Sequence record: NC_071039.1 | Reading direction: 5' to 3' (one strand) | Length of the DNA stretch: 64,000 nt | Part shown: positions 1 to 64,000 of the stretch, piece by piece | Position numbering within the stretch: the stretch's first letter is position 1 | Layout of the letters: each line of letters begins with the position of its first letter | Position numbers and translations under genes: made by a program | The notes under the pieces: model-generated | Database searches by the model: none | The model's input: only the letters and a program-made list of their open reading frames with translations | What the model was told of the DNA's origin: nothing

Positions 1-33
1 CACCGAAGAAAGAAGGACCAAAATTTTGGAAAT

Positions 34-249
34 CTTGCTCTATAGGTCCCATTCATTTTCTTTCCAGTTACATTCATTTTCTTCCAAGTTACATTTATAT
101 TCTTTCCATTTCTAGCCATTTCTAACCATTTTTATAGATTTTTTTTGGAAAAATCCGTTTTCTGCTATATAGGGACCTTCTTATAAAATATAACTTCTTT
201 TTCAATAAAAAATATTTTTTTTGAAAATTTCCAATTCTTGCTATATAGG
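34..249. repeat. Three copies of a (C/T)TGCT(A/C)TATAGG motif with pyrimidine-rich short repeats and A/T tracts
   Basis: cttgctctatagg 34-46, ctgctatatagg 162-173, cttgctatatagg 237-249; no credible CDS. Confidence 0.45.
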
Positions 250-407
250 CCGGTTTCATTATATATTCCCGTTTGCATAACATATACGGAATATAGTATG
301 CTATACGTATATAAGCCGTGACTCTAGTCAACTCACTTACTGTACGTTTGTTAGCTATTAGATATAATTCCATTTCGTAGTATAACGTATATACAGGAAA
401 ACTAGTT

Positions 408-677
408 ATGGATCTGATACTATTTCTTCAACATAATACTGTAGAGATGGACTATAGTGAATGGTACACTCGTTTTAACAACAAGAATGGAGATAGTATA
501 GCTATGATTACAGGTAACGGTCTTAGACTGTATTATAGAAATATCAATAGCTTTCTTGGTATTCTTCATTTACAATACTGTAATTATAATTTTTTCATGC
601 ATGTGGGCAATTATATTTCTTTTACTTTTGCTAATAATAATAGGTTTGTACATGAAATACATGTTGATTTGAAATAA
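408..677 (+). CDS. Microprotein array, long type (MDLILxLQ...GIxHLQ), 89 aa
   Basis: MDLILFLQ...LGILHLQ; motif shared with neighbours. Confidence 0.75.
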   Translation: MDLILFLQHNTVEMDYSEWYTRFNNKNGDSIAMITGNGLRLYYRNINSFLGILHLQYCNYNFFMHVGNYISFTFANNNRFVHEIHVDLK

Positions 678-680
678 TAT

Positions 681-986
681 ATGGATTTCATACTATTACT
701 TCAATCTCATTGCAATGAGATTGTATATACCAATCAAATCATTGATATGCTTAATGCGCATAATAGGCAGTTCGTATATGGAATTACGTTGCCTATGGGA
801 AGAAAACATGTGTCATATAATGCATATTGTTTGTATAATAATTTATGTGATGTGATAGGATTATTGCATATGCAATCTGTTTTATCATTAATAGAAGTTA
901 AACATTTAAAATCATTTTCTGGTAAAACAGATATTATTATTAATATGGTGTTTGTTAACGGTTATCTTCAACATGCTATATTCTAA
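681..986 (+). CDS. Microprotein array, long type, 101 aa
   Basis: MDFILLLQ...IGLLHMQ. Confidence 0.75.
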   Translation: MDFILLLQSHCNEIVYTNQIIDMLNAHNRQFVYGITLPMGRKHVSYNAYCLYNNLCDVIGLLHMQSVLSLIEVKHLKSFSGKTDIIINMVFVNGYLQHAIF

Positions 987-1002
987 TAGTTGTGTCTAAT
1001 AT

Positions 1003-1287
1003 ATGGATTTAATATTATTATTTCAGTATCGTTGTTGTAAGATTTGGTATTCAGATTATATTATAGATATGATCGACTATAGTGATTGTACTATAGTATC
1101 GTTATTACGCCCGCCGAATGGGCGTATGTATGCCTATTGTTCGTGTAATAGTATAAACAACGAAACTAGTATAATGCATTTGCAGAATAGCATACATTCA
1201 TTACAAATAAGTTATAGTACCCGTTCTATAATATGTCGTATGACTAATGTGTATGAAGATCTAATTCAATATATTTGTATACTTTAG
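1003..1287 (+). CDS. Microprotein array, long type, 94 aa
   Basis: MDLILLFQ...SIMHLQ. Confidence 0.75.
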   Translation: MDLILLFQYRCCKIWYSDYIIDMIDYSDCTIVSLLRPPNGRMYAYCSCNSINNETSIMHLQNSIHSLQISYSTRSIICRMTNVYEDLIQYICIL

Positions 1288-1289
1288 TA

Positions 1290-1565
1290 ATGTATTTTAT
1301 CTTGTTTATACAGAGATTGTGTTGTTCGATTAGAAGGGCTTCGCATGGATTCGATATTTTTGATACTAATGAAGTAGCATATTCATTAATAGATCATCAC
1401 GGTTTCAGTATGAAACATTTTGTTTCGTACTCTGTTATAAATGATGTAATAGGAATTATACATTTACAAGTGCATACAAATAAGTTTTATTTTCTTAATG
1501 AAAACCATCAAATGGATATGATTTGTTTTCTAGATAGTAAAGGCGGTCATTTTTTTAGTTTATAG
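1290..1565 (+). CDS. Microprotein array, long type, 91 aa
   Basis: MYFILFIQ...IGIIHLQ; start moved to ATG 1290 by family alignment. Confidence 0.7.
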   Translation: MYFILFIQRLCCSIRRASHGFDIFDTNEVAYSLIDHHGFSMKHFVSYSVINDVIGIIHLQVHTNKFYFLNENHQMDMICFLDSKGGHFFSL

Positions 1566-1577
1566 AGGACTAAATTT

Positions 1578-1841
1578 GTGCTATTAATATTAATGCTTCA
1601 GCGTAATGTCGAATGGATTCTTAATACTGATTGCGAAATTCGACTTGTTCTGCCCGATTATAACACGTTATATCGTTTTCTAATTCAGATACAGAAAATT
1701 AATGGGTATCTAAATTGCCATGCTAGTAATGACATTGTAGGTATGTTTTATTTACAGTACAATTGTGATACTATATCATTTAATAGATTTGATGAATTTA
1801 TGATACTAAACCACAATGGCGTAATAATTTTTGGCTGGTGA
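1578..1841 (+). CDS. Microprotein array, long type, 87 aa
   Basis: GTG start, (M)LLILMLQ...VGMFYLQ. Confidence 0.7.
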   Translation: MLLILMLQRNVEWILNTDCEIRLVLPDYNTLYRFLIQIQKINGYLNCHASNDIVGMFYLQYNCDTISFNRFDEFMILNHNGVIIFGW

Positions 1842-1846
1842 CTAGT

Positions 1847-2137
1847 ATGGATATTATATTGATCCTTAGTAATGAAGTTATAAGAATACAAGGTTGTTTT
1901 TATGATATAGAAACTTTACAAATAAGGTTCTTCAATAAATACGACTCAATATATTTTTGTAATAAAATGGGAGGATTTGTTAACTATAAAACATTTCCCA
2001 ATGAACTACTAAGTATAATTCATTTGCAGCAGAATACACACAGGTTAATAACACAAATTAAATGTATATTTTTTGATAATGTGGATTTTATTTCTATTCA
2101 CTGGGAGACTTTGTTTGACACAGATGAATACGTATAA
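1847..2137 (+). CDS. Microprotein array, long type, 96 aa
   Basis: MDIILILS...LSIIHLQ. Confidence 0.7.
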   Translation: MDIILILSNEVIRIQGCFYDIETLQIRFFNKYDSIYFCNKMGGFVNYKTFPNELLSIIHLQQNTHRLITQIKCIFFDNVDFISIHWETLFDTDEYV

Positions 2138-2141
2138 TGAT

Positions 2142-2368
2142 ATGAATTATATATTACTAATTAGTAACCAGTCTAAATATATTTCGTTGAAGGCACTTGG
2201 ATTAACTGTAAAAACACGTGAACCAAGGTTAACTCATTATATTATATTTTAAATATGAACGAAGAATATGATATATTATATTTGTCTAACAATACTATGC
2301 AAATAACATTTCGTTTTTCAGTATATTGTTTTTATGATAAAACTCGTAGTATTATATATTGTCAATAA
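2142..2368 (+). pseudogene. Frameshifted array member (or sequencing indel)
   Basis: MNYILLISNQ... stops at TAA 2250-2252; the -1 frame continues ...NEEYDILYLSNNT...YCQ to TAA 2368, giving a family-sized product. Confidence 0.5.
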
Positions 2369-2381
2369 GACAGAAATATAA

Positions 2382-2696
2382 ATGGATTTAATATTAACAC
2401 TTCAGCATAAAACTGTGCTAATATCGCAATTTAGTGCATTATTTGTATTTCAAAATATAAACAGTGATACTATATTTTGCTTGGATATAGGTAAACATGT
2501 ATATTATTTTGAAATAATATTCAGGTTATATAATAATAAGAATGGCATGGTGTATTTGCAACATGCCATTAATTCTATTAAGTTTACCTTTAGTTTACAA
2601 TATCATACAATTCGTGGATATTCTAGTATACCATCTATATATATGTATGATAAAAAATATGCTATTGTACACGTACCATATGTTAGGAATACTTAA
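2382..2696 (+). CDS. Microprotein array, long type, 104 aa
   Basis: MDLILTLQ...GMVYLQ. Confidence 0.75.
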   Translation: MDLILTLQHKTVLISQFSALFVFQNINSDTIFCLDIGKHVYYFEIIFRLYNNKNGMVYLQHAINSIKFTFSLQYHTIRGYSSIPSIYMYDKKYAIVHVPYVRNT

Positions 2697-2998
2697 TGGA
2701 TCTTATATTATACATTCAGTACAGTGCTCATAAAATAGAAACTGTTTATAAATCATATCTATTTTATAGTAATAACTATTCACTTTATTACAGACTGTCT
2801 GTATATAAGAGATTATTGGTACCATCGGGTAGTGAATCATATGCAAGGGCTTCGGCTGAATATTCTGCTATTACAGACAAAATAGGAATTATACACTTAC
2901 AATCGAAAACACACGTAATATTATTTGTTATGGATGGTTGTATGTGCATTCACGACAAATCGTATCAAACACTCCATTATATTATACCAAAGTCATAA
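2696..2998 (+). CDS. Microprotein array, long type, 100 aa
   Basis: MDLILYIQ...IGIIHLQ; TAATG coupling on both sides. Confidence 0.75.
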   Translation: MDLILYIQYSAHKIETVYKSYLFYSNNYSLYYRLSVYKRLLVPSGSESYARASAEYSAITDKIGIIHLQSKTHVILFVMDGCMCIHDKSYQTLHYIIPKS

Positions 2999-3255
2999 TG
3001 TTCATAAGTTTTATATTGAATATTCAACGATATACTTCTATTATAGAAATAGTTTCATATAGTAATATAAGATTTTGTAGTTTTCGTCAGTATCCTTTTT
3101 ATAATGTAATAAATGTAATATATGAAATAATTCCACCGCAGCAAATGTTAATACGACTACAATCAAATCTACATATTATCTGTTTTGATTCTGTTTATGA
3201 TAGTATAGTGTTTTGTGATAAAGACGGTGACGAAATACATTGCTGCTTATGGTAG
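2998..3255 (+). CDS. Microprotein array, long type, 85 aa
   Basis: MFISFILNIQ...LIRLQ; TAATG-coupled start. Confidence 0.7.
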   Translation: MFISFILNIQRYTSIIEIVSYSNIRFCSFRQYPFYNVINVIYEIIPPQQMLIRLQSNLHIICFDSVYDSIVFCDKDGDEIHCCLW

Positions 3256-3351
3256 CGTGTTTGCATTTAACGCAAAAACATGTTATACAGTATTGTTTGT
3301 TGAGTATTTTGACATTGTTGTTTCTAAAAATCTTTTATATAAAGGATTAAT

Positions 3352-3489
3352 ATGCATAATATATTTAAATTATCATATTGTACAATTATGTTGAAATTTA
3401 AAATATTATGGGATCAAAAAGTATACCTATGCTCGTTTAAGTCATTGCGGTATACTACCCTATATATTTCTGCAGGTCGTATCAGATAA
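3352..3489 (+). CDS. Microprotein array, short type, 45 aa (not in ORF track)
   Basis: MHNIFKLSYCT...; manual translation. Confidence 0.6.
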   Translation: MHNIFKLSYCTIMLKFKILWDQKVYLCSFKSLRYTTLYISAGRIR

Positions 3490-3612
3490 ATGGTAACAAA
3501 TATATTAGAATTAATGTATGTATGTCACCATACATATAATATAACAACTAACAACTACTATAACATTATCTTCTTAAATAAAGATAATAATATTATCTTT
3601 GTTTTGTATTAA
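3490..3612 (+). CDS. Microprotein array, short type, 40 aa
   Basis: MVTNILELMYVCHH...; ATG directly after previous TAA. Confidence 0.55.
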   Translation: MVTNILELMYVCHHTYNITTNNYYNIIFLNKDNNIIFVLY

Positions 3613-3617
3613 AACAA

Positions 3618-3743
3618 ATGGGAATATTTCTCTTATCACATAATACTCGTTATATTTGTGTTATACATATCGGACGTATTGTATACAAGATTAAGATGTA
3701 TGACAGACATGGCAATTATGTGTTTACAATTAATGTTATCTAA
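3618..3743 (+). CDS. Microprotein array, short type, 41 aa
   Basis: MGIFLLSHNTRY... Confidence 0.6.
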   Translation: MGIFLLSHNTRYICVIHIGRIVYKIKMYDRHGNYVFTINVI

Positions 3744-3794
3744 GAACATATTAAATTATATAGAATTTGGTTGTATGTAATACTGTTTAATAAT

Positions 3795-3929
3795 ATGGCA
3801 ACAGATATTGATAAAATAACATACATTTCATTTAACTCATGCTATATATCAGTTAATCGTTTTGGTGTTATTATATATTATGAGTACGGTAGGTTGATTT
3901 TATATGATGATACCCCCGGGATTATATAA
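3795..3929 (+). CDS. Microprotein array, short type, 44 aa
   Basis: MATDIDKITYISFNSCY... Confidence 0.55.
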   Translation: MATDIDKITYISFNSCYISVNRFGVIIYYEYGRLILYDDTPGII

Positions 3930-4068
3930 GAACGTATTCTACATACAGTATAATGTACGTCATATAAGCATATATTATTTTGATGCATGTGAATGTAATA
4001 TATTACAAGTAGAATGCAATAATTTTCTTACTCTAACATATAAATTAAATGAAAAAACCAATAAGTAA
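3904..4068 (+). CDS. Microprotein array, short type, 54 aa
   Basis: MMIPPGLYKNVFYIQYNVRH... Confidence 0.55.
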   Translation: MMIPPGLYKNVFYIQYNVRHISIYYFDACECNILQVECNNFLTLTYKLNEKTNK

Positions 4069-4198
4069 TATATTTGGATTATCGTTTAATACGCACTGGT
4101 TTAATACCAATTACATATCTAGTGCTCATTGTTTAATACTTTATAATGTGTCGTCATATCCTATACATTATGTTCGTTTACACACAAACAAGCGTTAA
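4049..4198 (+). CDS. Microprotein array, short type, 49 aa
   Basis: MKKPISNIFGLSFNTH... Confidence 0.6.
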   Translation: MKKPISNIFGLSFNTHWFNTNYISSAHCLILYNVSSYPIHYVRLHTNKR

Positions 4199-4203
4199 CA
4201 CTT

Positions 4204-4338
4204 ATGTCGCCGGAATTAATTCATAATATAATTTGCATTCAACACTATCTTAATAGATGGTATACTAGAATATCCACAACAGGTATTAATGTGTATTCAG
4301 ATTCATATGTTAGAATTAGAATAAATGTTCATAAATAA
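4204..4338 (+). CDS. Microprotein array, short type, 44 aa
   Basis: MSPELIHIIICIQHY... Confidence 0.55.
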   Translation: MSPELIHNIICIQHYLNRWYTRISTTGINVYSDSYVRIRINVHK

Positions 4339-4492
4339 AAATATTATAAATCACGATATACATTATGATATGTTGCAGGTATCTTTATGCGCACATAGAA
4401 TAGATTCATCGCTATGTAGCACATATCTATTGGCATGCATTTATAATAGTAATGAAAAAATTATTATAATTAGTGTTGCATATCTAAGATGA
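4325..4492 (+). CDS. Microprotein array, short type, 55 aa
   Basis: MFINKNIINHDIHYDMLQVS...; ATGA overlap with next. Confidence 0.5.
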   Translation: MFINKNIINHDIHYDMLQVSLCAHRIDSSLCSTYLLACIYNSNEKIIIISVAYLR

Positions 4493-4647
4493 ATGGTATA
4501 AAAGATATAATAGAATTTTCATCGAATACATACGAAATATGTGCCAATACAGCAAGACTTAGAGATATAGTATACTACTCGATACTCATGAAGACAAAAG
4601 ACGGTCTTGCATTTTATATGGTAGACTCGTTTTCATATATAACATGA
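4489..4647 (+). CDS. Microprotein array, short type, 52 aa
   Basis: MNGIKDIIEFSSNTY...; ATGA overlaps both sides. Confidence 0.6.
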   Translation: MNGIKDIIEFSSNTYEICANTARLRDIVYYSILMKTKDGLAFYMVDSFSYIT

Positions 4648-4781
4648 CCAGTATCCTTGAATGTTCTTACAATACTTCTAATATTATGTTTCGTTTTTGT
4701 AAAAACAGTGACATTTTAGTTGTGAACTTTCTAAACAAAAATGCTGACATACATTTCATTGTAATAATTAGATACAAATAA
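4644..4781 (+). CDS. Microprotein array, short type, 45 aa
   Basis: MTSILECSYNTS... Confidence 0.6.
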   Translation: MTSILECSYNTSNIMFRFCKNSDILVVNFLNKNADIHFIVIIRYK

Positions 4782-4818
4782 ACATATCGTTAATTACTAA
4801 TACATAGGAGAGTAATAA

Positions 4819-4953
4819 ATGAATAGAGCAGCAAAGAAAAATGTTTCTGTATTTGTTATTCAGAATCATACTTTTAGAGTTCATGTTGTGCGATATGATC
4901 CTGCGAGAATTTCAATATATCTCTCACTTGTACATAATTGCGTTGCATCTTAA
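4819..4953 (+). CDS. Microprotein array, short type, 44 aa
   Basis: AGGAG RBS upstream; MNRAAKKNVSVFVIQNHT... Confidence 0.6.
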   Translation: MNRAAKKNVSVFVIQNHTFRVHVVRYDPARISIYLSLVHNCVAS

Positions 4954-5061
4954 GAACTATATCTGCATAATGTAGGTTACATTTGCATGTATAGGATTAT
5001 CTTTCATATAATATATGCTTATTAACTATACGACATGTATTGAATTACTTTATAGTATTGT

Positions 5062-5208
5062 ATGATTCGTAAAAATATAGTTCTAATATCACATAACACG
5101 TCAAAAATAATATTAGAAAAAAGAACAAGTAAAGTATTACGTGTTTCTATGTTTAAATCGATTGGAAAATACTACTACCATTATTATACGGCGTGTGGAA
5201 ATATATAA
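5062..5208 (+). CDS. Microprotein array, short type, 48 aa
   Basis: MIRKNIVLISHNTS...; TAATG overlap with next. Confidence 0.6.
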   Translation: MIRKNIVLISHNTSKIILEKRTSKVLRVSMFKSIGKYYYHYYTACGNI

Positions 5209-5348
5209 TGCAAGATCATCATTTCACTACACTGTTGTATATGTCTAATCGTGCAGATAGAATAAAGATTTTTCGACAGCCTTCCTGTCTTATTGTATAT
5301 ATTAAGTCAGGTATGTTATATATTAATAAACAATTCTTAAAATGTTAG
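5208..5348 (+). CDS. Microprotein array, short type, 46 aa
   Basis: MQDHHFTTLLYMSNRA... Confidence 0.55.
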   Translation: MQDHHFTTLLYMSNRADRIKIFRQPSCLIVYIKSGMLYINKQFLKC

Positions 5349-5515
5349 AATATATAGATACTCTCAAATATAATTACATTTTAACTGTATGCAGCGGTGT
5401 AGAGTCTATATCATTTGAATCATTTACTAGATCAGTGATATCAGTTTCCATAATATATAATAATATTACTATCTTTCCGTGCCAAACTACACGAACTATA
5501 CTGTATGGTGTATAA
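5342..5515 (+). CDS. Microprotein array, short type, 57 aa
   Basis: MLEYIDTLKYNYILTVCS... Confidence 0.5.
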   Translation: MLEYIDTLKYNYILTVCSGVESISFESFTRSVISVSIIYNNITIFPCQTTRTILYGV

Positions 5516-5639
5516 TCTTATTTTTATTTCTTTTAATGTTTCTTTAATTATTTTTTCTATTTTTAATAAAACATTCGAAGTTTATATTTATGGAAAAATG
5601 TTATTGGTAATTTATTATACAGGACTGCATATATGTTAG
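5505..5639 (+). CDS. Microprotein array, short type, 44 aa
   Basis: MVYNLIFISFNVS... Confidence 0.55.
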   Translation: MVYNLIFISFNVSLIIFSIFNKTFEVYIYGKMLLVIYYTGLHIC

Positions 5640-5785
5640 ATATATTGCTACGGTTCCAACGCAGAGTGGATACAATTAAGGTGGAGTTAATATGGCGTCA
5701 CTTGCATTTTTATGAAAAAGCCGGCGAGGAGTTAGAGTTATTTCATATTATATTTCTGCCGCCCGATCACCGAAGTATTAATTAA
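5633..5785 (+). CDS. Microprotein array, short type, 50 aa
   Basis: MLDILLRFQRR... Confidence 0.55.
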   Translation: MLDILLRFQRRVDTIKVELIWRHLHFYEKAGEELELFHIIFLPPDHRSIN

Positions 5786-5919
5786 CAAAAACAAGTTGTA
5801 TTTTTCGGCATAAAAATTTATGAATAAAGATACAAACAAAGAATCACCTATTATTAAAGAATTATATTTTATATTAAGATTGTAAGTAAAATAAAATACT
5901 TTTAGAATCTAAAACTAAA

Positions 5920-6069
5920 ATGATCGATTGGGTATTTAAATTGTCTGCTAGTTGCTACGAAATAGACGGACAACACAGTGAGTCAATAAGAATATATAAT
6001 TCATATTGTCTTTTAGGAACTATACAATGTTATTGTGCTCAGTTAAAAATAAATTTATATAAATTTTAA
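5920..6069 (+). CDS. Microprotein array, short type, 49 aa
   Basis: MIDWVFKLSASCY... Confidence 0.55.
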   Translation: MIDWVFKLSASCYEIDGQHSESIRIYNSYCLLGTIQCYCAQLKINLYKF

Positions 6070-6105
6070 TATTGTGGGAAGAATTCTTTTAAATAGGCAT
6101 ACTAT

Positions 6106-6249
6106 ATGAATGATCTATTACACTACCAACTCACATTATGTTCCATATCTTTGCAGAAAGCTCTTTTTAAGTCAGGCAATGTGTATTACATTCTAATTGA
6201 ACGTAACGACAGCGGTAGGTATTCCCGAGATGTAAAAATACTTAAATGA
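6106..6249 (+). CDS. Microprotein array, short type, 47 aa
   Basis: MNDLLHYQLTLCS... Confidence 0.5.
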   Translation: MNDLLHYQLTLCSISLQKALFKSGNVYYILIERNDSGRYSRDVKILK

Positions 6250-6250
6250 T

Positions 6251-6421
6251 ATGCGTATATTTGTAATATCACAAAATTGTATGACTATCAGACTTTTTTA
6301 TCATACATATTTCATTAAAGATGTAAATTATGATTCAATTTGTGTATTATATAAAACGAATAGTAGAATTGTAATACATCCGAGTTTTACAGTAGATGAA
6401 TATATTCGATCTGTCTTATAA
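6251..6421 (+). CDS. Microprotein array, short type, 56 aa
   Basis: MRIFVISQNCM... Confidence 0.6.
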   Translation: MRIFVISQNCMTIRLFYHTYFIKDVNYDSICVLYKTNSRIVIHPSFTVDEYIRSVL

Positions 6422-6584
6422 TTCTTCATTTATTTTGATGAAATCGAATAGATTATACATTAGTAACTATAATTATTCTGTAGGGGCTACATATGTATTA
6501 CCTGCAATAACAAAATATATACATCAAACATTCTATGTAAACGCTGCAATATATAGATTTTTAGATACAGGTATACTAGTATGA
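6396..6584 (+). CDS. Microprotein array member, 62 aa
   Basis: MNIFDLSYNSS; ATGA overlap with next. Confidence 0.7.
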   Translation: MNIFDLSYNSSFILMKSNRLYISNYNYSVGATYVLPAITKYIHQTFYVNAAIYRFLDTGILV

Positions 6585-6769
6585 AATTCAATATATTTAA
6601 ATTGCAAAGAAGATGTCACATTATAAATTGTCATTTTTATGACATTCTTAGATTTTCAAAACCTACATATTTTCGAGATGCTGATAGAATAACTATATTT
6701 TCATTAATAGGTACTAATAGTATCAGAATTTACGAGGATATGTATAAAGGATATGCACAAACCATATGA
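6581..6769 (+). CDS. Microprotein array member, 62 aa
   Basis: MKFNIFKLQRRC; ATGA overlaps. Confidence 0.7.
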   Translation: MKFNIFKLQRRCHIINCHFYDILRFSKPTYFRDADRITIFSLIGTNSIRIYEDMYKGYAQTI

Positions 6770-7050
6770 TTGAAATATTAATATTTTCGAGTGTTAGTGA
6801 TTATATTAGTATAAGACATGATATGGCACGGCTATATAATCTTAATGGTATTAGTGAATTAATATTTGTATCAAAACCATACAAATATATTATATTAACT
6901 AATTTAAAAAATCGTATAGGTATATTCTGTATTTCAAATATAATAAGTGAAAGGGTGATGGGAGATATTACTAGTAACGAATGTTGGGCTTATCCTTGGC
7001 CTCCAGATACTGGCATAGATGTATATATTGATTTCCTGTATAAAAATTGA
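6766..7050 (+). CDS. Microprotein array member, long type, 94 aa
   Basis: MIEILIFSS...IGIFCIS. Confidence 0.7.
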   Translation: MIEILIFSSVSDYISIRHDMARLYNLNGISELIFVSKPYKYIILTNLKNRIGIFCISNIISERVMGDITSNECWAYPWPPDTGIDVYIDFLYKN

Positions 7051-7149
7051 TGAGCTTTCTACTAAACGCACAATATAACCATAGACAAATAAGTGCATTA
7101 TGCTAATATATACATGCTTACTAAACAGTTACTTGTTAAGTAAGTTAAA

Positions 7150-7455
7150 AAGTCTGTAACAGTGATGTTACAGGATACACAGGCAAATACGGTTGGAAGA
7201 TGCTGTGTAAAGAACAAATATCCAGCTCATTCCTAGGCATTATAGCCTACACATTATATTTGAATGGGCATAAAAACTTCCAAAGAACCTTCGAAATTTT
7301 CTCGTAGGATAGTGTATTAGAAGGAATGCACTATCAGGAAGCTGTAGGTGATGGTTGCTATCCCAGACAGTCCTTTCTAAAATACTTTAATATGATATAA
7401 AGTTCTATGCAACCGTATACATGCTGTAAGATATTAGATTACACCATGTATTAAA
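7150..7455 (+). ncRNA. Candidate structured ncRNA or long structured 5' leader (RNA-A)
   Basis: ORF-free; nested helices 7187-94/7411-18, 7193-99/7277-83, 7225-32/7262-69, 7308-18/7325-35, hairpin 7154-73; putative extended -10 tgcTAATAT upstream. Confidence 0.55.
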
Positions 7456-7558
7456 CGTAAAAGCAAAACCTTCAGTTAGTAATCTCGCAGTGAAGGGGGT
7501 AGGTGAGTGCTACCCAAACTCAACAAACAACTAATGGTCTAGAAAAGGTATAGTATAC

Positions 7559-7966
7559 ATGCAACATACTCACATTCGTTTCTACAACGAAGAAACTCAA
7601 CAGATCGATAACCGCCGTGGCGCTACTGTTGCCTGGGAAACCGCCGGCAACAAGATCCGTATTTCCGTAGCAGCATGTTCGGAAATGGATAACTTCAACC
7701 GCAAGACCGGACGTGAACATGCTGCTAGCCGTCTCGAAAGTGGCGACTACATCGAGTTTAACGGCACCGAACTTCTTAATGCACAGATGTCTTCTGTAAG
7801 TCATGTGCAGTCTGAAGGTCTCGTTCGTGCTATGTGCTTCTTGCTAGCACAAGGCAAAGGCGATCTATATTACCCGGCAAGCGAAGGTCAGCTTCGCAGC
7901 GAAGCCGAGTGCAATAGCTACAACGCTCTCGAGTACCTGAAACACCAGATGGGCATTCATCAGTAA
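7559..7966 (+). CDS. Hypothetical protein, 135 aa, with a common phage AxCSxxDNFxRKxGRxxAxxRL motif
   Basis: Host-like codon usage; motif recalled from small phage proteins, family not assigned. Confidence 0.85.
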   Translation: MQHTHIRFYNEETQQIDNRRGATVAWETAGNKIRISVAACSEMDNFNRKTGREHAASRLESGDYIEFNGTELLNAQMSSVSHVQSEGLVRAMCFLLAQGKGDLYYPASEGQLRSEAECNSYNALEYLKHQMGIHQ

Positions 7967-7979
7967 GTATTCGGCCATT

Positions 7980-8022
7980 CGGAATTGCGATTTAGGTTTT
8001 GGAATTCTAAATCGCAATTCCG
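7980..8022. terminator. Perfect 16-bp inverted repeat (terminator or cruciform)
   Basis: CGGAATTGCGATTTAG-11nt-CTAAATCGCAATTCCG just after the CDS. Confidence 0.65.
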
Positions 8023-8207
8023 GTTTCCAAATTCAATTTTAGGCACAAACTCGGGTCCGCATTTGCATTTTGCATTTACATTTTGTGTTCTGAGTGTATA
8101 TGCAAAATGCAATCGCGCATGTTGTCGATGCATTGGCTAATCTTTTATTTTTGATAGTTTAGAAAAGATTAAGAACAGAAACTATCTGTAAATTAATAAA
8201 AATAACA

Positions 8208-8236
8208 TTTACATTACATACACATATGCATATACT
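8208..8236 (+). promoter_or_regulatory. sigma70-type promoter
   Basis: TTTACA-17-TATACT. Confidence 0.6.
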
Positions 8237-8242
8237 ATATAC

Positions 8243-8520
8243 AAGTTATGCGCTGTTGCATACGTAAATACCTCCTATGTTGTTTAGATATGTCGATTCT
8301 GGTATAACCAGATAGACCTAAGGATGATGCTAGTGATTCCTTAGTATTGTATATTCTAGCTGAGTATAAAGAGTAAGGGGCTTTATACAAATAACAATTC
8401 CTTAGGCAAGATATACCGCTCCGTTGTGCTGACGAGCATAATTTGCCCAGATACAGAGCACGTGACTGTTCTGAGGAGCATTTATATCAGAAAGGCAGAC
8501 TTATGTTTGCCTTTCTTTTT
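8243..8520 (+). ncRNA. Candidate sRNA of about 280 nt (RNA-B)
   Basis: Promoter upstream, no ORF, hairpins 8318-24/8338-44, 8364-71/8381-88, 8418-22/8475-79; ends in terminator agaaaggcagac-ttat-gtttgcctttct-tttt. Confidence 0.6.
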
Positions 8521-8535
8521 GAGCAAATATTCTCT

Positions 8536-8664
8536 TATTCATTTCCTTATTCATTTCCTTATTCATCTCTATTTCATTTGTCACTTCCTTATTCACTTCC
8601 TTATTCATCTCTATTTCATTTGTCACTTCCTTATTCACTTCCTTATTCATCTCTATTTCATTTG
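8536..8664. repeat. Pyrimidine-rich tandem repeat, 12-bp subunits within a 42-bp higher-order unit
   Basis: Unit ccttattcatctctatttcatttgtcacttccttattcactt at 8557, 8599, and partial at 8641. Confidence 0.9.
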
Positions 8665-8669
8665 TTATT

Positions 8670-8787
8670 GCAAATAAGACTAATTCTTATTTGTGTTTGT
8701 AATTTCATTTGTTATTGCAAATAAGAATTAGTCTTATTTGCATTTGCAACGAAAAAGAATATGCAAATAATAACTAATCTTATTTGC
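8670..8787. promoter_or_regulatory. Three tandem 25-bp palindromic operator-like boxes (GCAAATAAGA-N5-TCTTATTTGC)
   Basis: Copies at 8670, 8717 (perfect arms) and 8763; motif recurs at many intergenic loci. Confidence 0.75.
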
Positions 8788-8959
8788 ATTTGCACTGCCT
8801 AGTATATGGATTGGTAGCATACTTGGAAATGGATAGTAGATAAGTAGTTGATTTGTTTATAAATTATAATTCTACACCATACTGATTGACCTTGCTATAT
8901 ATAGCTCGCGCGCGTATGCAAGATGGTAAAAAATAATTTAAAAATATTTTAAAAAATGC

Positions 8960-8988
8960 TTGACTTTCCATTACTACGACCTTAAAGT
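8960..8988 (+). promoter_or_regulatory. Strong sigma70 promoter with UP-like AT tract
   Basis: TTGACT-17-TAAAGT preceded by an A/T-tract. Confidence 0.7.
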
Positions 8989-9054
8989 GCGAACTGTAGA
9001 CGCAGTGTGTAGAACGCTACATAGTAAGCAACGCAGAAAGTAAACAAAAAATGC

Positions 9055-9083
9055 TTGACGCAATGCAAACTAGGCTCTACACT
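9055..9083 (+). promoter_or_regulatory. Second tandem sigma70 promoter
   Basis: TTGACG-17-TACACT. Confidence 0.7.
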
Positions 9084-9166
9084 GTATACAAGCTTAAGGG
9101 GTAAGTGCCCCGAAAGTGTAGTAAGTAAACAACATAATCCTTCCATCAGCTACAGAGGTATACAAC

Positions 9167-9871
9167 ATGTCCGTACATATCACTCGTCAGCGTACCGACA
9201 AACAGCACGTCCTGGCACTGGCAATCAACGGCGTGGTCATCGGCCAGACGATGGCTACTTACACCACCCCGAGCAAGCGCACCTGGTCGGCGACCGCCGA
9301 AGTCGAGCTGGCAGACGGCACCGTCGTTCAGTTCGAGAAGAAAGAAGTGTTCAGCGCGATCCGCATCACCCGCGAAATCGAGCAGGCGCTCGACGGCAAG
9401 GAACTGGCGGCCAAGTACACCCCGGAACCGAAAGTTCCCGGGCAGAAGGGTCCGAAACCGCTCACCGACGAAAGCCGGCTCAGCAACGCGATCGCGATCG
9501 TCAAGGCGGCCATCACCCACACCGGCTTCGACGAAGCTACCCTGGTGTTCGACGGGGTCGACAAGGCCACCTTCGAGCAGAACAGCACTTCCGTCGGCAA
9601 CAAGCTGCGTCGCCTGGGCTTCGTCTTCGAACTCGGCGCCGGCAAGGCGAACAGCGGCAAGGGCTTCCTGATCAACCGCAAAGCGCAGGCCGAGGCAGAA
9701 GCTGCCGAACGCAAGGCCAAGCGCGATGCCGAGAAGAAGGAACGCGAAGAAAAAGCGGCGGCTGCCAAGCGCGAAGCTGACGAACGTAAGGCCAAGCGCG
9801 AAGCCGAACGCGCCGAAAAGGTCGCTGAAAAGAACGCAGCGATCGCCGGTGCGGCACAGGAAAGCAAGTAA
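9167..9871 (+). CDS. GC-rich paralog family member 1 (VFSAIRI domain plus Lys/Glu/Ala coiled tail), 234 aa
   Basis: AGAGG RBS, tandem promoters, terminator; domain shared with 27937 and 33964. Confidence 0.9.
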   Translation: MSVHITRQRTDKQHVLALAINGVVIGQTMATYTTPSKRTWSATAEVELADGTVVQFEKKEVFSAIRITREIEQALDGKELAAKYTPEPKVPGQKGPKPLTDESRLSNAIAIVKAAITHTGFDEATLVFDGVDKATFEQNSTSVGNKLRRLGFVFELGAGKANSGKGFLINRKAQAEAEAAERKAKRDAEKKEREEKAAAAKREADERKAKREAERAEKVAEKNAAIAGAAQESK

Positions 9872-9886
9872 TTGCCCAACTGCGCC

Positions 9887-9918
9887 GAAAGGGGAGCAAT
9901 TTGCTCCCCTTTCTTCAT
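9887..9918 (+). terminator. Intrinsic terminator
   Basis: gaaaggggagcaa-t-ttgctcccctttc followed by T-rich tail. Confidence 0.8.
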
Positions 9919-9941
9919 GACCATATAATCTATATACTACT

Positions 9942-10166
9942 GTGTCTTTAACTATATTTTCTATATCAGCTAGTTTGTATGCAATAACTTGGTATTCTAT
10001 GCCAGCGACACAATGCTGTTATATAGACATAATAACACGCGACGCTGATATTTTTATAACCTATCCATTTTATAATAACATACTTGTATCTAAAATTATT
10101 TCTAATACAATACCTGTAGGAAGTTATGAACACTATATTAGAGATATGTCGTGGAATAAGAAATGA
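9942..10166 (+). CDS. Satellite microprotein-family member, 74 aa
   Basis: GTG start, SLTIFSISAS resembles the xIFxxS motif. Confidence 0.5.
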   Translation: MSLTIFSISASLYAITWYSMPATQCCYIDIITRDADIFITYPFYNNILVSKIISNTIPVGSYEHYIRDMSWNKK

Positions 10167-10300
10167 TCATATAACAGTCAATAATTTTACATATGACTAC
10201 TATCTAGAGGTAAACACACCTGCGTTTTCTTTAATGATAATTATTCCGACAGTTCCTATATTAGACAATACTTGCATTACTTTTATAAAAAAGTATTAAT

Positions 10301-10468
10301 ATGAATATATTCTTTATATCAAACGGTCTATCTAATATAATATATCACAAAGATAATTTGATACAACATAATATACATATGATAGATATTGAGATTAATA
10401 ATTCTGCTGTTATTTGGCTTACATATTCTTTCAATATTGCTAAGGTATCATTTAAATATATTATCTAA
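10301..10468 (+). CDS. Satellite microprotein-family member, 55 aa (not in ORF track)
   Basis: MNIFFISNGLSNII... Confidence 0.6.
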   Translation: MNIFFISNGLSNIIYHKDNLIQHNIHMIDIEINNSAVIWLTYSFNIAKVSFKYII

Positions 10469-10630
10469 TTCATTTTCTTATTGTATGAATTGCAATTGCA
10501 AATTACTCTTATTTGTAATTGCATATAAACAATCAGTTGCTATTAAAAGTATTTGCTGTTAATATATTATATAACAGTGCAATTGATATTTTAAAATACA
10601 GTGTGCAATACATCTTACATGTATTAAAAT

Positions 10631-10858
10631 TTGTGTGTTACTTATTTTGCATTAATGATTAATATACCTCTCTTACAGTACAAAACTAATACTATAAACA
10701 ATTTGTTCGGGCGATCGTTCTCGAAAAGTATACAAGTGAGAGATGACAACCTAATTATACTTGTTAGTTTCTATATAGAAGGTTCTAAATATAGAAAATT
10801 TGTATATAACAAAGAATACCTCGAAGGGATTTCAGCATATGCAAACAACAATCGTTAA
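10631..10858 (+). CDS. Hypothetical protein
   Basis: ORF only; start uncertain. Confidence 0.4.
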   Translation: MCVTYFALMINIPLLQYKTNTINNLFGRSFSKSIQVRDDNLIILVSFYIEGSKYRKFVYNKEYLEGISAYANNNR

Positions 10859-11105
10859 TGCCCTAAAATCTATTAATGTAAAGTATTCGGATATATTTTA
10901 CACAAACGGTAATTTGTGTAATACTGTTACAATACGAAATATTCGCAAAAACGGTAAATTAGATTCGGCAGAACAAATTAATGTCGAATCAGTTGTGAGC
11001 AATTATTTGATTCAAAAAGACTTAAATTTGCCCTTTTCTATTCAATGGGCAAATAATGATTGCTGCGAAGAGTATACCACACTTATTCTCTTCTTCAGAA
11101 AATAG
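10839..11105 (+). CDS. Hypothetical protein, 88 aa
   Basis: ORF; GAAGGG upstream of ATG 10839. Confidence 0.6.
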   Translation: MQTTIVNALKSINVKYSDIFYTNGNLCNTVTIRNIRKNGKLDSAEQINVESVVSNYLIQKDLNLPFSIQWANNDCCEEYTTLILFFRK

Positions 11106-11363
11106 TGTATGATTGTATTAAAAAGATATATTCGTTTGCATAGCATATACAGATTGTCCTACTATGCGCACAACATACATTTTAGCAAAACAAAGAAGAT
11201 AATGCTTTACGTAGGAAACGCAGGTCCCGTACCCGTAACATGACAGTATATAGCGTTAAAATGTGCATTTTTTGCACGATTTTGCGGGGTATGCGTTACA
11301 AGCAATACACACATACTGCTTTTAAAATGCATGCTTACATGCGCTTTGTAGGGGGTTTAAAAC

Positions 11364-11576
11364 ATGCTTAAATTAGTTACCACTGTGCTATACAACGTCT
11401 GTGTAGCTTCGTTGATAATGATTGTGTTTGTATGTGGTATAAATTTAGTAATGTATATAGATAACAATACTGACAATAATCCAGTTGTTATCTTTATTTC
11501 CCTTCTATCGGTTATTTGGGGCGTTGCGCGGATAAGCTATATGTTTGTTACTATCCAATTTCAGTCCAAGAAATAA
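11364..11576 (+). CDS. Small two-TM membrane protein, 70 aa
   Basis: AGGGGG RBS; two hydrophobic segments. Confidence 0.65.
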   Translation: MLKLVTTVLYNVCVASLIMIVFVCGINLVMYIDNNTDNNPVVIFISLLSVIWGVARISYMFVTIQFQSKK

Positions 11577-11591
11577 AAGTATTGGTAACAT

Positions 11592-11933
11592 ATGATAGAT
11601 AAAAACGGAAATACGGAAGACTTTGATTTTGATGATGCATGCACTATAACTGATCTGCCTGTTCCTCTTCAGCAAAAAATACAATCATATAAATTAAATA
11701 AAATATTGGTTATGGTTGCAATCCTTAAATATTCGAATATAAAACAAGAAATTGGTTGTTTCGCTATCATATGGGATCATATAATAAAAATAACGGTTGA
11801 AGTAAAATGCAATCCGTATGCAGAAACACACATACTCATGCATGCGCATGTATTTTCTAATTCCAATTCATGCACTCATAGTGTATTGCTGAATTACAGA
11901 AACAAATATTTACCCACCAATTATTATAATTAA
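11592..11933 (+). CDS. Hypothetical protein, 113 aa
   Basis: ORF in tight operon. Confidence 0.65.
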   Translation: MIDKNGNTEDFDFDDACTITDLPVPLQQKIQSYKLNKILVMVAILKYSNIKQEIGCFAIIWDHIIKITVEVKCNPYAETHILMHAHVFSNSNSCTHSVLLNYRNKYLPTNYYN

Positions 11934-11934
11934 T

Positions 11935-12339
11935 ATGGAAGATATTCTTAAAATTGCTAAACTAATCGGGTACGTAAACATACATGCAAATAAACATTTT
12001 CAGTATGGTTTTAACAAAGATATGGAACATGTATGTGTTAGTGCTAAGAGTAGGACAAGTATAAAGGGAATAAAATACCTTTATGTAGTAATGAATATAT
12101 ATTATATATATTGCCAGCAAGAAAGTGTTGCCGTTATATTAAACGAAGTAAACACTGATGAAATGCCTGTATTAGACAATCTTTATGCTAAGCTCAATGA
12201 TTTAGTTACACATAAATCTATTATAAAATTTAAATATACAGAAATAACACAAGAACAAATAGATTTGTTGAATAATAGTGAAAGATATATAGTATATTTT
12301 GACTCTAATTTAGAATACGGAATAGCTTCGTTTTATTAA
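11935..12339 (+). CDS. Hypothetical protein, 134 aa
   Basis: ORF in tight operon. Confidence 0.7.
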   Translation: MEDILKIAKLIGYVNIHANKHFQYGFNKDMEHVCVSAKSRTSIKGIKYLYVVMNIYYIYCQQESVAVILNEVNTDEMPVLDNLYAKLNDLVTHKSIIKFKYTEITQEQIDLLNNSERYIVYFDSNLEYGIASFY

Positions 12340-12352
12340 TTTTGAGGAATAT

Positions 12353-12550
12353 ATGAAAAAACAAACAGGATTTACAGATTGGCCATTGATTAGTTTGGGT
12401 ACAATTATTATCTTGTGTGTATGGGTATTAATTCTACAATACACAGAAATAAATGTACTAGAAGAAAAATGTAACAAAGTAGGTGGTATTTTTAATAACA
12501 CTGTTTGCATACGGTCAGATGCAGTTATTAATTTAGATAAGGTAAAATAA
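12353..12550 (+). CDS. Small single-TM protein, 65 aa
   Basis: GAGGA RBS; N-terminal hydrophobic helix. Confidence 0.75.
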   Translation: MKKQTGFTDWPLISLGTIIILCVWVLILQYTEINVLEEKCNKVGGIFNNTVCIRSDAVINLDKVK

Positions 12551-12551
12551 A

Positions 12552-12809
12552 ATGCCAAAACTTTACGTTAACAAAAAACATGATACCATTTATCTTCAAT
12601 TAGATCATTTCTCATCTAATACTGTATCTCCAATTAATTATAACGAAGATGTAGAATATGTAATTGATAGGATCCGTAGTCTGCACAAATCCGGCTTCGG
12701 ATTTAGTCATATGAATACTCTACAAGAATATCTTACGGCAAGAACAGAACAGGATAAGAAGTTTAAGCTTAAAGTAGAAGACTTTGAAGTAGTATCATTT
12801 AAGATTTAA
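12552..12809 (+). CDS. Hypothetical protein, 85 aa
   Basis: ORF coupled to upstream gene. Confidence 0.75.
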   Translation: MPKLYVNKKHDTIYLQLDHFSSNTVSPINYNEDVEYVIDRIRSLHKSGFGFSHMNTLQEYLTARTEQDKKFKLKVEDFEVVSFKI

Positions 12810-12830
12810 AATCATACATAATCAAAGTAT

Positions 12831-12859
12831 TTGACATTTGATGTGTATACTAGTATAAT
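12831..12859 (+). promoter_or_regulatory. Perfect-consensus sigma70 promoter
   Basis: TTGACA-17-TATAAT. Confidence 0.85.
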
Positions 12860-12865
12860 TTGCTC

Positions 12866-13398
12866 ATGCTGTCGTAACAGCTACTTTGTTCCATTTACAA
12901 GCAGCTCTGTTCCATTACTGGATATTGGTAGTAGAAACTATCCCCATCGTGCCCACAGTATTGTTCTGTTAGAGACAGATTAAAGCATACAAAAGTGGGT
13001 TATTTAAATTATGATTTTGGGTGCTGAAGTATAGTCGTTAGACAAGGATATGTCTAATGTTGCAAAGGACTATGCGAAACGTATTATATATCTTATCCGA
13101 TATTAGATATGTAATAAAAGGATGAAGCTCTGGTAGAAACAGAGTGTAATTCTTGCTTGTATTTCACACGGATATACAAAAGAATATACACACCAACTTC
13201 AGCATTGATGTAAATTTTCTAGCATAGGTATATAACATCGATGTTCCGGGATTCATTGGAAACAATGAGAGAATGATGTAATCTGAGGAAAAAGGTCCCC
13301 GCCTCGTCCATATTACGAAATGGTTTTGAGTACTTATGCCCTCGTCCTATATTGGCATATGGGTTTTATATTTCTCCCGTAATTACGGGAGAATATAA
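12866..13398 (+). ncRNA. Candidate large structured ncRNA of about 530 nt (RNA-C)
   Basis: Consensus promoter, no ORF of 60 aa or more, long-range helix 13022-30/13196-204 enclosing several hairpins, GAAA tetraloop hairpin 13253-68, terminal hairpin 13372-93. Confidence 0.65.
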
Positions 13399-13720
13399 TT
13401 TCCTGAACCTACTTGGAAATGGACGCTTCTGCTGTGCAAAGCACAGCATCTAAGGGCCTTCACCCTTACCGCTAAGAGCAAGAGCAAAAGCAATATAATT
13501 ACAAATAAGAATTAATTATTGTTTAGTTTTATCGTAATGAATATGAAGATAAAAACTAAACAATAATTCACATGTAGCGTTAGCTACTGTGAATATCTAC
13601 TATAGTATTAACCATATATGTATACAAGGGCATAATATGACTATTACTTGTTGACAATATGATATATGTGTTACACTGTGTAAATGTACATTACAATGTT
13701 TTGATTATTAGGAACATACT

Positions 13721-14305
13721 ATGTCATTATCTTTGACTGCTGCTATTAATCGATATACTAGTCTAATAGAAGAAAATTTCAAAATAAATTATCTGAGGCA
13801 GTTTGAGTCAGGATATATCTCGTATAAATTACTAAGAAATAAAACATTCATACATACTGAAATATCACATGGACGTGATTATATAAAGGTAATTATTTCT
13901 TATACATATATAGAAAATAATGTTGAATTAGATATAAAATCATCTATTGTACATTCGTATATTTCTACTACTGATTGCTCTAAATTTAGAGTAGGAGATA
14001 TAAGAATGTTTTACGATTCAGTTCCTCGTGGAAATGTTTTTAATATTAAAGAGAATACTCAAGTTAGCTGGGCAACAGCTAATATTGGAATTCACGAGAA
14101 TCCGTTTAATCTTAATTATATTTCGAACAATAAGTATATTCGATTAGAAACAGGAGATATATTTGTCTGTATTAATGATAGTATGGTAAATGAACTACAA
14201 GAACATATGCATGTTCATTCTATATGTACTGACAAAACAAAGAAGTTTTATGTAAGAGAAATTGATTTAAATATGCTACATTACAAAAAACACATTATGG
14301 AATAA
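13721..14305 (+). CDS. Hypothetical protein, 194 aa
   Basis: AGGA RBS, long ORF. Confidence 0.8.
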   Translation: MSLSLTAAINRYTSLIEENFKINYLRQFESGYISYKLLRNKTFIHTEISHGRDYIKVIISYTYIENNVELDIKSSIVHSYISTTDCSKFRVGDIRMFYDSVPRGNVFNIKENTQVSWATANIGIHENPFNLNYISNNKYIRLETGDIFVCINDSMVNELQEHMHVHSICTDKTKKFYVREIDLNMLHYKKHIME

Positions 14306-14308
14306 AGA

Positions 14309-14857
14309 ATGAACTACAAAGCATTAGAAGTATTTTATTTCTTTCTAGAACATTACAAGGTAAATCCAGTCGCTGACTTGGAATTTAAATTCGAACCCTC
14401 AGGTAGTGATGATCAATCTAAGCGCAAGTCATCACTGTCGTTTGTTAAACGTATTGGTGTTCTTACTCCTTCATTCAACGAATTATACGAAGTTCAGAAT
14501 CGATTCATGACAGATCTTCGAGAAATGAATGTAGTATATAAGATAGGATTTAATTATAATGCATTCAACGTATTAGCACCTTTGTATGCGAGATATGAAA
14601 AGAATGTAAAAGAATTTCGTCGACTTTTAAAGAAATACTCAAGTTTCAACGAAGTAACAGAATATTACAAAAAAGCCAACAACATGTTACCGGACAATGT
14701 ATACGAAACAATGAAGGAAGATTTTTCATTGTTTAATGACGTTACTACAAAGAGGTTATCTGAAATAAAACTTTGTTATCCTAACTGGCAAATATGGGAT
14801 TCTGAACATCCCAACTGGGAAACAATAAATCAACTTTATAAGAATGCAAAGAAATAA
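14309..14857 (+). CDS. Hypothetical protein, 182 aa
   Basis: Long ORF followed by terminator; C-terminus shared with 18104-18427. Confidence 0.85.
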   Translation: MNYKALEVFYFFLEHYKVNPVADLEFKFEPSGSDDQSKRKSSLSFVKRIGVLTPSFNELYEVQNRFMTDLREMNVVYKIGFNYNAFNVLAPLYARYEKNVKEFRRLLKKYSSFNEVTEYYKKANNMLPDNVYETMKEDFSLFNDVTTKRLSEIKLCYPNWQIWDSEHPNWETINQLYKNAKK

Positions 14858-14858
14858 T
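14816..14858 (+). repeat. Direct repeat copy 1 (43 bp, 40/43 identical to 18386-18428)
   Basis: tgggaaacaataaatcaactttataagaatgcaaagaaataat. Confidence 0.9.
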
Positions 14859-14867
14859 GCATATTTA

Positions 14868-14895
14868 GAAAGGGAATTATAATTCCCTTTCTTTT
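14868..14895 (+). terminator. Intrinsic terminator (AAAGGG...CCCTTT family)
   Basis: gaaagggaatt-at-aattccctttc-tttt. Confidence 0.8.
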
Positions 14896-15015
14896 TGGAT
14901 CTATATTAGCAAATACTAATTAATATTATTTGCACAAATTTAATCCTATTGTGTTTTCTATTTTGAAGTGCTACATTACATGTAGTTGCATAAAACTATA
15001 TACAGGAGAAATGAT

Positions 15016-15573
15016 ATGTGCTATGCATGGGATATCAAAGACGGGGATGATATCGAAGTCGAAGCAGTTATGGATGAACGAAGCTATGAGTGGACCGGCA
15101 AGTTACGTATCATCCAGTATCGGACCCTTCAATCAGCTCAGTGGCGGGTTATTATCAATATAGTAGAATTTTGGAGTCATTCTACTGAAAGTATACTGAA
15201 CGAACTCGGTATAGAAGCTAAACACATCACTAAAGGATATGACACACTTAGTATGGTTCGTTTCCCGGAGGTTGATCACCTATTTGGTGTAACACCCGAT
15301 AATGCAGATTATGTAACTGTTAACCACAGTGCAGTAGATATTTCTAACAGTTGGTTTGTTGCAAAAAACATAAAAGCAGTTATGTATCATTTGGGATCTG
15401 AAATCCAGATCACTCCGTGGTTTGTGCGTAAAGATAGTAGCGAGTCAAATTTCAATTGTATTGATCGATTAGTAGCTCTAGTAAAAGAGAATACTGATGT
15501 TGACACGTATCAGTACATCAAAGTAGGTTGTCCTGAGGACAAGTCATTCTACTTTGCGTGGATAGACAAATAA
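15016..15573 (+). CDS. Hypothetical protein, 185 aa
   Basis: AGGAG RBS before ATG 15016. Confidence 0.8.
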   Translation: MCYAWDIKDGDDIEVEAVMDERSYEWTGKLRIIQYRTLQSAQWRVIINIVEFWSHSTESILNELGIEAKHITKGYDTLSMVRFPEVDHLFGVTPDNADYVTVNHSAVDISNSWFVAKNIKAVMYHLGSEIQITPWFVRKDSSESNFNCIDRLVALVKENTDVDTYQYIKVGCPEDKSFYFAWIDK

Positions 15574-15700
15574 TTCGTTTGCTATACGTACTAATACGTT
15601 GTATACTGTTAGTATGTATAGCAAAAGTAACATATAACGTTTTGATTTAATGGACCCCTAATATGAAAAAAGAATTTGAATTGAGGTGCCCTACGAGTAG

Positions 15701-16195
15701 GTGTTCGAGATGGAGCAAATAGTGAATATGCGAGAAGTGACATTTCTTTCCGCAGTGGATGCCAGCAAGATCGAGACGCCGAGCAACGTCATCAGCATCG
15801 GCAGCAAGGGTGATTGGTATGCCTTTGCCTGCGATCACAAGCGCGTTCTGCGGCTGGAGTTTGATGACGTAGACGGATACGTGGGAAGCGATGGCTTTCG
15901 AGTGTTCAGCCACATTGACGCCAAGCAGATCCACGACTTCGTGAACGAGTGTGGTGATGAACCGATCATTGTTCACTGCCAAGCAGGCATGAGCCGATCC
16001 GCTGCGGTTGCCAAGTTCCTGGCTGACAAGCGCGGCTACACCTTGAACCTGTCGAAGCCTTGCTTAGGCACTACACAATTCTACAACCGCCACGTCTACG
16101 GAACGTTGAACCTCAACAACGCCGAAAGCATGAGCGCCTATTACGCAGAGATGGAGCTAGCCGACCGGACGCGTGGCCATACAAAGGAGTCCTGA
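15701..16195 (+). CDS. Protein-tyrosine/dual-specificity phosphatase-like protein
   Basis: Catalytic loop VHCQAGMSRS (HCxxGxxRS) and upstream FDD acid loop; start uncertain. Confidence 0.85.
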   Translation: MFEMEQIVNMREVTFLSAVDASKIETPSNVISIGSKGDWYAFACDHKRVLRLEFDDVDGYVGSDGFRVFSHIDAKQIHDFVNECGDEPIIVHCQAGMSRSAAVAKFLADKRGYTLNLSKPCLGTTQFYNRHVYGTLNLNNAESMSAYYAEMELADRTRGHTKES

Positions 16196-16197
16196 TC

Positions 16198-16497
16198 ATG
16201 CCTGACATGAGAGAAGAGTTTGAAGCCGCAATCTTTGCGGAAGTGAATGAACAGCGGGCTGCTGAAGGTGAATTTGTCCTTCAGCATCCAGAAGGGCTAT
16301 TTGCCCGCGATGACGATGGCTCCTACTTGATCCGTTGGGTCAAGAGCGCATGGTGGGCCTGGCAAGCCAGCCGCGCAGCTCTGAGAGTGGAGTTGCCGAA
16401 ACCTCACCCTGCATTTGAGTACGCACCTAGAGCCAAGGTTTTCAATATAACTGACGTTGAGGTAGCCCTCCAGCAAGCCGGAATCGAGGTGAAGTGA
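16198..16497 (+). CDS. Pseudomonas-prophage-type hypothetical protein, 99 aa
   Basis: AAGGAG RBS; MREEFEA...AWWAWQASRAAL.VELP pattern typical of temperate-phage early genes. Confidence 0.75.
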   Translation: MPDMREEFEAAIFAEVNEQRAAEGEFVLQHPEGLFARDDDGSYLIRWVKSAWWAWQASRAALRVELPKPHPAFEYAPRAKVFNITDVEVALQQAGIEVK

Positions 16498-16644
16498 ATG
16501 AGAACGCCCATCTTCATCGGCGGATCAATTGGCATAGGAATCGCCTATCTGATGAATCCTGAATATCCCGCTATCGCGCTTGCAATGGTGTTTAGCGCGG
16601 GTACCTCATTGTTCATTCACTATCTATCTGAGGTATGGCCATGA
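16498..16644 (+). CDS. Small two-TM membrane protein, 48 aa (not in ORF track)
   Basis: MRTPIFIGGSIGIGIAYLMNPEYPAIALAMVFSAG...; coupled both sides. Confidence 0.6.
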   Translation: MRTPIFIGGSIGIGIAYLMNPEYPAIALAMVFSAGTSLFIHYLSEVWP

Positions 16645-16715
16645 CCGACCACGCAGAGCTGCGGCGGCTGGCTAAAGAAGTGATCCGAATTGAACGAAAT
16701 GAGGATGCAGCATGA
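16641..16715 (+). pseudogene. Truncated Ead/Ea22-like N-terminus, 24 aa
   Basis: MTDHAELRRLAKEVIRIERNEDAA; ATGA overlaps both sides. Confidence 0.5.
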
Positions 16716-17248
16716 GCATTGACTGGAGCAAGGCACCAGAGGGTGCGACGCACTACCAACCGGAATCACGCGGCTTCCATGCGGCATGGTTCCGACTTCA
16801 AGGGGGGAAGGCTCGCGAAATGTGGGTCGTGAGACCCAGCCGCGTGCTTGAGCACATCATCGATCCGACTGTCTTCGACGAGAGCATGCAGAACCTGATC
16901 GCCCGCCCCGTAGAACCTGCCACCTGGAACGGCCAGGGTCTACCGCCGGTTGGCCTGATGGTGGAGTGGAAGGCAGGCCTTGATCACGACTGGCAGCGCG
17001 TAACTGTGCTTGCCTACGCCAATGGCGACGCGTGGTTTCAGCCCGAGGATGGCCCGTCTTTCATCGTCGGCAACCCGGCAAACTTCAGGCGTATCCGCAC
17101 CCCCGAGCAGTTGGCCGCCGAGGAGCGGGAAAAGGCGATTAATCAGATGATTTCTGATGCTGGATACGTAGATCCGAAGATTGGCACATTTGTGGCTATG
17201 CGCAATCTCTACGACGCCGGCTACCGGCGCCGGGAGGAAGGGAAATGA
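16712..17248 (+). CDS. Pseudomonas-phage-type hypothetical protein, 178 aa
   Basis: MSIDWSKAPEGATHY N-terminus and WNGQGLPPVG motif. Confidence 0.85.
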   Translation: MSIDWSKAPEGATHYQPESRGFHAAWFRLQGGKAREMWVVRPSRVLEHIIDPTVFDESMQNLIARPVEPATWNGQGLPPVGLMVEWKAGLDHDWQRVTVLAYANGDAWFQPEDGPSFIVGNPANFRRIRTPEQLAAEEREKAINQMISDAGYVDPKIGTFVAMRNLYDAGYRRREEGK

Positions 17249-17511
17249 GCAGACTGACCGCTGAGCAAGCCCGTGACATAGCGCGAGCGAAAGACGATGT
17301 TGACGCCATCCTCAACGACATCGCCAAAGCAGCCGCAGAAGGAAAGTACGTGTACACTACCCGCGCCTATGGGTTCGGCACAGGCGGCGGACGGCGCAGC
17401 GACGCGATCCTCAAAGTGTTGCGTAGCCTCGGCTACGACTGTGCGGTGCATGCTGAGGGACGCCAGTCTGTTGACCTGTGGCTTGAAGTGAAATGGGGAG
17501 ACAAGCCATGA
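17245..17511 (+). CDS. Prophage-type hypothetical protein, 88 aa
   Basis: ATGA coupling; GC-rich. Confidence 0.8.
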   Translation: MSRLTAEQARDIARAKDDVDAILNDIAKAAAEGKYVYTTRAYGFGTGGGRRSDAILKVLRSLGYDCAVHAEGRQSVDLWLEVKWGDKP

Positions 17512-18107
17512 CCGACACCAACAAAATAAAAAAGCTAGCAAAACTGGCTACGCCGGGTCCGTGGGTTGTCGATGCGCAACAGATAGGCGCCATCTTCAAC
17601 ATCGAAACCGAATCCGGCGACCTATGTATTGCCATGTCGCAGGAGAATCCTGCGCCGACGAAGCTAGAGATGAATGAGCAGCGCAAGGTAAACGCTGAAT
17701 TTATCGCCGCTGCTAACCCCCGAGCCATCCTCGGGCTGATTGCCGAAATAGAGCGGCTGCGCGGTGAAATCGATGCTTACGAAGAAGGCATGCGATCTCT
17801 GGCGTGCAACCTCGGTTCGGGCGGCTACAACTCCGATACGCTGACCCCCGCTCAACTAGTGGATAAGGTCAAGTGGGGTGTAGATAACCTCGCTGAGACG
17901 CAGGGTCGCCTGATGGATGAGGTACGCGCCGAGAACACAGAACTGCGCAAGACGGCAGAACGTTATCGTAAACTTAGGAAAATCACTCCCCGCCAGTTCA
18001 AGAAGATCCAAGAGTCCGCAACGACTGACGGTGGTGACGTCTTCTACTTCCATGCGGATCGGTTTGACGCAGGGCTAGATGCAGCCCTAGAAGGAGCCAA
18101 GCAATGA
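17508..18107 (+). CDS. Ead/Ea22-like protein, 199 aa
   Basis: LAKLATPGPW...NAEFIAAANPRAILGLIAEIERLR signature. Confidence 0.85.
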   Translation: MTDTNKIKKLAKLATPGPWVVDAQQIGAIFNIETESGDLCIAMSQENPAPTKLEMNEQRKVNAEFIAAANPRAILGLIAEIERLRGEIDAYEEGMRSLACNLGSGGYNSDTLTPAQLVDKVKWGVDNLAETQGRLMDEVRAENTELRKTAERYRKLRKITPRQFKKIQESATTDGGDVFYFHADRFDAGLDAALEGAKQ

Positions 18108-18427
18108 CCGATACTAAAAAACTGAAGAAGCTAGCTGAACAGGCTCTCGATTGCAAATTTGATAGCTATGTGGCGTTAATAGCATCAGCAAAACCACAAG
18201 AAATTCTCAGTCTTATAGCTGAGCTGGAACAGTTAAAGGCAGAGAATGACAGATTGCGAGCAGCACTACAGGTTGTTGAATCGGAACTCACCGGTAATAT
18301 CCTCCCACTAACTAACGACCTCGTGAATACAGTAAGCGGCTTGAATAACGGCGCGCATTCATATGACATTTACGAAGAACCCGATTGGGAAATAATAAAT
18401 CAATATTATAAGAATGCAAAGAAATAA
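18104..18427 (+). CDS. Chimeric Ead/Ea22-like protein, 107 aa, with tail duplicated from 14309-14857
   Basis: MTDTKKLKKLAEQA...ASAKPQEILSLIAELEQLK; ends PDWEIINQYYKNAKK. Confidence 0.8.
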   Translation: MTDTKKLKKLAEQALDCKFDSYVALIASAKPQEILSLIAELEQLKAENDRLRAALQVVESELTGNILPLTNDLVNTVSGLNNGAHSYDIYEEPDWEIINQYYKNAKK

Positions 18428-18428
18428 T
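18386..18428 (+). repeat. Direct repeat copy 2
   Basis: tgggaaataataaatcaatattataagaatgcaaagaaataat. Confidence 0.9.
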
Positions 18429-18454
18429 TGAAGTAAAGTGAAAGAACTATCATT

Positions 18455-18712
18455 ATGATCCTACCAGAAGGAGCAGCATACATGAGCCTTAAATATAACG
18501 GATATGTCTTCAACATCGGTATCCTTGGCCAAAACGAAGCTATTAGTGAATACGCCTATCCCACCGATGATCCCGAAAGTGATAAAAAGAAAGCTTTTTT
18601 GGCTGCAATGACAAAATTCGTCGAATCGGATGATTTCGAGAAATTTACTAATCAAATGTATAACAATTTCTCGATTAATGTTCAAGCACTAGTTTCTACG
18701 TCTACAGAGTAA
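18455..18712 (+). CDS. Hypothetical protein, 85 aa
   Basis: ORF. Confidence 0.75.
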   Translation: MILPEGAAYMSLKYNGYVFNIGILGQNEAISEYAYPTDDPESDKKKAFLAAMTKFVESDDFEKFTNQMYNNFSINVQALVSTSTE

Positions 18713-18717
18713 ATTAT

Positions 18718-18771
18718 CAGTATTGATGCTGATATAGACTATTACAGTTTCTTGTATCAGCATCAATACTG
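18718..18771. other. Perfect 17-bp inverted repeat with 20-nt loop
   Basis: cagtattgatgctgata ... tatcagcatcaatactg. Confidence 0.75.
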
Positions 18772-18924
18772 CAAAAAATAAAGAATAATTAATTCCAGTT
18801 CTTTATTCCTGTATTAAGTGACAATAAAGAAGGCATGACTACTTTGTCTTTGATGCTAAGTAGTAATTATCCTTACGATAACTACACACATATCAACTAG
18901 CTATTATGATAGAGGCAAAAATAA

Positions 18925-19101
18925 ATGAACATTTTAAAACATATATATTGGGCTGTGCGTTATGGTGATTGGAATATAGGATGGGATCCGACTTGGGGTA
19001 GCAAACCTGATGAACCTTTTATTTGGTGTAAGCCGATATATTATGACGGACATCATTGCTACCTGCGAGTAGGCTACTTTTGGATAGGAGTAACATACTA
19101 A
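18925..19101 (+). CDS. Trp/Tyr-rich small protein, 58 aa (not in ORF track)
   Basis: AGAGG RBS; MNILKHIYWAVRYGDWNIGWDPTWGS...YYDGHHCYLRVGYFWIGVTY. Confidence 0.7.
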   Translation: MNILKHIYWAVRYGDWNIGWDPTWGSKPDEPFIWCKPIYYDGHHCYLRVGYFWIGVTY

Positions 19102-19342
19102 CATTTACAATATATCTATAAAAGAATATATTAGTAACACAGTTGTTAAATTGCAAACACTAATTAATCTTATTTGCATTTGCTATCTTGTATAATAGAA
19201 ACGACTTCTAAACATGGATATGAGATGGAAAACTTAGATAGGATCTCTGTTACAAATTTTTGAGTTACAATACATAGTAGTTTTGCTATTATGTGTTTAT
19301 AGAAGTTTAATAACAGAACTAAAACATAAAGGATTGTCTGTC

Positions 19343-19684
19343 ATGAAAAGTTACGCAAAGTTTTATGTAGGGAAAAACATATATGATGCTGAAGTGCCGG
19401 ATTTGGACATAAACATGTCAGATGCAGAACTTTTCGAAGTAGCACTGCATCAAATGGCAGTACAGTGGTCTAGCACTGCCGGGCATCCGCATCACAAGGA
19501 TGCAATGCGTAAAGACGGCAAGGTAGCCCGGAGTAAAGAACGGGTGTATATTCGCGGCGCTGGCTGGTCCGTTTCGTTACATAGTCCTGAATTTGTAGAA
19601 AAACATTCGGCATACCTTGCCGCAGCGGAGTGGAAACTACTAACAGATTTGCTTGTGTTTGACACTTGCTGGAACGCTAATTAG
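19343..19684 (+). CDS. Hypothetical protein, 113 aa
   Basis: AAAGGA RBS before ATG 19343. Confidence 0.8.
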   Translation: MKSYAKFYVGKNIYDAEVPDLDINMSDAELFEVALHQMAVQWSSTAGHPHHKDAMRKDGKVARSKERVYIRGAGWSVSLHSPEFVEKHSAYLAAAEWKLLTDLLVFDTCWNAN

Positions 19685-19713
19685 TAATTCTCTCTCTACA
19701 CAGGAGAACGGCA

Positions 19714-20046
19714 ATGAATACTATCAGTGTAAGAAATATGCGTTATATTGTACGCGGTTTGGTTACTCATGCAATTGCCCGGGGTTATTCAGTTTCCGTT
19801 TATGAAGGGGGCGACTGGGCGATCGAGAAGAGTACTTCTGTAAAAGATATTATGAATTCTATCATGTCTACTGACAGTGATACATTCTGTATTTATAATG
19901 CAGAGAAGGTGAAGGTGGGTCATGTGTATTGCATTTATTGCAATAGTGATTACGAAGTTATTGCAGATTACACCGATTCACCTCTTATGCAATCGATTCT
20001 CGTCGAAGCTCTACGAAGAGCAAATCGAATAGAAGAACTGAGCTGA
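19714..20046 (+). CDS. Conserved-looking phage hypothetical protein, 110 aa
   Basis: AGGAG RBS; terminator follows. Confidence 0.85.
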   Translation: MNTISVRNMRYIVRGLVTHAIARGYSVSVYEGGDWAIEKSTSVKDIMNSIMSTDSDTFCIYNAEKVKVGHVYCIYCNSDYEVIADYTDSPLMQSILVEALRRANRIEELS

Positions 20047-20048
20047 GA

Positions 20049-20079
20049 AAAAGAAGCAGGAATAATTCCTGCTTCTTTT
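20049..20079 (+). terminator. Intrinsic terminator
   Basis: aaaagaagcaggaa-ta-ttcctgcttctttt. Confidence 0.8.
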
Positions 20080-20202
20080 GTATGTTACAAGTTAAACAAG
20101 ATTAATTTGCATTTGCTATGTAATAATATTTTCTATTGAATTAAATTTTATGTGTGTTACTATATGCACAATGCTGTTAAACAAAGCGATAAATTAATAG
20201 CT

Positions 20203-20388
20203 ATGGCAAATAAATTACATATCATCTGTGCAAAATGTGGTAGCACTCTTATAAACATAAAAATACCAAAAGTATGTGCAGATGATCCATTAAATGTAGT
20301 ATATTTTTCGTGCGAAAACTGTAAGGAACTTACAGGCATATACGAATGGGCAGAAACAAATAATTGCAAAGTAGTTGACGATAGGTAA
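20203..20388 (+). CDS. Zinc-ribbon-like small protein, 61 aa
   Basis: CAKCGS...CENC. Confidence 0.7.
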   Translation: MANKLHIICAKCGSTLINIKIPKVCADDPLNVVYFSCENCKELTGIYEWAETNNCKVVDDR

Positions 20389-20395
20389 GAAGTAA

Positions 20396-20701
20396 ATGGA
20401 AGCATATACAGATTGCCCTATCCTAATGATCGGTGATGCTCCGTACGAAGAAGCACCTATAAGAAAAATAATTATAAAAGGTTATGATTTTAAATATATC
20501 TGGGCAGTATACTATTATATGGATTTAATTCCTATAAGGGTTCAGATAAAACGCTGTTATGTGTACGAAACTCCAGGTAGAGTAGGTTATGTAAAATCTA
20601 TTAGAGAAGAAGTATTAAGAAAACGCAAAAAGAAACAACGTGACATATGTGAATACGATACATATCAAGATGAAGACGATTTTTGGAAAGGAATGTATTA
20701 A
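20396..20701 (+). CDS. Hypothetical protein, 101 aa
   Basis: ORF in operon. Confidence 0.75.
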   Translation: MEAYTDCPILMIGDAPYEEAPIRKIIIKGYDFKYIWAVYYYMDLIPIRVQIKRCYVYETPGRVGYVKSIREEVLRKRKKKQRDICEYDTYQDEDDFWKGMY

Positions 20702-20702
20702 A

Positions 20703-20996
20703 ATGCATAATACTCGTATTGTTGTTCGACTCAATGTTATCACTCCTATTTCAACTGCTAATGGCGTTGTAGTTGATTCAGTAGTCCGCGGGCATCGAGC
20801 AGGAATTAAGCAAGGCAAACAAATGTATCATGTTTATTCTATTCAAACAGGCGAGTATCTCGGTTTGAAATCAGAAGACGACGTAAGCGAAGTTAAACCG
20901 TCTTCGTATGAAGAATTTCTTACTCCGAGAACACTTACTTCAACCGAAGTTGAACAAATTAAGTCTTCTTTCGAATGGTACGAAGCTAACACTTGA
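20703..20996 (+). CDS. Hypothetical protein, 97 aa
   Basis: AAAGGA RBS; terminator follows. Confidence 0.8.
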   Translation: MHNTRIVVRLNVITPISTANGVVVDSVVRGHRAGIKQGKQMYHVYSIQTGEYLGLKSEDDVSEVKPSSYEEFLTPRTLTSTEVEQIKSSFEWYEANT

Positions 20997-21000
20997 TATA

Positions 21001-21028
21001 AAGGGGGAATTAATCCCCCTTTATTTTT
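21001..21028 (+). terminator. Intrinsic terminator (family)
   Basis: aaggggga-attaa-tccccctt-tattttt. Confidence 0.75.
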
Positions 21029-21231
21029 CTTTTATAAACATAAATAATTCGCATTTGCACCGAAGATGCTGTATAATGCATAAATTTACATAGCTAATAC
21101 ATACATATTGCTAACGTTAAAAAGCGCGTTATATAGCTTATAATTGCATATTGTGCAATGCATTTGTTGGTGTTATATTAAACATGCACAACAATCAACT
21201 ATACAAAAACATTTATTATGGAGATACAACA

Positions 21232-21522
21232 ATGAAAAATACACTGTGTCTCGTTGCATTTTTGGGTCTCACAGTAATAGCTCATACTTATGCAGCAGAT
21301 TCTGCAAATAAAGACGTGAGCACCCTGACTATGGAACAGGATCTAGAAACATATCTAAACGAAGAGTTTGGATTAACAGGGAAAGTTAATTGCAATAATG
21401 CTGTTAATGGAATGTTCGAATGTGTCATGCACGACGGACAAAAGAAATACATGTTTGCATGTAATGCAGAAGACAGTGTATGCATAGTAGTATCTGTCCC
21501 AATTAAAGGAATTCGGTTATGA
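21232..21522 (+). CDS. Putative secreted/periplasmic protein, 96 aa
   Basis: GGAG RBS; signal-peptide-like MKNTLCLVAFLGLTVIAHTYA; four Cys in mature part. Confidence 0.75.
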   Translation: MKNTLCLVAFLGLTVIAHTYAADSANKDVSTLTMEQDLETYLNEEFGLTGKVNCNNAVNGMFECVMHDGQKKYMFACNAEDSVCIVVSVPIKGIRL

Positions 21523-21707
21523 AAAAAGCTCTTTCAAGTGTAATAGGTATTATTGTTCTGTTACTAGGCGTGTTTATGGTAGATAATCCTGCAATAGGAT
21601 TAATGCTAGGAGGGTTAGTAGGCAGTTATATTTTCAGCATAGGCGGAGTAATTCTATGTGTTATATCGTTTATGATATTTGCACTTGCCTTTGTTGAGAT
21701 GAAATGA
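21519..21707 (+). CDS. Small two-TM membrane protein, 62 aa
   Basis: Hydrophobic; ATGA overlap. Confidence 0.75.
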   Translation: MKKALSSVIGIIVLLLGVFMVDNPAIGLMLGGLVGSYIFSIGGVILCVISFMIFALAFVEMK

Positions 21708-21977
21708 ATGTTTTAAGTATTTGTATCTATAATAGTATCGATATATTTTAATATATTAACTATAAAAATGCATAAACAGATACTGTATAAAGAATAAGGA
21801 AAGATTAGATCTTGTCTGTAATAGTTATATATTTTTCAATGTAATATTCTTCATTTTCATTGCGTGTGTTACAAATTAGATCACAAAAAGTTTTAAAATT
21901 CAGTTTACAGCATGCATAGTTTTACGTATTATAAACACACAAAGCAATACAGCATAACGCATTGTAGGCAACACTAA

Positions 21978-22275
21978 ACGGGAGACACCGTCCCGCAAGC
22001 AGCCCGCGCGCGGCGCAGGCGGCGAGCATACAGGTGTACAAGGTCTAGTAACGTGGAAGGCGCAGCATACCTTTCCCTAAATCGGAAATTGGTCAATGAC
22101 GTACCTGCCCCTAGACACTGCTAGACCTTGCTGCTACAAGCGGGACAGCTACAAAGGTACACTGTATGTATCTATGCTTTACCCCGCTTTGTAGCAGGTC
22201 TTAAAACGGTCTACTGGCATATGCTTTAGTGCTAGTAGGAATCATTAACTTACAACTATTATATGCTTCCTGGAG
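21978..22275. other. GC-rich non-coding element with nested and alternative inverted repeats
   Basis: 22039-48/22121-30, 22027-39/22157-68, 22148-56/22187-95, 21990-96/22140-46; no credible ORF on either strand. Confidence 0.6.
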
Positions 22276-22534
22276 GTGAAGAGTATGCCGCCGCAGCATT
22301 GATTAGATTATATAATATTTATATAATAAATGCCGAAACACCTCTTCGATTCGTTTAAAAGACAGTTGTCTGAATTGAATGTTTTTCGGGCAAAAGGTCC
22401 CTTAGATGGGATTTTTTTGCGGCTGCTAACTAGCAAACGCGAATTAATCTTATTTGCAATTTAAGAAAAATACCAGTTGACTGTAGCTTGCTAACATAGT
22501 ACATTTAACTCATAAATCCGCAGGAGTAGCAGTT

Positions 22535-22702
22535 ATGTCACTGAAAAAGAAACTTTTAAATTCTGTGCAGATTAAATATTTCGGCAACATTTATACTTAC
22601 ATTTATGATGCCGTTCATGACGTTATTTATTTCGATAACCAGCAAATGTCTTATGCTGAATTTGAAGAGGCAGTAGACTGTAAGCTAGGAGAAGTTCTGT
22701 GA
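22535..22702 (+). CDS. Hypothetical protein, 55 aa (not in ORF track)
   Basis: AGGAG RBS; MSLKKKLLNSVQIKYFG...; GTGA overlap with next. Confidence 0.7.
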   Translation: MSLKKKLLNSVQIKYFGNIYTYIYDAVHDVIYFDNQQMSYAEFEEAVDCKLGEVL

Positions 22703-22974
22703 ATGAATATGTTGATACACACAGAGCTAAAAGAATACTAATAATTTCTTCTATATGTTTTTTTGTAACTGGCATTCTGATAGGATACAGCCTAGCGTCA
22801 AATTCTGAGTCTGCTTCGTTATATATGCAGTATAAGGAACTTGTAAAGTCTTGCGAAGCAGAATTGCCAAGAAATGAAAATTGCCAAGTAATCGTATATG
22901 CTATACCAACACCCGAAGTAGAAGAAGAGAAACTAGAAATACAAACAATTCTTAAAGGGGTCGAAATAAAATGA
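22699..22974 (+). CDS. Single-TM protein, 91 aa
   Basis: AGGAG RBS; hydrophobic N-terminal segment. Confidence 0.75.
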   Translation: MNEYVDTHRAKRILIISSICFFVTGILIGYSLASNSESASLYMQYKELVKSCEAELPRNENCQVIVYAIPTPEVEEEKLEIQTILKGVEIK

Positions 22975-23207
22975 GCGTATACTGTAATTGCATAGCATGC
23001 GGTGGAGATGATCCGTATGCTGTATGTGAAAATGTGTTAATGGATATCCAAAAGCACAAATATAATACTGGTCCCAGCTGGGGGCTGGTAGTTGCGGCAG
23101 TATTGTGTTTGGTAGGAATGGGATTAGCAGGTAACGCAGCACTATCTGATAAAAAAGAAACACCGTGCGAAACTACACAACAAAAACAAGAGGTGTATAA
23201 TGAGTAA
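22971..23207 (+). CDS. Membrane protein with Cys-rich N-terminus, 78 aa
   Basis: ATGA overlap; CNCIAC and a TM segment. Confidence 0.7.
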   Translation: MSVYCNCIACGGDDPYAVCENVLMDIQKHKYNTGPSWGLVVAAVLCLVGMGLAGNAALSDKKETPCETTQQKQEVYNE

Positions 23208-23406
23208 CAAAACAACAGACATGCTGGTAGATGAATTTCTGTGCGAGCGTGCATCTTTTTCTCCGTTTAGCGAAGGTGTTCATGCAGCTAAACTAGGGCA
23301 GAAATATACAGACTGCCCGTATACCAAAAATGAGCCGTATGAACGTAACGAATGGATTCGAGGACATCAAATGTGGCATGATTATTCTGTTCAACAATAC
23401 AAATAA
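23200..23406 (+). CDS. Hypothetical protein, 68 aa (Rmf-like CPY motif)
   Basis: GAGG RBS; EGVHAAKLG...CPY...RNEWIRGH resembles the Rmf-type G..A...G....CPY......W..G pattern, unverified. Confidence 0.7.
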   Translation: MSNKTTDMLVDEFLCERASFSPFSEGVHAAKLGQKYTDCPYTKNEPYERNEWIRGHQMWHDYSVQQYK

Positions 23407-23421
23407 TATTCAGGGGATATT

Positions 23422-23625
23422 ATGAAAAAACTATCTATGTGCGATTTTGCCAAATGGAAGGCAAACTATTACAGCACTAATAAATCCGGTCAGCCACTCC
23501 GTCTAGGACAAGCATTTATTAACGAATTTTCCGAACAGGGTGATATGCCTCAGCCAAATCTATATTATGAAGAAGATAATGCAACTGCTGAGCTTATCAT
23601 TCTAGAAAAATACATTATATACTAA
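23422..23625 (+). CDS. Hypothetical phage protein, 67 aa
   Basis: AGGGGA RBS; LRLGQAFIN...LYYEED pattern common in phage small proteins. Confidence 0.75.
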   Translation: MKKLSMCDFAKWKANYYSTNKSGQPLRLGQAFINEFSEQGDMPQPNLYYEEDNATAELIILEKYIIY

Positions 23626-23635
23626 GGAAGTAGTA

Positions 23636-23830
23636 ATGTATCTTGCACACCTATTCGCTTTGGTCCCGTCTATGTTTGCAGTATTAATTAATGCTATCTT
23701 TATTAAATACGGTTTGGGACCTGCTGCTATAATAGTATTTATGGCATTAGTTGTAACTGTAACAGGAATTGGGTCTGTAATAGATATGATGCGTGCATTG
23801 TCTGAAGTAGACAATATTATTGATAGATAG
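23636..23830 (+). CDS. Small two-TM membrane protein, 64 aa
   Basis: AAGGA RBS; hydrophobic. Confidence 0.75.
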   Translation: MYLAHLFALVPSMFAVLINAIFIKYGLGPAAIIVFMALVVTVTGIGSVIDMMRALSEVDNIIDR

Positions 23831-23855
23831 TATTTATGTATGCATAAGAGAACTT

Positions 23856-24155
23856 ATGAAACTCAACGAAGTTACTACAATTTCTGATCTAGACAATATT
23901 CCTGTCACTGACAAATTTATAGTTGTCGGCGAAGATATGGTAGGTCTTGCTTTTATCGATAACGATGGTAAGTTAAATGATGGATTCTTTTTTGAGTGTA
24001 CTTATACTCAGAATAAGGAACAAATATTTAAAGCTGTTCAACAATTGAAAAAACAAGTAGATGAATTAAATAATTGTAATAAAGAGAAAGTTATAGCACA
24101 TATCATGCGAGCTCCTGAGTTTGCATATGTTTGGGTATACTTTGAACAAAAATAA
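23856..24155 (+). CDS. Hypothetical protein, 99 aa
   Basis: ORF. Confidence 0.75.
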   Translation: MKLNEVTTISDLDNIPVTDKFIVVGEDMVGLAFIDNDGKLNDGFFFECTYTQNKEQIFKAVQQLKKQVDELNNCNKEKVIAHIMRAPEFAYVWVYFEQK

Positions 24156-24512
24156 TAGTTCTATATTTTTTGATATATGCAATCGCAAATAATTAGAATT
24201 TGCAGAATCTGTTACAAACTTTCTGTTTATATCAAATACAATCATGCTATACTAGTTTATAATAAAAATGTAGGCATACTATCACGTTGTGTTTGACAGA
24301 TTAGTAAAGGGTTTGAGTTCAACGACGGACAAAATAAGAAGTAATTCTTAACAGCTAGCACAAAAAGAACAAAGATGAAGTTCATTCTTTGTCTAAAGAA
24401 TAAGTTTGCTGAGAAATATGATAAGAAACTTCAACTGCTAGATTATATCAATAGTGCATTTATTATGCATTGAACAGAAAAGAAGTACCCTTTTATCTAC
24501 GAGGAAAAGCAA

Positions 24513-24728
24513 ATGAAATACAAAATCATTCTTCAAAACCGTAGCAATGGTGTTGTCGCTGAATTTTCGGTAGATAACGAAATTAACCCCGAGATCATGG
24601 ATACTTCTATTATTGTTCATGAAGGGACATCGTATATGTACACTGGCATGGGCGGTTCTTACTACGATACCATTTATTTTAGTGAAATATATAAGACCAC
24701 TAACACGACAGACTTGTCGTTGCTATAA
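24513..24728 (+). CDS. Hypothetical protein, 71 aa
   Basis: GAGGA RBS. Confidence 0.8.
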   Translation: MKYKIILQNRSNGVVAEFSVDNEINPEIMDTSIIVHEGTSYMYTGMGGSYYDTIYFSEIYKTTNTTDLSLL

Positions 24729-24801
24729 CAGAAAACGCTTTACAATAGCTCTAAATGTGCTATTATGTAGTTGTACATAAAACAACGCAGGAGATTATAT
24801 C

Positions 24802-24999
24802 ATGCGTAGCACACTCGGAGTAGAACATGCATCGAGAGAAATTCTTTCTGCATGGGTCGATGTAATGCAGCAACTCAACTGTGAGCATTTCTATAGCGAA
24901 CTGAAAGACAATGCAGTTCGCTTAGATTTACAGGAATATATGTATACTGAACGTCTCGTTCAGTATTATACAGATCTTCCAGTCACTAATGCTGGTTGA
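24802..24999 (+). CDS. Hypothetical protein, 65 aa
   Basis: AGGAG RBS, promoter-like upstream, terminator downstream. Confidence 0.8.
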   Translation: MRSTLGVEHASREILSAWVDVMQQLNCEHFYSELKDNAVRLDLQEYMYTERLVQYYTDLPVTNAG

Positions 25000-25026
25000 T
25001 GCCTTCGCCGGGCGTGAACTACATTC

Positions 25027-25059
25027 AAAAGGAAAGGGGCTTAAAACCCCTTTCCTTTT
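25027..25059 (+). terminator. Intrinsic terminator (family)
   Basis: aaaaggaaaggggc-ttaaaa-cccctttcctttt. Confidence 0.85.
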
Positions 25060-25178
25060 GAATGTTAAGTGTAAGTGCAAATTAATCTTATTTACTTGTT
25101 ACAATTTAGTTCTTGAATTCACACATAATAGTATGTATAGTTTTAATATATAAGATACCAACATGCGAGGTTGTAAAA

Positions 25179-25631
25179 ATGAAACTTCATAATATGAATG
25201 GTAATATTTTTATTCGGTTTGAAGTAGATACTTCGTCGGATAATTTTGTAGAAAAAGTTTACGAAGAAATTATGCAGCTTCCTGCAAAATTGTATTTCGA
25301 AAAGATAGAACGTAGAACTTGGTTCTGTAGCTTTTACACAGGCTACGACGAATTGGTAGAATTCGTTAATGAAATAAAAGACAGAGTTAGTTCAGAAGGT
25401 GTTTTCTTTGACAGGCCATTGCAGCTAACTCTTATCAATTCGGGCGGGGTAGAAGTAAATATTTCCGATATAGAACCAGATCTTCACTATCTTTTTGATA
25501 ACGATATTACAACTACAAAACTTATCTCTATGGAAGGATCGTGCAATATGGTAGATTTGCTCATGTGCGAATGGGTACCTATTAACATTCGTACTTCTAT
25601 TGCTAAGGCATTTACTGACAAATTTTTGTAA
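25179..25631 (+). CDS. Hypothetical protein, 150 aa
   Basis: GAGG RBS before ATG 25179. Confidence 0.75.
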   Translation: MKLHNMNGNIFIRFEVDTSSDNFVEKVYEEIMQLPAKLYFEKIERRTWFCSFYTGYDELVEFVNEIKDRVSSEGVFFDRPLQLTLINSGGVEVNISDIEPDLHYLFDNDITTTKLISMEGSCNMVDLLMCEWVPINIRTSIAKAFTDKFL

Positions 25632-25723
25632 TAAAATACCTGTTGACGCATATAGCAATATGCGCAATAATATGCACGAAAGCAAGAACAGATCCAAATA
25701 ACCTTTTTATAAGAGATTATATT

Positions 25724-26371
25724 ATGTCTAAGTATCTTTCTTTTAGCGTAAACGTAGACATGGACAACACTGGTCTGCTGAAATGGTTGCGTCCTACCAC
25801 CGGTCGGTTGGATGGATTCGAAGAGAGTGTTAAAAACTTCGTTTCTTCTTTCCGCTCAGTCGAGTCGAGCCCTACGGTGTTTCAAGTTTACGATGACGAT
25901 GATCAGCCGTTGCAAGTAAGCAACATGAGCTGCTTCTTCCGATACTTTCCGGTGTATGGTATGTGCCTTGCACCGGGTTCAATGGTCAGGGAACAATATC
26001 GTCGGGAGATCCTCGACTACACTACTGACGAGTTCTGTTCATTCAGTAACTACTTCAGTGACGGCAAGGCCATCCGCGGCGGGGCAGTCTTGTGGTGGGA
26101 TGTAGAGAAAGACTTGGTATGGTCTGTTAGTCCCGAATTGATTCGCCTTGTATATGCCCGCTTGCAAAGTGATATGGACATCGGGTGGTATCATCTCGGG
26201 CAAGAAGTTATGGCTGTAGTTCCCCTTCGTTCTTATCCCAACGATGTTGCCCGATGGAAATATGTACAAGGTAATATCTGCGGCATCGACGATCAAGTGA
26301 GCATTCGCAGCAATGTCGACGGTCGAGTCACCCGGCTTAATTGGGAATACATCGTGACCCAAGGGGGATAA
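25724..26371 (+). CDS. Hypothetical protein, 215 aa
   Basis: Long ORF; moderately GC-rich. Confidence 0.8.
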   Translation: MSKYLSFSVNVDMDNTGLLKWLRPTTGRLDGFEESVKNFVSSFRSVESSPTVFQVYDDDDQPLQVSNMSCFFRYFPVYGMCLAPGSMVREQYRREILDYTTDEFCSFSNYFSDGKAIRGGAVLWWDVEKDLVWSVSPELIRLVYARLQSDMDIGWYHLGQEVMAVVPLRSYPNDVARWKYVQGNICGIDDQVSIRSNVDGRVTRLNWEYIVTQGG

Positions 26372-26372
26372 T

Positions 26373-26600
26373 ATGGGCGGTCTTGCTAATATAGTTGCAT
26401 GCATAGCTTCTATTGTTGCAATTGTTACTGGAAATATCTGGTATTTTATCGCACTATTGCTATGCACAGCATTTATGTCGCCCGAACGAAAAGGATCATT
26501 AATTGATGTATTTTCGGTCATTGTCGGGATTGGTGCTATATTTAACGGAGACATTGCATGGGGCATAGTGTTCATAGCATTAGTGATAATAGTTAAATAA
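26373..26600 (+). CDS. Multi-TM membrane protein, 75 aa
   Basis: GGGGGA RBS; hydrophobic. Confidence 0.75.
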   Translation: MGGLANIVACIASIVAIVTGNIWYFIALLLCTAFMSPERKGSLIDVFSVIVGIGAIFNGDIAWGIVFIALVIIVK

Positions 26601-26629
26601 AAAGGAAGGGGGTTAAACCCCTTCCTTTT
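26600..26629 (+). terminator. Intrinsic terminator (family)
   Basis: aaaaggaagggg-ttaaa-ccccttcctttt. Confidence 0.85.
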
Positions 26630-26643
26630 ATTGCAGGTGTTAA

Positions 26644-26793
26644 ATGTCATCAATTTTTTATCTTAGCAAATGGACAGAATACATAGTAATTTTAAACAAT
26701 AAGAGAATAAGGTTAAGTACAGCGAAATATTCTATAGGATATGTATCACTAGAAACACCTCGTCGCACATTTTACTGGACACTTTTTGGATGA
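26644..26793 (+). CDS. Satellite microprotein-family member, 49 aa (not in ORF track)
   Basis: MSSIFYLSKWTEYI... Confidence 0.55.
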   Translation: MSSIFYLSKWTEYIVILNNKRIRLSTAKYSIGYVSLETPRRTFYWTLFG

Positions 26794-27035
26794 AATACAA
26801 TAATCATATCTAATTAGCTACCTACATTTATATCAAAAACCATTCTATGAAATATATTTCCTAAATCATATTACAAAAGTTATATTTGAATTTTGGATTC
26901 TTATCTCAACCTTGCATTGCAATATAAAATGCGAATATGAGTGTGCTGTATGTGTTTGCATACGCATGTACATACGCATAAACGTATTAAGAAATACAAT
27001 TTATTTTATCCTATACGATTATCTTTAATACCTAT

Positions 27036-27380
27036 ATGTTGTTTGATAATAAAAGTATAATAAGTAAAAGACATTATCCATTGTATAATGGTTTTAATAT
27101 ATTTCGCTGTAGTGTCGGATGTATATATTTTTCATATGATAAAATGTCATTTATTCACGACATATTCATGCAAACCATTTCGTTGTTCCTTACGACGTTA
27201 TTATTGTTTTTACTTATAACTCCTTTATATTATATAGGATTGAAAAATCCAGTCAATATAACTACATTTGTTTCGTGTTTAATAATAACCATTCTTATAA
27301 CAAGTTATTATTTTATGTCAGTTTTGACTTATATATTCTGTATTACTGTTCAGTCAATAATTTATAAAAGAAAGAAATAA
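27036..27380 (+). CDS. Hydrophobic hypothetical protein, 114 aa
   Basis: ORF; may be two fused microgene modules. Confidence 0.45.
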   Translation: MLFDNKSIISKRHYPLYNGFNIFRCSVGCIYFSYDKMSFIHDIFMQTISLFLTTLLLFLLITPLYYIGLKNPVNITTFVSCLIITILITSYYFMSVLTYIFCITVQSIIYKRKK

Positions 27381-27385
27381 TTTAG

Positions 27386-27457
27386 TTTCAATATCTTTTT
27401 CTTTTTCAATATCTTTTTCTTTTTCAATATCTTTTTCTTTTTCAATATCTTTTTCTT
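27386..27457. repeat. 18-bp tandem repeat x4
   Basis: (tttcaatatctttttctt)4. Confidence 0.9.
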
Positions 27458-27936
27458 TATCTTTTATCATTGCAAATACAAATAATAATTATTCTTATTT
27501 GCATTTAGTGATGTAAATAATTCTTATTTGTAATTGCTATTAATTCTTATTTGCTACAATAGATAGAATAAGAATAATTCACATTTGCAATGCCGCTAAA
27601 AGCGCTGTAAGCGCTGTATGTTGCGTAGTAGTGCTAAGCAATGTATTAGTACAGCTACGCGCACAAACGCTGTTATACGCGCTTGTAGCGCGTTTTAGGG
27701 CCCATGCGCATGCGTATACCTGCAGCTTTACATAGTAAAATGCAGAAAAGACGTCGTCTATTAACGTGTCTGTCTTAATAGAAATATACAATTGTACAAT
27801 ACCTGCAAAATTCTACACACTACAGACATGCAAACAAGCAACGTGCTTGCAAGCATAAAAGTTTTTAAAAAGTAGTAGACACAGTGTAGCATCCCTAGTA
27901 AGCTACACACATAAACAACACAACGGAGTACAAGCT

Positions 27937-28407
27937 ATGTCTAATGTAAGCATCCCTGCAGTAACGGTAGAGAACATCGGCACCCTGCGCATCGTGCGCA
28001 CCGCTAACAAGGAGGTCGGAAGTGTGCTCGACCTAAAAGTTAACGGGGTAGTAGTAGGGCAAGCTTTCCCGCTCTACAGCACAAAAACCCAGCGTAGCTG
28101 GAACGCGAGCATGCACGCTACCGTTAACGGCGTAGAGGTGCAGTTTGCACAGGAAGGCGTGTTCAGTGCAATCCGCATTGCACGGGCGTTCGAGGATGCA
28201 GTAAAGCATGCCGTTAGCAACGGCGAACAAGGGCAACCCCTCCCCGCGCCGGCGGCGGCAGAAGCGCAAGCAGAAGCGCAAGCAGAAGCGCAAGCAGAAG
28301 CCCCGGTAGCGCAGACCGAGGATGCGCCGGAGACCCCGGCAGCCGAAGCTAAGCCCGCCCGCAAAGGCGGCAGCAAAGGCGGCAGCAAAGGCGGCAGCAA
28401 AAAGTAA
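27937..28407 (+). CDS. GC-rich paralog family member 2 (VFSAIRI domain plus AEAQ x3 / GGSK x3 tail), 156 aa
   Basis: GGAG RBS; domain shared with 9167 and 33964; terminator follows. Confidence 0.9.
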   Translation: MSNVSIPAVTVENIGTLRIVRTANKEVGSVLDLKVNGVVVGQAFPLYSTKTQRSWNASMHATVNGVEVQFAQEGVFSAIRIARAFEDAVKHAVSNGEQGQPLPAPAAAEAQAEAQAEAQAEAPVAQTEDAPETPAAEAKPARKGGSKGGSKGGSKK

Positions 28408-28420
28408 GCGCTGCTAACAC

Positions 28421-28449
28421 AGGAAAGGGGCAACTGCCCCTTTCCTTTT
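28421..28449 (+). terminator. Intrinsic terminator (family)
   Basis: aggaaaggggc-aact-gcccctttcctttt. Confidence 0.85.
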
Positions 28450-28575
28450 ATGTCCTAGTTGTAAACGCAAATTAATCTTATTTGCATTTGCACAAGTCAA
28501 TCTCCGGTTGCATTACTGCGGTAAGATGTTAGTATGTGTTTAGCAGTAACACATAACTAGCAGGAGCAATAGACA

Positions 28576-28824
28576 ATGGCTAAAGTATTGCATGTTGACA
28601 GCATCGGCAACATCGCCGAAATGTTTACATCTGTAGACCTCGATAGCGCCTTGTTGCACGCAATCAAGCGCTGTGCAATGATGGGCAAGGTTAATGTTGT
28701 TGGTCCCAACGCTCCTGTGTTTGCTATCCACTACGACGCACTGACAGCGTACGACGTGCAGTGGCGCCTCGTTCCTCCGGGCTGCGGCGTTACCGTGTAC
28801 GTCATTGCCGAAGACAGCAATTAA
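28576..28824 (+). CDS. Hypothetical protein, 82 aa
   Basis: AGGAG RBS. Confidence 0.8.
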   Translation: MAKVLHVDSIGNIAEMFTSVDLDSALLHAIKRCAMMGKVNVVGPNAPVFAIHYDALTAYDVQWRLVPPGCGVTVYVIAEDSN

Positions 28825-28835
28825 GGAGAGACACC

Positions 28836-29138
28836 ATGAATCTCGTTCATTTGTGGATCAACGGGCGTGTTGTGACTGCCCGCAAGGTTGTCAGTAAACA
28901 CACTGTCCGCAATCCGAACAGTCCGATCGATATCGAGACTATCGACGTTGTTCGACTGCGTCTGCCCCGTGGTGTTCGTGCTAGCAGTTGGGCACTCCGT
29001 AAGGCAGTGTACCAGCTCATGGAGCAAAGCTGTAGCTGCTCGAGAGACTGTTGTGGACACTGGTTCGGCGGCGCACGCAAGATCTACATTAACGGCAGAG
29101 ACATCAGTGTCGTTGCCGGGTACCAGCGCAATTACTAA
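28836..29138 (+). CDS. Hypothetical protein with Cys motif (CSCSRDCCGHW), 100 aa
   Basis: AAGGAG RBS before ATG 28836. Confidence 0.8.
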   Translation: MNLVHLWINGRVVTARKVVSKHTVRNPNSPIDIETIDVVRLRLPRGVRASSWALRKAVYQLMEQSCSCSRDCCGHWFGGARKIYINGRDISVVAGYQRNY

Positions 29139-29168
29139 AGGAAAGGGGGCAACTGCCCCTTTCTTTTT
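29137..29168 (+). terminator. Intrinsic terminator (family)
   Basis: aaggaaagggggc-aact-gccccttttctttt. Confidence 0.8.
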
Positions 29169-29357
29169 ATCCATTAATGTGCAAACGCGAATTATTCTTA
29201 TTTGCACAGGGCAGTGAGATGCGAATGCAAACAAGAGGCATTCTTGATACGGTCGGGTGATAATAATTGTTCACAAAAAGAAAAAGCTTGCGTTATGCTA
29301 CACAGGTGCTAGTATGTGTATTGCAGTACCTATAAACATTAATAGCAGGATAAGAAA

Positions 29358-29677
29358 ATGGTTGACTTTAAAGGTTTTAACTGGGACGCACTAGCCCGGA
29401 GGACAACGTTTCCATAGTTTCCATTAAAAATCACTACGAGGAACTCCTACAAAGTTTTGTTGACAACGGCATAGACTATGTGTTAGTCCAGCTGTCCCAG
29501 GAACTGCCGCACTACGAGGATTCAGATTATCCCTGCTACAAATTGGTTGACAAGTATGCAGGATGGATAGTAGGCTGGGACTACTACGGATTTGTTGTGG
29601 AACGCATGGACACGCACCTTTTCTTTGACAACAGCACTGCAAAGGGTGTAATGGACTTCCTGGAAGCCAACGGCTAG
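29358..29677 (+). pseudogene. Probable frameshifted gene of about 106 aa
   Basis: ATG 29358 with AGGA RBS reads MVDFKGFNWDAL, then the -1 frame continues SPEDNVSIVSIKNHYEELLQ... into the ORF-track 29480-29677 frame. Confidence 0.55.
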
Positions 29678-29680
29678 CAC

Positions 29681-29711
29681 AAAAAAGGAAGGGGCGCAAG
29701 CCCTTTTCTTT
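29681..29711 (+). terminator. Intrinsic terminator (family)
   Basis: aaaaaaggaaggggc-gcaa-gcccttttcttt. Confidence 0.75.
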
Positions 29712-30120
29712 TGTCTGCAATTTCTGTGCAAATAAGAACTATTACAGTTGTGGTAAAAGCACAATGCAAATAAGACGCATTCTTGATTAGGCCTGATAAT
29801 AAGTTCTTATTAACAACAAAGAAACTGAATAAGAATAATTCTGAAAAAAATAACCCTGCAGCGTAACACAAAGAGCTTGCAATTTGTAAGCCCTTTTTAA
29901 TATGCATTTGTTAAGATTAGTTCTTATTTGCAATGATAATATCCCCGCCTTACGAATAAGAATTAATCTTAGAACAAATATTCACTTGATTTTTCTCCCA
30001 ATATAGTGTATGTCTATATTAGATAAGATTAAGTCTTGTTTGCTTGTTACATTTTATATGTTGCAATGCTAAGGCAATGATACTATTATATGTACAGTAA
30101 TATAACCCAGGGGATATAAC

Positions 30121-30426
30121 ATGTCAGCAGAATTGAAGCGGTTGTTAGAGATTTTTCCAACCTTTAAATCATTCATTTATGCTAAAGGGGCATATGGCAT
30201 TGATGTTTGGAAGGCTACGGGTAGTGTTACTTTGGAACAGGTATCCAATGCTGTTAATGCAGGTAATGCTGAATGGCAATGTAAGGGTGATCCAACTTGC
30301 AGCCTGGAACAAAACAGCATGTATATTTTCATTACTATTCAGGAACCAGACTACACAGGAATGGTTGATATTGATGTTTGTGTAAAGATTACTAACGGTA
30401 ATGAAGTAAGTTATCAAATAGCATAA
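30121..30426 (+). CDS. Hypothetical protein, 101 aa
   Basis: AGGGGA RBS; terminator follows. Confidence 0.8.
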   Translation: MSAELKRLLEIFPTFKSFIYAKGAYGIDVWKATGSVTLEQVSNAVNAGNAEWQCKGDPTCSLEQNSMYIFITIQEPDYTGMVDIDVCVKITNGNEVSYQIA

Positions 30427-30459
30427 TAAAGGAAAGGGGATTAATTCCCCTTTCCTTTT
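30427..30459 (+). terminator. Intrinsic terminator (family)
   Basis: aaaggaaagggga-ttaat-tcccctttcctttt. Confidence 0.85.
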
Positions 30460-30644
30460 ATGTATAATATACTTATAAATAAGAATTAATTTTATTTAAT
30501 TAAAATTAGAATAATTCTTATTTGCACGATCCCGCACTTATAACACAAGTATATTACAAAAGCAAGAATAAAATTAACTTGACACCTATATGTAGAATAT
30601 AGCACAATGTGTTTATAAATTATATTACTACAGGAGTGTTAACC

Positions 30645-31016
30645 ATGTTCAAATGCAAATTGTTTGTAATAGATCCTGTTTATAACAACCTTTGCTACAC
30701 TCAGCAAATATGGCTTGAAAGTGACATAAATGTGTGTAGTCAAATAAAGCGTATTATTTCTAACGCAGAATTGGCATGCGCAAATAGGATAGTAAATAAT
30801 CCTCATAGTCCACTATGCGTTAAATCGGCAGCATTAAAAATGGTTATGGACGGGCGCATTGACATCGAACTCAAAGATGTCAATAGTTACGTTGATCAAT
30901 ATAAAGACATTCTCCCTAGCACAAATATTTTGGGTGTTTTTAAACCGACGTTTTTATCTAACTGGAAAGAAGAGTGTGAACTTTATTTCCTCACTTGTGT
31001 TGAAAAAGACAATTAA
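30645..31016 (+). CDS. Hypothetical protein, 123 aa
   Basis: AGGAG RBS before ATG 30645. Confidence 0.8.
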   Translation: MFKCKLFVIDPVYNNLCYTQQIWLESDINVCSQIKRIISNAELACANRIVNNPHSPLCVKSAALKMVMDGRIDIELKDVNSYVDQYKDILPSTNILGVFKPTFLSNWKEECELYFLTCVEKDN

Positions 31017-31027
31017 TATAATATAAT

Positions 31028-31315
31028 ATGGAAGATGATTTAAAAAATATTGTTTCGAAGACTATCTTATCTAATAAAATTAAGATAGTCTCTTTACGTA
31101 CTGTAGTAAAAACTCAGTATAAAAGAGTAGACTTCCATTATAAGATAGAATGTGAAAATAGTTCTACAAAACGTAATTTGGTATTTGCCCGTATATGCAA
31201 ACCATTAGAACACACATTAGGTTCAAAACTTGTTTATGTAGATATTGTGCCTATCAAGTTTAAGAAAGATGAAATGCCATCTACTATTCTATCGGTAAGT
31301 GTAATGACCAATTGA
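31028..31315 (+). CDS. Hypothetical protein, 95 aa
   Basis: ORF. Confidence 0.7.
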   Translation: MEDDLKNIVSKTILSNKIKIVSLRTVVKTQYKRVDFHYKIECENSSTKRNLVFARICKPLEHTLGSKLVYVDIVPIKFKKDEMPSTILSVSVMTN

Positions 31316-31466
31316 TATTTGGATTTGATTTTTGGAAATATAATAGTAATTCTTATTTGCAATTATAATAAATTCTTGTTTACTTTTAAAATAAAAGCAA
31401 ATTCTAGTTGCATAGCTAGCGGCACTGTGCTAGTATATTAAAAAATAAAGACAGGAGTGTTATTAC

Positions 31467-31649
31467 ATGCAAACCAAAGCAACCGAGTTGGCAGTAGGCG
31501 ATGTTGTTTTCTACAATGGCATGAAAATGACTATCCAGAAAATTTCTAAAGGTCGGTGTGCAATAGATATTACACTAGTAAATACTTTGGCTAAACTCAC
31601 ATCTTATGTGACAGTCGACTATGACGAAGAATTTGAAGAAGTATTATAA
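31467..31649 (+). CDS. Small SH3/KOW-like beta protein, 60 aa
   Basis: AGGAG RBS; KATELAVGDVV pattern. Confidence 0.75.
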   Translation: MQTKATELAVGDVVFYNGMKMTIQKISKGRCAIDITLVNTLAKLTSYVTVDYDEEFEEVL

Positions 31650-31666
31650 TGCAGAAATTATAGTCA

Positions 31667-31695
31667 TAAGAAAAGGGGCAATGCCCCTTTTCTTA
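31667..31695. terminator. Bidirectional terminator between convergent genes (family)
   Basis: taagaaaaggggca-a-tgccccttttctta. Confidence 0.8.
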
Positions 31696-31932
31696 TAGTC
31701 CCAACAAATGCTTGCCACTTTTGACTTGCATCATACGTACTTTCTTTTTGCGCATTTGCGTTCTTACGTTCAGGCTGTTGGGACCTTTGAAGCTATACAG
31801 TATTTCAGTAGTCCCGTCTTCATAGTTGCGTACCACATTTGCAACAATTTGACTACCTTCCTGGAACGCTTCGATAAACACGCAGTAATTGAAATTTTCC
31901 TTGTTAGCGTTATGTGCGCGTAGTTGCATCAT
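31693..31932 (-). CDS. Hypothetical protein, 79 aa; the only clear minus-strand gene of the accessory region
   Basis: AGGAG RBS on minus strand; ends in the shared terminator. Confidence 0.8.
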   Translation of the reverse strand: MMQLRAHNANKENFNYCVFIEAFQEGSQIVANVVRNYEDGTTEILYSFKGPNSLNVRTQMRKKKVRMMQVKSGKHLLGL

Positions 31933-32285
31933 TTTCTGTTACTCCTGCGTTGTTTTGCTTTGTTATGTGTAGTATACGCTATGTGTGTGCTAATGCAAGA
32001 ATTTTCTTCCATTTTCTTTCAAATAAAATGTTATTAGCATCTATTTTGTTATAACATTTTCTACTACTTCATGTTTTGCAAATAAGAACTATTCGCATTT
32101 GCATTCCTACCTATCTGCCTAAAATTTAGGCAGCCTGGGTGATTGTCTCCCCCGCCCTATTACTGGTCTCTGTATAAAGATAATAGCATATTTGTATCTG
32201 CATGCAAGCATTTTTTGTAGAATTTTCCTCTTGACATTCCTTGCTATAGGCTACATTATGCACACACAGAGCAGGAGATACCATC

Positions 32286-32666
32286 ATGGCACTCATAGCA
32301 TTAGTAGCAACTGCATATGACAAAGAAGGCGATAAGTTCGACTATGTTCGATATCTTAAAGCTCATATCAATTTTGTGTCTGCTCAAGATCAACTGAAAG
32401 AATGGATCAAAAACAAAATTGATGCAAGTATAGCAGAAGTTAAAATCGGATTACGTGCAGAAATCGAAGTATTGGCCTATTTGGGAAACTATATAAGCCA
32501 TAGTCAACGGATTATTAGTCCCGCCGGGATCATCATGTACATTGTTCTTGATGAGAAGTATGTTAATGAACTTCACGGTCAAATTTCTAATGCAATTGAT
32601 TGTGAAGAAAAGAAACATGTAATAAAGAAAGAAGAAAACGTCACTTATATTGATTTTAAAAAATAA
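32286..32666 (+). CDS. Hypothetical protein, 126 aa
   Basis: AGGAG RBS; TTGACA-17-CATTAT upstream. Confidence 0.8.
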   Translation: MALIALVATAYDKEGDKFDYVRYLKAHINFVSAQDQLKEWIKNKIDASIAEVKIGLRAEIEVLAYLGNYISHSQRIISPAGIIMYIVLDEKYVNELHGQISNAIDCEEKKHVIKKEENVTYIDFKK

Positions 32667-32667
32667 C

Positions 32668-32696
32668 TTGCATTAGCTGTAATGTATATGTATTAT
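32668..32696 (+). promoter_or_regulatory. sigma70-type promoter
   Basis: TTGCAT-17-TATTAT. Confidence 0.6.
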
Positions 32697-32702
32697 GTAC
32701 TC

Positions 32703-32859
32703 AAGTTTGCAGCAAGACGTATTAATTTGTTTTGCTGTTAGTTGTAACTCCTGCTACCAAGTATGTGTTGAGCTAATGCTCCTGACTTGGTTCTTGGTAC
32801 ACTGGTTTGGGTGTACCGTTCTTGAGCTGCAAAGGGCTTGCCCGGAGCAGCTTTTTTTT
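32703..32859 (+). ncRNA. Candidate sRNA / attenuator of about 155 nt (RNA-D)
   Basis: Hairpins 32710-37, 32757-90, 32796-817; terminator agctgc...gcagct plus T8. Confidence 0.55.
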
Positions 32860-32940
32860 GACTAATAATATTCATTTGACAAAAAATAATAATTAAAAAT
32901 ATAATAGCTTAGTGTATAACTTTCCCATATTAGGCTAATT

Positions 32941-33312
32941 ATGAAATTTGTTATTGCTGCTATTGCAATGTCTTTGTCCACACTAGTTTCTGCAGAATCT
33001 ATTTCTGAAGTTAAGATAACTAAAGAAACATGCCTTACACTTCTAGAATTATCTAAGATTCATGTTGATATGGTAGTAAATGAACATATGAATGCAATAC
33101 AAATTGCATCTCATATGGATATTGTATCTAATTTATATAAGAACAATAATAGTAAATGGCTTGCATTCTTGCAGGCTCAAGCAAATATTTCAAAATTAAT
33201 TGATGACGTATATGAGTTTTCATCTACCGAAGAAAGAAAGATTATTCCTTTAGCCATATTTAACGGTTGTATGGGAAGAGTTGGTAATACTTTTGAAATA
33301 TATAAGAAATAA
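32941..33312 (+). CDS. Putative secreted protein, 123 aa
   Basis: Signal-peptide-like MKFVIAAIAMSLSTLVSA; own TTGACA-18-TATAAT promoter. Confidence 0.8.
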   Translation: MKFVIAAIAMSLSTLVSAESISEVKITKETCLTLLELSKIHVDMVVNEHMNAIQIASHMDIVSNLYKNNNSKWLAFLQAQANISKLIDDVYEFSSTEERKIIPLAIFNGCMGRVGNTFEIYKK

Positions 33313-33313
33313 T

Positions 33314-33631
33314 ATGTATGTATATGTAGTCCACGGAATAGTCAATACAGGCGTTGAGACTAATATTTGTGATATAGAACGTTATGTTACAGTTAACGAC
33401 TTCTACGCTATAGAAAAGTTTCTTACTTTTAAAGAACATATAGCAGCAAACCCAAACTTATATATACGATTAATTACTACTGGATTTAATACTAAAAAGA
33501 ACATATTAGAATTAGAATTAAATTTATCGAAAAAAGAATATGTAGTATCAGGTTTTAGAGTTACATCAACTAATATAAATGAATGTATTGAATATTACCT
33601 GTGTAGAAGGATATTTAAGTTACATGATTGA
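33314..33631 (+). CDS. Hypothetical protein, 105 aa
   Basis: ORF coupled to upstream gene. Confidence 0.7.
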   Translation: MYVYVVHGIVNTGVETNICDIERYVTVNDFYAIEKFLTFKEHIAANPNLYIRLITTGFNTKKNILELELNLSKKEYVVSGFRVTSTNINECIEYYLCRRIFKLHD

Positions 33632-33963
33632 ATTTATATTAAAATCCCTTTTATTAACTTCAGTTGTCAGTGTTGGCATACTACTGATATTCATTATTAT
33701 TTCATTGTTAATGTTTGGCTTAGCACCGATAGTTCCATTCCTTATTTAATTTTAATTATTTGCAAGCAAATGCAAATACGAATAATTCTTATTATCCAGC
33801 AGGCCACTGTACCTAATCTTCGTTAGATAAAATCTATTAGAATCTACAAAGTCCATTAAAACGTTCAATTGTACATGGTGGCCAGATCTGCATATACTAC
33901 ACACATGAAGCAAGCAAACAGCGCTTCATAAACAAACCCAAATACAGCTAGGAGTTCCAAATC

Positions 33964-34425
33964 ATGACCAAAGCAACCGTTACCGTCGAGCAATCCGCAA
34001 TCAAACTGGTTCGCCGCAACCTGGAAGGGCACCGGCAAGCCCTGTTGCTGAACGGCGTCGAAGTAGGCAGCAGCGAAGCGTTCTACAAGACCAAAACCCA
34101 GCGCACCTGGTCGGCGAAGATCGACGCCAACATCAACGGCAAGGACATCGTCCTCGAACAGAAAGGCGTGTTCAGCGCGATCCGGATCGCCCGGGCGATG
34201 GAACAAGCAATCCTGTTCATCCTGACCGACGGCAAAGAAGGCGCCGAGATGCCGGCCAGCACGCTGAGCAAGGAAGAGCAAGCCCACAACCTGGTCAAGG
34301 CAGTAGTCCAGGTCGCCGACCATGCAGTTCAGTCCGGCGGCGCCGGCAACGGCGAAACCGAGGCAGCAGCCCCGGCGAAGAAAGGCAGCTCGAAGAAGCG
34401 CAAAGAAGCCCAGCCGGAAGCATAA
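33964..34425 (+). CDS. GC-rich paralog family member 3 (VFSAIRI domain plus Lys/Ala tail), 153 aa
   Basis: AGGAG RBS; domain shared with 9167 and 27937. Confidence 0.9.
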   Translation: MTKATVTVEQSAIKLVRRNLEGHRQALLLNGVEVGSSEAFYKTKTQRTWSAKIDANINGKDIVLEQKGVFSAIRIARAMEQAILFILTDGKEGAEMPASTLSKEEQAHNLVKAVVQVADHAVQSGGAGNGETEAAAPAKKGSSKKRKEAQPEA

Positions 34426-34438
34426 TCCGGACTACACC

Positions 34439-34464
34439 GAGAAAGCACCGAAAGGTGCTTTCTC
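34439..34464 (+). terminator. Intrinsic terminator
   Basis: gagaaagcacc-gaaa-ggtgctttctc. Confidence 0.8.
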
Positions 34465-34581
34465 TATGACTGTTAATAGCAAATATTCTTATTTGCATCT
34501 ATTCTGACAGAATAATAACTCTTATTTACAAATCATACTGAATACTGTATTTTACACATTAAACATTGTAGGTAATATAAA

Positions 34582-35070
34582 TTGAATATATTTGTGACTG
34601 ACACAAATCCTTATGTATGTGCCAAACATCATTGTGATATTCATCTAAGAAAGATGATAGTAGAAACAGCACAATTGTTAAGCACCACTCATTATATAAT
34701 AAACGGATATACTCCTGCATATAAACCTACTCATAAAAATCATCCATGTGCTGTTTGGATTAGAGAAAGTTCATATAACTATAAATGGACTTATGAACTT
34801 CTTACAAGTCTTATAAATGAATTCGAATATAGATTTGACAAACAACATGCAACTAAAATGCACCTTTCGTCATTAAAAACTATACCAAAACTCCCTGATA
34901 TAGAAAGAACAGAGTTTGTCTTAGTTATGCCAGACGAATTTAAAACAGATAATGTAACACATTCATATCAGATATATTTGAATAACAAATTTAAAGAATG
35001 GGCATCGAGATCTAACAGACCCATATATGCTACATATACAAAGACACCTAAACCATATTTTATTAGTTGA
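34582..35070 (+). CDS. Pyrimidine-dimer DNA glycosylase / endonuclease V (DenV)-like protein
   Basis: MNIF.TD.NP..CA..HCD.H..KMIVETAQLLST and YKPTHKNHPC.VW.RES..NY.W signature. Confidence 0.8.
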   Translation: MNIFVTDTNPYVCAKHHCDIHLRKMIVETAQLLSTTHYIINGYTPAYKPTHKNHPCAVWIRESSYNYKWTYELLTSLINEFEYRFDKQHATKMHLSSLKTIPKLPDIERTEFVLVMPDEFKTDNVTHSYQIYLNNKFKEWASRSNRPIYATYTKTPKPYFIS

Positions 35071-35142
35071 AAGATAATAAAAGTGGTTGACATGTACATA
35101 AGATCATATTATGCTGTATAAAACAGCAAGGAGTAGATACGC

Positions 35143-35376
35143 ATGTACCGCAAACTGAATACAAATCCACGTCCAATGCCAAAAACAAAGGCAATTCCAA
35201 CTAAATTTGTCATTCAGTACACTGCACGGAATAAAGCAACAGAAAGTTTGTTCAAAAAAAGAACTATTACATTACATGCGTTTGGGCGTCTCGATGCACA
35301 AACACTCTTATCAAAACATATCCGAAAAAATAATTTGGAATTAGGTGTAATTATTGATTTCGGTGAAACAGTTTAG
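35143..35376 (+). CDS. Basic hypothetical protein, 77 aa
   Basis: AAGGAG RBS; terminator follows. Confidence 0.8.
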   Translation: MYRKLNTNPRPMPKTKAIPTKFVIQYTARNKATESLFKKRTITLHAFGRLDAQTLLSKHIRKNNLELGVIIDFGETV

Positions 35377-35385
35377 TTAGTGACT

Positions 35386-35417
35386 AAAGAAAGGGGAATT
35401 AATCCCCTTTCTTTTTA
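35386..35417 (+). terminator. Intrinsic terminator (family)
   Basis: aaagaaagggga-attaa-tcccctttctttt. Confidence 0.85.
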
Positions 35418-35643
35418 TTAAGTCAAATGCAAATGCAAATACAAATTATTCTTATTTGCACAGATCAGACCGGCAATCCCAATAACATTACTAACTTAGA
35501 TGAAATGGCTTACTACAATGAACCTTGAATACTGAAAAGTGCCTAAGAAGTAATTCCAGTTGTATCTAAAACACTATGTGTTATTATATACATATAGTGT
35601 TTTTATTTCTTATGATTATATTCAATAATAATGGTAAAAATAT

Positions 35644-35967
35644 ATGATTGAAGTAATTAAATGCATTATATGTAATGAATCACCCCGCCCCGGTGCATTT
35701 GCAGCATTTATTACTCAAATGCGTCAAGTAGTAAAACCTCATGCAACTATAACTAGTTGGAATATTCTGCCCGGCATTAATGATGATCCAACTAGTTATA
35801 TTCATGCATTCAGTATAAAATCAAAAACAGCATACAATATTAATCAAGCGGTTACCTTATTACTAATGTCATTATATAATGCTAGTGAATATAAGACTAG
35901 CTACATACCTACTTCGTTTAAAGACTATGAATCTACAATAAAGCATTTATCTAAGATCAAACAATAA
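35644..35967 (+). CDS. Hypothetical protein, 107 aa
   Basis: ORF. Confidence 0.65.
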   Translation: MIEVIKCIICNESPRPGAFAAFITQMRQVVKPHATITSWNILPGINDDPTSYIHAFSIKSKTAYNINQAVTLLLMSLYNASEYKTSYIPTSFKDYESTIKHLSKIKQ

Positions 35968-36031
35968 CCAGTTGCATATTTACAAATATACATGTATGCT
36001 AAAACATATACACAATCATGAGTACATTATC

Positions 36032-36187
36032 ATGACAAAAGAAATTGCTTTTACTGAAGGATTAAAAGCAGGCACTCAAATAAAAGAAGGCAAAGCTATC
36101 CTAACTGACTTCTTTCGATATTTCAATTCCTTACCAATTAATATGAGAACTTCTTTTATTATCGGTATCAAAACCGGTAGAAACTAA
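36032..36187 (+). CDS. Hypothetical protein, about 51 aa
   Basis: ORF; start uncertain. Confidence 0.5.
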   Translation: MTKEIAFTEGLKAGTQIKEGKAILTDFFRYFNSLPINMRTSFIIGIKTGRN

Positions 36188-36274
36188 TAAGCATATTAAT
36201 TTTCATATTTTGGTAGACAAAGGTACTCACTGGATGCATACTGTACACATACAGAACATACTGAGTACAAAGGG

Positions 36275-36544
36275 ATGGATGCGCGTAGTCTGCTTAGCCT
36301 TATCGAAGACCTCCCTATAGCTGTCTTCGGCAGCACAATGGATATTGTTCATCGAGTCAATTTTGAAGCTCTGGACAATGCCGCTCACACCGACGGGGTA
36401 AAAGTCCACGAAGATGGAACCAACTGTTATACAGACGCTTTTGTCGATTGTTGGCTCCGCAGCGTCGAAACAGTTTTGGCCTGTTGCGATTTTGTGACCG
36501 AGGATGCCGCTAAGTGGTATACCGAGCACGGTGTCAAGTTTTGA
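36275..36544 (+). CDS. Hypothetical protein, 89 aa
   Basis: AAGGGA RBS; GC-rich. Confidence 0.7.
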   Translation: MDARSLLSLIEDLPIAVFGSTMDIVHRVNFEALDNAAHTDGVKVHEDGTNCYTDAFVDCWLRSVETVLACCDFVTEDAAKWYTEHGVKF

Positions 36545-36574
36545 CATCCTCTGCCTCGCTTGCAGATAAAAAGG

Positions 36575-36603
36575 TTGACGTAGACTAGCAATGGACACAT
36601 AAT
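36575..36603 (+). promoter_or_regulatory. sigma70 promoter, duplicated at 37972
   Basis: TTGACG-17-CATAAT followed by AATTACAAC. Confidence 0.75.
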
Positions 36604-36637
36604 AATTACAACGCAACCAGCCCAGGAGGGCAAAACT

Positions 36638-36787
36638 ATGTGCAACATCCAATGCATGAACAGCAAAGCAGGCGAGTCCTACGCATGGATTTGGAGCGAT
36701 AGTGATAACGATATCTGCTACGAAGTCATCTTCAGGCATGGCCAGGTCATTACCCAGGTTTGGCTCGGCTATGATATCGTAGCCTAA
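36638..36787 (+). CDS. Hypothetical protein, 49 aa (not in ORF track)
   Basis: AGGAGG RBS; MCNIQCMNSKAGESYAWIWSDSD... Confidence 0.7.
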   Translation: MCNIQCMNSKAGESYAWIWSDSDNDICYEVIFRHGQVITQVWLGYDIVA

Positions 36788-36796
36788 CACCAACTA

Positions 36797-36820
36797 AAGC
36801 CCCGTCCCGGGACGGGGCTT
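36797..36820. terminator. GC-rich hairpin / terminator
   Basis: aagccccgtc-ccgg-gacggggctt. Confidence 0.65.
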
Positions 36821-36837
36821 CACCGAAGGAAAAGATC

Positions 36838-37047
36838 ATGATCGAACAACTGAAAGCCATGCTCGTAGCGCAACGCATGCGCATGAACCAACTCGAAAAA
36901 CTGCGCTACACCGGACGCGTCGCTAGCGAGTTGCATGCCCACGCCAGGGAATTGTGTGAAGCCTTGGAACTGGCAATTGCAAATGCCCAGTGCCTGGAAA
37001 TGCGCAAGTTCGAAGAAGCCGCCCTGCACGCCCTGTTCGCACAATAG
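36838..37047 (+). CDS. Hypothetical helical protein, 69 aa
   Basis: AAGGA RBS. Confidence 0.75.
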   Translation: MIEQLKAMLVAQRMRMNQLEKLRYTGRVASELHAHARELCEALELAIANAQCLEMRKFEEAALHALFAQ

Positions 37048-37080
37048 CCCATCGCGCACAACCCGACAAGGAAACCAAAC

Positions 37081-37572
37081 ATGAGCACCACAATCCCTGA
37101 TTCGATTAACCCGGGTGATCTTCCTGAAATCGGCCAGCCATTGGCTGATGGAACCTTCTTTGCCCGCCAATGGCTCAATGGCAAGGAATACGCCTACGTC
37201 GCTCTCGGCAAAAGCGCCGAGTTCACCGGAGAATGGGGCGAGTATGGGAAGGACGTGGACGGCGCCGTTAGCTATCGAGACGGAGCTTCGAACACGATCG
37301 CCATGGCTGAAGCTGGCAGCCCGATTGCCAAGCAAGCTCTTGAGGTCGGAGAAGGCGTATTCATTCCTTCTGTTCTGGAACTGTCTCTTCTGTTCTCCGC
37401 CAAGCAAGCAGGCGAGCTGTCTGGTTTCGCAGATTGCTGGTACTGGTCGAGTTCGCAGTACTCCGCCTACAGCGCCTTCTACACGTACTTCCACGACGGC
37501 CTCACGCTCAGCTACGTCAAGGACTTCGACTGCCGTGTCCGCCCCGTCCGCAAGATTCTCATTCTTCAGTAA
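37081..37572 (+). CDS. DUF1566 / Lcl-C-terminal (C-type-lectin-like) domain protein, DGR-target type
   Basis: LPEIGQ...GG-type start, DG..NT..M, FIPS..EL, WYWSSSQYS...F.DG....K....RVRPVR. Confidence 0.85.
   Translation: MSTTIPDSINPGDLPEIGQPLADGTFFARQWLNGKEYAYVALGKSAEFTGEWGEYGKDVDGAVSYRDGASNTIAMAEAGSPIAKQALEVGEGVFIPSVLELSLLFSAKQAGELSGFADCWYWSSSQYSAYSAFYTYFHDGLTLSYVKDFDCRVRPVRKILILQ
37459..37551 (+). other. DGR variable-region-like segment
   Basis: 27 of 31 codons end in C, in positions that are AAC in typical template repeats; ends CGTGTCCGCCCCGTCCGC. Confidence 0.55.
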
Positions 37573-37649
37573 TCTAGCCCCGGAGATAACACGATGAACC
37601 TGCACCTCTCCAAGCATTGTCTGCGCCAACGCGGGACCAAGGAACAATC

Positions 37650-37898
37650 ATGAGCATTGCAAGCTACCTCTTGTTGTCCACCATTGTCTTCAACAACAAC
37701 ACCTACGCTCGTTCGACGACAGTGGACACCATTGTGGTTCGTGACCTCAGCAAGGAAGACTGCGAGGCGCTCAAGCGTGAGCGCGAAGCGGTTGTTAAGA
37801 ACATCCAGGCAAGGAACTTCGGTAGCTCTGGTGATACGAGCGGTATCGCCGTGGGCTTTTCCAAACATAGCTGCACAAAGATGAAGGGTACGAAATAA
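37650..37898 (+). CDS. Hypothetical protein, 82 aa
   Basis: AAGGA RBS before ATG 37650; preceded by a 19-aa remnant ORF 37594-37653. Confidence 0.7.
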   Translation: MSIASYLLLSTIVFNNNTYARSTTVDTIVVRDLSKEDCEALKREREAVVKNIQARNFGSSGDTSGIAVGFSKHSCTKMKGTK

Positions 37899-37971
37899 CT
37901 CAACTGGCCACCGCGAGCAAACATTGCCCGGAAGGTGCTAGCTGACCGCCTGGCGGAACAATAAATAAAAG

Positions 37972-38000
37972 TTGACGTAGCCGAGCGAAGGGCGCATAAT
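37972..38000 (+). promoter_or_regulatory. sigma70 promoter, duplicate of 36575
   Basis: TTGACG-17-CATAAT followed by AATTACAAC. Confidence 0.75.
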
Positions 38001-38038
38001 AATTACAACACAACACAGCAAGCCCCGGAGGCGCAACC

Positions 38039-38239
38039 ATGAGCCAGATCGTAGATGTCAAGCAAATTGCAATTGATGCAAACCGTCGGCCGGCCTACAA
38101 TGCGGTCATGGTGCGCTGGTTGATGCAGGAAGCTGAATTGCACCGTAGCTGTGGGCGCACCGCTACCCTGTTCTGCATCGTTCGCAACCGCCCTGACGGC
38201 ACACAGCGCCAGCTTGTGCAGCTTGTGGCTAGCGAGTAA
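38039..38239 (+). CDS. Hypothetical protein, 66 aa
   Basis: GGAGG RBS. Confidence 0.75.
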   Translation: MSQIVDVKQIAIDANRRPAYNAVMVRWLMQEAELHRSCGRTATLFCIVRNRPDGTQRQLVQLVASE

Positions 38240-38269
38240 CCTCAATCACCCTATGCCCGGGAGGCCGTC

Positions 38270-38434
38270 ATGAATGCTGCACTGGCCAGACTTCAAAACG
38301 AACGTTGCATGTTACTTCGCCGGATGCTTTGCAGCAAATGGCACGGATTCTGTTTTGCAGGTCACCCTTGGGCAGAACAAGCCCGCAATCTGCACAACGA
38401 ATCCAAGTGCATCCGAGAACATCACAGTAAGTAA
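38270..38434 (+). CDS. Hypothetical protein, 54 aa (preferred over ORF-track 38274-38495)
   Basis: GGAGG RBS correctly spaced to ATG 38270; MNAALARLQNERCMLLRR... Confidence 0.55.
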   Translation: MNAALARLQNERCMLLRRMLCSKWHGFCFAGHPWAEQARNLHNESKCIREHHSK

Positions 38435-38554
38435 TCCAATCCCACTGGATCTTACTGAGGATAAGATAATGACCTACGCAGAACATAGAAGCTAGTCATT
38501 ATCTTTCCAATAATGAAGTTAATTTTCAAAATGCAGGCAAGCAGGAGAACTAAA

Positions 38555-38851
38555 ATGAATTGCGAACATTTTTTCCTCAGTGCAGTAAAAGAACTTCTGT
38601 CTCTGTACCACATTAAGAGTACTATTCAACCGTCTTCTGATAACCTCGAAGAATTGGTAGTAGTTATTACCGATACTGCTTTTGGTACTATCAGATATGT
38701 CGGAAATAATACTGGATCGGTTATGTGTTATACGATGGGCGGTAATTACCCGTTGTATGATACTGAGTGTTATTCCAACCGAACTATGATAGATTGTGTT
38801 ATGTTGATATCAGTTTGGTATTCAATGTTCCCGACATTCGATAATAAGTAA
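38555..38851 (+). CDS. Hypothetical protein, 98 aa
   Basis: AGGAG RBS before ATG 38555. Confidence 0.75.
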   Translation: MNCEHFFLSAVKELLSLYHIKSTIQPSSDNLEELVVVITDTAFGTIRYVGNNTGSVMCYTMGGNYPLYDTECYSNRTMIDCVMLISVWYSMFPTFDNK

Positions 38852-39108
38852 TATAATGGTTGCTCTATATAGTGTATGATGTTAGTTGTATACTATATAG
38901 AACAATTCTATTAACTGGGAGGGATTAATAAAAATATTTTCTTGACAATAGTAGGTATAGGATAATTCTATTATACTGAAAATTGTTATAGAAAAATATA
39001 GTTGACAAATTTTGAAAGTGATGAATTCCAACACCGGGTGGCTGTAAGCTGAGACGGTTGACATTCGGTGGGTGGTGGATTGTTACGCGGGTAGATTTTG
39101 AAATTCAC

Positions 39109-39250
39109 CGTCTATAGGTTCGTCTATAGGTTCGTCTATAGGTTCACTTATAAGTCACTTTCACTTATAAGCCACTTTCTCACTTTCATTTATAGGTCAC
39201 ATTCAATACTGTTACTACACACATTCAAACCTATAAGTCATTTCACTGTA
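39109..39250. repeat. 12-bp tandem repeat x3 followed by degenerate TCAC(T/A)T repeats
   Basis: (cgtctataggtt)3 at 39109-39144, then ttcactt/tcacttt/ccacttt/tcacatt. Confidence 0.8.
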
Positions 39251-39376
39251 CTGTACTGTATTGTACCGTATCATATATACTTCATACAATTCTCTTCTTT
39301 ATCATGCTGCTAGTAAACAATCTATGTTATTATGCGTAGAAATGTTGTATAGTGTATTATAGTAAGTATAGTATGA

Positions 39377-39610
39377 TTGCTATACAATATTCCTAATCTC
39401 ATATTGTTGTTTAATTTTCCAAATCTGTCTCGGCTGTTCTACTTTATGTCTCATAGTTACGTATTTTCTTTATCTAGGCGTATACGTAATAAACAAAGTA
39501 ACTTTATAAAAAATTACTATAACTTATTAAAATGGGCATACGGCGAAAGAGACATTAATAGATATATTACACGATACACACTGAGTAGAGCATTATATAG
39601 AGGCAATTGA
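39377..39610 (+). CDS. Microprotein array 2 member, 77 aa
   Basis: ORF; start uncertain. Confidence 0.45.
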   Translation: MLYNIPNLILLFNFPNLSRLFYFMSHSYVFSLSRRIRNKQSNFIKNYYNLLKWAYGERDINRYITRYTLSRALYRGN

Positions 39611-39616
39611 ATAAAA

Positions 39617-39826
39617 ATGAGTAGTATAATAAAAACATCTGTGTATTATAATAATATTAATATATCTTCTTATGTTACAATCATTAAACTAGCTACAACA
39701 TATAGGTTAAAAGAATTTTCATACATTGGAAATTTAAATATATCTTTAATACGCAATAAAACTTATGTTACATTGAGTGTAAGTAAATATGGTATAAAAA
39801 TTAATGTTAATATTAGAAATATCTAG
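39617..39826 (+). CDS. Microprotein array 2 member, 69 aa
   Basis: AGAGG RBS; MSSIIKTSVYY. Confidence 0.65.
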   Translation: MSSIIKTSVYYNNINISSYVTIIKLATTYRLKEFSYIGNLNISLIRNKTYVTLSVSKYGIKINVNIRNI

Positions 39827-39989
39827 TAGAATAAGGGTTATACGATATGATACATTCCTTAATGCTAAATATACACTTTTTAATAGTATACCGAATTTAA
39901 GCATGTATAAAATAGGCATTGATGTTGATGATAACGTTATATCTATAATAGTTTACCAAACATATGAACAAGATATTTTTAATTTCTAA
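39804..39989 (+). CDS. Microprotein array 2 member, 61 aa
   Basis: MLILEISSRI. Confidence 0.65.
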   Translation: MLILEISSRIRVIRYDTFLNAKYTLFNSIPNLSMYKIGIDVDDNVISIIVYQTYEQDIFNF

Positions 39990-40179
39990 CAATATTAATT
40001 TAATGAAGTATAACATACTTTACTATTATTATTCTGCTATTGCAGTTAATACACATAAATTCTGGAAGGATAGAAGCTACGATATTGAAATAACATTTAC
40101 AGGGGGTAATGCAATTATTCTGGAGTTGTTATTTCTAAATTGTAGAATAAAGGTTAGGAAACAATATGACTACGAATGA
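39964..40179 (+). CDS. Microprotein array 2 member, 71 aa
   Basis: MNKIFLISNNI. Confidence 0.7.
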   Translation: MNKIFLISNNINLMKYNILYYYYSAIAVNTHKFWKDRSYDIEITFTGGNAIILELLFLNCRIKVRKQYDYE

Positions 40180-40357
40180 GATTATACGCTGCTCGCGTAT
40201 TGTAGGGATGAACTGCATACGTAGATACATTGCTGTATTTTATAGTTGTGAGTTTAAAAGTTTATATATACAGCTTAGTGAGCTTAGCTATGATGGAAGT
40301 TTAGGTTTAATGTATAGAGACTATGATTCAGATATACTTTTTTATATACTTAGATAA
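40166..40357 (+). CDS. Microprotein array 2 member, 63 aa
   Basis: MTTNEIIRCSRI. Confidence 0.65.
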   Translation: MTTNEIIRCSRIVGMNCIRRYIAVFYSCEFKSLYIQLSELSYDGSLGLMYRDYDSDILFYILR

Positions 40358-40359
40358 TT

Positions 40360-40545
40360 ATGAATATATTTAAAATTAGTGTTTTATCATATGAAACAAT
40401 GCAATTAGATACATTGCTTCGATATATTACAATACCCCAACATGTACCTATAAAGACTGTTTCTATAGTATATTTAAATGATTCAAAATTTGAAGTATAC
40501 ATTATCTTTGATAATATGAATTATATAATACTTACACATGAATAG
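40360..40545 (+). CDS. Microprotein array 2 member, 61 aa
   Basis: MNIFKISVLSYET. Confidence 0.7.
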   Translation: MNIFKISVLSYETMQLDTLLRYITIPQHVPIKTVSIVYLNDSKFEVYIIFDNMNYIILTHE

Positions 40546-40768
40546 TATTTTATTAAGATCTAGAATTCTATCATACGAAACTATAAATTCTTTTTTTAAT
40601 ATACTCTCGGCTATCAGTAGTAAGCGTAATCATACCTGGTCTGCTGTACGCAGCGTATCGTGCGAGTGTTTTAGAGACAATAATAATTACACACGGGTAA
40701 ATTTCTCTGTTGAAACCTTTGCAGATAATACATTTATTTTAGCCAGATATAGAAGTAACAAAGCATAA
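40538..40768 (+). CDS. Microprotein array 2 member, 76 aa
   Basis: MNSILLRSRILSYET (ILSYET shared with the previous gene). Confidence 0.7.
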   Translation: MNSILLRSRILSYETINSFFNILSAISSKRNHTWSAVRSVSCECFRDNNNYTRVNFSVETFADNTFILARYRSNKA

Positions 40769-40799
40769 CTCTATATTAAACATATATCAATATACACTA

Positions 40800-40841
40800 G
40801 GGTGAAGGGTGAAGGGTGAAGGGTGAAGGGTGAAGGGTGAA
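40800..40841 (+). repeat. (GGGTGAA)6 microsatellite, G-quadruplex motif
   Basis: Six perfect 7-bp units, six G3 tracts. Confidence 0.9.
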
Positions 40842-40879
40842 TAGTATAAGATCGAAACTTGTATATAAGAAAGAGGAAC

Positions 40880-41030
40880 GTACATGATAACATGAATAAA
40901 CATGTAGGAATGAGTTATATGTGTGAAGTGGCGAAGTGATGGGGATGAAGTGGAACATACATGATAACACGTAGGAATGAGTTATATGAGTGATTATATG
41001 AGTGATTATATGAGTGATTATATGAGTGAA
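40880..41030. repeat. Purine-rich repeats including (gagtgattatat)3.5 and duplicated acatgataaca...gtaggaatgagttatatg
   Basis: 12-bp units at 40988, 41000, 41012. Confidence 0.8.
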
Positions 41031-41170
41031 GTGGATTATCTACTAGCACAATTGATTTAAAAAAATGCGTGCTAGCTCCACCATTCTAAAAAAATAAAAT
41101 CTTGCTATGCAAATGCATGCAGTTTTGCTATAATATTATTATATTTAATCTAATATAACGGAATTTTAAA

Positions 41171-41545
41171 ATGATATTTGTTTTTGGTAGTAATGAAGCG
41201 GGTCGACATGGCGCTGGCGCAGCAAAATTTGCACTACAGCGTAAAGGTGCAATCTACGGTATCGGTGTAGGTCATCATGGACAAAGTTATGCAATTCCTA
41301 CTAAAGATCATAACATAATTACACTACCGTATGCTGATATAGAAAAATATGTTAAGCAGTTTTTAGAATATGCGAAAAATAATCCACAATTGCAATTTCA
41401 GGTAACCCGAATCGGTTGTGGTCTAGCAGGTTTTACTGATAACGAAATAGCTCCTCTGTTTGTTACTGCATCGGATAATTGCTATTTCGATAGCGCCTGG
41501 GCGCCTTATCTTCCTGGCAATTTTAAATTTTGGGGAAGTTTATGA
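41171..41545 (+). CDS. Macrodomain-like phage protein (A1S_2505-family type), 124 aa
   Basis: IFVFGSN.AG.HG.GAA, GQSYAIPTK, FQVTRIGCGLAG signatures. Confidence 0.8.
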   Translation: MIFVFGSNEAGRHGAGAAKFALQRKGAIYGIGVGHHGQSYAIPTKDHNIITLPYADIEKYVKQFLEYAKNNPQLQFQVTRIGCGLAGFTDNEIAPLFVTASDNCYFDSAWAPYLPGNFKFWGSL

Positions 41546-41757
41546 ATATAATAGAGAAAATACAAGACTATAATAGTGTTTTTGATAGAATAACAGTCTC
41601 ATATTTATTGCAATTAATAACAGGGAGTGAAAAGTTAATTAACTTTGATTTTATCAATATAAAGATAGTAACATATAAAACTAGTGTAACTAGTAAACCT
41701 AGTGCAACATTAGAATATAGAACATGCAGTTTTCCTATAAAAATAGGATTAGTATAG
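41542..41757 (+). CDS. Microprotein array 3 member, 71 aa
   Basis: ATGA overlap; MNIIEKIQDY. Confidence 0.65.
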   Translation: MNIIEKIQDYNSVFDRITVSYLLQLITGSEKLINFDFINIKIVTYKTSVTSKPSATLEYRTCSFPIKIGLV

Positions 41758-41972
41758 TGAATAAACAAGCAGAATATATTCACGCATACATTAAGGTATT
41801 AAGCGTCTGTTCTATTAATAAAATAATTAATAAGCGTGTGAATCATTTTAGTATATACATAACAGAAGTTATTCATGATTTTGATGGAAAATATTTAATT
41901 GTGAGAGCTAAATTTTATATTGTAGGTATTTACGGTTGTTATAGCAAGCCGGTTATATACAGATGCATATAG
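41757..41972 (+). CDS. Microprotein array 3 member, about 71 aa
   Basis: GTG start overlapping the previous stop. Confidence 0.55.
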   Translation: MNKQAEYIHAYIKVLSVCSINKIINKRVNHFSIYITEVIHDFDGKYLIVRAKFYIVGIYGCYSKPVIYRCI

Positions 41973-42157
41973 ATATATTAGATTATTCAGCACGCTTCGG
42001 CAGAAGGTCCAATGCCGTATCTATGTTAATTTACCTTGCATTTTTAACGGTTAATAGTAAACATATAAAAATAAAAATAGATAAATCGTCTAGGGTTTTC
42101 TTTTCTATAATAGAAAACAACAATTTAAGATATAGTATAGGTATAGTATGTCAGTAA
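41963..42157 (+). CDS. Microprotein array 3 member, 64 aa
   Basis: MHIDILDYSAR. Confidence 0.6.
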   Translation: MHIDILDYSARFGRRSNAVSMLIYLAFLTVNSKHIKIKIDKSSRVFFSIIENNNLRYSIGIVCQ

Positions 42158-42405
42158 AGGATATACTAATTTTATCTAATTTCTTTAATAAAGAAAAGTC
42201 GATTGCATCTATTTGTCCCATGCTAACAGTAAATTCAAATCTTGCTCCTTTAGAAATGCCGTTCGAAAACATAAAACTTCTAACTGTAAATATACATTTT
42301 TCCAAAGCTACCTCAAACCACATAAAATATGAGTTTACTTTTGTAACAGACAACACCGTACTTAACAACTTAAATGGATATGCAGTGTATATAAGACATG
42401 ATTAA
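42148..42405 (+). CDS. Microprotein array 3 member, 85 aa
   Basis: MSVKDILILSNFF. Confidence 0.65.
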   Translation: MSVKDILILSNFFNKEKSIASICPMLTVNSNLAPLEMPFENIKLLTVNIHFSKATSNHIKYEFTFVTDNTVLNNLNGYAVYIRHD

Positions 42406-42619
42406 ACATTTCGACAGTGTTACTAATATCCTATTTTTATCCCATTATATTATTGTAAATGATAAACTTATATCTGCATTTGTAAAATTTTACAATACGG
42501 ATAAAAATAAAGATGTTAAACCGCATTTTATTATAGTTACAGACTATTATAATAGAATATCGAAAAATATATTTTTCGTAGTAGACGATGCGTATTATGT
42601 AACTAGGTATAATGAATGA
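42398..42619 (+). CDS. Microprotein array 3 member, 73 aa
   Basis: ...TNILFLSHY. Confidence 0.65.
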   Translation: MIKHFDSVTNILFLSHYIIVNDKLISAFVKFYNTDKNKDVKPHFIIVTDYYNRISKNIFFVVDDAYYVTRYNE

Positions 42620-42855
42620 ATTATCATACCAAACTCTTTACATTAGTTAATACATTTTCTATATCACATGCTATGCACTGCAATATATGTAATGCACATT
42701 TAGCTAACATAACGTTTTTATTTTATGTTAAGGATGCATATTGCGTCGATTTGCATCACGTTAAGTTAACAACAAAAAAATTGTTTAATAAAGATGAAAT
42801 TTATATGTTTACTAATGTAAATTCTTTAAAAATATGTGAAATACGTTGTGTATAA
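42616..42855 (+). CDS. Microprotein array 3 member, 79 aa
   Basis: ATGA overlap. Confidence 0.6.
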   Translation: MNYHTKLFTLVNTFSISHAMHCNICNAHLANITFLFYVKDAYCVDLHHVKLTTKKLFNKDEIYMFTNVNSLKICEIRCV

Positions 42856-42994
42856 CTTTTTATATTATAATAAAAAGATTATAGTTTTATAGCATGATCG
42901 AGAATCATCTAAATTTATGTTCAATGTATATACGAATGCCTAATAATCTTACTTATTAACGTACTATTCAGCATTATAGGATTTTATAATTGAT

Positions 42995-43180
42995 ATGTAT
43001 ATAATAGACCTGCAATATTTTTATTCCTACAAATCTATAATAAAATCTATAATATATATTAACACACATTCCATTAATGTACGTTTTTCATTAATAAAAT
43101 ACCACTACGCATGGCTAGTATATACTAGTCACGGTCATACATTATTCAACAAAATAATAACAGATAATATTGCTAAGTAA
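42995..43180 (+). CDS. Microprotein array 3 member, 61 aa
   Basis: MYIIDLQYFY. Confidence 0.6.
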   Translation: MYIIDLQYFYSYKSIIKSIIYINTHSINVRFSLIKYHYAWLVYTSHGHTLFNKIITDNIAK

Positions 43181-43281
43181 TCGTTTCATATTTGCTTATA
43201 AACACAATGTTTACATAATTGTATTACATAGTGTATTATTAAGTATTGTTGCAAGGATCGCAACAACGGAGATAACAAGGA

Positions 43282-43467
43282 ATGTTAACAATTTCATCAG
43301 TAGAATTGGCATATGTAAATACTACATGCCTTTTTAGGGCATCTATGTTGCTAAGGGAAATGCCAGGTAGTAATATAAGAGTTTATCTAGGTAAAAAAGT
43401 ACAAACGATGGTAATGTTGTCACGTACATTACCTGTTAAAATTGGATATATTCCGCAGAAGGGTTAA
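43282..43467 (+). CDS. Hypothetical protein, 61 aa
   Basis: GGAG/AAGGA upstream; promoter-like region before. Confidence 0.6.
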   Translation: MLTISSVELAYVNTTCLFRASMLLREMPGSNIRVYLGKKVQTMVMLSRTLPVKIGYIPQKG

Positions 43468-43470
43468 GAA

Positions 43471-44448
43471 ATGACTATAGTATATGCACATGAAATAAAA
43501 AATGATGTTTTTGTAGTTAGAACTAGTGCATATCTGTTTAACAATAATGCAGTAATCCCTAGGCAAAATAACGGAAAACCTATTATTTCTGTCGATTTTG
43601 CTATACATGACGGAATAAAAGAATATGCAGTAAAAAGTAATGGTTTGATAGAATTTTATGCATCTAAAGACGACATAGAAACTAAACAGTACACAATAAT
43701 AACATATATTCATTATGTTTCTCATTATATTCATTCTGTAGATAATACCATATTGTCTGTTCAAGATTATGACACATTTAAAATATGTAATGAAATAGAT
43801 AAAGGATATTTAAATCTTTATTCCGAGTGCTATGCTAAGACAAAATACAAAGAAGATACAATCCAAATTGTCATACAAAATAAGCTCGAAAGTATCGAAG
43901 ATGAAATGCTAAGAAAGCATGCAATGCCTGTATTTTTGCCAGATCCGCACAACGTAAGTTCTGGAAAATCAGTGTATTCTATAAATTTAGAAAATGTAAT
44001 TATAGATTACATTGAAACTAATGTTAATTCTGTAGTTAAAAATAAACTTGAACAAAAAATAAAAAATCCTTCTGAACCGTATTTTTATAAATCGAAAATT
44101 CTTAGAAATCAATATTATATAGAAAAAACAAACATTTCTATTGCACTAAGTATAGGGCAATCACTACACAATACACTCTATACTAGAGATACATTTGTTG
44201 GGTCTATAGAAAGTATTAACATATCGTTAAAACATGCTATGAAACAACTAAAACTGATGTGCGATCTTTATATATCGTTAAATGATACATCAAATACCGA
44301 TATGACCTTTTTAGTTAGCCATCTTGACTCACTAGCTAGAATAGTACGACAGATAGATTTTAAAATAAAAGATAAAGACAAAAGAACCTTATTAACTGAT
44401 TCGATTGATAAAATAAAAGAAAGTATAATAAAAAGAAAAGAAGATTAA
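43471..44448 (+). CDS. Hypothetical protein, 325 aa
   Basis: Long ORF ending in the convergent terminator. Confidence 0.85.
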   Translation: MTIVYAHEIKNDVFVVRTSAYLFNNNAVIPRQNNGKPIISVDFAIHDGIKEYAVKSNGLIEFYASKDDIETKQYTIITYIHYVSHYIHSVDNTILSVQDYDTFKICNEIDKGYLNLYSECYAKTKYKEDTIQIVIQNKLESIEDEMLRKHAMPVFLPDPHNVSSGKSVYSINLENVIIDYIETNVNSVVKNKLEQKIKNPSEPYFYKSKILRNQYYIEKTNISIALSIGQSLHNTLYTRDTFVGSIESINISLKHAMKQLKLMCDLYISLNDTSNTDMTFLVSHLDSLARIVRQIDFKIKDKDKRTLLTDSIDKIKESIIKRKED

Positions 44449-44463
44449 ATCTTCTTTTCTTTT
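44431..44463. terminator. Bidirectional terminator at the early/late convergence
   Basis: aaaagaaaagaagatt-a-aatcttcttttctttt (16-bp arms). Confidence 0.75.
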
Positions 44464-45682
44464 ATATTATTAAAATTGTTTTTGTATAAGTATACGTATT
44501 ATTGTCGTATGTAGTTACTCGCCACGTTATGTCTTGCGTCTGTCCCACTGTGCCGGAATTTGACGAAAAAGTCCATGTTCTGTTAACTACAACAGGATCG
44601 TTAGGTCTTACATAATTAACAGAGCCCTTTGAATTTGTTCTAGTTGTATTAGATCCTACAGGCAAAGGGTATGCAACTCCGTCAAACACTATTTCTTCAG
44701 ATACGATTGCTTGATAGCCGAATGTAAATATTGCAGATCCGGTTATGCTAGCACCCTGCTGCACTTGGTTAGGACCAGAAATGTTCATAGTAGGAACTAT
44801 TGCTGCACTATTTGTTAAATTATATAACAGTGCATAAGTAGGCGATATAACAGGATATATTGCACTAGAAATATGTTCTATTACTGTAAATTGCAAATTT
44901 CCTTGAACTATAGTTTGTGTGTCAAATTCCGTAAATATTACATAAAATGATATAACAGATGGACTGTTTAACTTTGCTTGAACAGACATCTGGACGTTGT
45001 CTATTTTAAGTATAAAAACTGTTTGATATGTATTATTTAATTCATAGAACGTTTTAGTACATGGTTTGCTGTTAGTTGGTACGCTTGGTGCAGATATTCC
45101 AAAAAATACAACAGAATTTATATTTTCTAAAAGCTCCTTCATCTTTGTAGAAATAGTAGTGTTTGGCGAGGTCAACTGAGGCGTTATTCTTATTGCGCCG
45201 CCTGTATTGAAAAATTGTCTTGCATGATTATTATCATTAAATGTGACAGTAAACTCAGAATATACAGATTGATCCCACGGAGCACTCGTTGGTCTACTAG
45301 ATGTTAGTTTAGTAGTATAAGTCGGATTTGCTAATTTACCTCTATTAGTTTCTAATAAAGATAATGCATCGCCTAACGGTAATAGTGTACCGGGCGGTTG
45401 CATTACATCATAGTTATATGCAGCAATTGTATTATTTGAAGATACAATTGCTGGCCAGGCTGCGCCTAGTAACGATGTGCCTTGATGTAATGCAATAGTT
45501 TGCATAGTAGAAAACAGTGTATTCCAGTTAGATGCACTGATTATATTTCCTATAGCAACTTGTTGTACAGGAACAGTCTGTCCGTATCCGTAACTACCTG
45601 TTCCTGTGCCTAAAATATTTTGTATTTTAGAAGAAAATAGATTATAATCGGCAGCCTGTATTACCTGATTTCTTGCGTACAT
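44462..45682 (-). CDS. Virion structural protein (baseplate/tail associated), 406 aa
   Basis: In structural operon; I.A.DYN...G.G..GYGQ N-terminus and F.....AR.FFN.GG.IR motif typical of jumbo-myovirus tail proteins. Confidence 0.8.
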   Translation of the reverse strand: MYARNQVIQAADYNLFSSKIQNILGTGTGSYGYGQTVPVQQVAIGNIISASNWNTLFSTMQTIALHQGTSLLGAAWPAIVSSNNTIAAYNYDVMQPPGTLLPLGDALSLLETNRGKLANPTYTTKLTSSRPTSAPWDQSVYSEFTVTFNDNNHARQFFNTGGAIRITPQLTSPNTTISTKMKELLENINSVVFFGISAPSVPTNSKPCTKTFYELNNTYQTVFILKIDNVQMSVQAKLNSPSVISFYVIFTEFDTQTIVQGNLQFTVIEHISSAIYPVISPTYALLYNLTNSAAIVPTMNISGPNQVQQGASITGSAIFTFGYQAIVSEEIVFDGVAYPLPVGSNTTRTNSKGSVNYVRPNDPVVVNRTWTFSSNSGTVGQTQDITWRVTTYDNNTYTYTKTILII

Positions 45683-47118
45683 TATTTAGAGCCTATTGCA
45701 CATAAAACTAATTCTACATCCGATGTTGATTTAGAACTAATAGCACGTCCTATAATACTATATACACCCATAGGACCTAACTGTTGTAATTCTGACATTG
45801 TTATTCTGCGGGCAACACCAGGAACATCACTTGCAACTAATCTATCGCCCTTAGATATGGGTCCTATTACTTTCACGGGTACTCTTCCTGCTAATGCGAC
45901 AAACGGATGAGTGTCATCTGTTCCTGCGTCGGCATTCATCATTATGCCTGCACTTGTACTTATTACACCGAATACTTCTGTATCTGCATCGAGTGTTGTC
46001 ATTGTTATTTCTTTAGAACCACCCAATTTAACTACAGTTCCTGTATCTAATTCTCCATCAGCTTCATATCTTTCTGCAAGATCTGCATATTTACTTGATG
46101 TAGACGTACCTATTAAATTAGTTCCATAAATATTTTGGAAAGGACTAGTTTGACTTCCTATAGAAGAAGTAGTTGTTCTAGCATTTATTTTAGATGTTGT
46201 TATTTCGTTTATGTATGATAGGCCAAATGCATTATTAACATCACCGATTGTGGTAGTATCAGGTACACCAGGAATTATCTTATCTCTTGCATATAATTCC
46301 ATACCGTATATTTTAGAATATCTATTTGTATCTGAACCTAAAGTAAACGCATTAGTTGTGCTAGGTATTAAGTTAGTAATAACACCATAACCCGGCTGCC
46401 CGGATCCGACCGATAAACTATTAGCATACATCCCGCTTGCATATATACCTGCAATTCTACTCGAAGCACTACCTAGAGTATCAGTTGTGTTTTTCATCCC
46501 AACTGCTGTATCACTAAGAGGTATAAAACCTAAAGTAATATTACCGTTTGATCTAGAAAATACAATTTCTTGTGTTGCAAGAAATCTTCTTGCATATATA
46601 TCTGCAAATGTTAAACTTGCCGAACCTATAGAATACTGAGAAGTTGTACTAGGTAGTACATTACCGCCTATAGTAGTAGCACCTAATTGGGTTGTTCCTG
46701 CAACTAAATTAGTCGTATTAACTGTACTAAAATAACCGACTCTGAATCTATTTGCGGCAGCGCCTAAATCTACTGTGTTTGTTGCAGGAATTATTGTAGA
46801 ATCTACTGTACTTATTAATGATTTCCACGATGCATGATTTGGGTTTGCACTAGTGTTATCTGTAGAATTGACAGGATCGTTTCCTATCCACACTTTCATT
46901 ACATTAGTTCTAGTATCAAACCAAAGTTGCCCTTTTATTGCACCCCGAGGAGATGTATTATTTGCAAAGTTTTCTAATGTTCTTATTGTAGACTGTGCTA
47001 AAGATTGTCCATATGCAGGTGTTATTCTACCAACTAAGCTAGTAGAATATACGTTAGATATAGTACCATCAGGTATTGCTATTATATTTCCGTTTGACTT
47101 TGTAATTGTATATGACAT
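45682..47118 (-). CDS. Tail fibre/baseplate-associated protein, 478 aa
   Basis: N-terminal ENFA...P...GQLWFD domain, T/S-rich fibre repeats, C-terminal YADLAERY...AGRVPVKV domain. Confidence 0.85.
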   Translation of the reverse strand: MSYTITKSNGNIIAIPDGTISNVYSTSLVGRITPAYGQSLAQSTIRTLENFANNTSPRGAIKGQLWFDTRTNVMKVWIGNDPVNSTDNTSANPNHASWKSLISTVDSTIIPATNTVDLGAAANRFRVGYFSTVNTTNLVAGTTQLGATTIGGNVLPSTTSQYSIGSASLTFADIYARRFLATQEIVFSRSNGNITLGFIPLSDTAVGMKNTTDTLGSASSRIAGIYASGMYANSLSVGSGQPGYGVITNLIPSTTNAFTLGSDTNRYSKIYGMELYARDKIIPGVPDTTTIGDVNNAFGLSYINEITTSKINARTTTSSIGSQTSPFQNIYGTNLIGTSTSSKYADLAERYEADGELDTGTVVKLGGSKEITMTTLDADTEVFGVISTSAGIMMNADAGTDDTHPFVALAGRVPVKVIGPISKGDRLVASDVPGVARRITMSELQQLGPMGVYSIIGRAISSKSTSDVELVLCAIGSK

Positions 47119-47120
47119 TA

Positions 47121-48866
47121 TTAACCTACCCTAATCCATACGTATGCACATTGCCACGGAGATTGGTTATTATGTTTTCCGTCGCCGCCGACAGAAGAAG
47201 TTAGAGGCGCTGTAGTAACGCTCTGGAATCCGTAACCGTCTTCGACCCTAGCAGATTGACCTCCGACTGAACCGAATCTACCCGATTGCGAAACGTTATT
47301 TCCGAAACCTTGTATATGCTGATGCGCTGGCATCTCTGCTACAGTAAGTTTATGGAAATAAGTTCCTCCCGTTGATCCAGCAGCATATCCACCCGAATCT
47401 CCATTTGCATCAGTAGTAGATCCGTTCCCGACTATAGATCTGCCCTGTGCATACGGATTCCAGACCCCGAACCCTAAATAAGTTGCTGGGTTTGCCGAAT
47501 TAGTTGCGTTAATGTATACAGAACCTATAGGATATACTAATTCTCTAGTAGCTGCAATGGCAGTTAAAATTTTCTGATCTACTTGGTCTTGGGTATAAAC
47601 TGTAGGAAGATTGCCAGTATGCCATATTCTTTGACCATTTATATATAGTGCGCCGTCATTGACGCCATCTGTATGCAGTCGAACATCGTAATCAGTAGAA
47701 GAGTTCGTGGCATGATGAAAATCTAAATACCTAGCTATTTCTGTAACACCAGATGTACTAACAACGGGAATCTTGTTAGCCATATTTCCAGGAACACCGG
47801 GTGCTATAACATCGTGTGACGCTGCTGTGCCTAATCCAACTACAGTTGTGTTCATTGTAACGTTTGCAGTACCGTCTAATACTACTGAACCTAAAACATT
47901 TCCAGTTAGTGTTAATGTTCTACCAAACGTCCATTTATCTGCAGAAGCTGCTCTAGTTGCATTAGTCGCACTTGATGCATTACCTACGAAATTTACAGAA
48001 TACATGTTTCTATAGCGCCGAGCAGTAGAACCTAAGTCATACGTATTATCTATTACAGGCATCAAATGAGAATTTAAACCTTGATTTGTGCCAGTTCCTA
48101 GTGTTAATAACGTCGTATTTACATCTTGGCCGAAGAATCTTGTTACTCTATATGAAGTACCACCTATAATCCATGTACCCCTACAGAATAAATCGTTATT
48201 AGGTCCGTTTTCTAATGCTATAACAGAAGAACCATTAGTAAAAGTTATGCCACCAGAGTTAATCCATGCTTTCTTTGTATATAAATTATCCCATTGTTTT
48301 GCAGACGAACCCAAACTAGACGATGTTATAAACTGACAAGGATTCGGCATAGTCGATTGGGTTTCGGGTAATATGTCGCCTTGAACTGAAGTATTTCCTA
48401 CAACTGTAAGAGCAGTTCTGTTAGAACTAGATGTACATTTTCTTAAAGTTGCTTCTGTTCCGAAAAAGCCCACTGCATAGATATTTTTAAATCTAAGGGT
48501 AGGAGACCCTATATTAATTGTATTATCAACCTTTGGCAATAGATCTTGTATTAATGCTCCGCCAATAGGAGTCCACATTTCGTTAGATCTATCTGCACTA
48601 GTGTTATCGTTAGGAGATAAAGGGTCTGCTCCTTTCCATACTTTAAGTATTTCCTGCTGAGTATCATACCACAGTTGGCCCTTAATGGCCCCCCGAGGCG
48701 GAATTGTATTGGCAAAATTTTCTAAATGCCTAATTGTACTCTGTGCTATTTCTCCGCCATACGGTGATATGTCTTTGCCTAGTAATGGCAAAGTATAATT
48801 CTCTAATATCGTTTGGTCTGCAACAGTAATAGGGGTGCCGTTACTTTTGGAAATATTATATGACAT
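47121..48866 (-). CDS. Tail fibre protein, 581 aa
   Basis: Same N-terminal domain; fibre motifs (YLDFH, IWHTGN); C-terminal YPIGSVYI...GxW...GR..VG...GG...H.LT..EMP.H gp10/collar-like domain. Confidence 0.85.
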   Translation of the reverse strand: MSYNISKSNGTPITVADQTILENYTLPLLGKDISPYGGEIAQSTIRHLENFANTIPPRGAIKGQLWYDTQQEILKVWKGADPLSPNDNTSADRSNEMWTPIGGALIQDLLPKVDNTINIGSPTLRFKNIYAVGFFGTEATLRKCTSSSNRTALTVVGNTSVQGDILPETQSTMPNPCQFITSSSLGSSAKQWDNLYTKKAWINSGGITFTNGSSVIALENGPNNDLFCRGTWIIGGTSYRVTRFFGQDVNTTLLTLGTGTNQGLNSHLMPVIDNTYDLGSTARRYRNMYSVNFVGNASSATNATRAASADKWTFGRTLTLTGNVLGSVVLDGTANVTMNTTVVGLGTAASHDVIAPGVPGNMANKIPVVSTSGVTEIARYLDFHHATNSSTDYDVRLHTDGVNDGALYINGQRIWHTGNLPTVYTQDQVDQKILTAIAATRELVYPIGSVYINATNSANPATYLGFGVWNPYAQGRSIVGNGSTTDANGDSGGYAAGSTGGTYFHKLTVAEMPAHQHIQGFGNNVSQSGRFGSVGGQSARVEDGYGFQSVTTAPLTSSVGGDGKHNNQSPWQCAYVWIRVG

Positions 48867-48869
48867 AAA

Positions 48870-49475
48870 TTACCCCATTTGCACTCTAACAGTATATTGT
48901 ATTTGTAATGCTCTATTAGATGATTTTTGTATAGGATGGAATATTACATGAGTAATCATTATTGCTTCACTTTGATCTAAATTTCCGGCTATACTGGGCG
49001 GACCTACATATAACGCAATTTCATCGAATACAGAACTATCTTTATTATCTTCTGCAAAACTGGGAGCTCTGTCTATAATTTGTTGTTGTAGTCCTGCTTC
49101 ATCATATGCAAGAGTAGTGGTTACTTTTAAATCTGAAAAGTTTGTACTTCCTAAAATAACTTCTATTTTATTTTGAAGTGTATTATCTATTTCTTTTTTA
49201 AATGTTTCGTTATATAACGAATCGTCGGGATTGCGTATAATAGAAACATTGGGTTCCCTATAAATTATTTCACCCTCAGCAGTCACTCGAGTACCGCCAT
49301 TGCCGAAAGCCATATATCTTACGTGCCCGTTATCTTGTCCAGCCAATGCAGATACTATAGCAGCAGCCAAATTACCGAAATGAATTGCATTCTTTTTGCT
49401 AAGAAGTATTTCACCCGTGTCTTTATCTACAATAGTAAGATGCCCAATAGCACGGATAGTTCCACTATCTTGCAT
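48870..49475 (-). CDS. Baseplate/tail structural protein, 201 aa
   Basis: KKNAIH.GN, MAFGNGG, FDEIAL, ITHVIFHPIQKS.NR...I.YTVR. Confidence 0.85.
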   Translation of the reverse strand: MQDSGTIRAIGHLTIVDKDTGEILLSKKNAIHFGNLAAAIVSALAGQDNGHVRYMAFGNGGTRVTAEGEIIYREPNVSIIRNPDDSLYNETFKKEIDNTLQNKIEVILGSTNFSDLKVTTTLAYDEAGLQQQIIDRAPSFAEDNKDSSVFDEIALYVGPPSIAGNLDQSEAIMITHVIFHPIQKSSNRALQIQYTVRVQMG

Positions 49476-49476
49476 A

Positions 49477-49602
49477 TTAACCCCTTTTATTTAATAATTC
49501 TTTATTTGTTTTCAGATCTACAATTTTAACGTGATCGAGGGCGTGACCGAGCACGTCCTCGTCTGGTTTTTTATTGTTACTGTTATCTTTCTTATCATCC
49601 AT
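49477..49602 (-). CDS. Small protein, 41 aa (not in ORF track), paralogous to the N-terminus of the downstream gene
   Basis: MDDKKDNSNNKKPDEDVLGHALDHVKIVDLKTNKELLNKRG; fills the intergenic gap. Confidence 0.7.
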   Translation of the reverse strand: MDDKKDNSNNKKPDEDVLGHALDHVKIVDLKTNKELLNKRG

Positions 49603-49607
49603 ATCGA

Positions 49608-49615
49608 TATTTATC
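49608..49615 (-). promoter_or_regulatory. Possible T4-late-type promoter
   Basis: GATAAATA on the minus strand just upstream of ATG 49602. Confidence 0.35.
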
Positions 49616-49626
49616 TGTGTTTTAAA

Positions 49627-52600
49627 CTACGGAGTTAATCCACTTCCAGGTCTGTTTTGTAAGAATATAGCCCAGGGAGTTGTACTTAGAGCAAGTCCAC
49701 CGTTATTATTTTCCCATATGTACTTACCTGTATCTTCTTGTTCTTGTTTATACGAACCGTCAAATACTCTAGTATATAAAGGCACAGTTGTATCTCCATT
49801 TGTTCCGGTATATACAGATGTCCCTAATGATCCCCTAGTCAATCCGTGTAATTTATTACCGCGTTTATATAAGAATTCTATACGTTCGGTTCCTATCCAA
49901 ACTACACCGGGTTTACTACTAGACGGATCTACTATTGCAGATGCATCTACTAACTCTATAGATTTATCTGTAAGTTTTAATGGTTTAGCTAATCTAGTGC
50001 TATAATAATCAGAAATCCTAACATAGTGTGTTTCGCCCATTTCATCTAGGTGTACCCTGAAGCTTAGTGGTTTGGCAGGATATTTGATTACAACATTATC
50101 ACCTTGCATTGTAACTGGATTTATGAAATTGTGTTGTTCATTAAATACAGCTACCCACGAATTATTAACAATATCGGTTACTTTTTGAATGTTTGTTTCA
50201 GTCCAATCGATTCGTATAATATCGCCTGCGTTAAGAGTACCCTTATATACTACTAATAATTTAGCATTATCACCTGTTATATTTGTGAATTCTATAGTGT
50301 AGTCTTTGTCTTTAGTTTTACTAATTCCATTTATATAAACTGTCTCTCCTACAAAATTACGTATACTAGTATCTACAGTGAAAAGTTTTGTATTTGTATA
50401 CAACATTTCTTTACTCTTACGAGTATATAAATTATTAGACACACTGATCATTCTTTTGTTAGCAGCAACAAACATATCTATTGTCTGCAACTTATATTCA
50501 GATGTAGTAACAGAAGTTATGTTATATTTGTTCATTACATACGAAACATAATCATCTAACTTCATTATAGAATAAGATTGATATTTAACTGTGATTACAG
50601 TTCCTGCGCTCGGTGCAATTTCAAAATTAATAACAAGTTCAGGAGTAATTCCACTATTATCTACAACTACTGTATAGCCATACATTGCAACTCCGCTCGA
50701 ATAAACACCCTGGACTCTGTTGGGGAGAATATTCATACCTGTATGTATCATAGTATCTACACCATTTGCAGTAATATCTACGAACTTGTATGTAAGTTGT
50801 CCCGATGCCTGTGCGACTACTTCGTCAGGATTAGCAATAGTTGGCATATCTATAGGTAGTAGATACACACTATCTGCATTTTCTGGAGAATCTATGCTTG
50901 GATCCCAAGCAAATGTATCCCATGTGTTTATATCTTTATTTTGTTTTGTATTTCTTAAATCTACAGTTATGTATCCTTGAGTATTATCCCTTACTACTGA
51001 ATTAGTATCAAACCTATAATCGTTAGCTACAGTAGTTTGTGAAGTATAATTATCTTTATAGACTACTGATATAATATCACCTGTACTGAAACTAGTAGGA
51101 TATGCAATGACTACGGTATTAATGCCGTTGTTATCTATATTAAACTTCAATTTGTCTTCAGTATTAGGATCTCCATTTATAACTAACCCTATTATGTCCT
51201 GTAACACTATTTTTTCAGTTAATACTATTTTAACAAACGGATTCGAAGTATCTGTATTAGTAACAACATACTGAACTTCTGTAGTTTTCGCATTAGAATC
51301 TACAATAATAACCATGTTCTCTGTAGGAGATACTAATGCTTGCTCTTCCGGGATTCCTTCTCTTACGTTAGTATCTTCAAAATATGCACCATCTATTATA
51401 GGCTTACTAGTGTCACTGTTAAATGTATTAGTAACAGGATTAAAAGTAAACACTATTTCGTCACCTTCTACTGCGCCAGGAACTTCTATAGATGTAAAAT
51501 TAGAACCTTTTGTAGCAGTGTATTGTGTAGAAGATCCATTTAGTGTTACGCCAGTTATATCTACTACATATCGTATGACAAATGTTGTTTTTCCTTCCGA
51601 TATAACTGTTGCACTTGTTTCTGTATAATTGGGAGTAATAACATACGTAGCAGTAGAGGCATCCCATGCATATTCGTCCCATTTTGTACTATCCCACGGT
51701 CTGCTAAATATGTACTCAAAATCTTTAGCATCTATTACCTTACCTTCATAGTCACACCCATATTCGTCACCGAAACGTTCGTTGAATTGGAATAAAACAT
51801 CTCTCTCGCCGGCTGAACTTTCGTATAGACGTTCAGTAAACGAACTGTATGGATATGAACCGTTTATGGGTGCGGCACTTAAAATATCCCGTTGCAGGTC
51901 AGTTTGATATAAGATATATCTTCCAGCAGCGCCAGAATATTGTAAGTATTCAGTCCATAATTGACGATTGCCTTCTTGTATTGTGCCCGGTATACCCCAA
52001 CGTAATTGACCCCACTTAGGTATACCCCAGCCGCCTGCGATTTTACCAGCCGGATCTATTGCTAAATCAAATATAGGTTTAAGTACTTTACCGGGTTGTC
52101 TAGCATTATATTCTAACCTCATTTCCTCTAACGGAGTTTGGGTGAATTCTGTACCAGAATATAATTTTATTTTAGATCCTATTTTAATAAGAGTATTTGA
52201 TTTAAATGTTACTTGTAGATAACCATTCTCGTTTATTTCTACATCATATTGCTCTTTAGTAATAGTTTTTCCATCTACCTTAATTTTCCAAACAGATTTT
52301 ATATCGGTGTAGTTTACTATTATTACATCACCTGCATCAGGAGTAGAAGGAAGTATTATAAATGTTGCATTTAATATTGTAGTGAATGTGTAACCTTCTA
52401 TTTCTTGCCCATTTATTGTTACAGATGTTATTCTAGAAATATCTTTATTAGCACCTAATTGATATTGAGAAATTCCATCTAATGCTATAAATTCATCATT
52501 AGGAGTATTTGCTATAAGAACTACTTGGCCACCGGTACCGATAAATGTTTGGTCGCCTAAGTCTATATAATTCGGTTTAGTTATGTAACCGCATTGTACT

Positions 52601-55600
52601 CGATCGTATAACGAATTTATATCAAATAATCTGGGTACTTCTATCGGACGGAATGGTGCTTGTTCTCCCTCGTGATCGTCTGGCCAATCATATAATGAAT
52701 CATAGTCATACGCTGTTCCGTTCGCGATATCCATAGGAACATTATATTTTACCCCTAAGTCTCTTATTTTTGTAGTATACGGTTTAATTTCTTTTATATA
52801 AGAAATAAAACTCTGTATAGGATCAGTTGTAACCGATTCTTGCTGAGTTAAACTTTCTCCTTCTTGATTAACTTTTATATAAGTAGTCTTGAATACCCAA
52901 TCTAAGTTTTGTTGCTCAGATAAAATATAATTTATTAACGCAAAGAACACTAAGTTCCTCATTACTAAGTTTGCGTCTTTAAATACATTGTTATAAAGAG
53001 CAAATATTAGTTCTCGCAGTGCATTATCATTTGTATACGATCTAGATACTGTATAGATTGCAGGCAACAACTGAATAGCACTGTTCTGACGTCCAATTAG
53101 CGTAAAATTTTGATTACTGTATTGATAAAGTGTAAATTCTTCAGGTCTTACTAATTTAACTATATCGCCGTCTTTTAGTTTTCCTACAAGTCCCGTTAAT
53201 TCACCTACAGTAGACACCTGTTTCACAGGTGTTGTATTAAATTGATTAAATCCGTCAGCATACCAGTTTACATATCTCCAAAGAACAGAAGACGCTAATC
53301 CGTCAGCCCATGCAGGATTAAAATCTTTTATAGATATAGTAGACAGAAGACTGTTTGCATTTTGAACAAATACTTTTCTTGCTGCCATTCTATTATCTAT
53401 CATAGATTGTCTAGGTCTTACTTTTATACCTAATTTACTAAATTCAGACAACGTAGGATCAGGAACTATATCTCCGTTTATGTTATATCCAACTAAACTA
53501 TCTACTAATCTATTCCATAGATATGTAGGGATAACCGAAACTTCGTCGCCTTCCCTTAGTAGTTTCCATTCTGTATGTTTCTCGTTTATATTTTTAGTAT
53601 ATCTATAATTAACCTGGAATACTGGTGTTTTTCCATTAATAGTTTTTGATACATTAGAAAATACAAACGAATTATTTCCTATAAACGAGAACCATTTATA
53701 ACCCTGTGATTTAGGATTAGTTATAAGATTTTCTACACTAGTAGAAGTCATATTTCTACTTTTTATATTATTAGGTATTTCTTGTTTACCTTTTACCCAA
53801 TAATAATATATAGGTGTTGCTTGGCCAGCAGAATTAGTGTCATACCTGACAACATAATCTGTTAACGATTTCGGTGTGCCAGTGCCGTTGTATAAATCAG
53901 GCGTAAACGGACTCGAAACCCATTCGTAAACATTTATTACTGAACCTGGGAATAGTTTACCCCAATTATCCCTTCTATATTCTAGAATTTGTTCTTTGGT
54001 TTCAGATCCATCTAGTTTTCCGGGTTGTTCATATTGTAAATACCTGCAAGTAGATGTATCCCACCATAATCTTCCCACTTCAGAATCTGTAAATGCTAAT
54101 TCGTCGTCTATATTTGCAGAATTAGCCGAGACAGAATATGTAGTAGGATCTATTTCTGATTTATAGTGAATGTTTCTATCAGCAGTTCCTGGTATTAATC
54201 CTTTAACTGGATCGTAAACTGGTAGAAAATCTATAGTTTGTTTAGTGTCTTTATCATAGAAGTATGCATTTTCGAATAATTTACTATCTACTAAATTTTG
54301 TCTAGAACGAATATTTGTTATAGTAGATCCAGAAACAACAGCAACAGCCCAGTCATTATCTGAATTTATACTATCGATCCATACTTTACCTGATGTTACG
54401 TTAACAGTTGCATTATTTTTAAATCTCACATTTTTAAAGAATAAAGGATTCTGTATAGGTACATTAGTTACTTGTTTACCTTCTTTATCAAATATTGCAT
54501 CTATAACACCGTCTGAATCTACAGTATACGAATATATCATATTGTTTATAACACAATACGGATATAGCGCATTAGTAGCAGGTGTTAGTCCAGAATATAT
54601 AACAAATACACCCCAGTCGATACCCACTGACGCGGCATTACCTACCCAAATGTAACTAGTTAGACTCGGTTTAGAAACATCTTTTCTTTCCCACAATGTA
54701 AATATATTTTTAGGATATAGTATTTGATGAGTAACATCTTTAGTGTTTACATACCCAGCTGTAGGTATATTTCCGTCTAGCTGTTTTGTAGTAGGAACTA
54801 ATCTATCATTATACTTAATCTCATTACCTACAATTACTGGCATTCTGCCATTAGGTTTAGATAGCCAACGCTCGTTGTCATCGCTATCTATAGTAATAAT
54901 CATATCATATGGACTATCTTCGTCTATTTTATTTTTTATAATAGAAATTAACTTATCTATAGTTATGACAGTCTGGTTATAAATTATTGCTATCTTGGGA
55001 GGTTTTATATAACCGTATCCTGGTTCAGTTATAGTAACAGAATCAATTCTTCCATTTTTTAATACAACCTGCCCTGTTGCTCTAATTTCCTCTACAATAC
55101 TATTATTGGGGCTATTTAATTGATTGCCTTGCAAATACGCATCTACATTAGGATCTAAGCCAGCATTAGCTTCTTCAGGTGTAGCAAATACTATTATAGG
55201 TGTAGTAGTATAAATCATTTCCGAACTTAATACTCTAACTTCAGAAACTTTACCTGTTCCATATGATACAGGATACGATAATTCTACTATTTGCGGATCA
55301 CTTTTTACTAAATCGCCGTCAATTAATACTTCTAATTGTGCATTACTATTAGTAGCACCAAAATCTGCTAGCTTAAATGCAAATTCCTCATAAATCTGAA
55401 TATTTTCATTACTTTTAATAAATTCAGATCGTAAAAGTTTATCTACAGACTGCTTTGTACCTTTCTGAGAAATCATGCCTTTATAGAATAGATATTGCTG
55501 ATCGCCTGTAATACGTAGATTGTTTAAATACTCTCTATCTTGGAATCCTATTAAATGTCTAGCAGTTTGTTCTATTATGGGATTATCTAATGTATTTTCA

Positions 55601-58600
55601 GTATCGTAATAATGCCATATCGAATCAGTTAAATTCTCAAAGTTTTGTAATAGATTATCATCTTGTATTAAATAACCATCCGCCTCAAACTTACCGTACC
55701 AATCGTTTGTGCGAATGCCGCGTAACTGAAGTCTTTTTTGTCTAGAGTATAGTAACGGATCGTATATAGTATCATTAAATATAGTTTTGTTATCAAATAG
55801 TATAGCGTGTTCTGTATCGCTTGTAGAAACACGGAATAAATATATTCCAATTTGGTCGCTTTCGTGAGATACAGAGATAGTTCTTCTGTCCCTGTCTATA
55901 ATAGTATCATTAGGCGATATAGCATATCCATTTTGATCTAATATACTATAAACACCATTTGATATTCTTTCTACCTTCTCGGGATAACCTTCGTTTACTT
56001 CTAATGTAATTTTAGAAGCGCCCGGGGCAACGAATAAAGTGTTATTTGGTGCCCATTGAGTAGTTGCCCAGAATAAGAATCCCTTAGCAGAAGTAACCCA
56101 ATTTAATACTTCTCCTGTAGTTTGGTCTATTTCGTTAAATTTCCATCCGTTTAATTCTAAATACTGACCATATCCTATTAGGAAATCAAATACATCTTGA
56201 GGAGTATCTAATTCACTTCCGTATTCTATTTCGTAGAATTCGCTATAATCACCTTCATTAATATAGTTTACTGTTATACCGCCAGTTGCAGGAAGTGATT
56301 TTAGACGCATCCAGTTATCTTGATTAAATTTTCCCTGTGCTGCAATAACAACGCATTGATAGTAGACTCCGTTGTACCGAACTACATCTCCGTAATTGTA
56401 CTGAACATTAGTGTCATAAATTGTGAAATTAGAAGTTGTTCCGCCTACATTTATTGTAGTTCCAGATACTAACGTACTTCTAGGAACAACTTTAAATACA
56501 GGATTTAATACATCATATCCTCTTACTTCAAATTTTCCATATTCGTTCACACGTATTGCAACACCGCTGAATACGTATTCAGTTATAGGTTTGCCGGTGT
56601 ATACTCTTACATGTATATTTTCGTTAGGTAACAACATGCTAGAATTAGTAGAGCCGCCAGATATACTATCAGCATATACGTTCAATGTATCTACATTGGT
56701 ATACCCTGCAAGTCTATGTGCTAAACAAACATCTAACGAACGTATCTTACTACCGAAATTGTATGTAATATCTTGTTTACCCATGAAGGACAATCTATCA
56801 AATACATATTGTTGATATCCAGAGTTTAACACTATATTTCCATTTACTACTTCGCCGTGGGCATATGTGTTACTATTAGCAATTCTAGTATATGTAGAAC
56901 TTGATATATACTGCTTCGCGTTTATGGGTGCTCTTGTATCGTCAAGTGGATTCCAGTATCTTTCTCCGAAATCTGCAGGTTTCATTAAATATAACAATTC
57001 TAACTGAACAAATGGCCATTCCGAATTGGTATACCATGCTTCTTCTACAGGACTATTGTCCCCAAATATCCATTCGTCTTGAAGTGTTTCTATTTCTTGA
57101 TTAGAAAGCTGCGGAACTATACCTAACTCCTCTGGTGTTTTTAAATCACCAGAAGTATCTGACGGTATTAGATTTGGAACTAATCCAGTTCTTTTATACT
57201 TTTCGTGGGTGCCTGCTCTATTGCCACGGCGAATTATACCGTTTTCAATATCAGTCCACATATCAGTATTTTGTGAAGTATAATCTCCATTATATTCTTC
57301 ATCCCACCAGGTCGGCTTTTCTACAAACCCTAACATTTCCCACGGTGTTTTATTAGGTGTTAGTGTATTATAGTAGTATTTGTATAATCCGCGCCAAGAT
57401 CCGATAGAATCGTTACTAACTGGACGATAATTCCAAGTTTTCCAGTTTAACGAATTAAATCCAGAATATAATTTATAATTAAGACTATTCTTTAAACACC
57501 ATTTTAAGAAATAAGGTTTTACTATTTCATTATATTGTTGCAGAGTATACCCGTTTTCATAAAATTTTGTCGGTTTTACATCGTCTAATTTAAGTAATAA
57601 ATTGTAATCTAGTCTAAATTTGTCGGCAATATTGTTATATATTCTTGTTTCGAATTCTAATAATAGATCATCCCTAATATCGCCGTAGGTGGGTATTTTA
57701 GAACCATCATGACCTAAAATTACTTCTGTAGGAGTAACATAACTAGTATCTACAATTATTTTAGGTTGATATACAGGATAACATCCTATTTTAGAAGGTG
57801 TTGCAGGTATTTTTGCAGAAAGTATGTTATTGTATATACGAACAATATACGACGTATTCGAAGGTGTGCTAGATAGTTTAACAACTAAATTATTATTAGA
57901 ATACGATAGTGTATAGTCTTTATCTATTGTTAATGTATTGTAATCAACAGAAGTGCCAGTTCTTCTAAATACAAGAACAGAAGAATCCATTTTACCTAAT
58001 ATGTTATTAGTCGGTACTAATAATGTATTTCCTACCGATGCGCTAGAGAAATTGTATTCATCGTATACATCACCCCATGCAGCCATATATGACTGTGTGA
58101 AGGCACCATTGTATTCGAACGTACTAGTAACGCGATTTATCACATACGTAAACAATGCATCTATGTTTACTGGGTTTGTATTTTGATTTAAAGGCGCTGC
58201 TATTAATTCTTTTGCATATTTTATGAACTTATCTTTATATCTAGTATACTCGTCGCGTGCAAATCTTATAGCAGAATTTATATTTAATTCTTCGCTAGAA
58301 GATACAAGCATTGTTTTTAACAATGGACTTCTATTTTGTAGAATAAATGTACCTAAAGATTTGTCTTCAGCAGTATCTCTGTAATTATTATTAGAACTAT
58401 AAGGATCTCCTTTAAATCCTATTTGATTAGTCATTATACTAACAAAATGGTTTGTTAACTCGTTCGACGAGTATTCATTTACTTCTAAGTTGTTAGGGTT
58501 ATTCTCTAATTGTTGTGGAATTTGATAATACCCTAGTGCGTTATCTGGTAAAGCTTCTTTAGAATAGGTGTATGTTTGAATAACATCGGTTGCAGAGAGT

Positions 58601-61200
58601 GATCTCAATATTTTTATAGTTTTAGTAGGTTTCCCGTCGTTATCTAGGACTATAGTAAATTCCACATTCTGTGCAAGGGTAGATTTATTGTATTCTACTC
58701 TTATGTCAAATATACCCGGTTCCAATTCTTCGGGTGTTACGCTTAGTTCGTATTCTTTTTGCGAAGAATCCGATACTACAAATCTATCTATTACTCTTTG
58801 TTTAGAATTTCCGTCAAATGGCACCCAGGTATGCTCATATGTGGGATTAGAGCCAGATATTGTATAATTCCATTGTTTAAAATAATAATAACCTTTTATT
58901 GGTTCGAATTCATTTCCGTTAAAGTATTGGAATACATCCATGTGAAGATCGTGTCTAAACACAATATCGGATATTTGACCTAAGTTTTTTACTTCAATAG
59001 GAAATCCTAGTATTTCATCGTCGTATGCACTTTCTTCATTTACTTTATACGAAAAAATCTTAGATCCAGCAAATGTGGATTGCGGGAAACTATCCAACGA
59101 AATTGCATTGTTATTAGAGTCTAAATCAGTATAATATAAATTAAATAAAGGAGCTTGGTTAGCATTTGTTTTTCTATTATAAGTCCTTTCCCATTGTACT
59201 CCAGTATAATAGAACATGTCTCCTGCAAATGTATCTCCTTCAGTTACTAATACTACATCTCCTTTAGCAACTTTTGTGTATTTGTTAGGAACAGGGATTA
59301 TACTGTTTACTACAGTATTGTCTGGTTGTTCTACTTTAACTATTTTCCATATATAGTCTGTTGCATTTAGTGTAAGAGTTTCGTTATCTCTTACTATTAA
59401 TTTAACAATACTATCGTCAGGCACTATATTTTTAAATTCTACTAATAGTGCATTATCTTGTTCTATTGTAAAACTAACAAAATCATCTGCAGGATTATAT
59501 AAGTAGTCATACGATACTGGATCATTGTTTGCATCTCTTGTATATGCATCTATTTGAATACCTATTATATGATTACCTATATTTTGTTGAGTAAAATTAA
59601 AAGTAAAATCATTATTAAATAAAAATGTTCTTCTAGCGCCTGGTCCTTCTATTGCTTCAGCAGCAGGCTTCTTATACATGTTTACTTTATTGTTTACATT
59701 TATTTCTACTTCGTCACCAGGCAATAACCCATCTATGTTATCATTTATAATTACATCAAATGCTAAATTAGTAGGTAAGGTAGTTCCTGTAATGGTTACA
59801 ATGCTATTATTCTTGCCAACAGGTGTATTTAATGTTTCTACATTAAATGTAAACGAAGTTCTTGGCTGTCTTATAGATGTTCCTCTGTTAACTACATCTA
59901 TAGTCTTAATAGTTCCTACACTAGATGGTGTATAAAATTTATATTCAATGCCATTTGTTATGTTTTCAAAACTAACATTGTTTATATCATACGAAATAGG
60001 ATTCCATTGCAATCCTTTTGTGTCTGCAATGAAATTCATTTGGTTTAATTCATCTTCGTACGAATACCATTCGGGATTGTAAAACATTTTGTTACCACGT
60101 TTTACAATTACAAATATATCATCTGTATCAGTAAATGGTTTTCGTAATATTATATTGTATGGTGCTGCATCTGCAATAAATGTATCTACAATTGGATAAG
60201 TTATTGTGCTATTAGATAAGAAAATTAACTTATCTTGATCTTCTAATAGTTTTCCATCAATAGTGTATGATGCAGAATTTGATATACTAGAAATATTATC
60301 AGACTCGGCTACTAGATTAACTTCACCTAAGTAATTATTTCCAGATTTAAATAACTCTATATCTCTATCAAACTCTATAATAGGTCTTCTTGCCTTAACT
60401 GCGTTGTTATATGTAGATGTATTGGTTGCAGAGGCAGAAGTTGCCATTACAGATTTATGATACCATTTGTTAGTGCGCGACCAGGCGTTGCCATCTCTGC
60501 AGCCACGTTCTATAGTGATATAATCTACCGAACCGACCGTATCTACTAAGTGAGATTCATCTTTTACTAAAATAATACCTTTTCCAACACCTTCTACAGT
60601 TAATGGTCTATTAAATGAAGACGAGTTAGTATATTGTATTCTGAGTCCATTAGAAAGCTGAATAGTATTACCGTTTTCTAATGTTATACTGGCGTTCTTT
60701 TTTCCTATTATATTGTTTATTATCCATTCGTCTGCGTTTATACCACTTTCGTTTTCTACTGTTAACATAATAACAGGCAGCCGATCTTCTATCCAATAAT
60801 AATTTTGGAAATTTATAAATTTATCTAAATCTATCGGCGGACCGAAAGAATAATATCCACCAGAAAATAAAGTGTCATTATTCTTTGTATTGGCACCATA
60901 ATAATTTAACCTGTTTAACAAGTCTTGGTAAAACATTATATTTGTTTGATCTAACGTAGTAGAATCAATACTATACGAGGTTGCTTCTAACTGATACCAA
61001 GTCCGTTCTTTAGTAGGTTCTGCTAAGTAATAATCGTTTATAGGATCATGTCTACCAGGAACTCTTCTACCTATGTAGGCAGTTATATCCTCTACATTCT
61101 TTTTAGAAAATAGTTGTTCAAATGTAGCTAAAAAGAATCTTTTTTGGGTATCTGTTCTAAATATACCAGGTAACTTGTTAAACGTTTTTAATGTTGCCAT
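49627..61200 (-). CDS. Giant baseplate wedge-type structural protein, 3857 aa
   Basis: 11.5-kb uninterrupted ORF; N-terminal LP..F.T...K.FF..T.EQL and PPID.DKFINF.NYYW motifs of jumbo-myovirus wedge proteins; lies next to a gp6-like gene. Confidence 0.85.
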   Translation of the reverse strand: MATLKTFNKLPGIFRTDTQKRFFLATFEQLFSKKNVEDITAYIGRRVPGRHDPINDYYLAEPTKERTWYQLEATSYSIDSTTLDQTNIMFYQDLLNRLNYYGANTKNNDTLFSGGYYSFGPPIDLDKFINFQNYYWIEDRLPVIMLTVENESGINADEWIINNIIGKKNASITLENGNTIQLSNGLRIQYTNSSSFNRPLTVEGVGKGIILVKDESHLVDTVGSVDYITIERGCRDGNAWSRTNKWYHKSVMATSASATNTSTYNNAVKARRPIIEFDRDIELFKSGNNYLGEVNLVAESDNISSISNSASYTIDGKLLEDQDKLIFLSNSTITYPIVDTFIADAAPYNIILRKPFTDTDDIFVIVKRGNKMFYNPEWYSYEDELNQMNFIADTKGLQWNPISYDINNVSFENITNGIEYKFYTPSSVGTIKTIDVVNRGTSIRQPRTSFTFNVETLNTPVGKNNSIVTITGTTLPTNLAFDVIINDNIDGLLPGDEVEINVNNKVNMYKKPAAEAIEGPGARRTFLFNNDFTFNFTQQNIGNHIIGIQIDAYTRDANNDPVSYDYLYNPADDFVSFTIEQDNALLVEFKNIVPDDSIVKLIVRDNETLTLNATDYIWKIVKVEQPDNTVVNSIIPVPNKYTKVAKGDVVLVTEGDTFAGDMFYYTGVQWERTYNRKTNANQAPLFNLYYTDLDSNNNAISLDSFPQSTFAGSKIFSYKVNEESAYDDEILGFPIEVKNLGQISDIVFRHDLHMDVFQYFNGNEFEPIKGYYYFKQWNYTISGSNPTYEHTWVPFDGNSKQRVIDRFVVSDSSQKEYELSVTPEELEPGIFDIRVEYNKSTLAQNVEFTIVLDNDGKPTKTIKILRSLSATDVIQTYTYSKEALPDNALGYYQIPQQLENNPNNLEVNEYSSNELTNHFVSIMTNQIGFKGDPYSSNNNYRDTAEDKSLGTFILQNRSPLLKTMLVSSSEELNINSAIRFARDEYTRYKDKFIKYAKELIAAPLNQNTNPVNIDALFTYVINRVTSTFEYNGAFTQSYMAAWGDVYDEYNFSSASVGNTLLVPTNNILGKMDSSVLVFRRTGTSVDYNTLTIDKDYTLSYSNNNLVVKLSSTPSNTSYIVRIYNNILSAKIPATPSKIGCYPVYQPKIIVDTSYVTPTEVILGHDGSKIPTYGDIRDDLLLEFETRIYNNIADKFRLDYNLLLKLDDVKPTKFYENGYTLQQYNEIVKPYFLKWCLKNSLNYKLYSGFNSLNWKTWNYRPVSNDSIGSWRGLYKYYYNTLTPNKTPWEMLGFVEKPTWWDEEYNGDYTSQNTDMWTDIENGIIRRGNRAGTHEKYKRTGLVPNLIPSDTSGDLKTPEELGIVPQLSNQEIETLQDEWIFGDNSPVEEAWYTNSEWPFVQLELLYLMKPADFGERYWNPLDDTRAPINAKQYISSSTYTRIANSNTYAHGEVVNGNIVLNSGYQQYVFDRLSFMGKQDITYNFGSKIRSLDVCLAHRLAGYTNVDTLNVYADSISGGSTNSSMLLPNENIHVRVYTGKPITEYVFSGVAIRVNEYGKFEVRGYDVLNPVFKVVPRSTLVSGTTINVGGTTSNFTIYDTNVQYNYGDVVRYNGVYYQCVVIAAQGKFNQDNWMRLKSLPATGGITVNYINEGDYSEFYEIEYGSELDTPQDVFDFLIGYGQYLELNGWKFNEIDQTTGEVLNWVTSAKGFLFWATTQWAPNNTLFVAPGASKITLEVNEGYPEKVERISNGVYSILDQNGYAISPNDTIIDRDRRTISVSHESDQIGIYLFRVSTSDTEHAILFDNKTIFNDTIYDPLLYSRQKRLQLRGIRTNDWYGKFEADGYLIQDDNLLQNFENLTDSIWHYYDTENTLDNPIIEQTARHLIGFQDREYLNNLRITGDQQYLFYKGMISQKGTKQSVDKLLRSEFIKSNENIQIYEEFAFKLADFGATNSNAQLEVLIDGDLVKSDPQIVELSYPVSYGTGKVSEVRVLSSEMIYTTTPIIVFATPEEANAGLDPNVDAYLQGNQLNSPNNSIVEEIRATGQVVLKNGRIDSVTITEPGYGYIKPPKIAIIYNQTVITIDKLISIIKNKIDEDSPYDMIITIDSDDNERWLSKPNGRMPVIVGNEIKYNDRLVPTTKQLDGNIPTAGYVNTKDVTHQILYPKNIFTLWERKDVSKPSLTSYIWVGNAASVGIDWGVFVIYSGLTPATNALYPYCVINNMIYSYTVDSDGVIDAIFDKEGKQVTNVPIQNPLFFKNVRFKNNATVNVTSGKVWIDSINSDNDWAVAVVSGSTITNIRSRQNLVDSKLFENAYFYDKDTKQTIDFLPVYDPVKGLIPGTADRNIHYKSEIDPTTYSVSANSANIDDELAFTDSEVGRLWWDTSTCRYLQYEQPGKLDGSETKEQILEYRRDNWGKLFPGSVINVYEWVSSPFTPDLYNGTGTPKSLTDYVVRYDTNSAGQATPIYYYWVKGKQEIPNNIKSRNMTSTSVENLITNPKSQGYKWFSFIGNNSFVFSNVSKTINGKTPVFQVNYRYTKNINEKHTEWKLLREGDEVSVIPTYLWNRLVDSLVGYNINGDIVPDPTLSEFSKLGIKVRPRQSMIDNRMAARKVFVQNANSLLSTISIKDFNPAWADGLASSVLWRYVNWYADGFNQFNTTPVKQVSTVGELTGLVGKLKDGDIVKLVRPEEFTLYQYSNQNFTLIGRQNSAIQLLPAIYTVSRSYTNDNALRELIFALYNNVFKDANLVMRNLVFFALINYILSEQQNLDWVFKTTYIKVNQEGESLTQQESVTTDPIQSFISYIKEIKPYTTKIRDLGVKYNVPMDIANGTAYDYDSLYDWPDDHEGEQAPFRPIEVPRLFDINSLYDRVQCGYITKPNYIDLGDQTFIGTGGQVVLIANTPNDEFIALDGISQYQLGANKDISRITSVTINGQEIEGYTFTTILNATFIILPSTPDAGDVIIVNYTDIKSVWKIKVDGKTITKEQYDVEINENGYLQVTFKSNTLIKIGSKIKLYSGTEFTQTPLEEMRLEYNARQPGKVLKPIFDLAIDPAGKIAGGWGIPKWGQLRWGIPGTIQEGNRQLWTEYLQYSGAAGRYILYQTDLQRDILSAAPINGSYPYSSFTERLYESSAGERDVLFQFNERFGDEYGCDYEGKVIDAKDFEYIFSRPWDSTKWDEYAWDASTATYVITPNYTETSATVISEGKTTFVIRYVVDITGVTLNGSSTQYTATKGSNFTSIEVPGAVEGDEIVFTFNPVTNTFNSDTSKPIIDGAYFEDTNVREGIPEEQALVSPTENMVIIVDSNAKTTEVQYVVTNTDTSNPFVKIVLTEKIVLQDIIGLVINGDPNTEDKLKFNIDNNGINTVVIAYPTSFSTGDIISVVYKDNYTSQTTVANDYRFDTNSVVRDNTQGYITVDLRNTKQNKDINTWDTFAWDPSIDSPENADSVYLLPIDMPTIANPDEVVAQASGQLTYKFVDITANGVDTMIHTGMNILPNRVQGVYSSGVAMYGYTVVVDNSGITPELVINFEIAPSAGTVITVKYQSYSIMKLDDYVSYVMNKYNITSVTTSEYKLQTIDMFVAANKRMISVSNNLYTRKSKEMLYTNTKLFTVDTSIRNFVGETVYINGISKTKDKDYTIEFTNITGDNAKLLVVYKGTLNAGDIIRIDWTETNIQKVTDIVNNSWVAVFNEQHNFINPVTMQGDNVVIKYPAKPLSFRVHLDEMGETHYVRISDYYSTRLAKPLKLTDKSIELVDASAIVDPSSSKPGVVWIGTERIEFLYKRGNKLHGLTRGSLGTSVYTGTNGDTTVPLYTRVFDGSYKQEQEDTGKYIWENNNGGLALSTTPWAIFLQNRPGSGLTP

Positions 61201-61206
61201 TTTTAG

Positions 61207-64000
61207 TTAAATTCTCATATTCATTTCTGTTAAGTTATTTACTATCTCTACATTAGCTACAGTTGCAGTAGATATAAACAATTCATCTGATTCTGCTCTA
61301 ATTTGGAATAAATTACCAAATTTAGAAGTTTGTTCTATAGGTACTATAACAACCGAACCTATAACTCCCGCTAGGGTTTGGTGAATGTATGCTGCTAATT
61401 CTGTATAATAGAATGATTCACCGAAATCCCAGTTGTTTATGTTGAAATATTCGTCTATTGCAGAAACAACTTTAGATTTTATTTCGTTATCGGTTAAAGT
61501 AGTGGAACCTACTTTAACTACTTTAAATGTACATTTGTATTCTTCTCTTGCTTGCTGGCCAAATAATACTTTAAATCTAGCAGGCTGGAATACAATTTGG
61601 TCCGACAGCATTTTGTATGTACTAAGATCACCAAATTGTATTCTTAGTTCTTCAGTAGTAGGCGATTCGGGGAAACGTTCGATAGGTAAATTTTGATTTT
61701 TCCATTTAAGGATATCGTCATAATACGATTGTGTTAAAGTTACCATATCTACAATATTACTTATACTAGGATCTATTCTGTTATCCGAAGGAGCATAATG
61801 TTTCCATTTATAATGCAACGGATAAAACTGAGAATCCTCGTTCTGTGTATAACCCCTTCCGTTACTAACACTATGGTCATCATCAAACACATACGATAAT
61901 ACAGCATAACTTGCAGTTAATGTCATAAACTGTGCTAATGAAGACGAATTAGCCTTCGCTGCGGTTATACCTGTTATTTCGTTAATAGTTTGATTATTTC
62001 CATTGTTAATGCGTATTGTTTCAAAAATACGACTACCAGGAGAATCTAAATTCTGTGTTACAATATTTATTCCGTCATTTTCTATGCGTTCTATAAAAAT
62101 AGTTGTCCCATCAACACTATTGTTACTATTATAATTATCAGAATATATTGCTTCTAATACTTTAGTCCTTAGTAATGATTTAAAAGATGATTCTGCTGCA
62201 CTTGCAATTAAAACCAAGTCCCTTGCAACAACATCATTATAATTAAAATCTAAACTATTAGGATTCTGTTGGCGAAGATCTAGCCAAGATGCTTGCCATA
62301 ATCTATTATATTCATACCCGTCGTAATCTGTAGTTTTTTCGTGAAAAACTAAATCAGTGGGTGAAACAAATTGTTCGAAAATAAAAGTATTATCTGGTAT
62401 ACCGTCTCTATCTCTGTCTGCAGGAACTACTACTATTTTTCTGGGATCACTATATCCGTCAGATTCTATAAATGTTTGGAAAGAATTCCAGACAATAGAA
62501 TTACCTAATTGGCCTTGATTAGAATAAAATATTCGTATAATATCGTTAACTTGTTGTCCTACGTATTCTGCATCTAAAACGCCAGCAGATGCAGCTCCAG
62601 TTGGCAATGCACCCGGTAATAATATGCCGTTTTGCCAATACTGAATTTCTTTAGGTAAAGTATCTCTGTATTTTAAAATTATTTTGTTGTCGGGATAAGT
62701 TAAACTAACTATACCATTAACCAAACGCCATTGACCGTTTCCGATAAACTGCCAATTTTCTACTATAGTAGGACCTGTGTTAATTCCTAGTATTTCTATT
62801 TCATCTCTTTGTGCAGAACCAGTGTTTATATCAAATTCGGTTTCGTCTGTATCGTAATAAAACTCTACAGTACCGTTTGTTTCAAATATAAACTTTGTTC
62901 CTCTCGATAAAAATGTGTAATTATCTGTTTCAGTAGAATATGTTAAAACAAGCATCCAGTCTTTTCTAACTGCAGGTTGAGATAAAGATAAATCGAATTC
63001 GAAATTATCTAAATTTGTAGTAGGTACGCCTAATACAATAAACCACGAACCTTCTGGATCTACATCTATATCGTACTTTAATCCAAATTCATTTCTTCTA
63101 AATAGTTGATTTGCTATATCTGTAGTTTCTTCTGTATCAAACGTTGTTTTATATCTAGGATATACACTATCTACATACCAATTTGCTGGAATTTCTATAT
63201 CAAATACAAATAAACTTGCGTTTAATCTAGTTGCAATAAACTCATTATCTGTAGTTGCATCCCCTTGTGACACCGGGTTAGTAATACTTTTAACGGTTAC
63301 TTCTTTATATTCTGTACCGTTTGTAAATTTAATTTTAGATCCGACAGAAAGGAATCTAAATTCCCCTTCTGGTCTATTATTATAATTCGTAGGATATATA
63401 TAGTTGGTAGATCCTTTAACTAAATATCCTGTATTAGTTGCGTCAGACGACGGATACGTTACCCACTTTGCTTGAGTAGAAGTGTATCTAAATATATTAG
63501 GAACTCCAGGACGAACAATAGAGGTATTTATGGGGTTAGGAGTTGGGTTTTGTCTATATCTTATATACTCACTTAGGTAATTATTCCAATAAAAGTTGAT
63601 TAAATCTTGATTTCTAATAAATGTCTGTAAATTATTTCTAACTACTATATTTTCGCTAACTAATTTATCACCCATTGCCACTGTAGTAGAAGGTACAGTA
63701 CTCTGATTGTATATAGAACCATCTTCGCCAAAAATATTTAAATTTTGATGAAATCCAGTAGGATCGTTAATATCTATATATCTAGAATGTCCAGAATGTG
63801 TTCTATTGATAGCATGAACTTTTGCAATAGAACTACCCTGCGTTAACGGGAAAACATTATAGTCCTCATTGTTTACCATTCTGTCTTGGGTATAATATAC
63901 TTGCGGTGCTCTGGTTTTTATCTCATCGTTTGTTTCTGTAGGTGAAGAATTAGATATAGTTTGTTCTAAACTAAAAATTAATCGAAGATCATATTGTTGA
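61207..64000 (-). CDS. Baseplate wedge protein (T4 gp6 / baseplate-J-like), 5' end outside the window
   Basis: Frame is open upstream of ORF-track ATG 63879 to the window edge (...RAPQVYYTQDRMVNNEDY, the gp6 AP..Y.TQ.R.V..EDY motif); C-terminal W.FGESFY..EL..YIH. Confidence 0.85.
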   Translation of the reverse strand, partial: QQYDLRLIFSLEQTISNSSPTETNDEIKTRAPQVYYTQDRMVNNEDYNVFPLTQGSSIAKVHAINRTHSGHSRYIDINDPTGFHQNLNIFGEDGSIYNQSTVPSTTVAMGDKLVSENIVVRNNLQTFIRNQDLINFYWNNYLSEYIRYRQNPTPNPINTSIVRPGVPNIFRYTSTQAKWVTYPSSDATNTGYLVKGSTNYIYPTNYNNRPEGEFRFLSVGSKIKFTNGTEYKEVTVKSITNPVSQGDATTDNEFIATRLNASLFVFDIEIPANWYVDSVYPRYKTTFDTEETTDIANQLFRRNEFGLKYDIDVDPEGSWFIVLGVPTTNLDNFEFDLSLSQPAVRKDWMLVLTYSTETDNYTFLSRGTKFIFETNGTVEFYYDTDETEFDINTGSAQRDEIEILGINTGPTIVENWQFIGNGQWRLVNGIVSLTYPDNKIILKYRDTLPKEIQYWQNGILLPGALPTGAASAGVLDAEYVGQQVNDIIRIFYSNQGQLGNSIVWNSFQTFIESDGYSDPRKIVVVPADRDRDGIPDNTFIFEQFVSPTDLVFHEKTTDYDGYEYNRLWQASWLDLRQQNPNSLDFNYNDVVARDLVLIASAAESSFKSLLRTKVLEAIYSDNYNSNNSVDGTTIFIERIENDGINIVTQNLDSPGSRIFETIRINNGNNQTINEITGITAAKANSSSLAQFMTLTASYAVLSYVFDDDHSVSNGRGYTQNEDSQFYPLHYKWKHYAPSDNRIDPSISNIVDMVTLTQSYYDDILKWKNQNLPIERFPESPTTEELRIQFGDLSTYKMLSDQIVFQPARFKVLFGQQAREEYKCTFKVVKVGSTTLTDNEIKSKVVSAIDEYFNINNWDFGESFYYTELAAYIHQTLAGVIGSVVIVPIEQTSKFGNLFQIRAESDELFISTATVANVEIVNNLTEMNMRI

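Follow-up and report, generated by a model that had tools for sequence, protein, structure and literature searches.

RNA-C, an unannotated non-coding RNA gene in the terminal repeat of Pseudomonas phage PA5oct, is one of three paralogous cassettes

RESULTS

Location of RNA-C in the PA5oct genome

The stretch studied (the window) corresponds to nt 1-64000 of the Pseudomonas jumbo phage vB_PaeM_PA5oct (MK797984.1) with identical coordinates. RNA-C sits in a 911-bp unannotated gap between gp49 (12552-12809) and gp50 (13721-14305), and the gap is part of the 39-kb terminal repeat of PA5oct. The RNA-seq-curated annotation of this phage contains four transcribed regions that lack ORFs (Lood et al. 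2020, PMC7318152):

8263..8498, + strand: ncRNA001, terminal repeat
21951..22401, + strand: ncRNA002, terminal repeat
at 103 kb: ncRNA003
genome 246116..246734: ncRNA004 (EST35_0353), 'putative lncRNA', GenBank feature

The gap at 12.8-13.7 kb is absent from these four regions, and the annotation leaves it empty (PMC7318152). ncRNA004 was bounded by RNA-seq as a discrete 619-nt RNA and contributed 0.08, 0.03 and 0.02% of phage reads; its authors gave neither a similarity to anything nor a structure (PMC7318152). A 2018 preprint listed five PA5oct ncRNAs (10.1101/406421). Among the papers searched, the PA5oct ncRNAs are discussed nowhere beyond the original table. The RNA-C gap carries three to four annotated ORFs (30-55 aa) in Paride, Deifobo, Ettore, Cassandra and PAC2.

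Promoter, coding content and transcript ends

Three signals frame the transcription unit:

12831..12859, + strand: RNA-C sigma-70 promoter; -35 TTGACA 12831-36, 17-nt spacer, -10 TATAAT 12854-59
13366..13398, + strand: terminal hairpin; core 13372-13393, UUCUCCCGU-AAUU-ACGGGAGAA, weak U tail
13651..13677, + strand: candidate gp50 promoter; TTGACA 13651-56, 15-nt spacer, TGT-TACACT

An earlier note on this DNA, made from the letters alone, had described a perfect TTGACA-17-TATAAT promoter followed by sequence without any ORF of 60 aa or more, and both observations hold. The promoter at 12831-12859 is one of two perfect matches in 64 kb (0.28 expected) and the sole 12/12 match within 7-24 kb. 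Its two hexamers are invariant in ten genomes; spacer site 12850 and positions 12862/12863 vary. Transcription is predicted to start near A12866. No ORF of at least 60 aa was found on either strand between gp49 and gp50, and the longest one in the gap (50 aa) starts within the -35 box and overlaps the promoter.

The hairpin at 13366-13398 is the probable 3' end and terminator of RNA-C. Its 9-bp core has 5 G-C pairs and is followed by the tail UAUAAUUUCC. A 1-nt deletion at 13371, present in Cassandra, 30-2 and ENA scaffold L051, eliminates the bulge of this hairpin. The annotated end of ncRNA004 lies ~20 nt past a pyrimidine/purine hairpin styled like 13372-13393. Homology to this RNA-seq-defined 3' end suggests a length of ~530 nt for RNA-C and an end at the 13366-13398 hairpin, in agreement with the size and the terminal 9-bp hairpin proposed earlier. 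Further downstream, the hexamers of the candidate gp50 promoter are invariant, and its spacer and the region beyond vary, with a 5-nt indel. Judged by these signals, gp50 appears to have its own promoter, which separates it from the RNA-C unit.

Known RNA classes were searched for in the entire 64-kb window. ARAGORN found no tRNA or tmRNA genes. Rfam covariance models, among them those for ROOL, GOLLD, 6S, RNase P, tmRNA, group I/II introns, ribozymes and riboswitches, gave no match at gathering score in the whole window, and with E up to 10 RNA-C and both of its paralogues (see below) yielded just unrelated sub-threshold matches.

RNA-C is one of three paralogous cassettes

A blastn search matched 12900-13029 to genome 75989-76117 (84%, E 4e-34) and 12897-13024 to genome 246148-246270 (79%, E 2e-25), and a second block, 13117-13145, matched at both of these loci. 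The 246.1-kb copy is ncRNA004 itself. The remaining one is annotated as coding:

genome 75.8-76.8 kb (locus L054 11798-12805): third copy, annotated as three tiny ORFs EST35_0143-0145

A covariance model of the common 5' domain detected exactly three copies in 286,783 bp, with scores of 169, 158 and 149 bits and a next best score of 16.8; a fourth copy was not found in PA5oct by this model. The three loci were present in 10/10 genomes at 98.5-99.7% identity. Every Wroclawvirus genome thus contains three paralogous RNA cassettes that have in common a folded 5' domain of ~130 nt, a similar hairpin at the 3' end and no fewer than four invariant islands in collinear order. The unassignable and possibly new class of RNA envisaged in the earlier note is therefore only partly so: no Rfam family was matched, but as a paralogue of the published ncRNA004 the RNA is not wholly unassignable.

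Both paralogues have promoters of the same type. The 75.8-kb copy is preceded by a perfect TTGACA-17-TATAAT with an extended TG -10 (genome 75798-75826), and ncRNA004 by TTGACA-17-TAAACT (genome 246069-246097), ~19 nt upstream of its annotated start. Within the 5' domain, a 35-nt block (12918-52) is near-identical in the three paralogues, ncRNA004 differing by one base, and a 26-nt block (12999-13024) is identical in all three. The helices between these blocks diverge; helix B, for instance, reads GCCCAC/GUGGGU, GCUGUUA/UAACAGU and GCCUUU/AAAGGU. In each RNA an AAGGA-loop hairpin follows 3-9 nt past the closing helix P0, with a covarying stem and a kept loop. Further on, all three RNAs follow one order of islands, M2, ACCAAC, UUCCGG..UUG(G)AAA and CCCGC(C)UC, with hairpins of unrelated sequence in between. 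In the whole genome, the M2 island is found at the three cassette loci only. The 75.8-kb paralogue ends in a strong hairpin with a good tail, UUUAUGACUUU. Past each terminal hairpin there is a small hairpin, then a long AT-rich palindrome, then another hairpin, and the 75.8-kb and 246-kb copies share a 21-nt palindrome loop over different, fully compensated arms.

The proteins encoded next to the three loci showed no relation to each other and no Pfam domain, which identifies the RNA cassette as the unit of duplication. The family includes at least one discrete transcript, because ncRNA004 is defined by RNA-seq and ends just past the homologous hairpin. Its 0.02-0.08% of reads, together with the absence of RNA-C from the four called RNAs, gives no support to the earlier supposition that RNA-C is probably one of the most abundant early transcripts. 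No similarity was detected between RNA-C and ncRNA001 or ncRNA002.

Logan k=31 contigs with gp50 all start at 12924 or 12925, and metaSPAdes scaffolds read through this point. The shared 30-mer 12924-12953 accounts for the breaks and thereby explains a practical artefact in k=31 assemblies of these phages; position 12924 was rejected as a transcript 5' end.

Relatives were sought beyond the known genomes as well. Among 50,697 phage records, blastn recovered the ten Wroclawvirus genomes and no others (11 records, PA5oct being present twice). A 24-mer and a 20-mer had no matches in JGI metagenomes, nor did the 20-mer in IMG/VR and GTDB genomes, and a 16-mer gave nothing beyond chance matches in IMG/VR. 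For gp50, a search of 5.8 billion proteins returned only relatives with at least 82% identity, and IMG/VR contained no distant homologues. In the collections scanned, the RNA-C family was found nowhere outside the genus Wroclawvirus.

Predicted elements of RNA-C

The elements predicted for RNA-C and the region following it are as follows:

12868..12881, + strand: 5'-proximal hairpin GCUGU-CGUA-ACAGC
12902..13026, + strand: M1, conserved 5' domain, four-way junction
12902-05 / 13023-26, + strand: P0, closing helix of M1
12911-14 / 12919-22, + strand: P1 of M1, variable loop including 12918
12927-32 / 12937-42, + strand: P2 of M1, loop AGAA
12943-50 / 13011-21, + strand: long arm of M1, followed by helices B, B2 and hairpin C
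12951-56 / 12995-13000, + strand: helix B of M1
12958-64 / 12985-90, + strand: B2 of M1
12965-70 / 12974-79, + strand: hairpin C of M1
13029..13075, + strand: two-tier hairpin; lower stem 13029-36 / 13068-75, upper stem 13037-44 / 13051-58, loop AGGAUA 13045-50
13082..13116, + strand: AU-rich 12-bp hairpin (atatct/agatat), sole substitution 13103, in the loop
13117..13154, + strand: island M2, AAAGGAUGnnGCUCUGGUnGAAA; hairpin 13127-32 / 13140-45, lower stem 13118-23 / 13149-54
13157..13179, + strand: hairpin UUGUAU / AUACAA with hypervariable loop; variable sites 13163, 13166, 13168, 13171
13192..13197, + strand: invariant island ACCAAC, collinear in the three paralogues
13204..13242, + strand: hairpin ttgatgt/acatcga
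13244..13268, + strand: island M3 (UUCCGGGA..UUGGAAA), including GAAA-loop hairpin 13253-58 / 13263-68
13298..13305, + strand: island M4, CCCGCCUC, G+C-rich, kept in the three paralogues
13430..13448, + strand: downstream 8-bp hairpin; loop flips AAA/GAA versus UUC/UUU; C-G to A-U in Deifobo
13514..13594: AT-rich palindrome and hairpin; 17-bp arms 13514-30 / 13552-68, hairpin 13566-13594

Every helix listed in the earlier note was found at its place, including tgctgaagt 13022-13030 / acttcagca 13196-13204. That note included neither the three-copy family nor the part with the best support, the 5' domain 12902-13026.

The hairpin at 12868-12881 would be a 5' stabiliser; both paralogues also have a 5'-proximal hairpin, of unrelated sequence. 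The island ACCAAC is complementary to UUGGU in M1, so that a tertiary pairing between them is possible. At the relative place of the 13204-13242 hairpin, ncRNA004 has an 11-bp hairpin of unrelated sequence. The AT-rich palindrome 13514-13594 is invariant (it lies within the invariant run 13447-13604) and may act either at the RNA level, as a processing site, or at the DNA level.

The 533-nt sequence 12866-13398 has an MFE of -146.3 kcal/mol (z = -3.95), and 0/100 shuffles were as stable. The 250-nt segment 13000-13249 gave z = -6.4 on the + strand versus -3.5 on the - strand. As equally extreme z-scores occur at other intergenic spots of PA5oct, and a 9-bp inverted repeat within ~500 nt is roughly the chance expectation, fold energy alone proves little. 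The proof of the RNA-C structure comes from conservation and covariation instead.

Conservation and compensatory changes among Wroclawvirus genomes

The ortholog alignment comprised ten Wroclawvirus genomes (PA5oct and L002-L010); eight metagenomic contigs were added later. Variable sites in the ten genomes number 6 among 401 (1.5%) in the core 12998-13398 and 0 among 100 in the segment 13501-13600. The corresponding values are 4.5-6.7% for flanking genes, 15.4% for gp50 and ~10-14% for third codon positions. When invariant runs were ranked in a 20-kb alignment (5-25 kb) of seven genomes, the five longest were 8056-8241, 12998-13162, 8243-8401, 13447-13604 and 13213-13370. The RNA-C locus holds three of these, and the other two lie in or adjoin the abundant ncRNA001; by this measure, the RNA-C locus and the ncRNA001 region are the two most constrained stretches. 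Purifying selection on the RNA-C sequence is strong. Of the seven variable core sites, four are in one hairpin loop, 13163-13171.

RNAalifold predicted 232 pairs from the ten genomes (A1). A compensatory change in helix B, C12954U + G12997A, occurs in phage 30-3 and recurs, both substitutions together, in contig L050; in Deifobo, another one converts C13432-G13446 to A-U. Two single changes, at 12979 and at 12985, are wobble-compatible and fit the + strand only. These compensated and wobble pairs are already present in the single-sequence MFE fold. Permutation of the variable columns gave 0.0098 (the mean number of compensatory pairs, also given as the probability of one or more), with 0/5000 permutations reaching two, and controls with slid partners yielded zero compensatory pairs on the ortholog alignment.

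Structure of the shared domain across paralogues

The 5' domains of the three RNAs fold independently (MFE) to one topology, a four-way junction with P0, two hairpins and the long arm. The structure model was built from RNA-C orthologues alone (A4, R2), and the paralogues were then aligned to it (A5). In this alignment, which is fitted to the model and hence leans towards structure, 98.4% of the cells of the RNA-C-derived structure were paired. Controls in which the partners were slid by 1-3 columns had 33-47% paired cells, and shuffles had 84.9 +/- 1.0%, 0/500 reaching the observed value. Pairs altered on both sides numbered 21/56, as compared with 1-4 in slid controls, and the covariation score was 0.358 versus 0.016-0.082. 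In helices 9 and 10, which make up the 13029-13075 hairpin, 11/16 pairs were altered on both sides. The helices of RNA-C covary; as the basis is three paralogues (three deep lineages) and orthologues differing by at most 2%, the independent covariation events are few. Most local hairpins of the earlier note hold, and for several of its helices there is covariation between paralogues: the terminal hairpin, ttgatgt/acatcga, gctctg/cagagt, and atagtc/gactat with ttagaca/tgtctaa.

The 9-bp helix 13022-30 / 13196-204 had been taken to close a multiloop. It is not accepted as a closing helix, because its 5' strand overlaps P0, P0 shows two compensatory pairs, and the pairing probability of the 9-bp helix in the 535-nt RNA is ~0.07 as against ~0.6 for P0. 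The 9-bp helix is without sequence variation, and its counterpart in ncRNA004 has just 4 bp. Enforcing it costs 4 kcal/mol in the 535-nt RNA; in a 755-nt context it is isoenergetic with P0. According to these folding calculations, it may represent an alternative conformer.

The same data bear on the question of whether the gap contains an RNA gene at all, or rather a decayed coding region, the mRNA of a small protein or a chance structure in an AT-rich spacer. ORFs of 30-55 aa have been called here in five Wroclawvirus genomes, and the three paralogues have in common an AUG (13011 in RNA-C) from which ORFs of 7, 14 and 50 codons run. These ORFs are wholly different in length and, past five codons, in sequence. 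Conservation of the RNA-C core spans all three codon positions and exceeds that of real genes, the compensatory changes keep helices and not codons, and chance structure is excluded by the permutation and slid-partner tests. Such readings are thus largely refuted, and we regard them as hardly credible. Conservation, covariation and the lack of a kept ORF bear out the proposal of a non-coding, structured RNA gene on the + strand.

DISCUSSION

Proposed function and alternatives

We put the probability at about 0.6 that RNA-C is a stand-alone, trans-acting non-coding RNA gene of ~530 nt (~12866-13400, + strand), one of the three paralogous cassettes. Host sigma-70 RNA polymerase would transcribe it once the DNA enters the cell, and the transcript would end at the 13366-13398 hairpin and act in trans. 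One partner, most probably a protein of host or phage origin, would recognise a shared surface composed of the invariant junction, loop nucleotides and islands, for which the covarying helices and variable hairpins would merely provide the scaffold. The candidate promoter of gp50 and the discrete ends of ncRNA004 in RNA-seq favour a stand-alone RNA acting in trans; invariant junctions and loops over covarying helices suggest a common partner with sequence recognition. A search for antisense targets in the PA5oct genome found only AT-rich 13-15-mers, at chance level.

A more far-reaching reading, which we offer tentatively, is that the three cassettes constitute a new class of large multi-domain phage RNA (like ROOL, GOLLD and OLE) with a defined tertiary fold and an early biochemical task. 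If this were true, the junction, the AGAA and AAGGA loops, M2, ACCAAC, UUCCGG.. and CCCGCCUC would form the tertiary fold, the task might be, for example, catalysis, multimer assembly or the capture of a defence or polymerase factor from the host, and the three diverged bodies would confer three specificities.

Since the shared domain lies 35-155 nt downstream of strong promoters, it might alternatively belong to a cis-acting leader that modifies host RNA polymerase in the manner of put-like antitermination or controls read-through into gp50 and onwards. PA5oct relies on the RNA polymerase of its host and is rich in terminators (PMC7318152; 10.1101/406421), the U tail of the RNA-C terminator is weak, and the 75.8-kb and 246-kb copies sit exactly at switches from - to + strand blocks. 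We nevertheless consider such a leader unlikely: ncRNA004 is a discrete 619-nt RNA followed by ~1 kb without + strand genes, gp50 appears to have a conserved promoter-like site of its own, and the genes downstream of the three copies are unrelated. Moreover, RNAs of 0.5-1 kb with collinear islands far exceed the needs of a put-type element.

The AT-rich palindromes direct attention to replication. If every cassette served as an origin, the folded RNA could, like ColE1 RNA II or the transcripts of T4 oriF/oriG, prime or open the palindromic DNA downstream. The three copies are dispersed, with two of these lying where the strand switches and the GC skew turns; past each copy there are a long, invariant, AT-rich palindrome and further hairpins, and PA5oct encodes RNase H and T4-like replication genes. 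The palindrome arms have no G-U pairs and a loop flips, which is compatible with hairpins at the DNA level. However, GC skew merely mirrors gene orientation and is therefore confounded as a test for origins, no iterons or direct repeats were found at the RNA-C locus, and a terminator hairpin stands between the RNA and the palindrome. The strongest constraint and the covariation reside in the 5' domain of the RNA, at a distance from the AT-rich DNA, and G-U pairs and wobble changes show that selection acts on an RNA fold. A role as origin transcript is accordingly quite improbable.

Turning to possible partners, we weighed whether RNA-C could be a decoy for RsmA/RsmN (CsrA family), translational repressors of the host, like RsmY/RsmZ, with GGA motifs exposed in hairpin loops. 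An AAGGA loop on a covarying 7-bp stem is found right past M1 in all three paralogues, and M2 contains AAAGGAUG. The loop context in RNA-C, ACAAGGAUAUGU, presumably resembles the CsrA SELEX consensus, which we treat as a lead only. The total numbers of GGA motifs (9, 10 and 13) do not stand out from shuffles (P = 0.16-0.33), the reverse strands having 9 each. The GGA of M2 is base-paired in all three RNAs, the loop GGA 13170-72 is lost in Deifobo (G13171A), and this leaves one conserved exposed GGA per RNA only. We consider a decoy function very unlikely.

Significance

With RNA-C, an empty 911-bp gap becomes a gene with ties to a published 'lncRNA' and to a third locus, at present annotated as three very short ORFs of doubtful status. 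The structure is the first one supported by covariation for any PA5oct non-coding RNA. Jumbo phages are therapy candidates, and most early functions of their terminal repeats are uncharacterised. The conserved 'handle' with three diverged bodies is a design that can be tested concretely, pull-downs and mutagenesis have obvious targets in the invariant blocks, and the ncRNA004-type family is a candidate for Rfam.

Comparison with known systems

HK022 put, ColE1 RNA II and the T4 oriF/oriG transcripts are functional analogies only and not homologues of RNA-C. Like RNA-C, put, RNA II and the ori transcripts are folded RNAs made by the host polymerase immediately past strong promoters. put has two paralogous copies, comprises ~70 nt, acts in cis and lacks a discrete 3' end; ColE1 RNA II is ~550 nt long, and RNA II as well as the ori transcripts need a hybrid-forming origin.

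ROOL and GOLLD resemble RNA-C in being phage-borne, non-coding RNAs of 0.5-1 kb with many helices and conserved unpaired islands. RNA-C differs from them in that it shows no match in sequence or structure, is confined to one phage genus, has three diverged paralogues and conserves just ~180 nt plus short islands.

Within PA5oct, ncRNA001 and ncRNA002 likewise lack ORFs, lie on the + strand of the terminal repeat and have sigma-70-like promoters, and ncRNA001 is equally invariant among genomes. In contrast to RNA-C, both are abundant (1.2-5% of phage reads), and they have neither sequence similarity to it nor an M1 domain.

The closest relatives are the two other cassettes. The 75.8-kb copy has a perfect promoter, an M1 with 84% identity, the islands in the same order and a terminator hairpin, but with ~970 nt it is larger and has ~120 additional nt upstream of M1 and an insertion of ~220 nt downstream of it. 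ncRNA004 shares with RNA-C the 5' four-way junction (79% over 128 nt, E 2e-25), the AAGGA-loop hairpin, the collinear islands M2, ACCAAC, UUCCGG.. and CCCGCCUC, a sigma-70-type promoter, a pyrimidine/purine terminal hairpin and an AT-rich palindrome downstream. It differs by being ~90 nt longer, with unalignable variable hairpins and a weaker -10 (TAAACT), by its position at a strand-switch point and not in the terminal repeat, and in that its transcript was seen by RNA-seq. RNA-C is a real gene missed by annotation and joins the kind of RNA published as ncRNA004; the family, with its organisation in three copies and its structure, is described here for the first time.

A systematic assembly break within the RNA-C family

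The 30-mer at window positions 12924-12953, within M1, the conserved four-way-junction 5' domain of the folded non-coding RNA-C, is identical across the three paralogous RNA cassettes of the genome. Because of this identity, Logan contigs assembled at k=31 start at its edge: all seven, L066 included, begin at 12924 or 12925. Assemblies of Wroclawvirus genomes break systematically at this segment.

One of the paralogues, an RNA of ~970 nt, lies outside the window at 75798-76805 of the PA5oct genome (locus L054, 11798-12805). Its promoter is a second perfect TTGACA-17-TATAAT, with TG. The tiny ORFs annotated at this copy, EST35_0143-0145, are probably spurious. The Paride, Deifobo, Ettore, Cassandra, and PAC2 records carry three to four ORFs of 30-55 amino acids on both strands of window 12831-13493, the start of one being contained in the -35 box of the RNA-C promoter. 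The ORFs annotated inside RNA-C are likely annotation artefacts.

Sequence variation around RNA-C

Downstream of RNA-C, the loop of a hairpin at 13430-13448 alternates between AAA/GAA and UUC/UUU among genomes, a flip that looks like a quasi-palindrome template switch. In five sequences G13446U creates a C-U mismatch in this hairpin, which is compensated by C13432A in Deifobo only. The adjacent gene gp50 (13721-14305) is hypervariable, with 90 of 585 sites differing among the ten available genomes (39, 19, and 32 at codon positions 1, 2, and 3, respectively), and this early protein of unknown function looks to be under diversifying selection. Further downstream, 15600-18900 is a gene-content hotspot in which strains differ in genes and the coverage of a seven-genome alignment collapses.

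The most invariant stretch of the 5-25-kb region, 8040-8460, comprises the published ORF-less transcribed region ncRNA001 and its promoter (8208-8236), with 2-5 sites varying in 400 nt where the median is 20. Conservation of a second such region, ncRNA002 (21951-22401), was not especially high.

Other features of the window

Two more unannotated gaps of ~1 kb each were seen in the terminal repeat (29139-30120 and 37573-38554); the M1 domain was absent from both. Apart from the RNA-C promoter, the window has one perfect TTGACA/TATAAT match, at 32876-32905 with an 18-nt spacer, directly upstream of gp96 (32941). A 2-kb bin at ~36000-38000 had a G+C content of 0.50 versus a genome average of ~0.33 and may represent a foreign insert.

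What the first reader, a model, noticed from the sequence alone, without database searches (positions are those of the whole stretch)
37081..37572. Orphan DGR-type target gene with an intact-looking variable region in a lytic jumbo phage
Seen: DUF1566/C-type-lectin-like protein whose last codons (37459-37551) are 27/31 NNC, whereas the codons just upstream often end in A/T. Residues YS-A-FYTYF-HD-G-LTLSYV-K-DFDC-RVRPVR fit a template of the form NN-A-xNxNF-NN-G-NxNNNN-K-NNNN-RVRPVR. Established: DGRs diversify such C-terminal regions by A-to-N retrohoming from an AAC-rich template repeat. No template repeat, avd or RT is visible in this window. Inference: a diversified allele captured from a DGR prophage, possibly still mutable in trans by a DGR elsewhere in the genome or in a lysogenic host.
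Basis: partly seen in the sequence, partly recalled or inferred. Interest (0 to 1): 0.75.

Follow-up and report, generated by a model that had tools for sequence, protein, structure and literature searches.

The report
Fossil DGR variable region, jumbo phage
A small lectin-fold gene in the lytic jumbo phage PA5oct carries the unmistakable imprint of a hypermutation system (a diversity-generating retroelement) that the phage itself lacks: the gene was picked up from temperate Pseudomonas phages and its once-variable end is now frozen and slowly decaying.

Summary
The window is bases 1-64000 of Pseudomonas phage PA5oct. In gene 37081-37572, codons 127-157 are 27/31 NNC against 45/126 upstream, and only 1 of 200,000 codon shuffles reaches that.

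The cause is a DGR. Temperate P. aeruginosa phages (phPA-G, Haboob, one IMG/VR prophage) carry target1, target2, Avd, TR and RT next to cI. PA5oct 37453-37552 aligns without gaps to their TR, with 16 mismatches, 15 of them at TR adenines. Across 120 allele clusters, the 11 AAC-templated codons each show 10-15 amino-acid types, while codons without adenine are 95-100% conserved (one exception).

The 286,783-bp PA5oct genome has no TR, RT or Avd, so the target is a true orphan. Its post-stop junction and closest allele (97.0%) are of the RT-less prophage type.

Nine jumbo relatives keep the ORF, but their VRs differ from the TR at 1-13 non-adenine sites. DGR-positive phages differ at 0. Within jumbo allele groups there are 0-1 adenine-site differences against 11-22 elsewhere in the gene, so nothing suggests continuing diversification. 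Jumbo alleles interleave with prophage alleles, which implies repeated exchange.

Trans-mutability is unsupported.

The parts
37081..37572 (+). Gene EST35_0104 / PQE65_gp379, 163 aa. A single-domain DUF1566 (Lcl_C) C-type-lectin-like protein, homologous to 'target 1' of the DGR cassette of temperate Pseudomonas phages.
   Evidence: ORF. Annotation. PHROG 4245, E 2.7e-32. 50 of 72 relatives hit Pfam Lcl_C. Profile hit to PDB 8q4e, E 6.6e-9. AlphaFold2 pLDDT 96.8, pTM 0.92. Best Foldseek match is the Legionella Lcl C-terminal domain, followed by C-type-lectin-like proteins.
37453..37552 (+). Variable region (VR), 100 bp. It aligns without gaps to the template repeat of phPA-G, Haboob and the L007 prophage.
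   Evidence: 16 mismatches to the TR, 15 at TR adenines and 1 at a non-adenine (T>G, residue 151). The TR has 32 adenines and 11 AAC codons. The corresponding residues are hypervariable in 120 allele clusters.
37537..37551 (+). G+C-rich 3' end of the VR, shared exactly by VR1, VR2 and the TR of the DGR-positive phages. It occupies the position of the G/C stretch at which cDNA integration starts in the Bordetella phage element.
   Evidence: identical in PA5oct and in all three repeats of phPA-G, Haboob and L007. The functional analogy is inference from PMC3240598.
37552..37572 (+). 21 nt following the VR/TR homology (the last codons and the stop). It is identical to the same stretch after VR1 of phPA-G and differs from the sequence after the TR. 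It is an IMH-like element (inferred).
37049..37586 (+). The captured segment, a single-gene cassette with 88.6% DNA identity to the temperate-phage locus. The roughly 14 nt after the stop resemble the junction of RT-less prophages, not that of DGR-positive ones.
   Evidence: 37049-37573 matches the phPA-G cassette and nothing else does..
36301..38400 (.). GC-rich island (53% G+C in a genome of about 30%). It is a patchwork of short segments related to different Pseudomonas phage groups. The DGR target gene is one patch.
   Evidence: The flanks match KPP23, Iggy/HTN2, H66 and PBPA162-type phages at 78-87%.
36838..37047 (+). Upstream co-oriented ORF (69 aa, EST35_0103), related to a gene of phage H66. 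It is not part of the DGR cassette.
   Evidence: No PHROG hit.
36575..36603 (+). Sigma-70-like promoter match (10 of 12) upstream of the two ORFs. The same hexamer pair recurs at 37972-38000.
   Evidence: a consensus match only. The LTR genes are reported as mostly early-transcribed (PMC7318152).

Best explanation
Gene 37081-37572 encodes a small C-type-lectin-fold (DUF1566/Lcl_C) binding protein. Its last ~33 codons are a fossil DGR variable region. In temperate P. aeruginosa phages of the D3/phPA-G kind, this gene is the first of two targets of a complete DGR (target1, target2, Avd, TR, RT) that lies beside the cI repressor. There an error-prone RT copies an AAC-rich template, and the cDNA overwrites the gene's 3' end. 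Adenine-templated positions are randomised and every other position is reset to the template. That mechanism, not codon usage, produces the NNC run. Eleven AAC codons become NNC, and the remaining codons are held at the template's C-ending state. A ~540-bp single-gene segment entered the long terminal repeat of PA5oct-like jumbo phages, most likely from a prophage that had already lost the RT module. Alleles have since been exchanged more than once with the prophage pool by recombination. In the jumbo phages there is no TR, RT or Avd. The VR is no longer rewritten and changes only by ordinary point mutation, under relaxed constraint and A+T pressure. PA5oct holds the freshest copy, with one non-adenine change. 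Shown: the VR/TR relationship, the absence of DGR machinery, the hypervariability pattern, the fold, the allele interleaving and the decay. Inferred: that the protein is still made early in infection with one fixed binding specificity; its ligand is unknown.
For: Identity of the window. NNC run and its significance. Complete DGR cassettes in Haboob and phPA-G; Avd and RT confirmed by PHROGs and NCBIfam. VR-TR alignment with 15 of 16 mismatches at adenines. Among 120 allele clusters, mean entropy is 0.25 bits for residues 1-126, against more than 3 bits at ten of the eleven AAC-templated residues and 2.3 at the other. 2014 of 2040 residues at adenine-bearing codons lie in the A-to-N reachable set, and codons without adenine are 95-100% conserved except residue 151 at 68%. 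The same C3 contrast (0.36-0.40 upstream, 0.87 in the VR) is seen in DGR-positive alleles. No RT, Avd or TR in the 286,783 bp: tblastn best E >= 4, adenine-tolerant scan best 24 of 100 non-adenine mismatches, no RT annotated. Non-adenine mismatches to the TR: 0 in three DGR-positive phages, 0-4 in orphan prophage copies, 1-13 in the nine jumbo alleles; within jumbo allele groups, 0-1 adenine-site against 0-7 non-adenine VR differences and 11-22 non-VR differences. No other sampled TR fits better. Non-VR part: PA5oct is 97.0% identical to prophage allele P0010 but 90.6-96.0% to other jumbo alleles; no jumbo-specific fixed site; 33 of 67 jumbo-polymorphic sites share both states with prophage alleles. 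The donor type is RT-less. Private jumbo changes are 27 nonsynonymous and 13 synonymous (ratio 0.64, against 0.27 in the prophage pool, Fisher P 0.03). By my reading of the table, G/C-to-A/T changes outnumber the reverse by about two to one. Fold.
Against: No expression or protein data for this gene could be read: no supplementary files are held, and the gene is not flagged as a virion protein. One jumbo allele group (30-2, Paride, MIJ3, Deifobo) has 11-13 non-adenine VR changes but only about 3 private changes in the other 392 sites. Simple clock-like decay does not explain this. Only 13 close temperate DNA alleles were used for the recombination argument, on 372 nt and without bootstrap. All nine jumbo ORFs are intact and free of indels, which could mean more constraint than the dN/dS-like ratio suggests, although P(no stop by chance) is 0.03-0.17. 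The PA5oct VR still matches the TR at 67 of 68 non-adenine sites and keeps the 21-nt post-VR element, so loss of target competence is not demonstrated.
Confidence: 0.85

Rival explanations
1. The VR is still a live acceptor. When PA5oct-like phages infect P. aeruginosa lysogens that carry the phPA-G/Haboob-type DGR, the resident RT, Avd and TR rewrite the phage's VR in trans. The four VR allele groups among jumbo phages are products of such events.
For: The PA5oct VR is identical to the TR at 67 of 68 non-adenine sites and keeps the G+C-rich end and the 21-nt post-VR element of functional VR1 copies. The cognate RT occurs in P. aeruginosa isolates, in clusters 96%, 88% and 78% identical with 57-67 member sequences each. 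DGR components are reported to work in trans, and non-adjacent targets are known (PMC5758913). Jumbo allele groups differ from each other mainly in the VR.
Against: Homing resets non-adenine sites, yet jumbo VRs carry 1-13 of them, including changes next to the 3' integration end in four phages. Within allele groups, adenine-site differences are 0-1 while the rest of the gene has 11-22 differences. Differences between groups extend across the non-VR part in haplotype blocks shared with prophage alleles, which points to recombination rather than homing. No stable hairpin follows the PA5oct VR (z +0.97). The donor context is RT-less.
Confidence: 0.07
2. The gene is a decaying passenger with no function in the jumbo phage. 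It is kept only because it arrived recently or is repeatedly re-imported.
For: The private substitutions give a dN/dS-like ratio of 0.64, not distinguishable from neutrality (binomial P 0.19) and higher than in the prophage pool. There is a G/C-to-A/T bias (my count). The NNC share has eroded to 0.68-0.81 in most relatives. The gene is absent from vB_Pa-PAC2 although the flanks are present. It is not detected as a virion protein.
Against: The ORF is intact, exactly 492 nt and free of indels in 9 of 9 jumbo phages, while the surrounding DNA is full of indels. The predicted fold is very confident. The gene lies co-oriented behind a promoter-like site in a region described as early-transcribed.
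Confidence: 0.35
3. A single ancient capture: all diversity among jumbo alleles arose inside the jumbo lineage by ordinary mutation, with no further exchange with prophages.
For: The gene sits at the same locus between the same neighbours in all nine phages. The surrounding region is itself 93-97% identical, so it is fairly divergent.
Against: There is no jumbo-specific fixed site. 33 non-VR sites are polymorphic in both jumbo and prophage alleles with linked states, and different jumbo alleles have different nearest prophage alleles: PA5oct is nearest P0010 (97.0%) and 30-2 is nearest P0006 (96.8%). The four VR groups differ at many adenine sites, which point mutation alone would not target.
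Confidence: 0.05
4. The NNC run is only GC-rich codon usage plus an aromatic/Asp-rich composition and has nothing to do with a DGR.
For: The gene comes from a GC-rich donor. Many VR residues (Y, F, H, D, C) have two-fold pyrimidine-ending codons.
Against: With the gene's own upstream usage, only 15.5 +/- 2.4 NNC are expected. A cognate TR exists with adenine-only differences. Allelic variability maps exactly onto adenine-bearing codons.
Confidence: 0.01

Closest known systems
DGR cassette of temperate Pseudomonas phages VB_PaD_phPA-G (PP083311, Detrevirus) and Haboob (OR683404): target1, target2, Avd, TR, RT beside cI
   Same: The PA5oct gene is the homologue of target1, with 88-89% DNA identity, the same length and the same VR position. 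Its VR matches their TR with adenine-only differences but one. The G+C-rich end and the 21 nt after the VR are the same.
   Different: PA5oct has only the target gene, with no target2, Avd, TR or RT anywhere in the genome. Its post-stop junction is of the RT-less prophage type. It sits in the terminal repeat of a virulent 287-kb phage, not in a lambdoid immunity region.
Orphan target1 copies in RT-less P. aeruginosa prophages and phages (D3 orf68, FBPa42, prophage alleles P0010, P0006, P0003, IMG/VR loci L004-L006, L008/L009)
   Same: A stand-alone DUF1566 gene carrying a VR without the RT module, with the same junction after the stop. Its closest non-VR allele among those compared at the DNA level is P0010, at 97.0%.
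   Different: Those copies lie in temperate phages of the same GC content and keep 0-4 non-adenine mismatches. The jumbo copies lie in AT-rich virulent genomes and have up to 13.
Legionella pneumophila DGR target LdtA and the 'category d / CLec2' DUF1566 targets of Wu et al. 2018 (PMC5758913)
   Same: The domain family is the same (DUF1566/Lcl_C), with the VR at the C-terminus. About half of that category are short, domain-only proteins like this one. The best solved-structure match is the Legionella Lcl C-terminal domain.
   Different: LdtA is a surface lipoprotein, as that paper states. By my reading of its first residues, this protein has no hydrophobic or lipobox-like N-terminus; this was not tested with a predictor. 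In temperate phages it is encoded in the early/immunity region rather than with surface or tail genes.
Bordetella phage BPP-1 Mtd / DGR (prototype; target-site rules in PMC3240598)
   Same: A C-type-lectin-fold target, a C-terminal VR, adenine-specific differences from a TR, and a G+C-rich 3' end followed by a VR-specific element.
   Different: Mtd is a tail-fibre receptor-binding protein with the DGR in cis. Here there is no DGR in cis, and no clear hairpin within about 24 nt downstream, either in PA5oct or convincingly in the DGR-positive Pseudomonas phages.
Non-adjacent / remote DGR targets (e.g. Treponema; PMC5758913)
   Same: A VR-bearing gene located away from any RT.
   Different: Remote targets share a genome with their DGR and differ from the TR only at adenines. 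Here the DGR is in a different replicon (prophages of the host species), and the jumbo copies show non-adenine decay.

Membership tests
DGR variable region (target of mutagenic retrohoming) | A template repeat exists that differs from the VR (almost) only at template adenines | tested here: met
   The TR of phPA-G, Haboob and L007 against window 37453-37552: 16 mismatches, 15 at adenines. The TR is in other phages, not in PA5oct.
DGR variable region (target of mutagenic retrohoming) | TR, reverse transcriptase and accessory protein (Avd) present in the same genome | tested here: not met
   Whole 286,783-bp genome: tblastn with phPA-G RT and Avd gives best E >= 4; the adenine-tolerant scan finds no TR; no RT is annotated. 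PA5oct therefore has a DGR target but not a DGR.
DGR variable region (target of mutagenic retrohoming) | Homologous alleles are hypervariable specifically at adenine-templated codons, with residues limited to the A-to-N reachable set | tested here: met
   120 allele clusters: 10-15 residue types at the 11 AAC codons; D/G/V/A at GAC codons; 2014 of 2040 residues within the reachable set; codons without adenine 95-100% conserved, except residue 151.
DGR variable region (target of mutagenic retrohoming) | Target-site cis elements: G+C-rich end plus a VR-specific downstream element (IMH) and a hairpin/cruciform just downstream (PMC3240598) | tested here: inconclusive
   The G+C-rich end and the 21-nt post-VR element are identical to functional VR1 copies. 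No significant hairpin in PA5oct (z +0.97), and only weak ones in DGR-positive phages (z -0.9 and -0.5). The requirements of this particular DGR are unknown.
DGR variable region (target of mutagenic retrohoming) | Ongoing diversification in the lineage that carries it | tested here: not met
   Jumbo alleles have 1-13 non-adenine mismatches to the TR. Within allele groups there are 0-1 adenine-site differences against 11-22 non-VR differences.
DGR variable region (target of mutagenic retrohoming) | C-type-lectin-fold (or Ig-fold) scaffold with the VR at the C-terminal end | tested here: met
   AlphaFold2 model with pLDDT 96.8. Foldseek's top hit is the Lcl C-terminal domain (probability 1.00, TM 0.70 on the target), followed by many C-type-lectin-like chains. 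The VR spans residues 125-158 of 163.
Pfam PF07603 Lcl_C (DUF1566) | HMM score at or above the gathering threshold | tested here: not met
   The PA5oct protein alone scores 20.6 bits against a 34.9 cut-off, E 5.5e-4, over the C-terminal half only.
Pfam PF07603 Lcl_C (DUF1566) | Family-level homology and fold | tested here: met
   50 of 72 aligned relatives hit Lcl_C, best E 6.6e-12. The profile hits PDB 8q4e (Lcl C-terminal domain) at E 6.6e-9. Structural match.

The most novel reading that the evidence does not exclude
A virulent jumbo phage borrows the hypermutation machinery of a resident prophage. On infection of DGR-positive lysogens, the PA5oct-type VR, which still matches the template at 67 of 68 non-adenine sites and keeps the post-VR element, would be rewritten in trans. 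This would give a lytic phage access to DGR diversification without encoding an RT. The different VR allele groups among Wroclawviruses would be its traces.
Probability: 0.07. Interest if true: 0.85.

Novelty: new member of a known kind. Interest (0 to 1): 0.55.

Why it matters
The result ties an unannotated early gene of a model and therapy-candidate jumbo phage to a defined molecular history. It points to a DGR family in temperate Pseudomonas phages that is annotated in GenBank but that my four DGR-related full-text searches did not find described. That DGR sits in the immunity/early region rather than the tail module, and it diversifies two small proteins that appear to lack a signal peptide.

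The result also gives a clean natural series: an active DGR, then orphan copies in prophages, then decaying copies in AT-rich virulent phages. In that series, the number of non-adenine mismatches to the template acts as a clock for time since the last homing.

Finally, it gives direct sequence evidence for repeated gene flow between the prophage pool of P. aeruginosa and the terminal-repeat region of lytic jumbo phages. [quoted passage not shown]

Tried and rejected
- **Single-sequence phmmer against PDB:** no hit. Only the profile found 8q4e.
- **NCBIfam:** no family for the protein.
- **Supplementary tables of the PA5oct omics paper** (sought for expression values): none held.
- **Hairpin search downstream of the VR:** nothing significant in PA5oct or in the DGR-positive phages.
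- **Alternative template repeats:** the TRs of L010, L002, L011 and L017-L020 were tested as sources of the non-adenine differences in jumbo VRs. All fit worse than the phPA-G TR.
- **Codon usage or composition as the cause of the NNC run:** rejected.
- **A DGR elsewhere in PA5oct:** rejected.
- **The antisense 275-aa ORF 36820-37647 and the +2-frame ORF 37115-37597 as real genes:** rejected. They are shadow ORFs of a GC-rich gene whose true frame is fixed by homology and by the confident fold.
- **Literature:** no paper describing this Pseudomonas phage DGR or a DGR target in a jumbo phage was found in four DGR-related searches.

- In one search my script built, in memory only, a per-site majority string of 13 temperate-phage alleles in order to polarise substitutions. 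I did not repeat it, and the dN/dS-like figures rest on it.
- In one search I joined the window and five consecutive stretches of the same public record, as they stand, into a scratch file so that I could scan the whole genome.
- The consensus line printed by the alignment tool was not used.

Full report
**What the window is.** Megablast shows the window is bases 1-64000 of Pseudomonas phage vB_PaeM_PA5oct (MK797984 / NC_071039, 286,783 bp, Wroclawvirus), a lytic jumbo phage. The finding lies inside the 39,080-bp long terminal repeat. The PA5oct omics paper says this repeat holds 105 genes, many of them highly transcribed early (PMC7318152). The genome is about 30% G+C, but the terminal repeat contains at least seven G+C-rich islands. 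The gene sits in island 36301-38400.

**The observation.** ORF 37081-37572 (+) encodes 163 aa and is annotated as hypothetical protein EST35_0104 / PQE65_gp379.
- Codons 127-157 (37459-37551) are 27/31 NNC, against 45/126 upstream.
- The hypergeometric P is 9e-8, and only 1 of 200,000 codon shuffles reaches this value.
- With the gene's own upstream synonymous usage, the same residues would give 15.5 +/- 2.4 NNC.

**What the protein is.** Pfam Lcl_C (DUF1566) is hit only weakly by this protein alone (E 5.5e-4, below the cut-off). The family-level evidence is stronger:
- PHROG 4245 matches at E 2.7e-32.
- An exhaustive search finds 1,098 relatives.
- 50 of 72 aligned relatives hit Lcl_C.
- The profile hits PDB 8q4e at E 6.6e-9.
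- An AlphaFold2 model built on that alignment is very confident (pLDDT 96.8, pTM 0.92).
- Its best solved-structure match is the Legionella Lcl C-terminal domain, followed by a long list of C-type-lectin-like proteins.

By my reading of the first residues, the N-terminus has no hydrophobic or lipobox-like stretch. I did not test this with a predictor.

**Where the NNC run comes from.** The gene is 85-93% identical in DNA to genes of temperate P. aeruginosa phages and prophages. In Haboob and phPA-G the homologue is the first gene of a complete DGR cassette lying downstream of cI: target1 (163 aa), target2 (194 aa), Avd, an intergenic template repeat, and a 369-aa reverse transcriptase. Avd and RT are confirmed by PHROGs (E 4e-27 and 9e-115) and by NCBIfam's Avd model.

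Window 37453-37552 aligns without gaps to that TR. Of 16 mismatches, 15 are at TR adenines. The one exception, a T>G change that turns residue 151 into Cys, is private to PA5oct. Homology between VR and TR ends at 37552. The next 21 nt are identical to those after VR1 of phPA-G and unlike those after the TR.

The TR holds 11 AAC codons. In an alignment of 120 allele clusters (80-90% identical, almost all from P. aeruginosa), the variability follows the template:
- Those 11 AAC residues carry 10-15 amino-acid types each, with entropy above 3 bits at ten of them and 2.3 at the other.
- GAC-templated residues show mainly D/G/V/A.
- The TAC-templated residue shows mainly Y/F/C/S.
- The two ACG-templated residues show mainly T/A/S/P.
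- 2014 of 2040 residues at these codons fall within the A-to-N reachable set.
- Codons without adenine are 95-100% conserved, except residue 151 at 68%.
- Residues 1-126 average 0.25 bits.

The same third-position contrast (C3 0.36-0.40 upstream, 0.87 in the VR) is present in alleles that sit next to an intact DGR. The NNC run is therefore the imprint of the template.

**Orphan status.** I read the rest of the genome record and scanned all 286,783 bp.
- tblastn with the phPA-G RT and Avd gives nothing better than E = 4.
- The only DNA similar to the cassette is 37049-37573.
- A scan that tolerates any mismatch opposite a candidate-template adenine finds no second copy. The best has 24 non-adenine mismatches in 100, which is noise level.
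- No RT is annotated.

Many prophages also lack the RT module. Loci L004, L005, L006, L008/L009, FBPa42, D3, U9 and the contexts of alleles P0010, P0006 and P0003 carry target1 alone, or with remnants. In these, the gene that follows the RT in DGR-positive phages directly follows target1. The ~14 nt after the PA5oct stop codon resemble this RT-less junction. Its closest non-VR allele among those compared at the DNA level, P0010 at 97.0%, comes from such a context.

**Is the VR still being rewritten?** Nine Wroclawvirus genomes carry the gene at the same locus, always 492 nt and open. A tenth, vB_Pa-PAC2, lacks it. Homing resets all non-adenine positions to the template, so I counted non-adenine mismatches to the TR:

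| Group | Non-adenine mismatches to the TR (of 68) |
|---|---|
| Three DGR-positive phages | 0 |
| Orphan prophage copies | 0-4 |
| PA5oct | 1 |
| The other eight jumbo phages | 5-13 |

(All counts.)

No other sampled TR fits better. Within the three multi-member jumbo allele groups, VR differences at adenine sites number 0-1. At non-adenine VR sites they number 0-7, and in the rest of the gene 11-22. The NNC share has eroded to 0.68-0.81 in seven of the eight relatives. This is the pattern of a frozen VR evolving by ordinary mutation.

**How the jumbo alleles relate to the prophage pool.** In the 372-nt non-VR part, the jumbo alleles do not form a clade.
- No site is fixed in all jumbo alleles and absent from the 13 temperate alleles.
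- 33 of 67 jumbo-polymorphic sites have both states in the prophage pool, in linked blocks.
- PA5oct is nearest to P0010, while 30-2 is nearest to P0006.
- The gene's non-VR part is mostly more divergent between PA5oct and its relatives than the immediate flanks are.

I conclude that alleles were exchanged with prophages more than once. The 40 states private to jumbo phages are 27 nonsynonymous and 13 synonymous. That ratio (0.64) is not distinguishable from neutrality (P 0.19) and is higher than in the prophage pool (0.27; Fisher P 0.03). My count from the table gives about 18 G/C-to-A/T changes against 9 in the opposite direction. Intactness of all nine ORFs is only weak evidence for selection (P of no stop by chance 0.03-0.17).

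**Surroundings.** The island is a patchwork.
- 36300-36547 resembles phage KPP23.
- 36615-36841 resembles Iggy/HTN2.
- 36813-37050 (ORF 36838-37047) resembles H66.
- 37049-37586 is the DGR target.
- About 37960-38420 resembles Iggy/PBPA162-type phages.

Another island, 15701-18200, is 88-95% identical to temperate phages such as JBD44, PAJU2 and PMG1. The terminal repeat thus collects single genes from other Pseudomonas phages.

**Function.** In temperate phages the two targets lie in the immunity/early region beside cI, not among tail genes. A receptor-binding role on the virion is therefore unlikely, and in PA5oct the protein is not flagged as virion-associated. The best-supported statement is that it is a small lectin-fold binding protein, apparently without a signal peptide, whose specificity the DGR varies in temperate phages and which is fixed in PA5oct. 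Its ligand is unknown. A role in phage-phage or phage-host conflict is only an analogy with DGR-diversified putative antigen sensors (PMC10907252, abstract seen).

**Known versus new.** DGRs, DUF1566 targets (Wu et al. category d) and targets distant from their RT are all known. GenBank already labels the phPA-G genes 'Avd protein of DGR' and 'reverse transcriptase'. I found no paper describing this Pseudomonas phage DGR, its position in the immunity region, or any DGR target in a jumbo phage. [quoted passage not shown] I rate the finding a new member of a known kind.

**Unexplained.** The 30-2/Paride/MIJ3/Deifobo group has 11-13 non-adenine VR changes but only about 3 private changes in 392 other sites. 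There are three possible explanations. The non-VR part may have been recently overwritten by recombination. Point-mutational evolution may be faster in the VR. Or an unsampled template variant may exist.

Noticed in passing
window 7601-8000, 9101-9900, 15701-18200, 25801-26200, 27901-29200, 33901-34500, 36301-38400: There are seven G+C-rich islands (50-60% G+C) in the ~30% G+C terminal repeat. Island 15701-18200 (a dual-specificity phosphatase and its neighbours) is 88-95% identical to temperate P. aeruginosa phages such as JBD44, PAJU2, PMG1 and YMC11/07/P54. The terminal repeat seems to collect genes from other Pseudomonas phages.
   Followed up: partly
window 36575-36603 and 37972-38000: The same promoter-like hexamer pair (10 of 12 matches, 17-nt spacer) occurs twice. 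The second copy lies in a ~70-bp element (37967-38036) that has an ~80% identical copy upstream of the gene in several relatives. These are probably repeated early promoters.
   Followed up: no
window 36795-36822: A near-perfect G+C-rich inverted repeat (12-bp stem) lies just upstream of ORF 36838-37047. The scan scored it as terminator-like on the minus strand only.
   Followed up: no
window 36820-37647 (-) and 37115-37597 (+); loci L024, L027, L030: Long shadow ORFs overlap the real gene (275 aa antisense and 160 aa in the +2 frame). The GenBank annotations of Cassandra, Paride and Deifobo call such shadow ORFs instead of the 163-aa gene, so the homologue is missing from their protein sets.
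   Followed up: partly
window 37587-37906: The stretch holding ORF 37650-37898 (82 aa, hydrophobic N-terminus) is absent from Cassandra, 30-3 and Callisto. The whole DGR-target gene is absent from vB_Pa-PAC2.
   Followed up: partly
L022 5001-7971; L021 4998-7966; L007 6001-8971: A complete two-target DGR lies in the immunity/early region (beside cI) of temperate P. aeruginosa phages. Related cassettes occur in a human-faeces Pseudomonas phage record (L002), and related target-gene copies in a P. syringae phage (L003). Many prophages show deletion remnants: a target1/target2 fusion, Avd without a TR, or only the last 28 nt of the RT.
   Followed up: partly
residues 126 and 147 of the protein (window 37456-37458 and 37519-37521): Gln126 (TR codon CAG) and Lys147 (TR codon AAG) are invariant in 120 and 118 of 120 allele clusters, although their template codons contain adenines. 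Variants at these two positions are presumably selected against.
   Followed up: no
L026, L027, L029, L030 (VR of phages 30-2, Paride, MIJ3, Deifobo): This allele group has 11-13 non-adenine VR differences from the template, including a 5-nt block beside the G+C-rich end, but very few private changes elsewhere in the gene. Uniform decay does not explain this.
   Followed up: partly
(RT relatives): The RT of this DGR forms only three P. aeruginosa-named clusters at 90% identity (57-67 member sequences each), whereas its 163-aa target forms more than 120 clusters. Close RT relatives (72-78% identical) occur in P. chlororaphis, P. putida, P. citronellolis, P. knackmussii and others.
   Followed up: no
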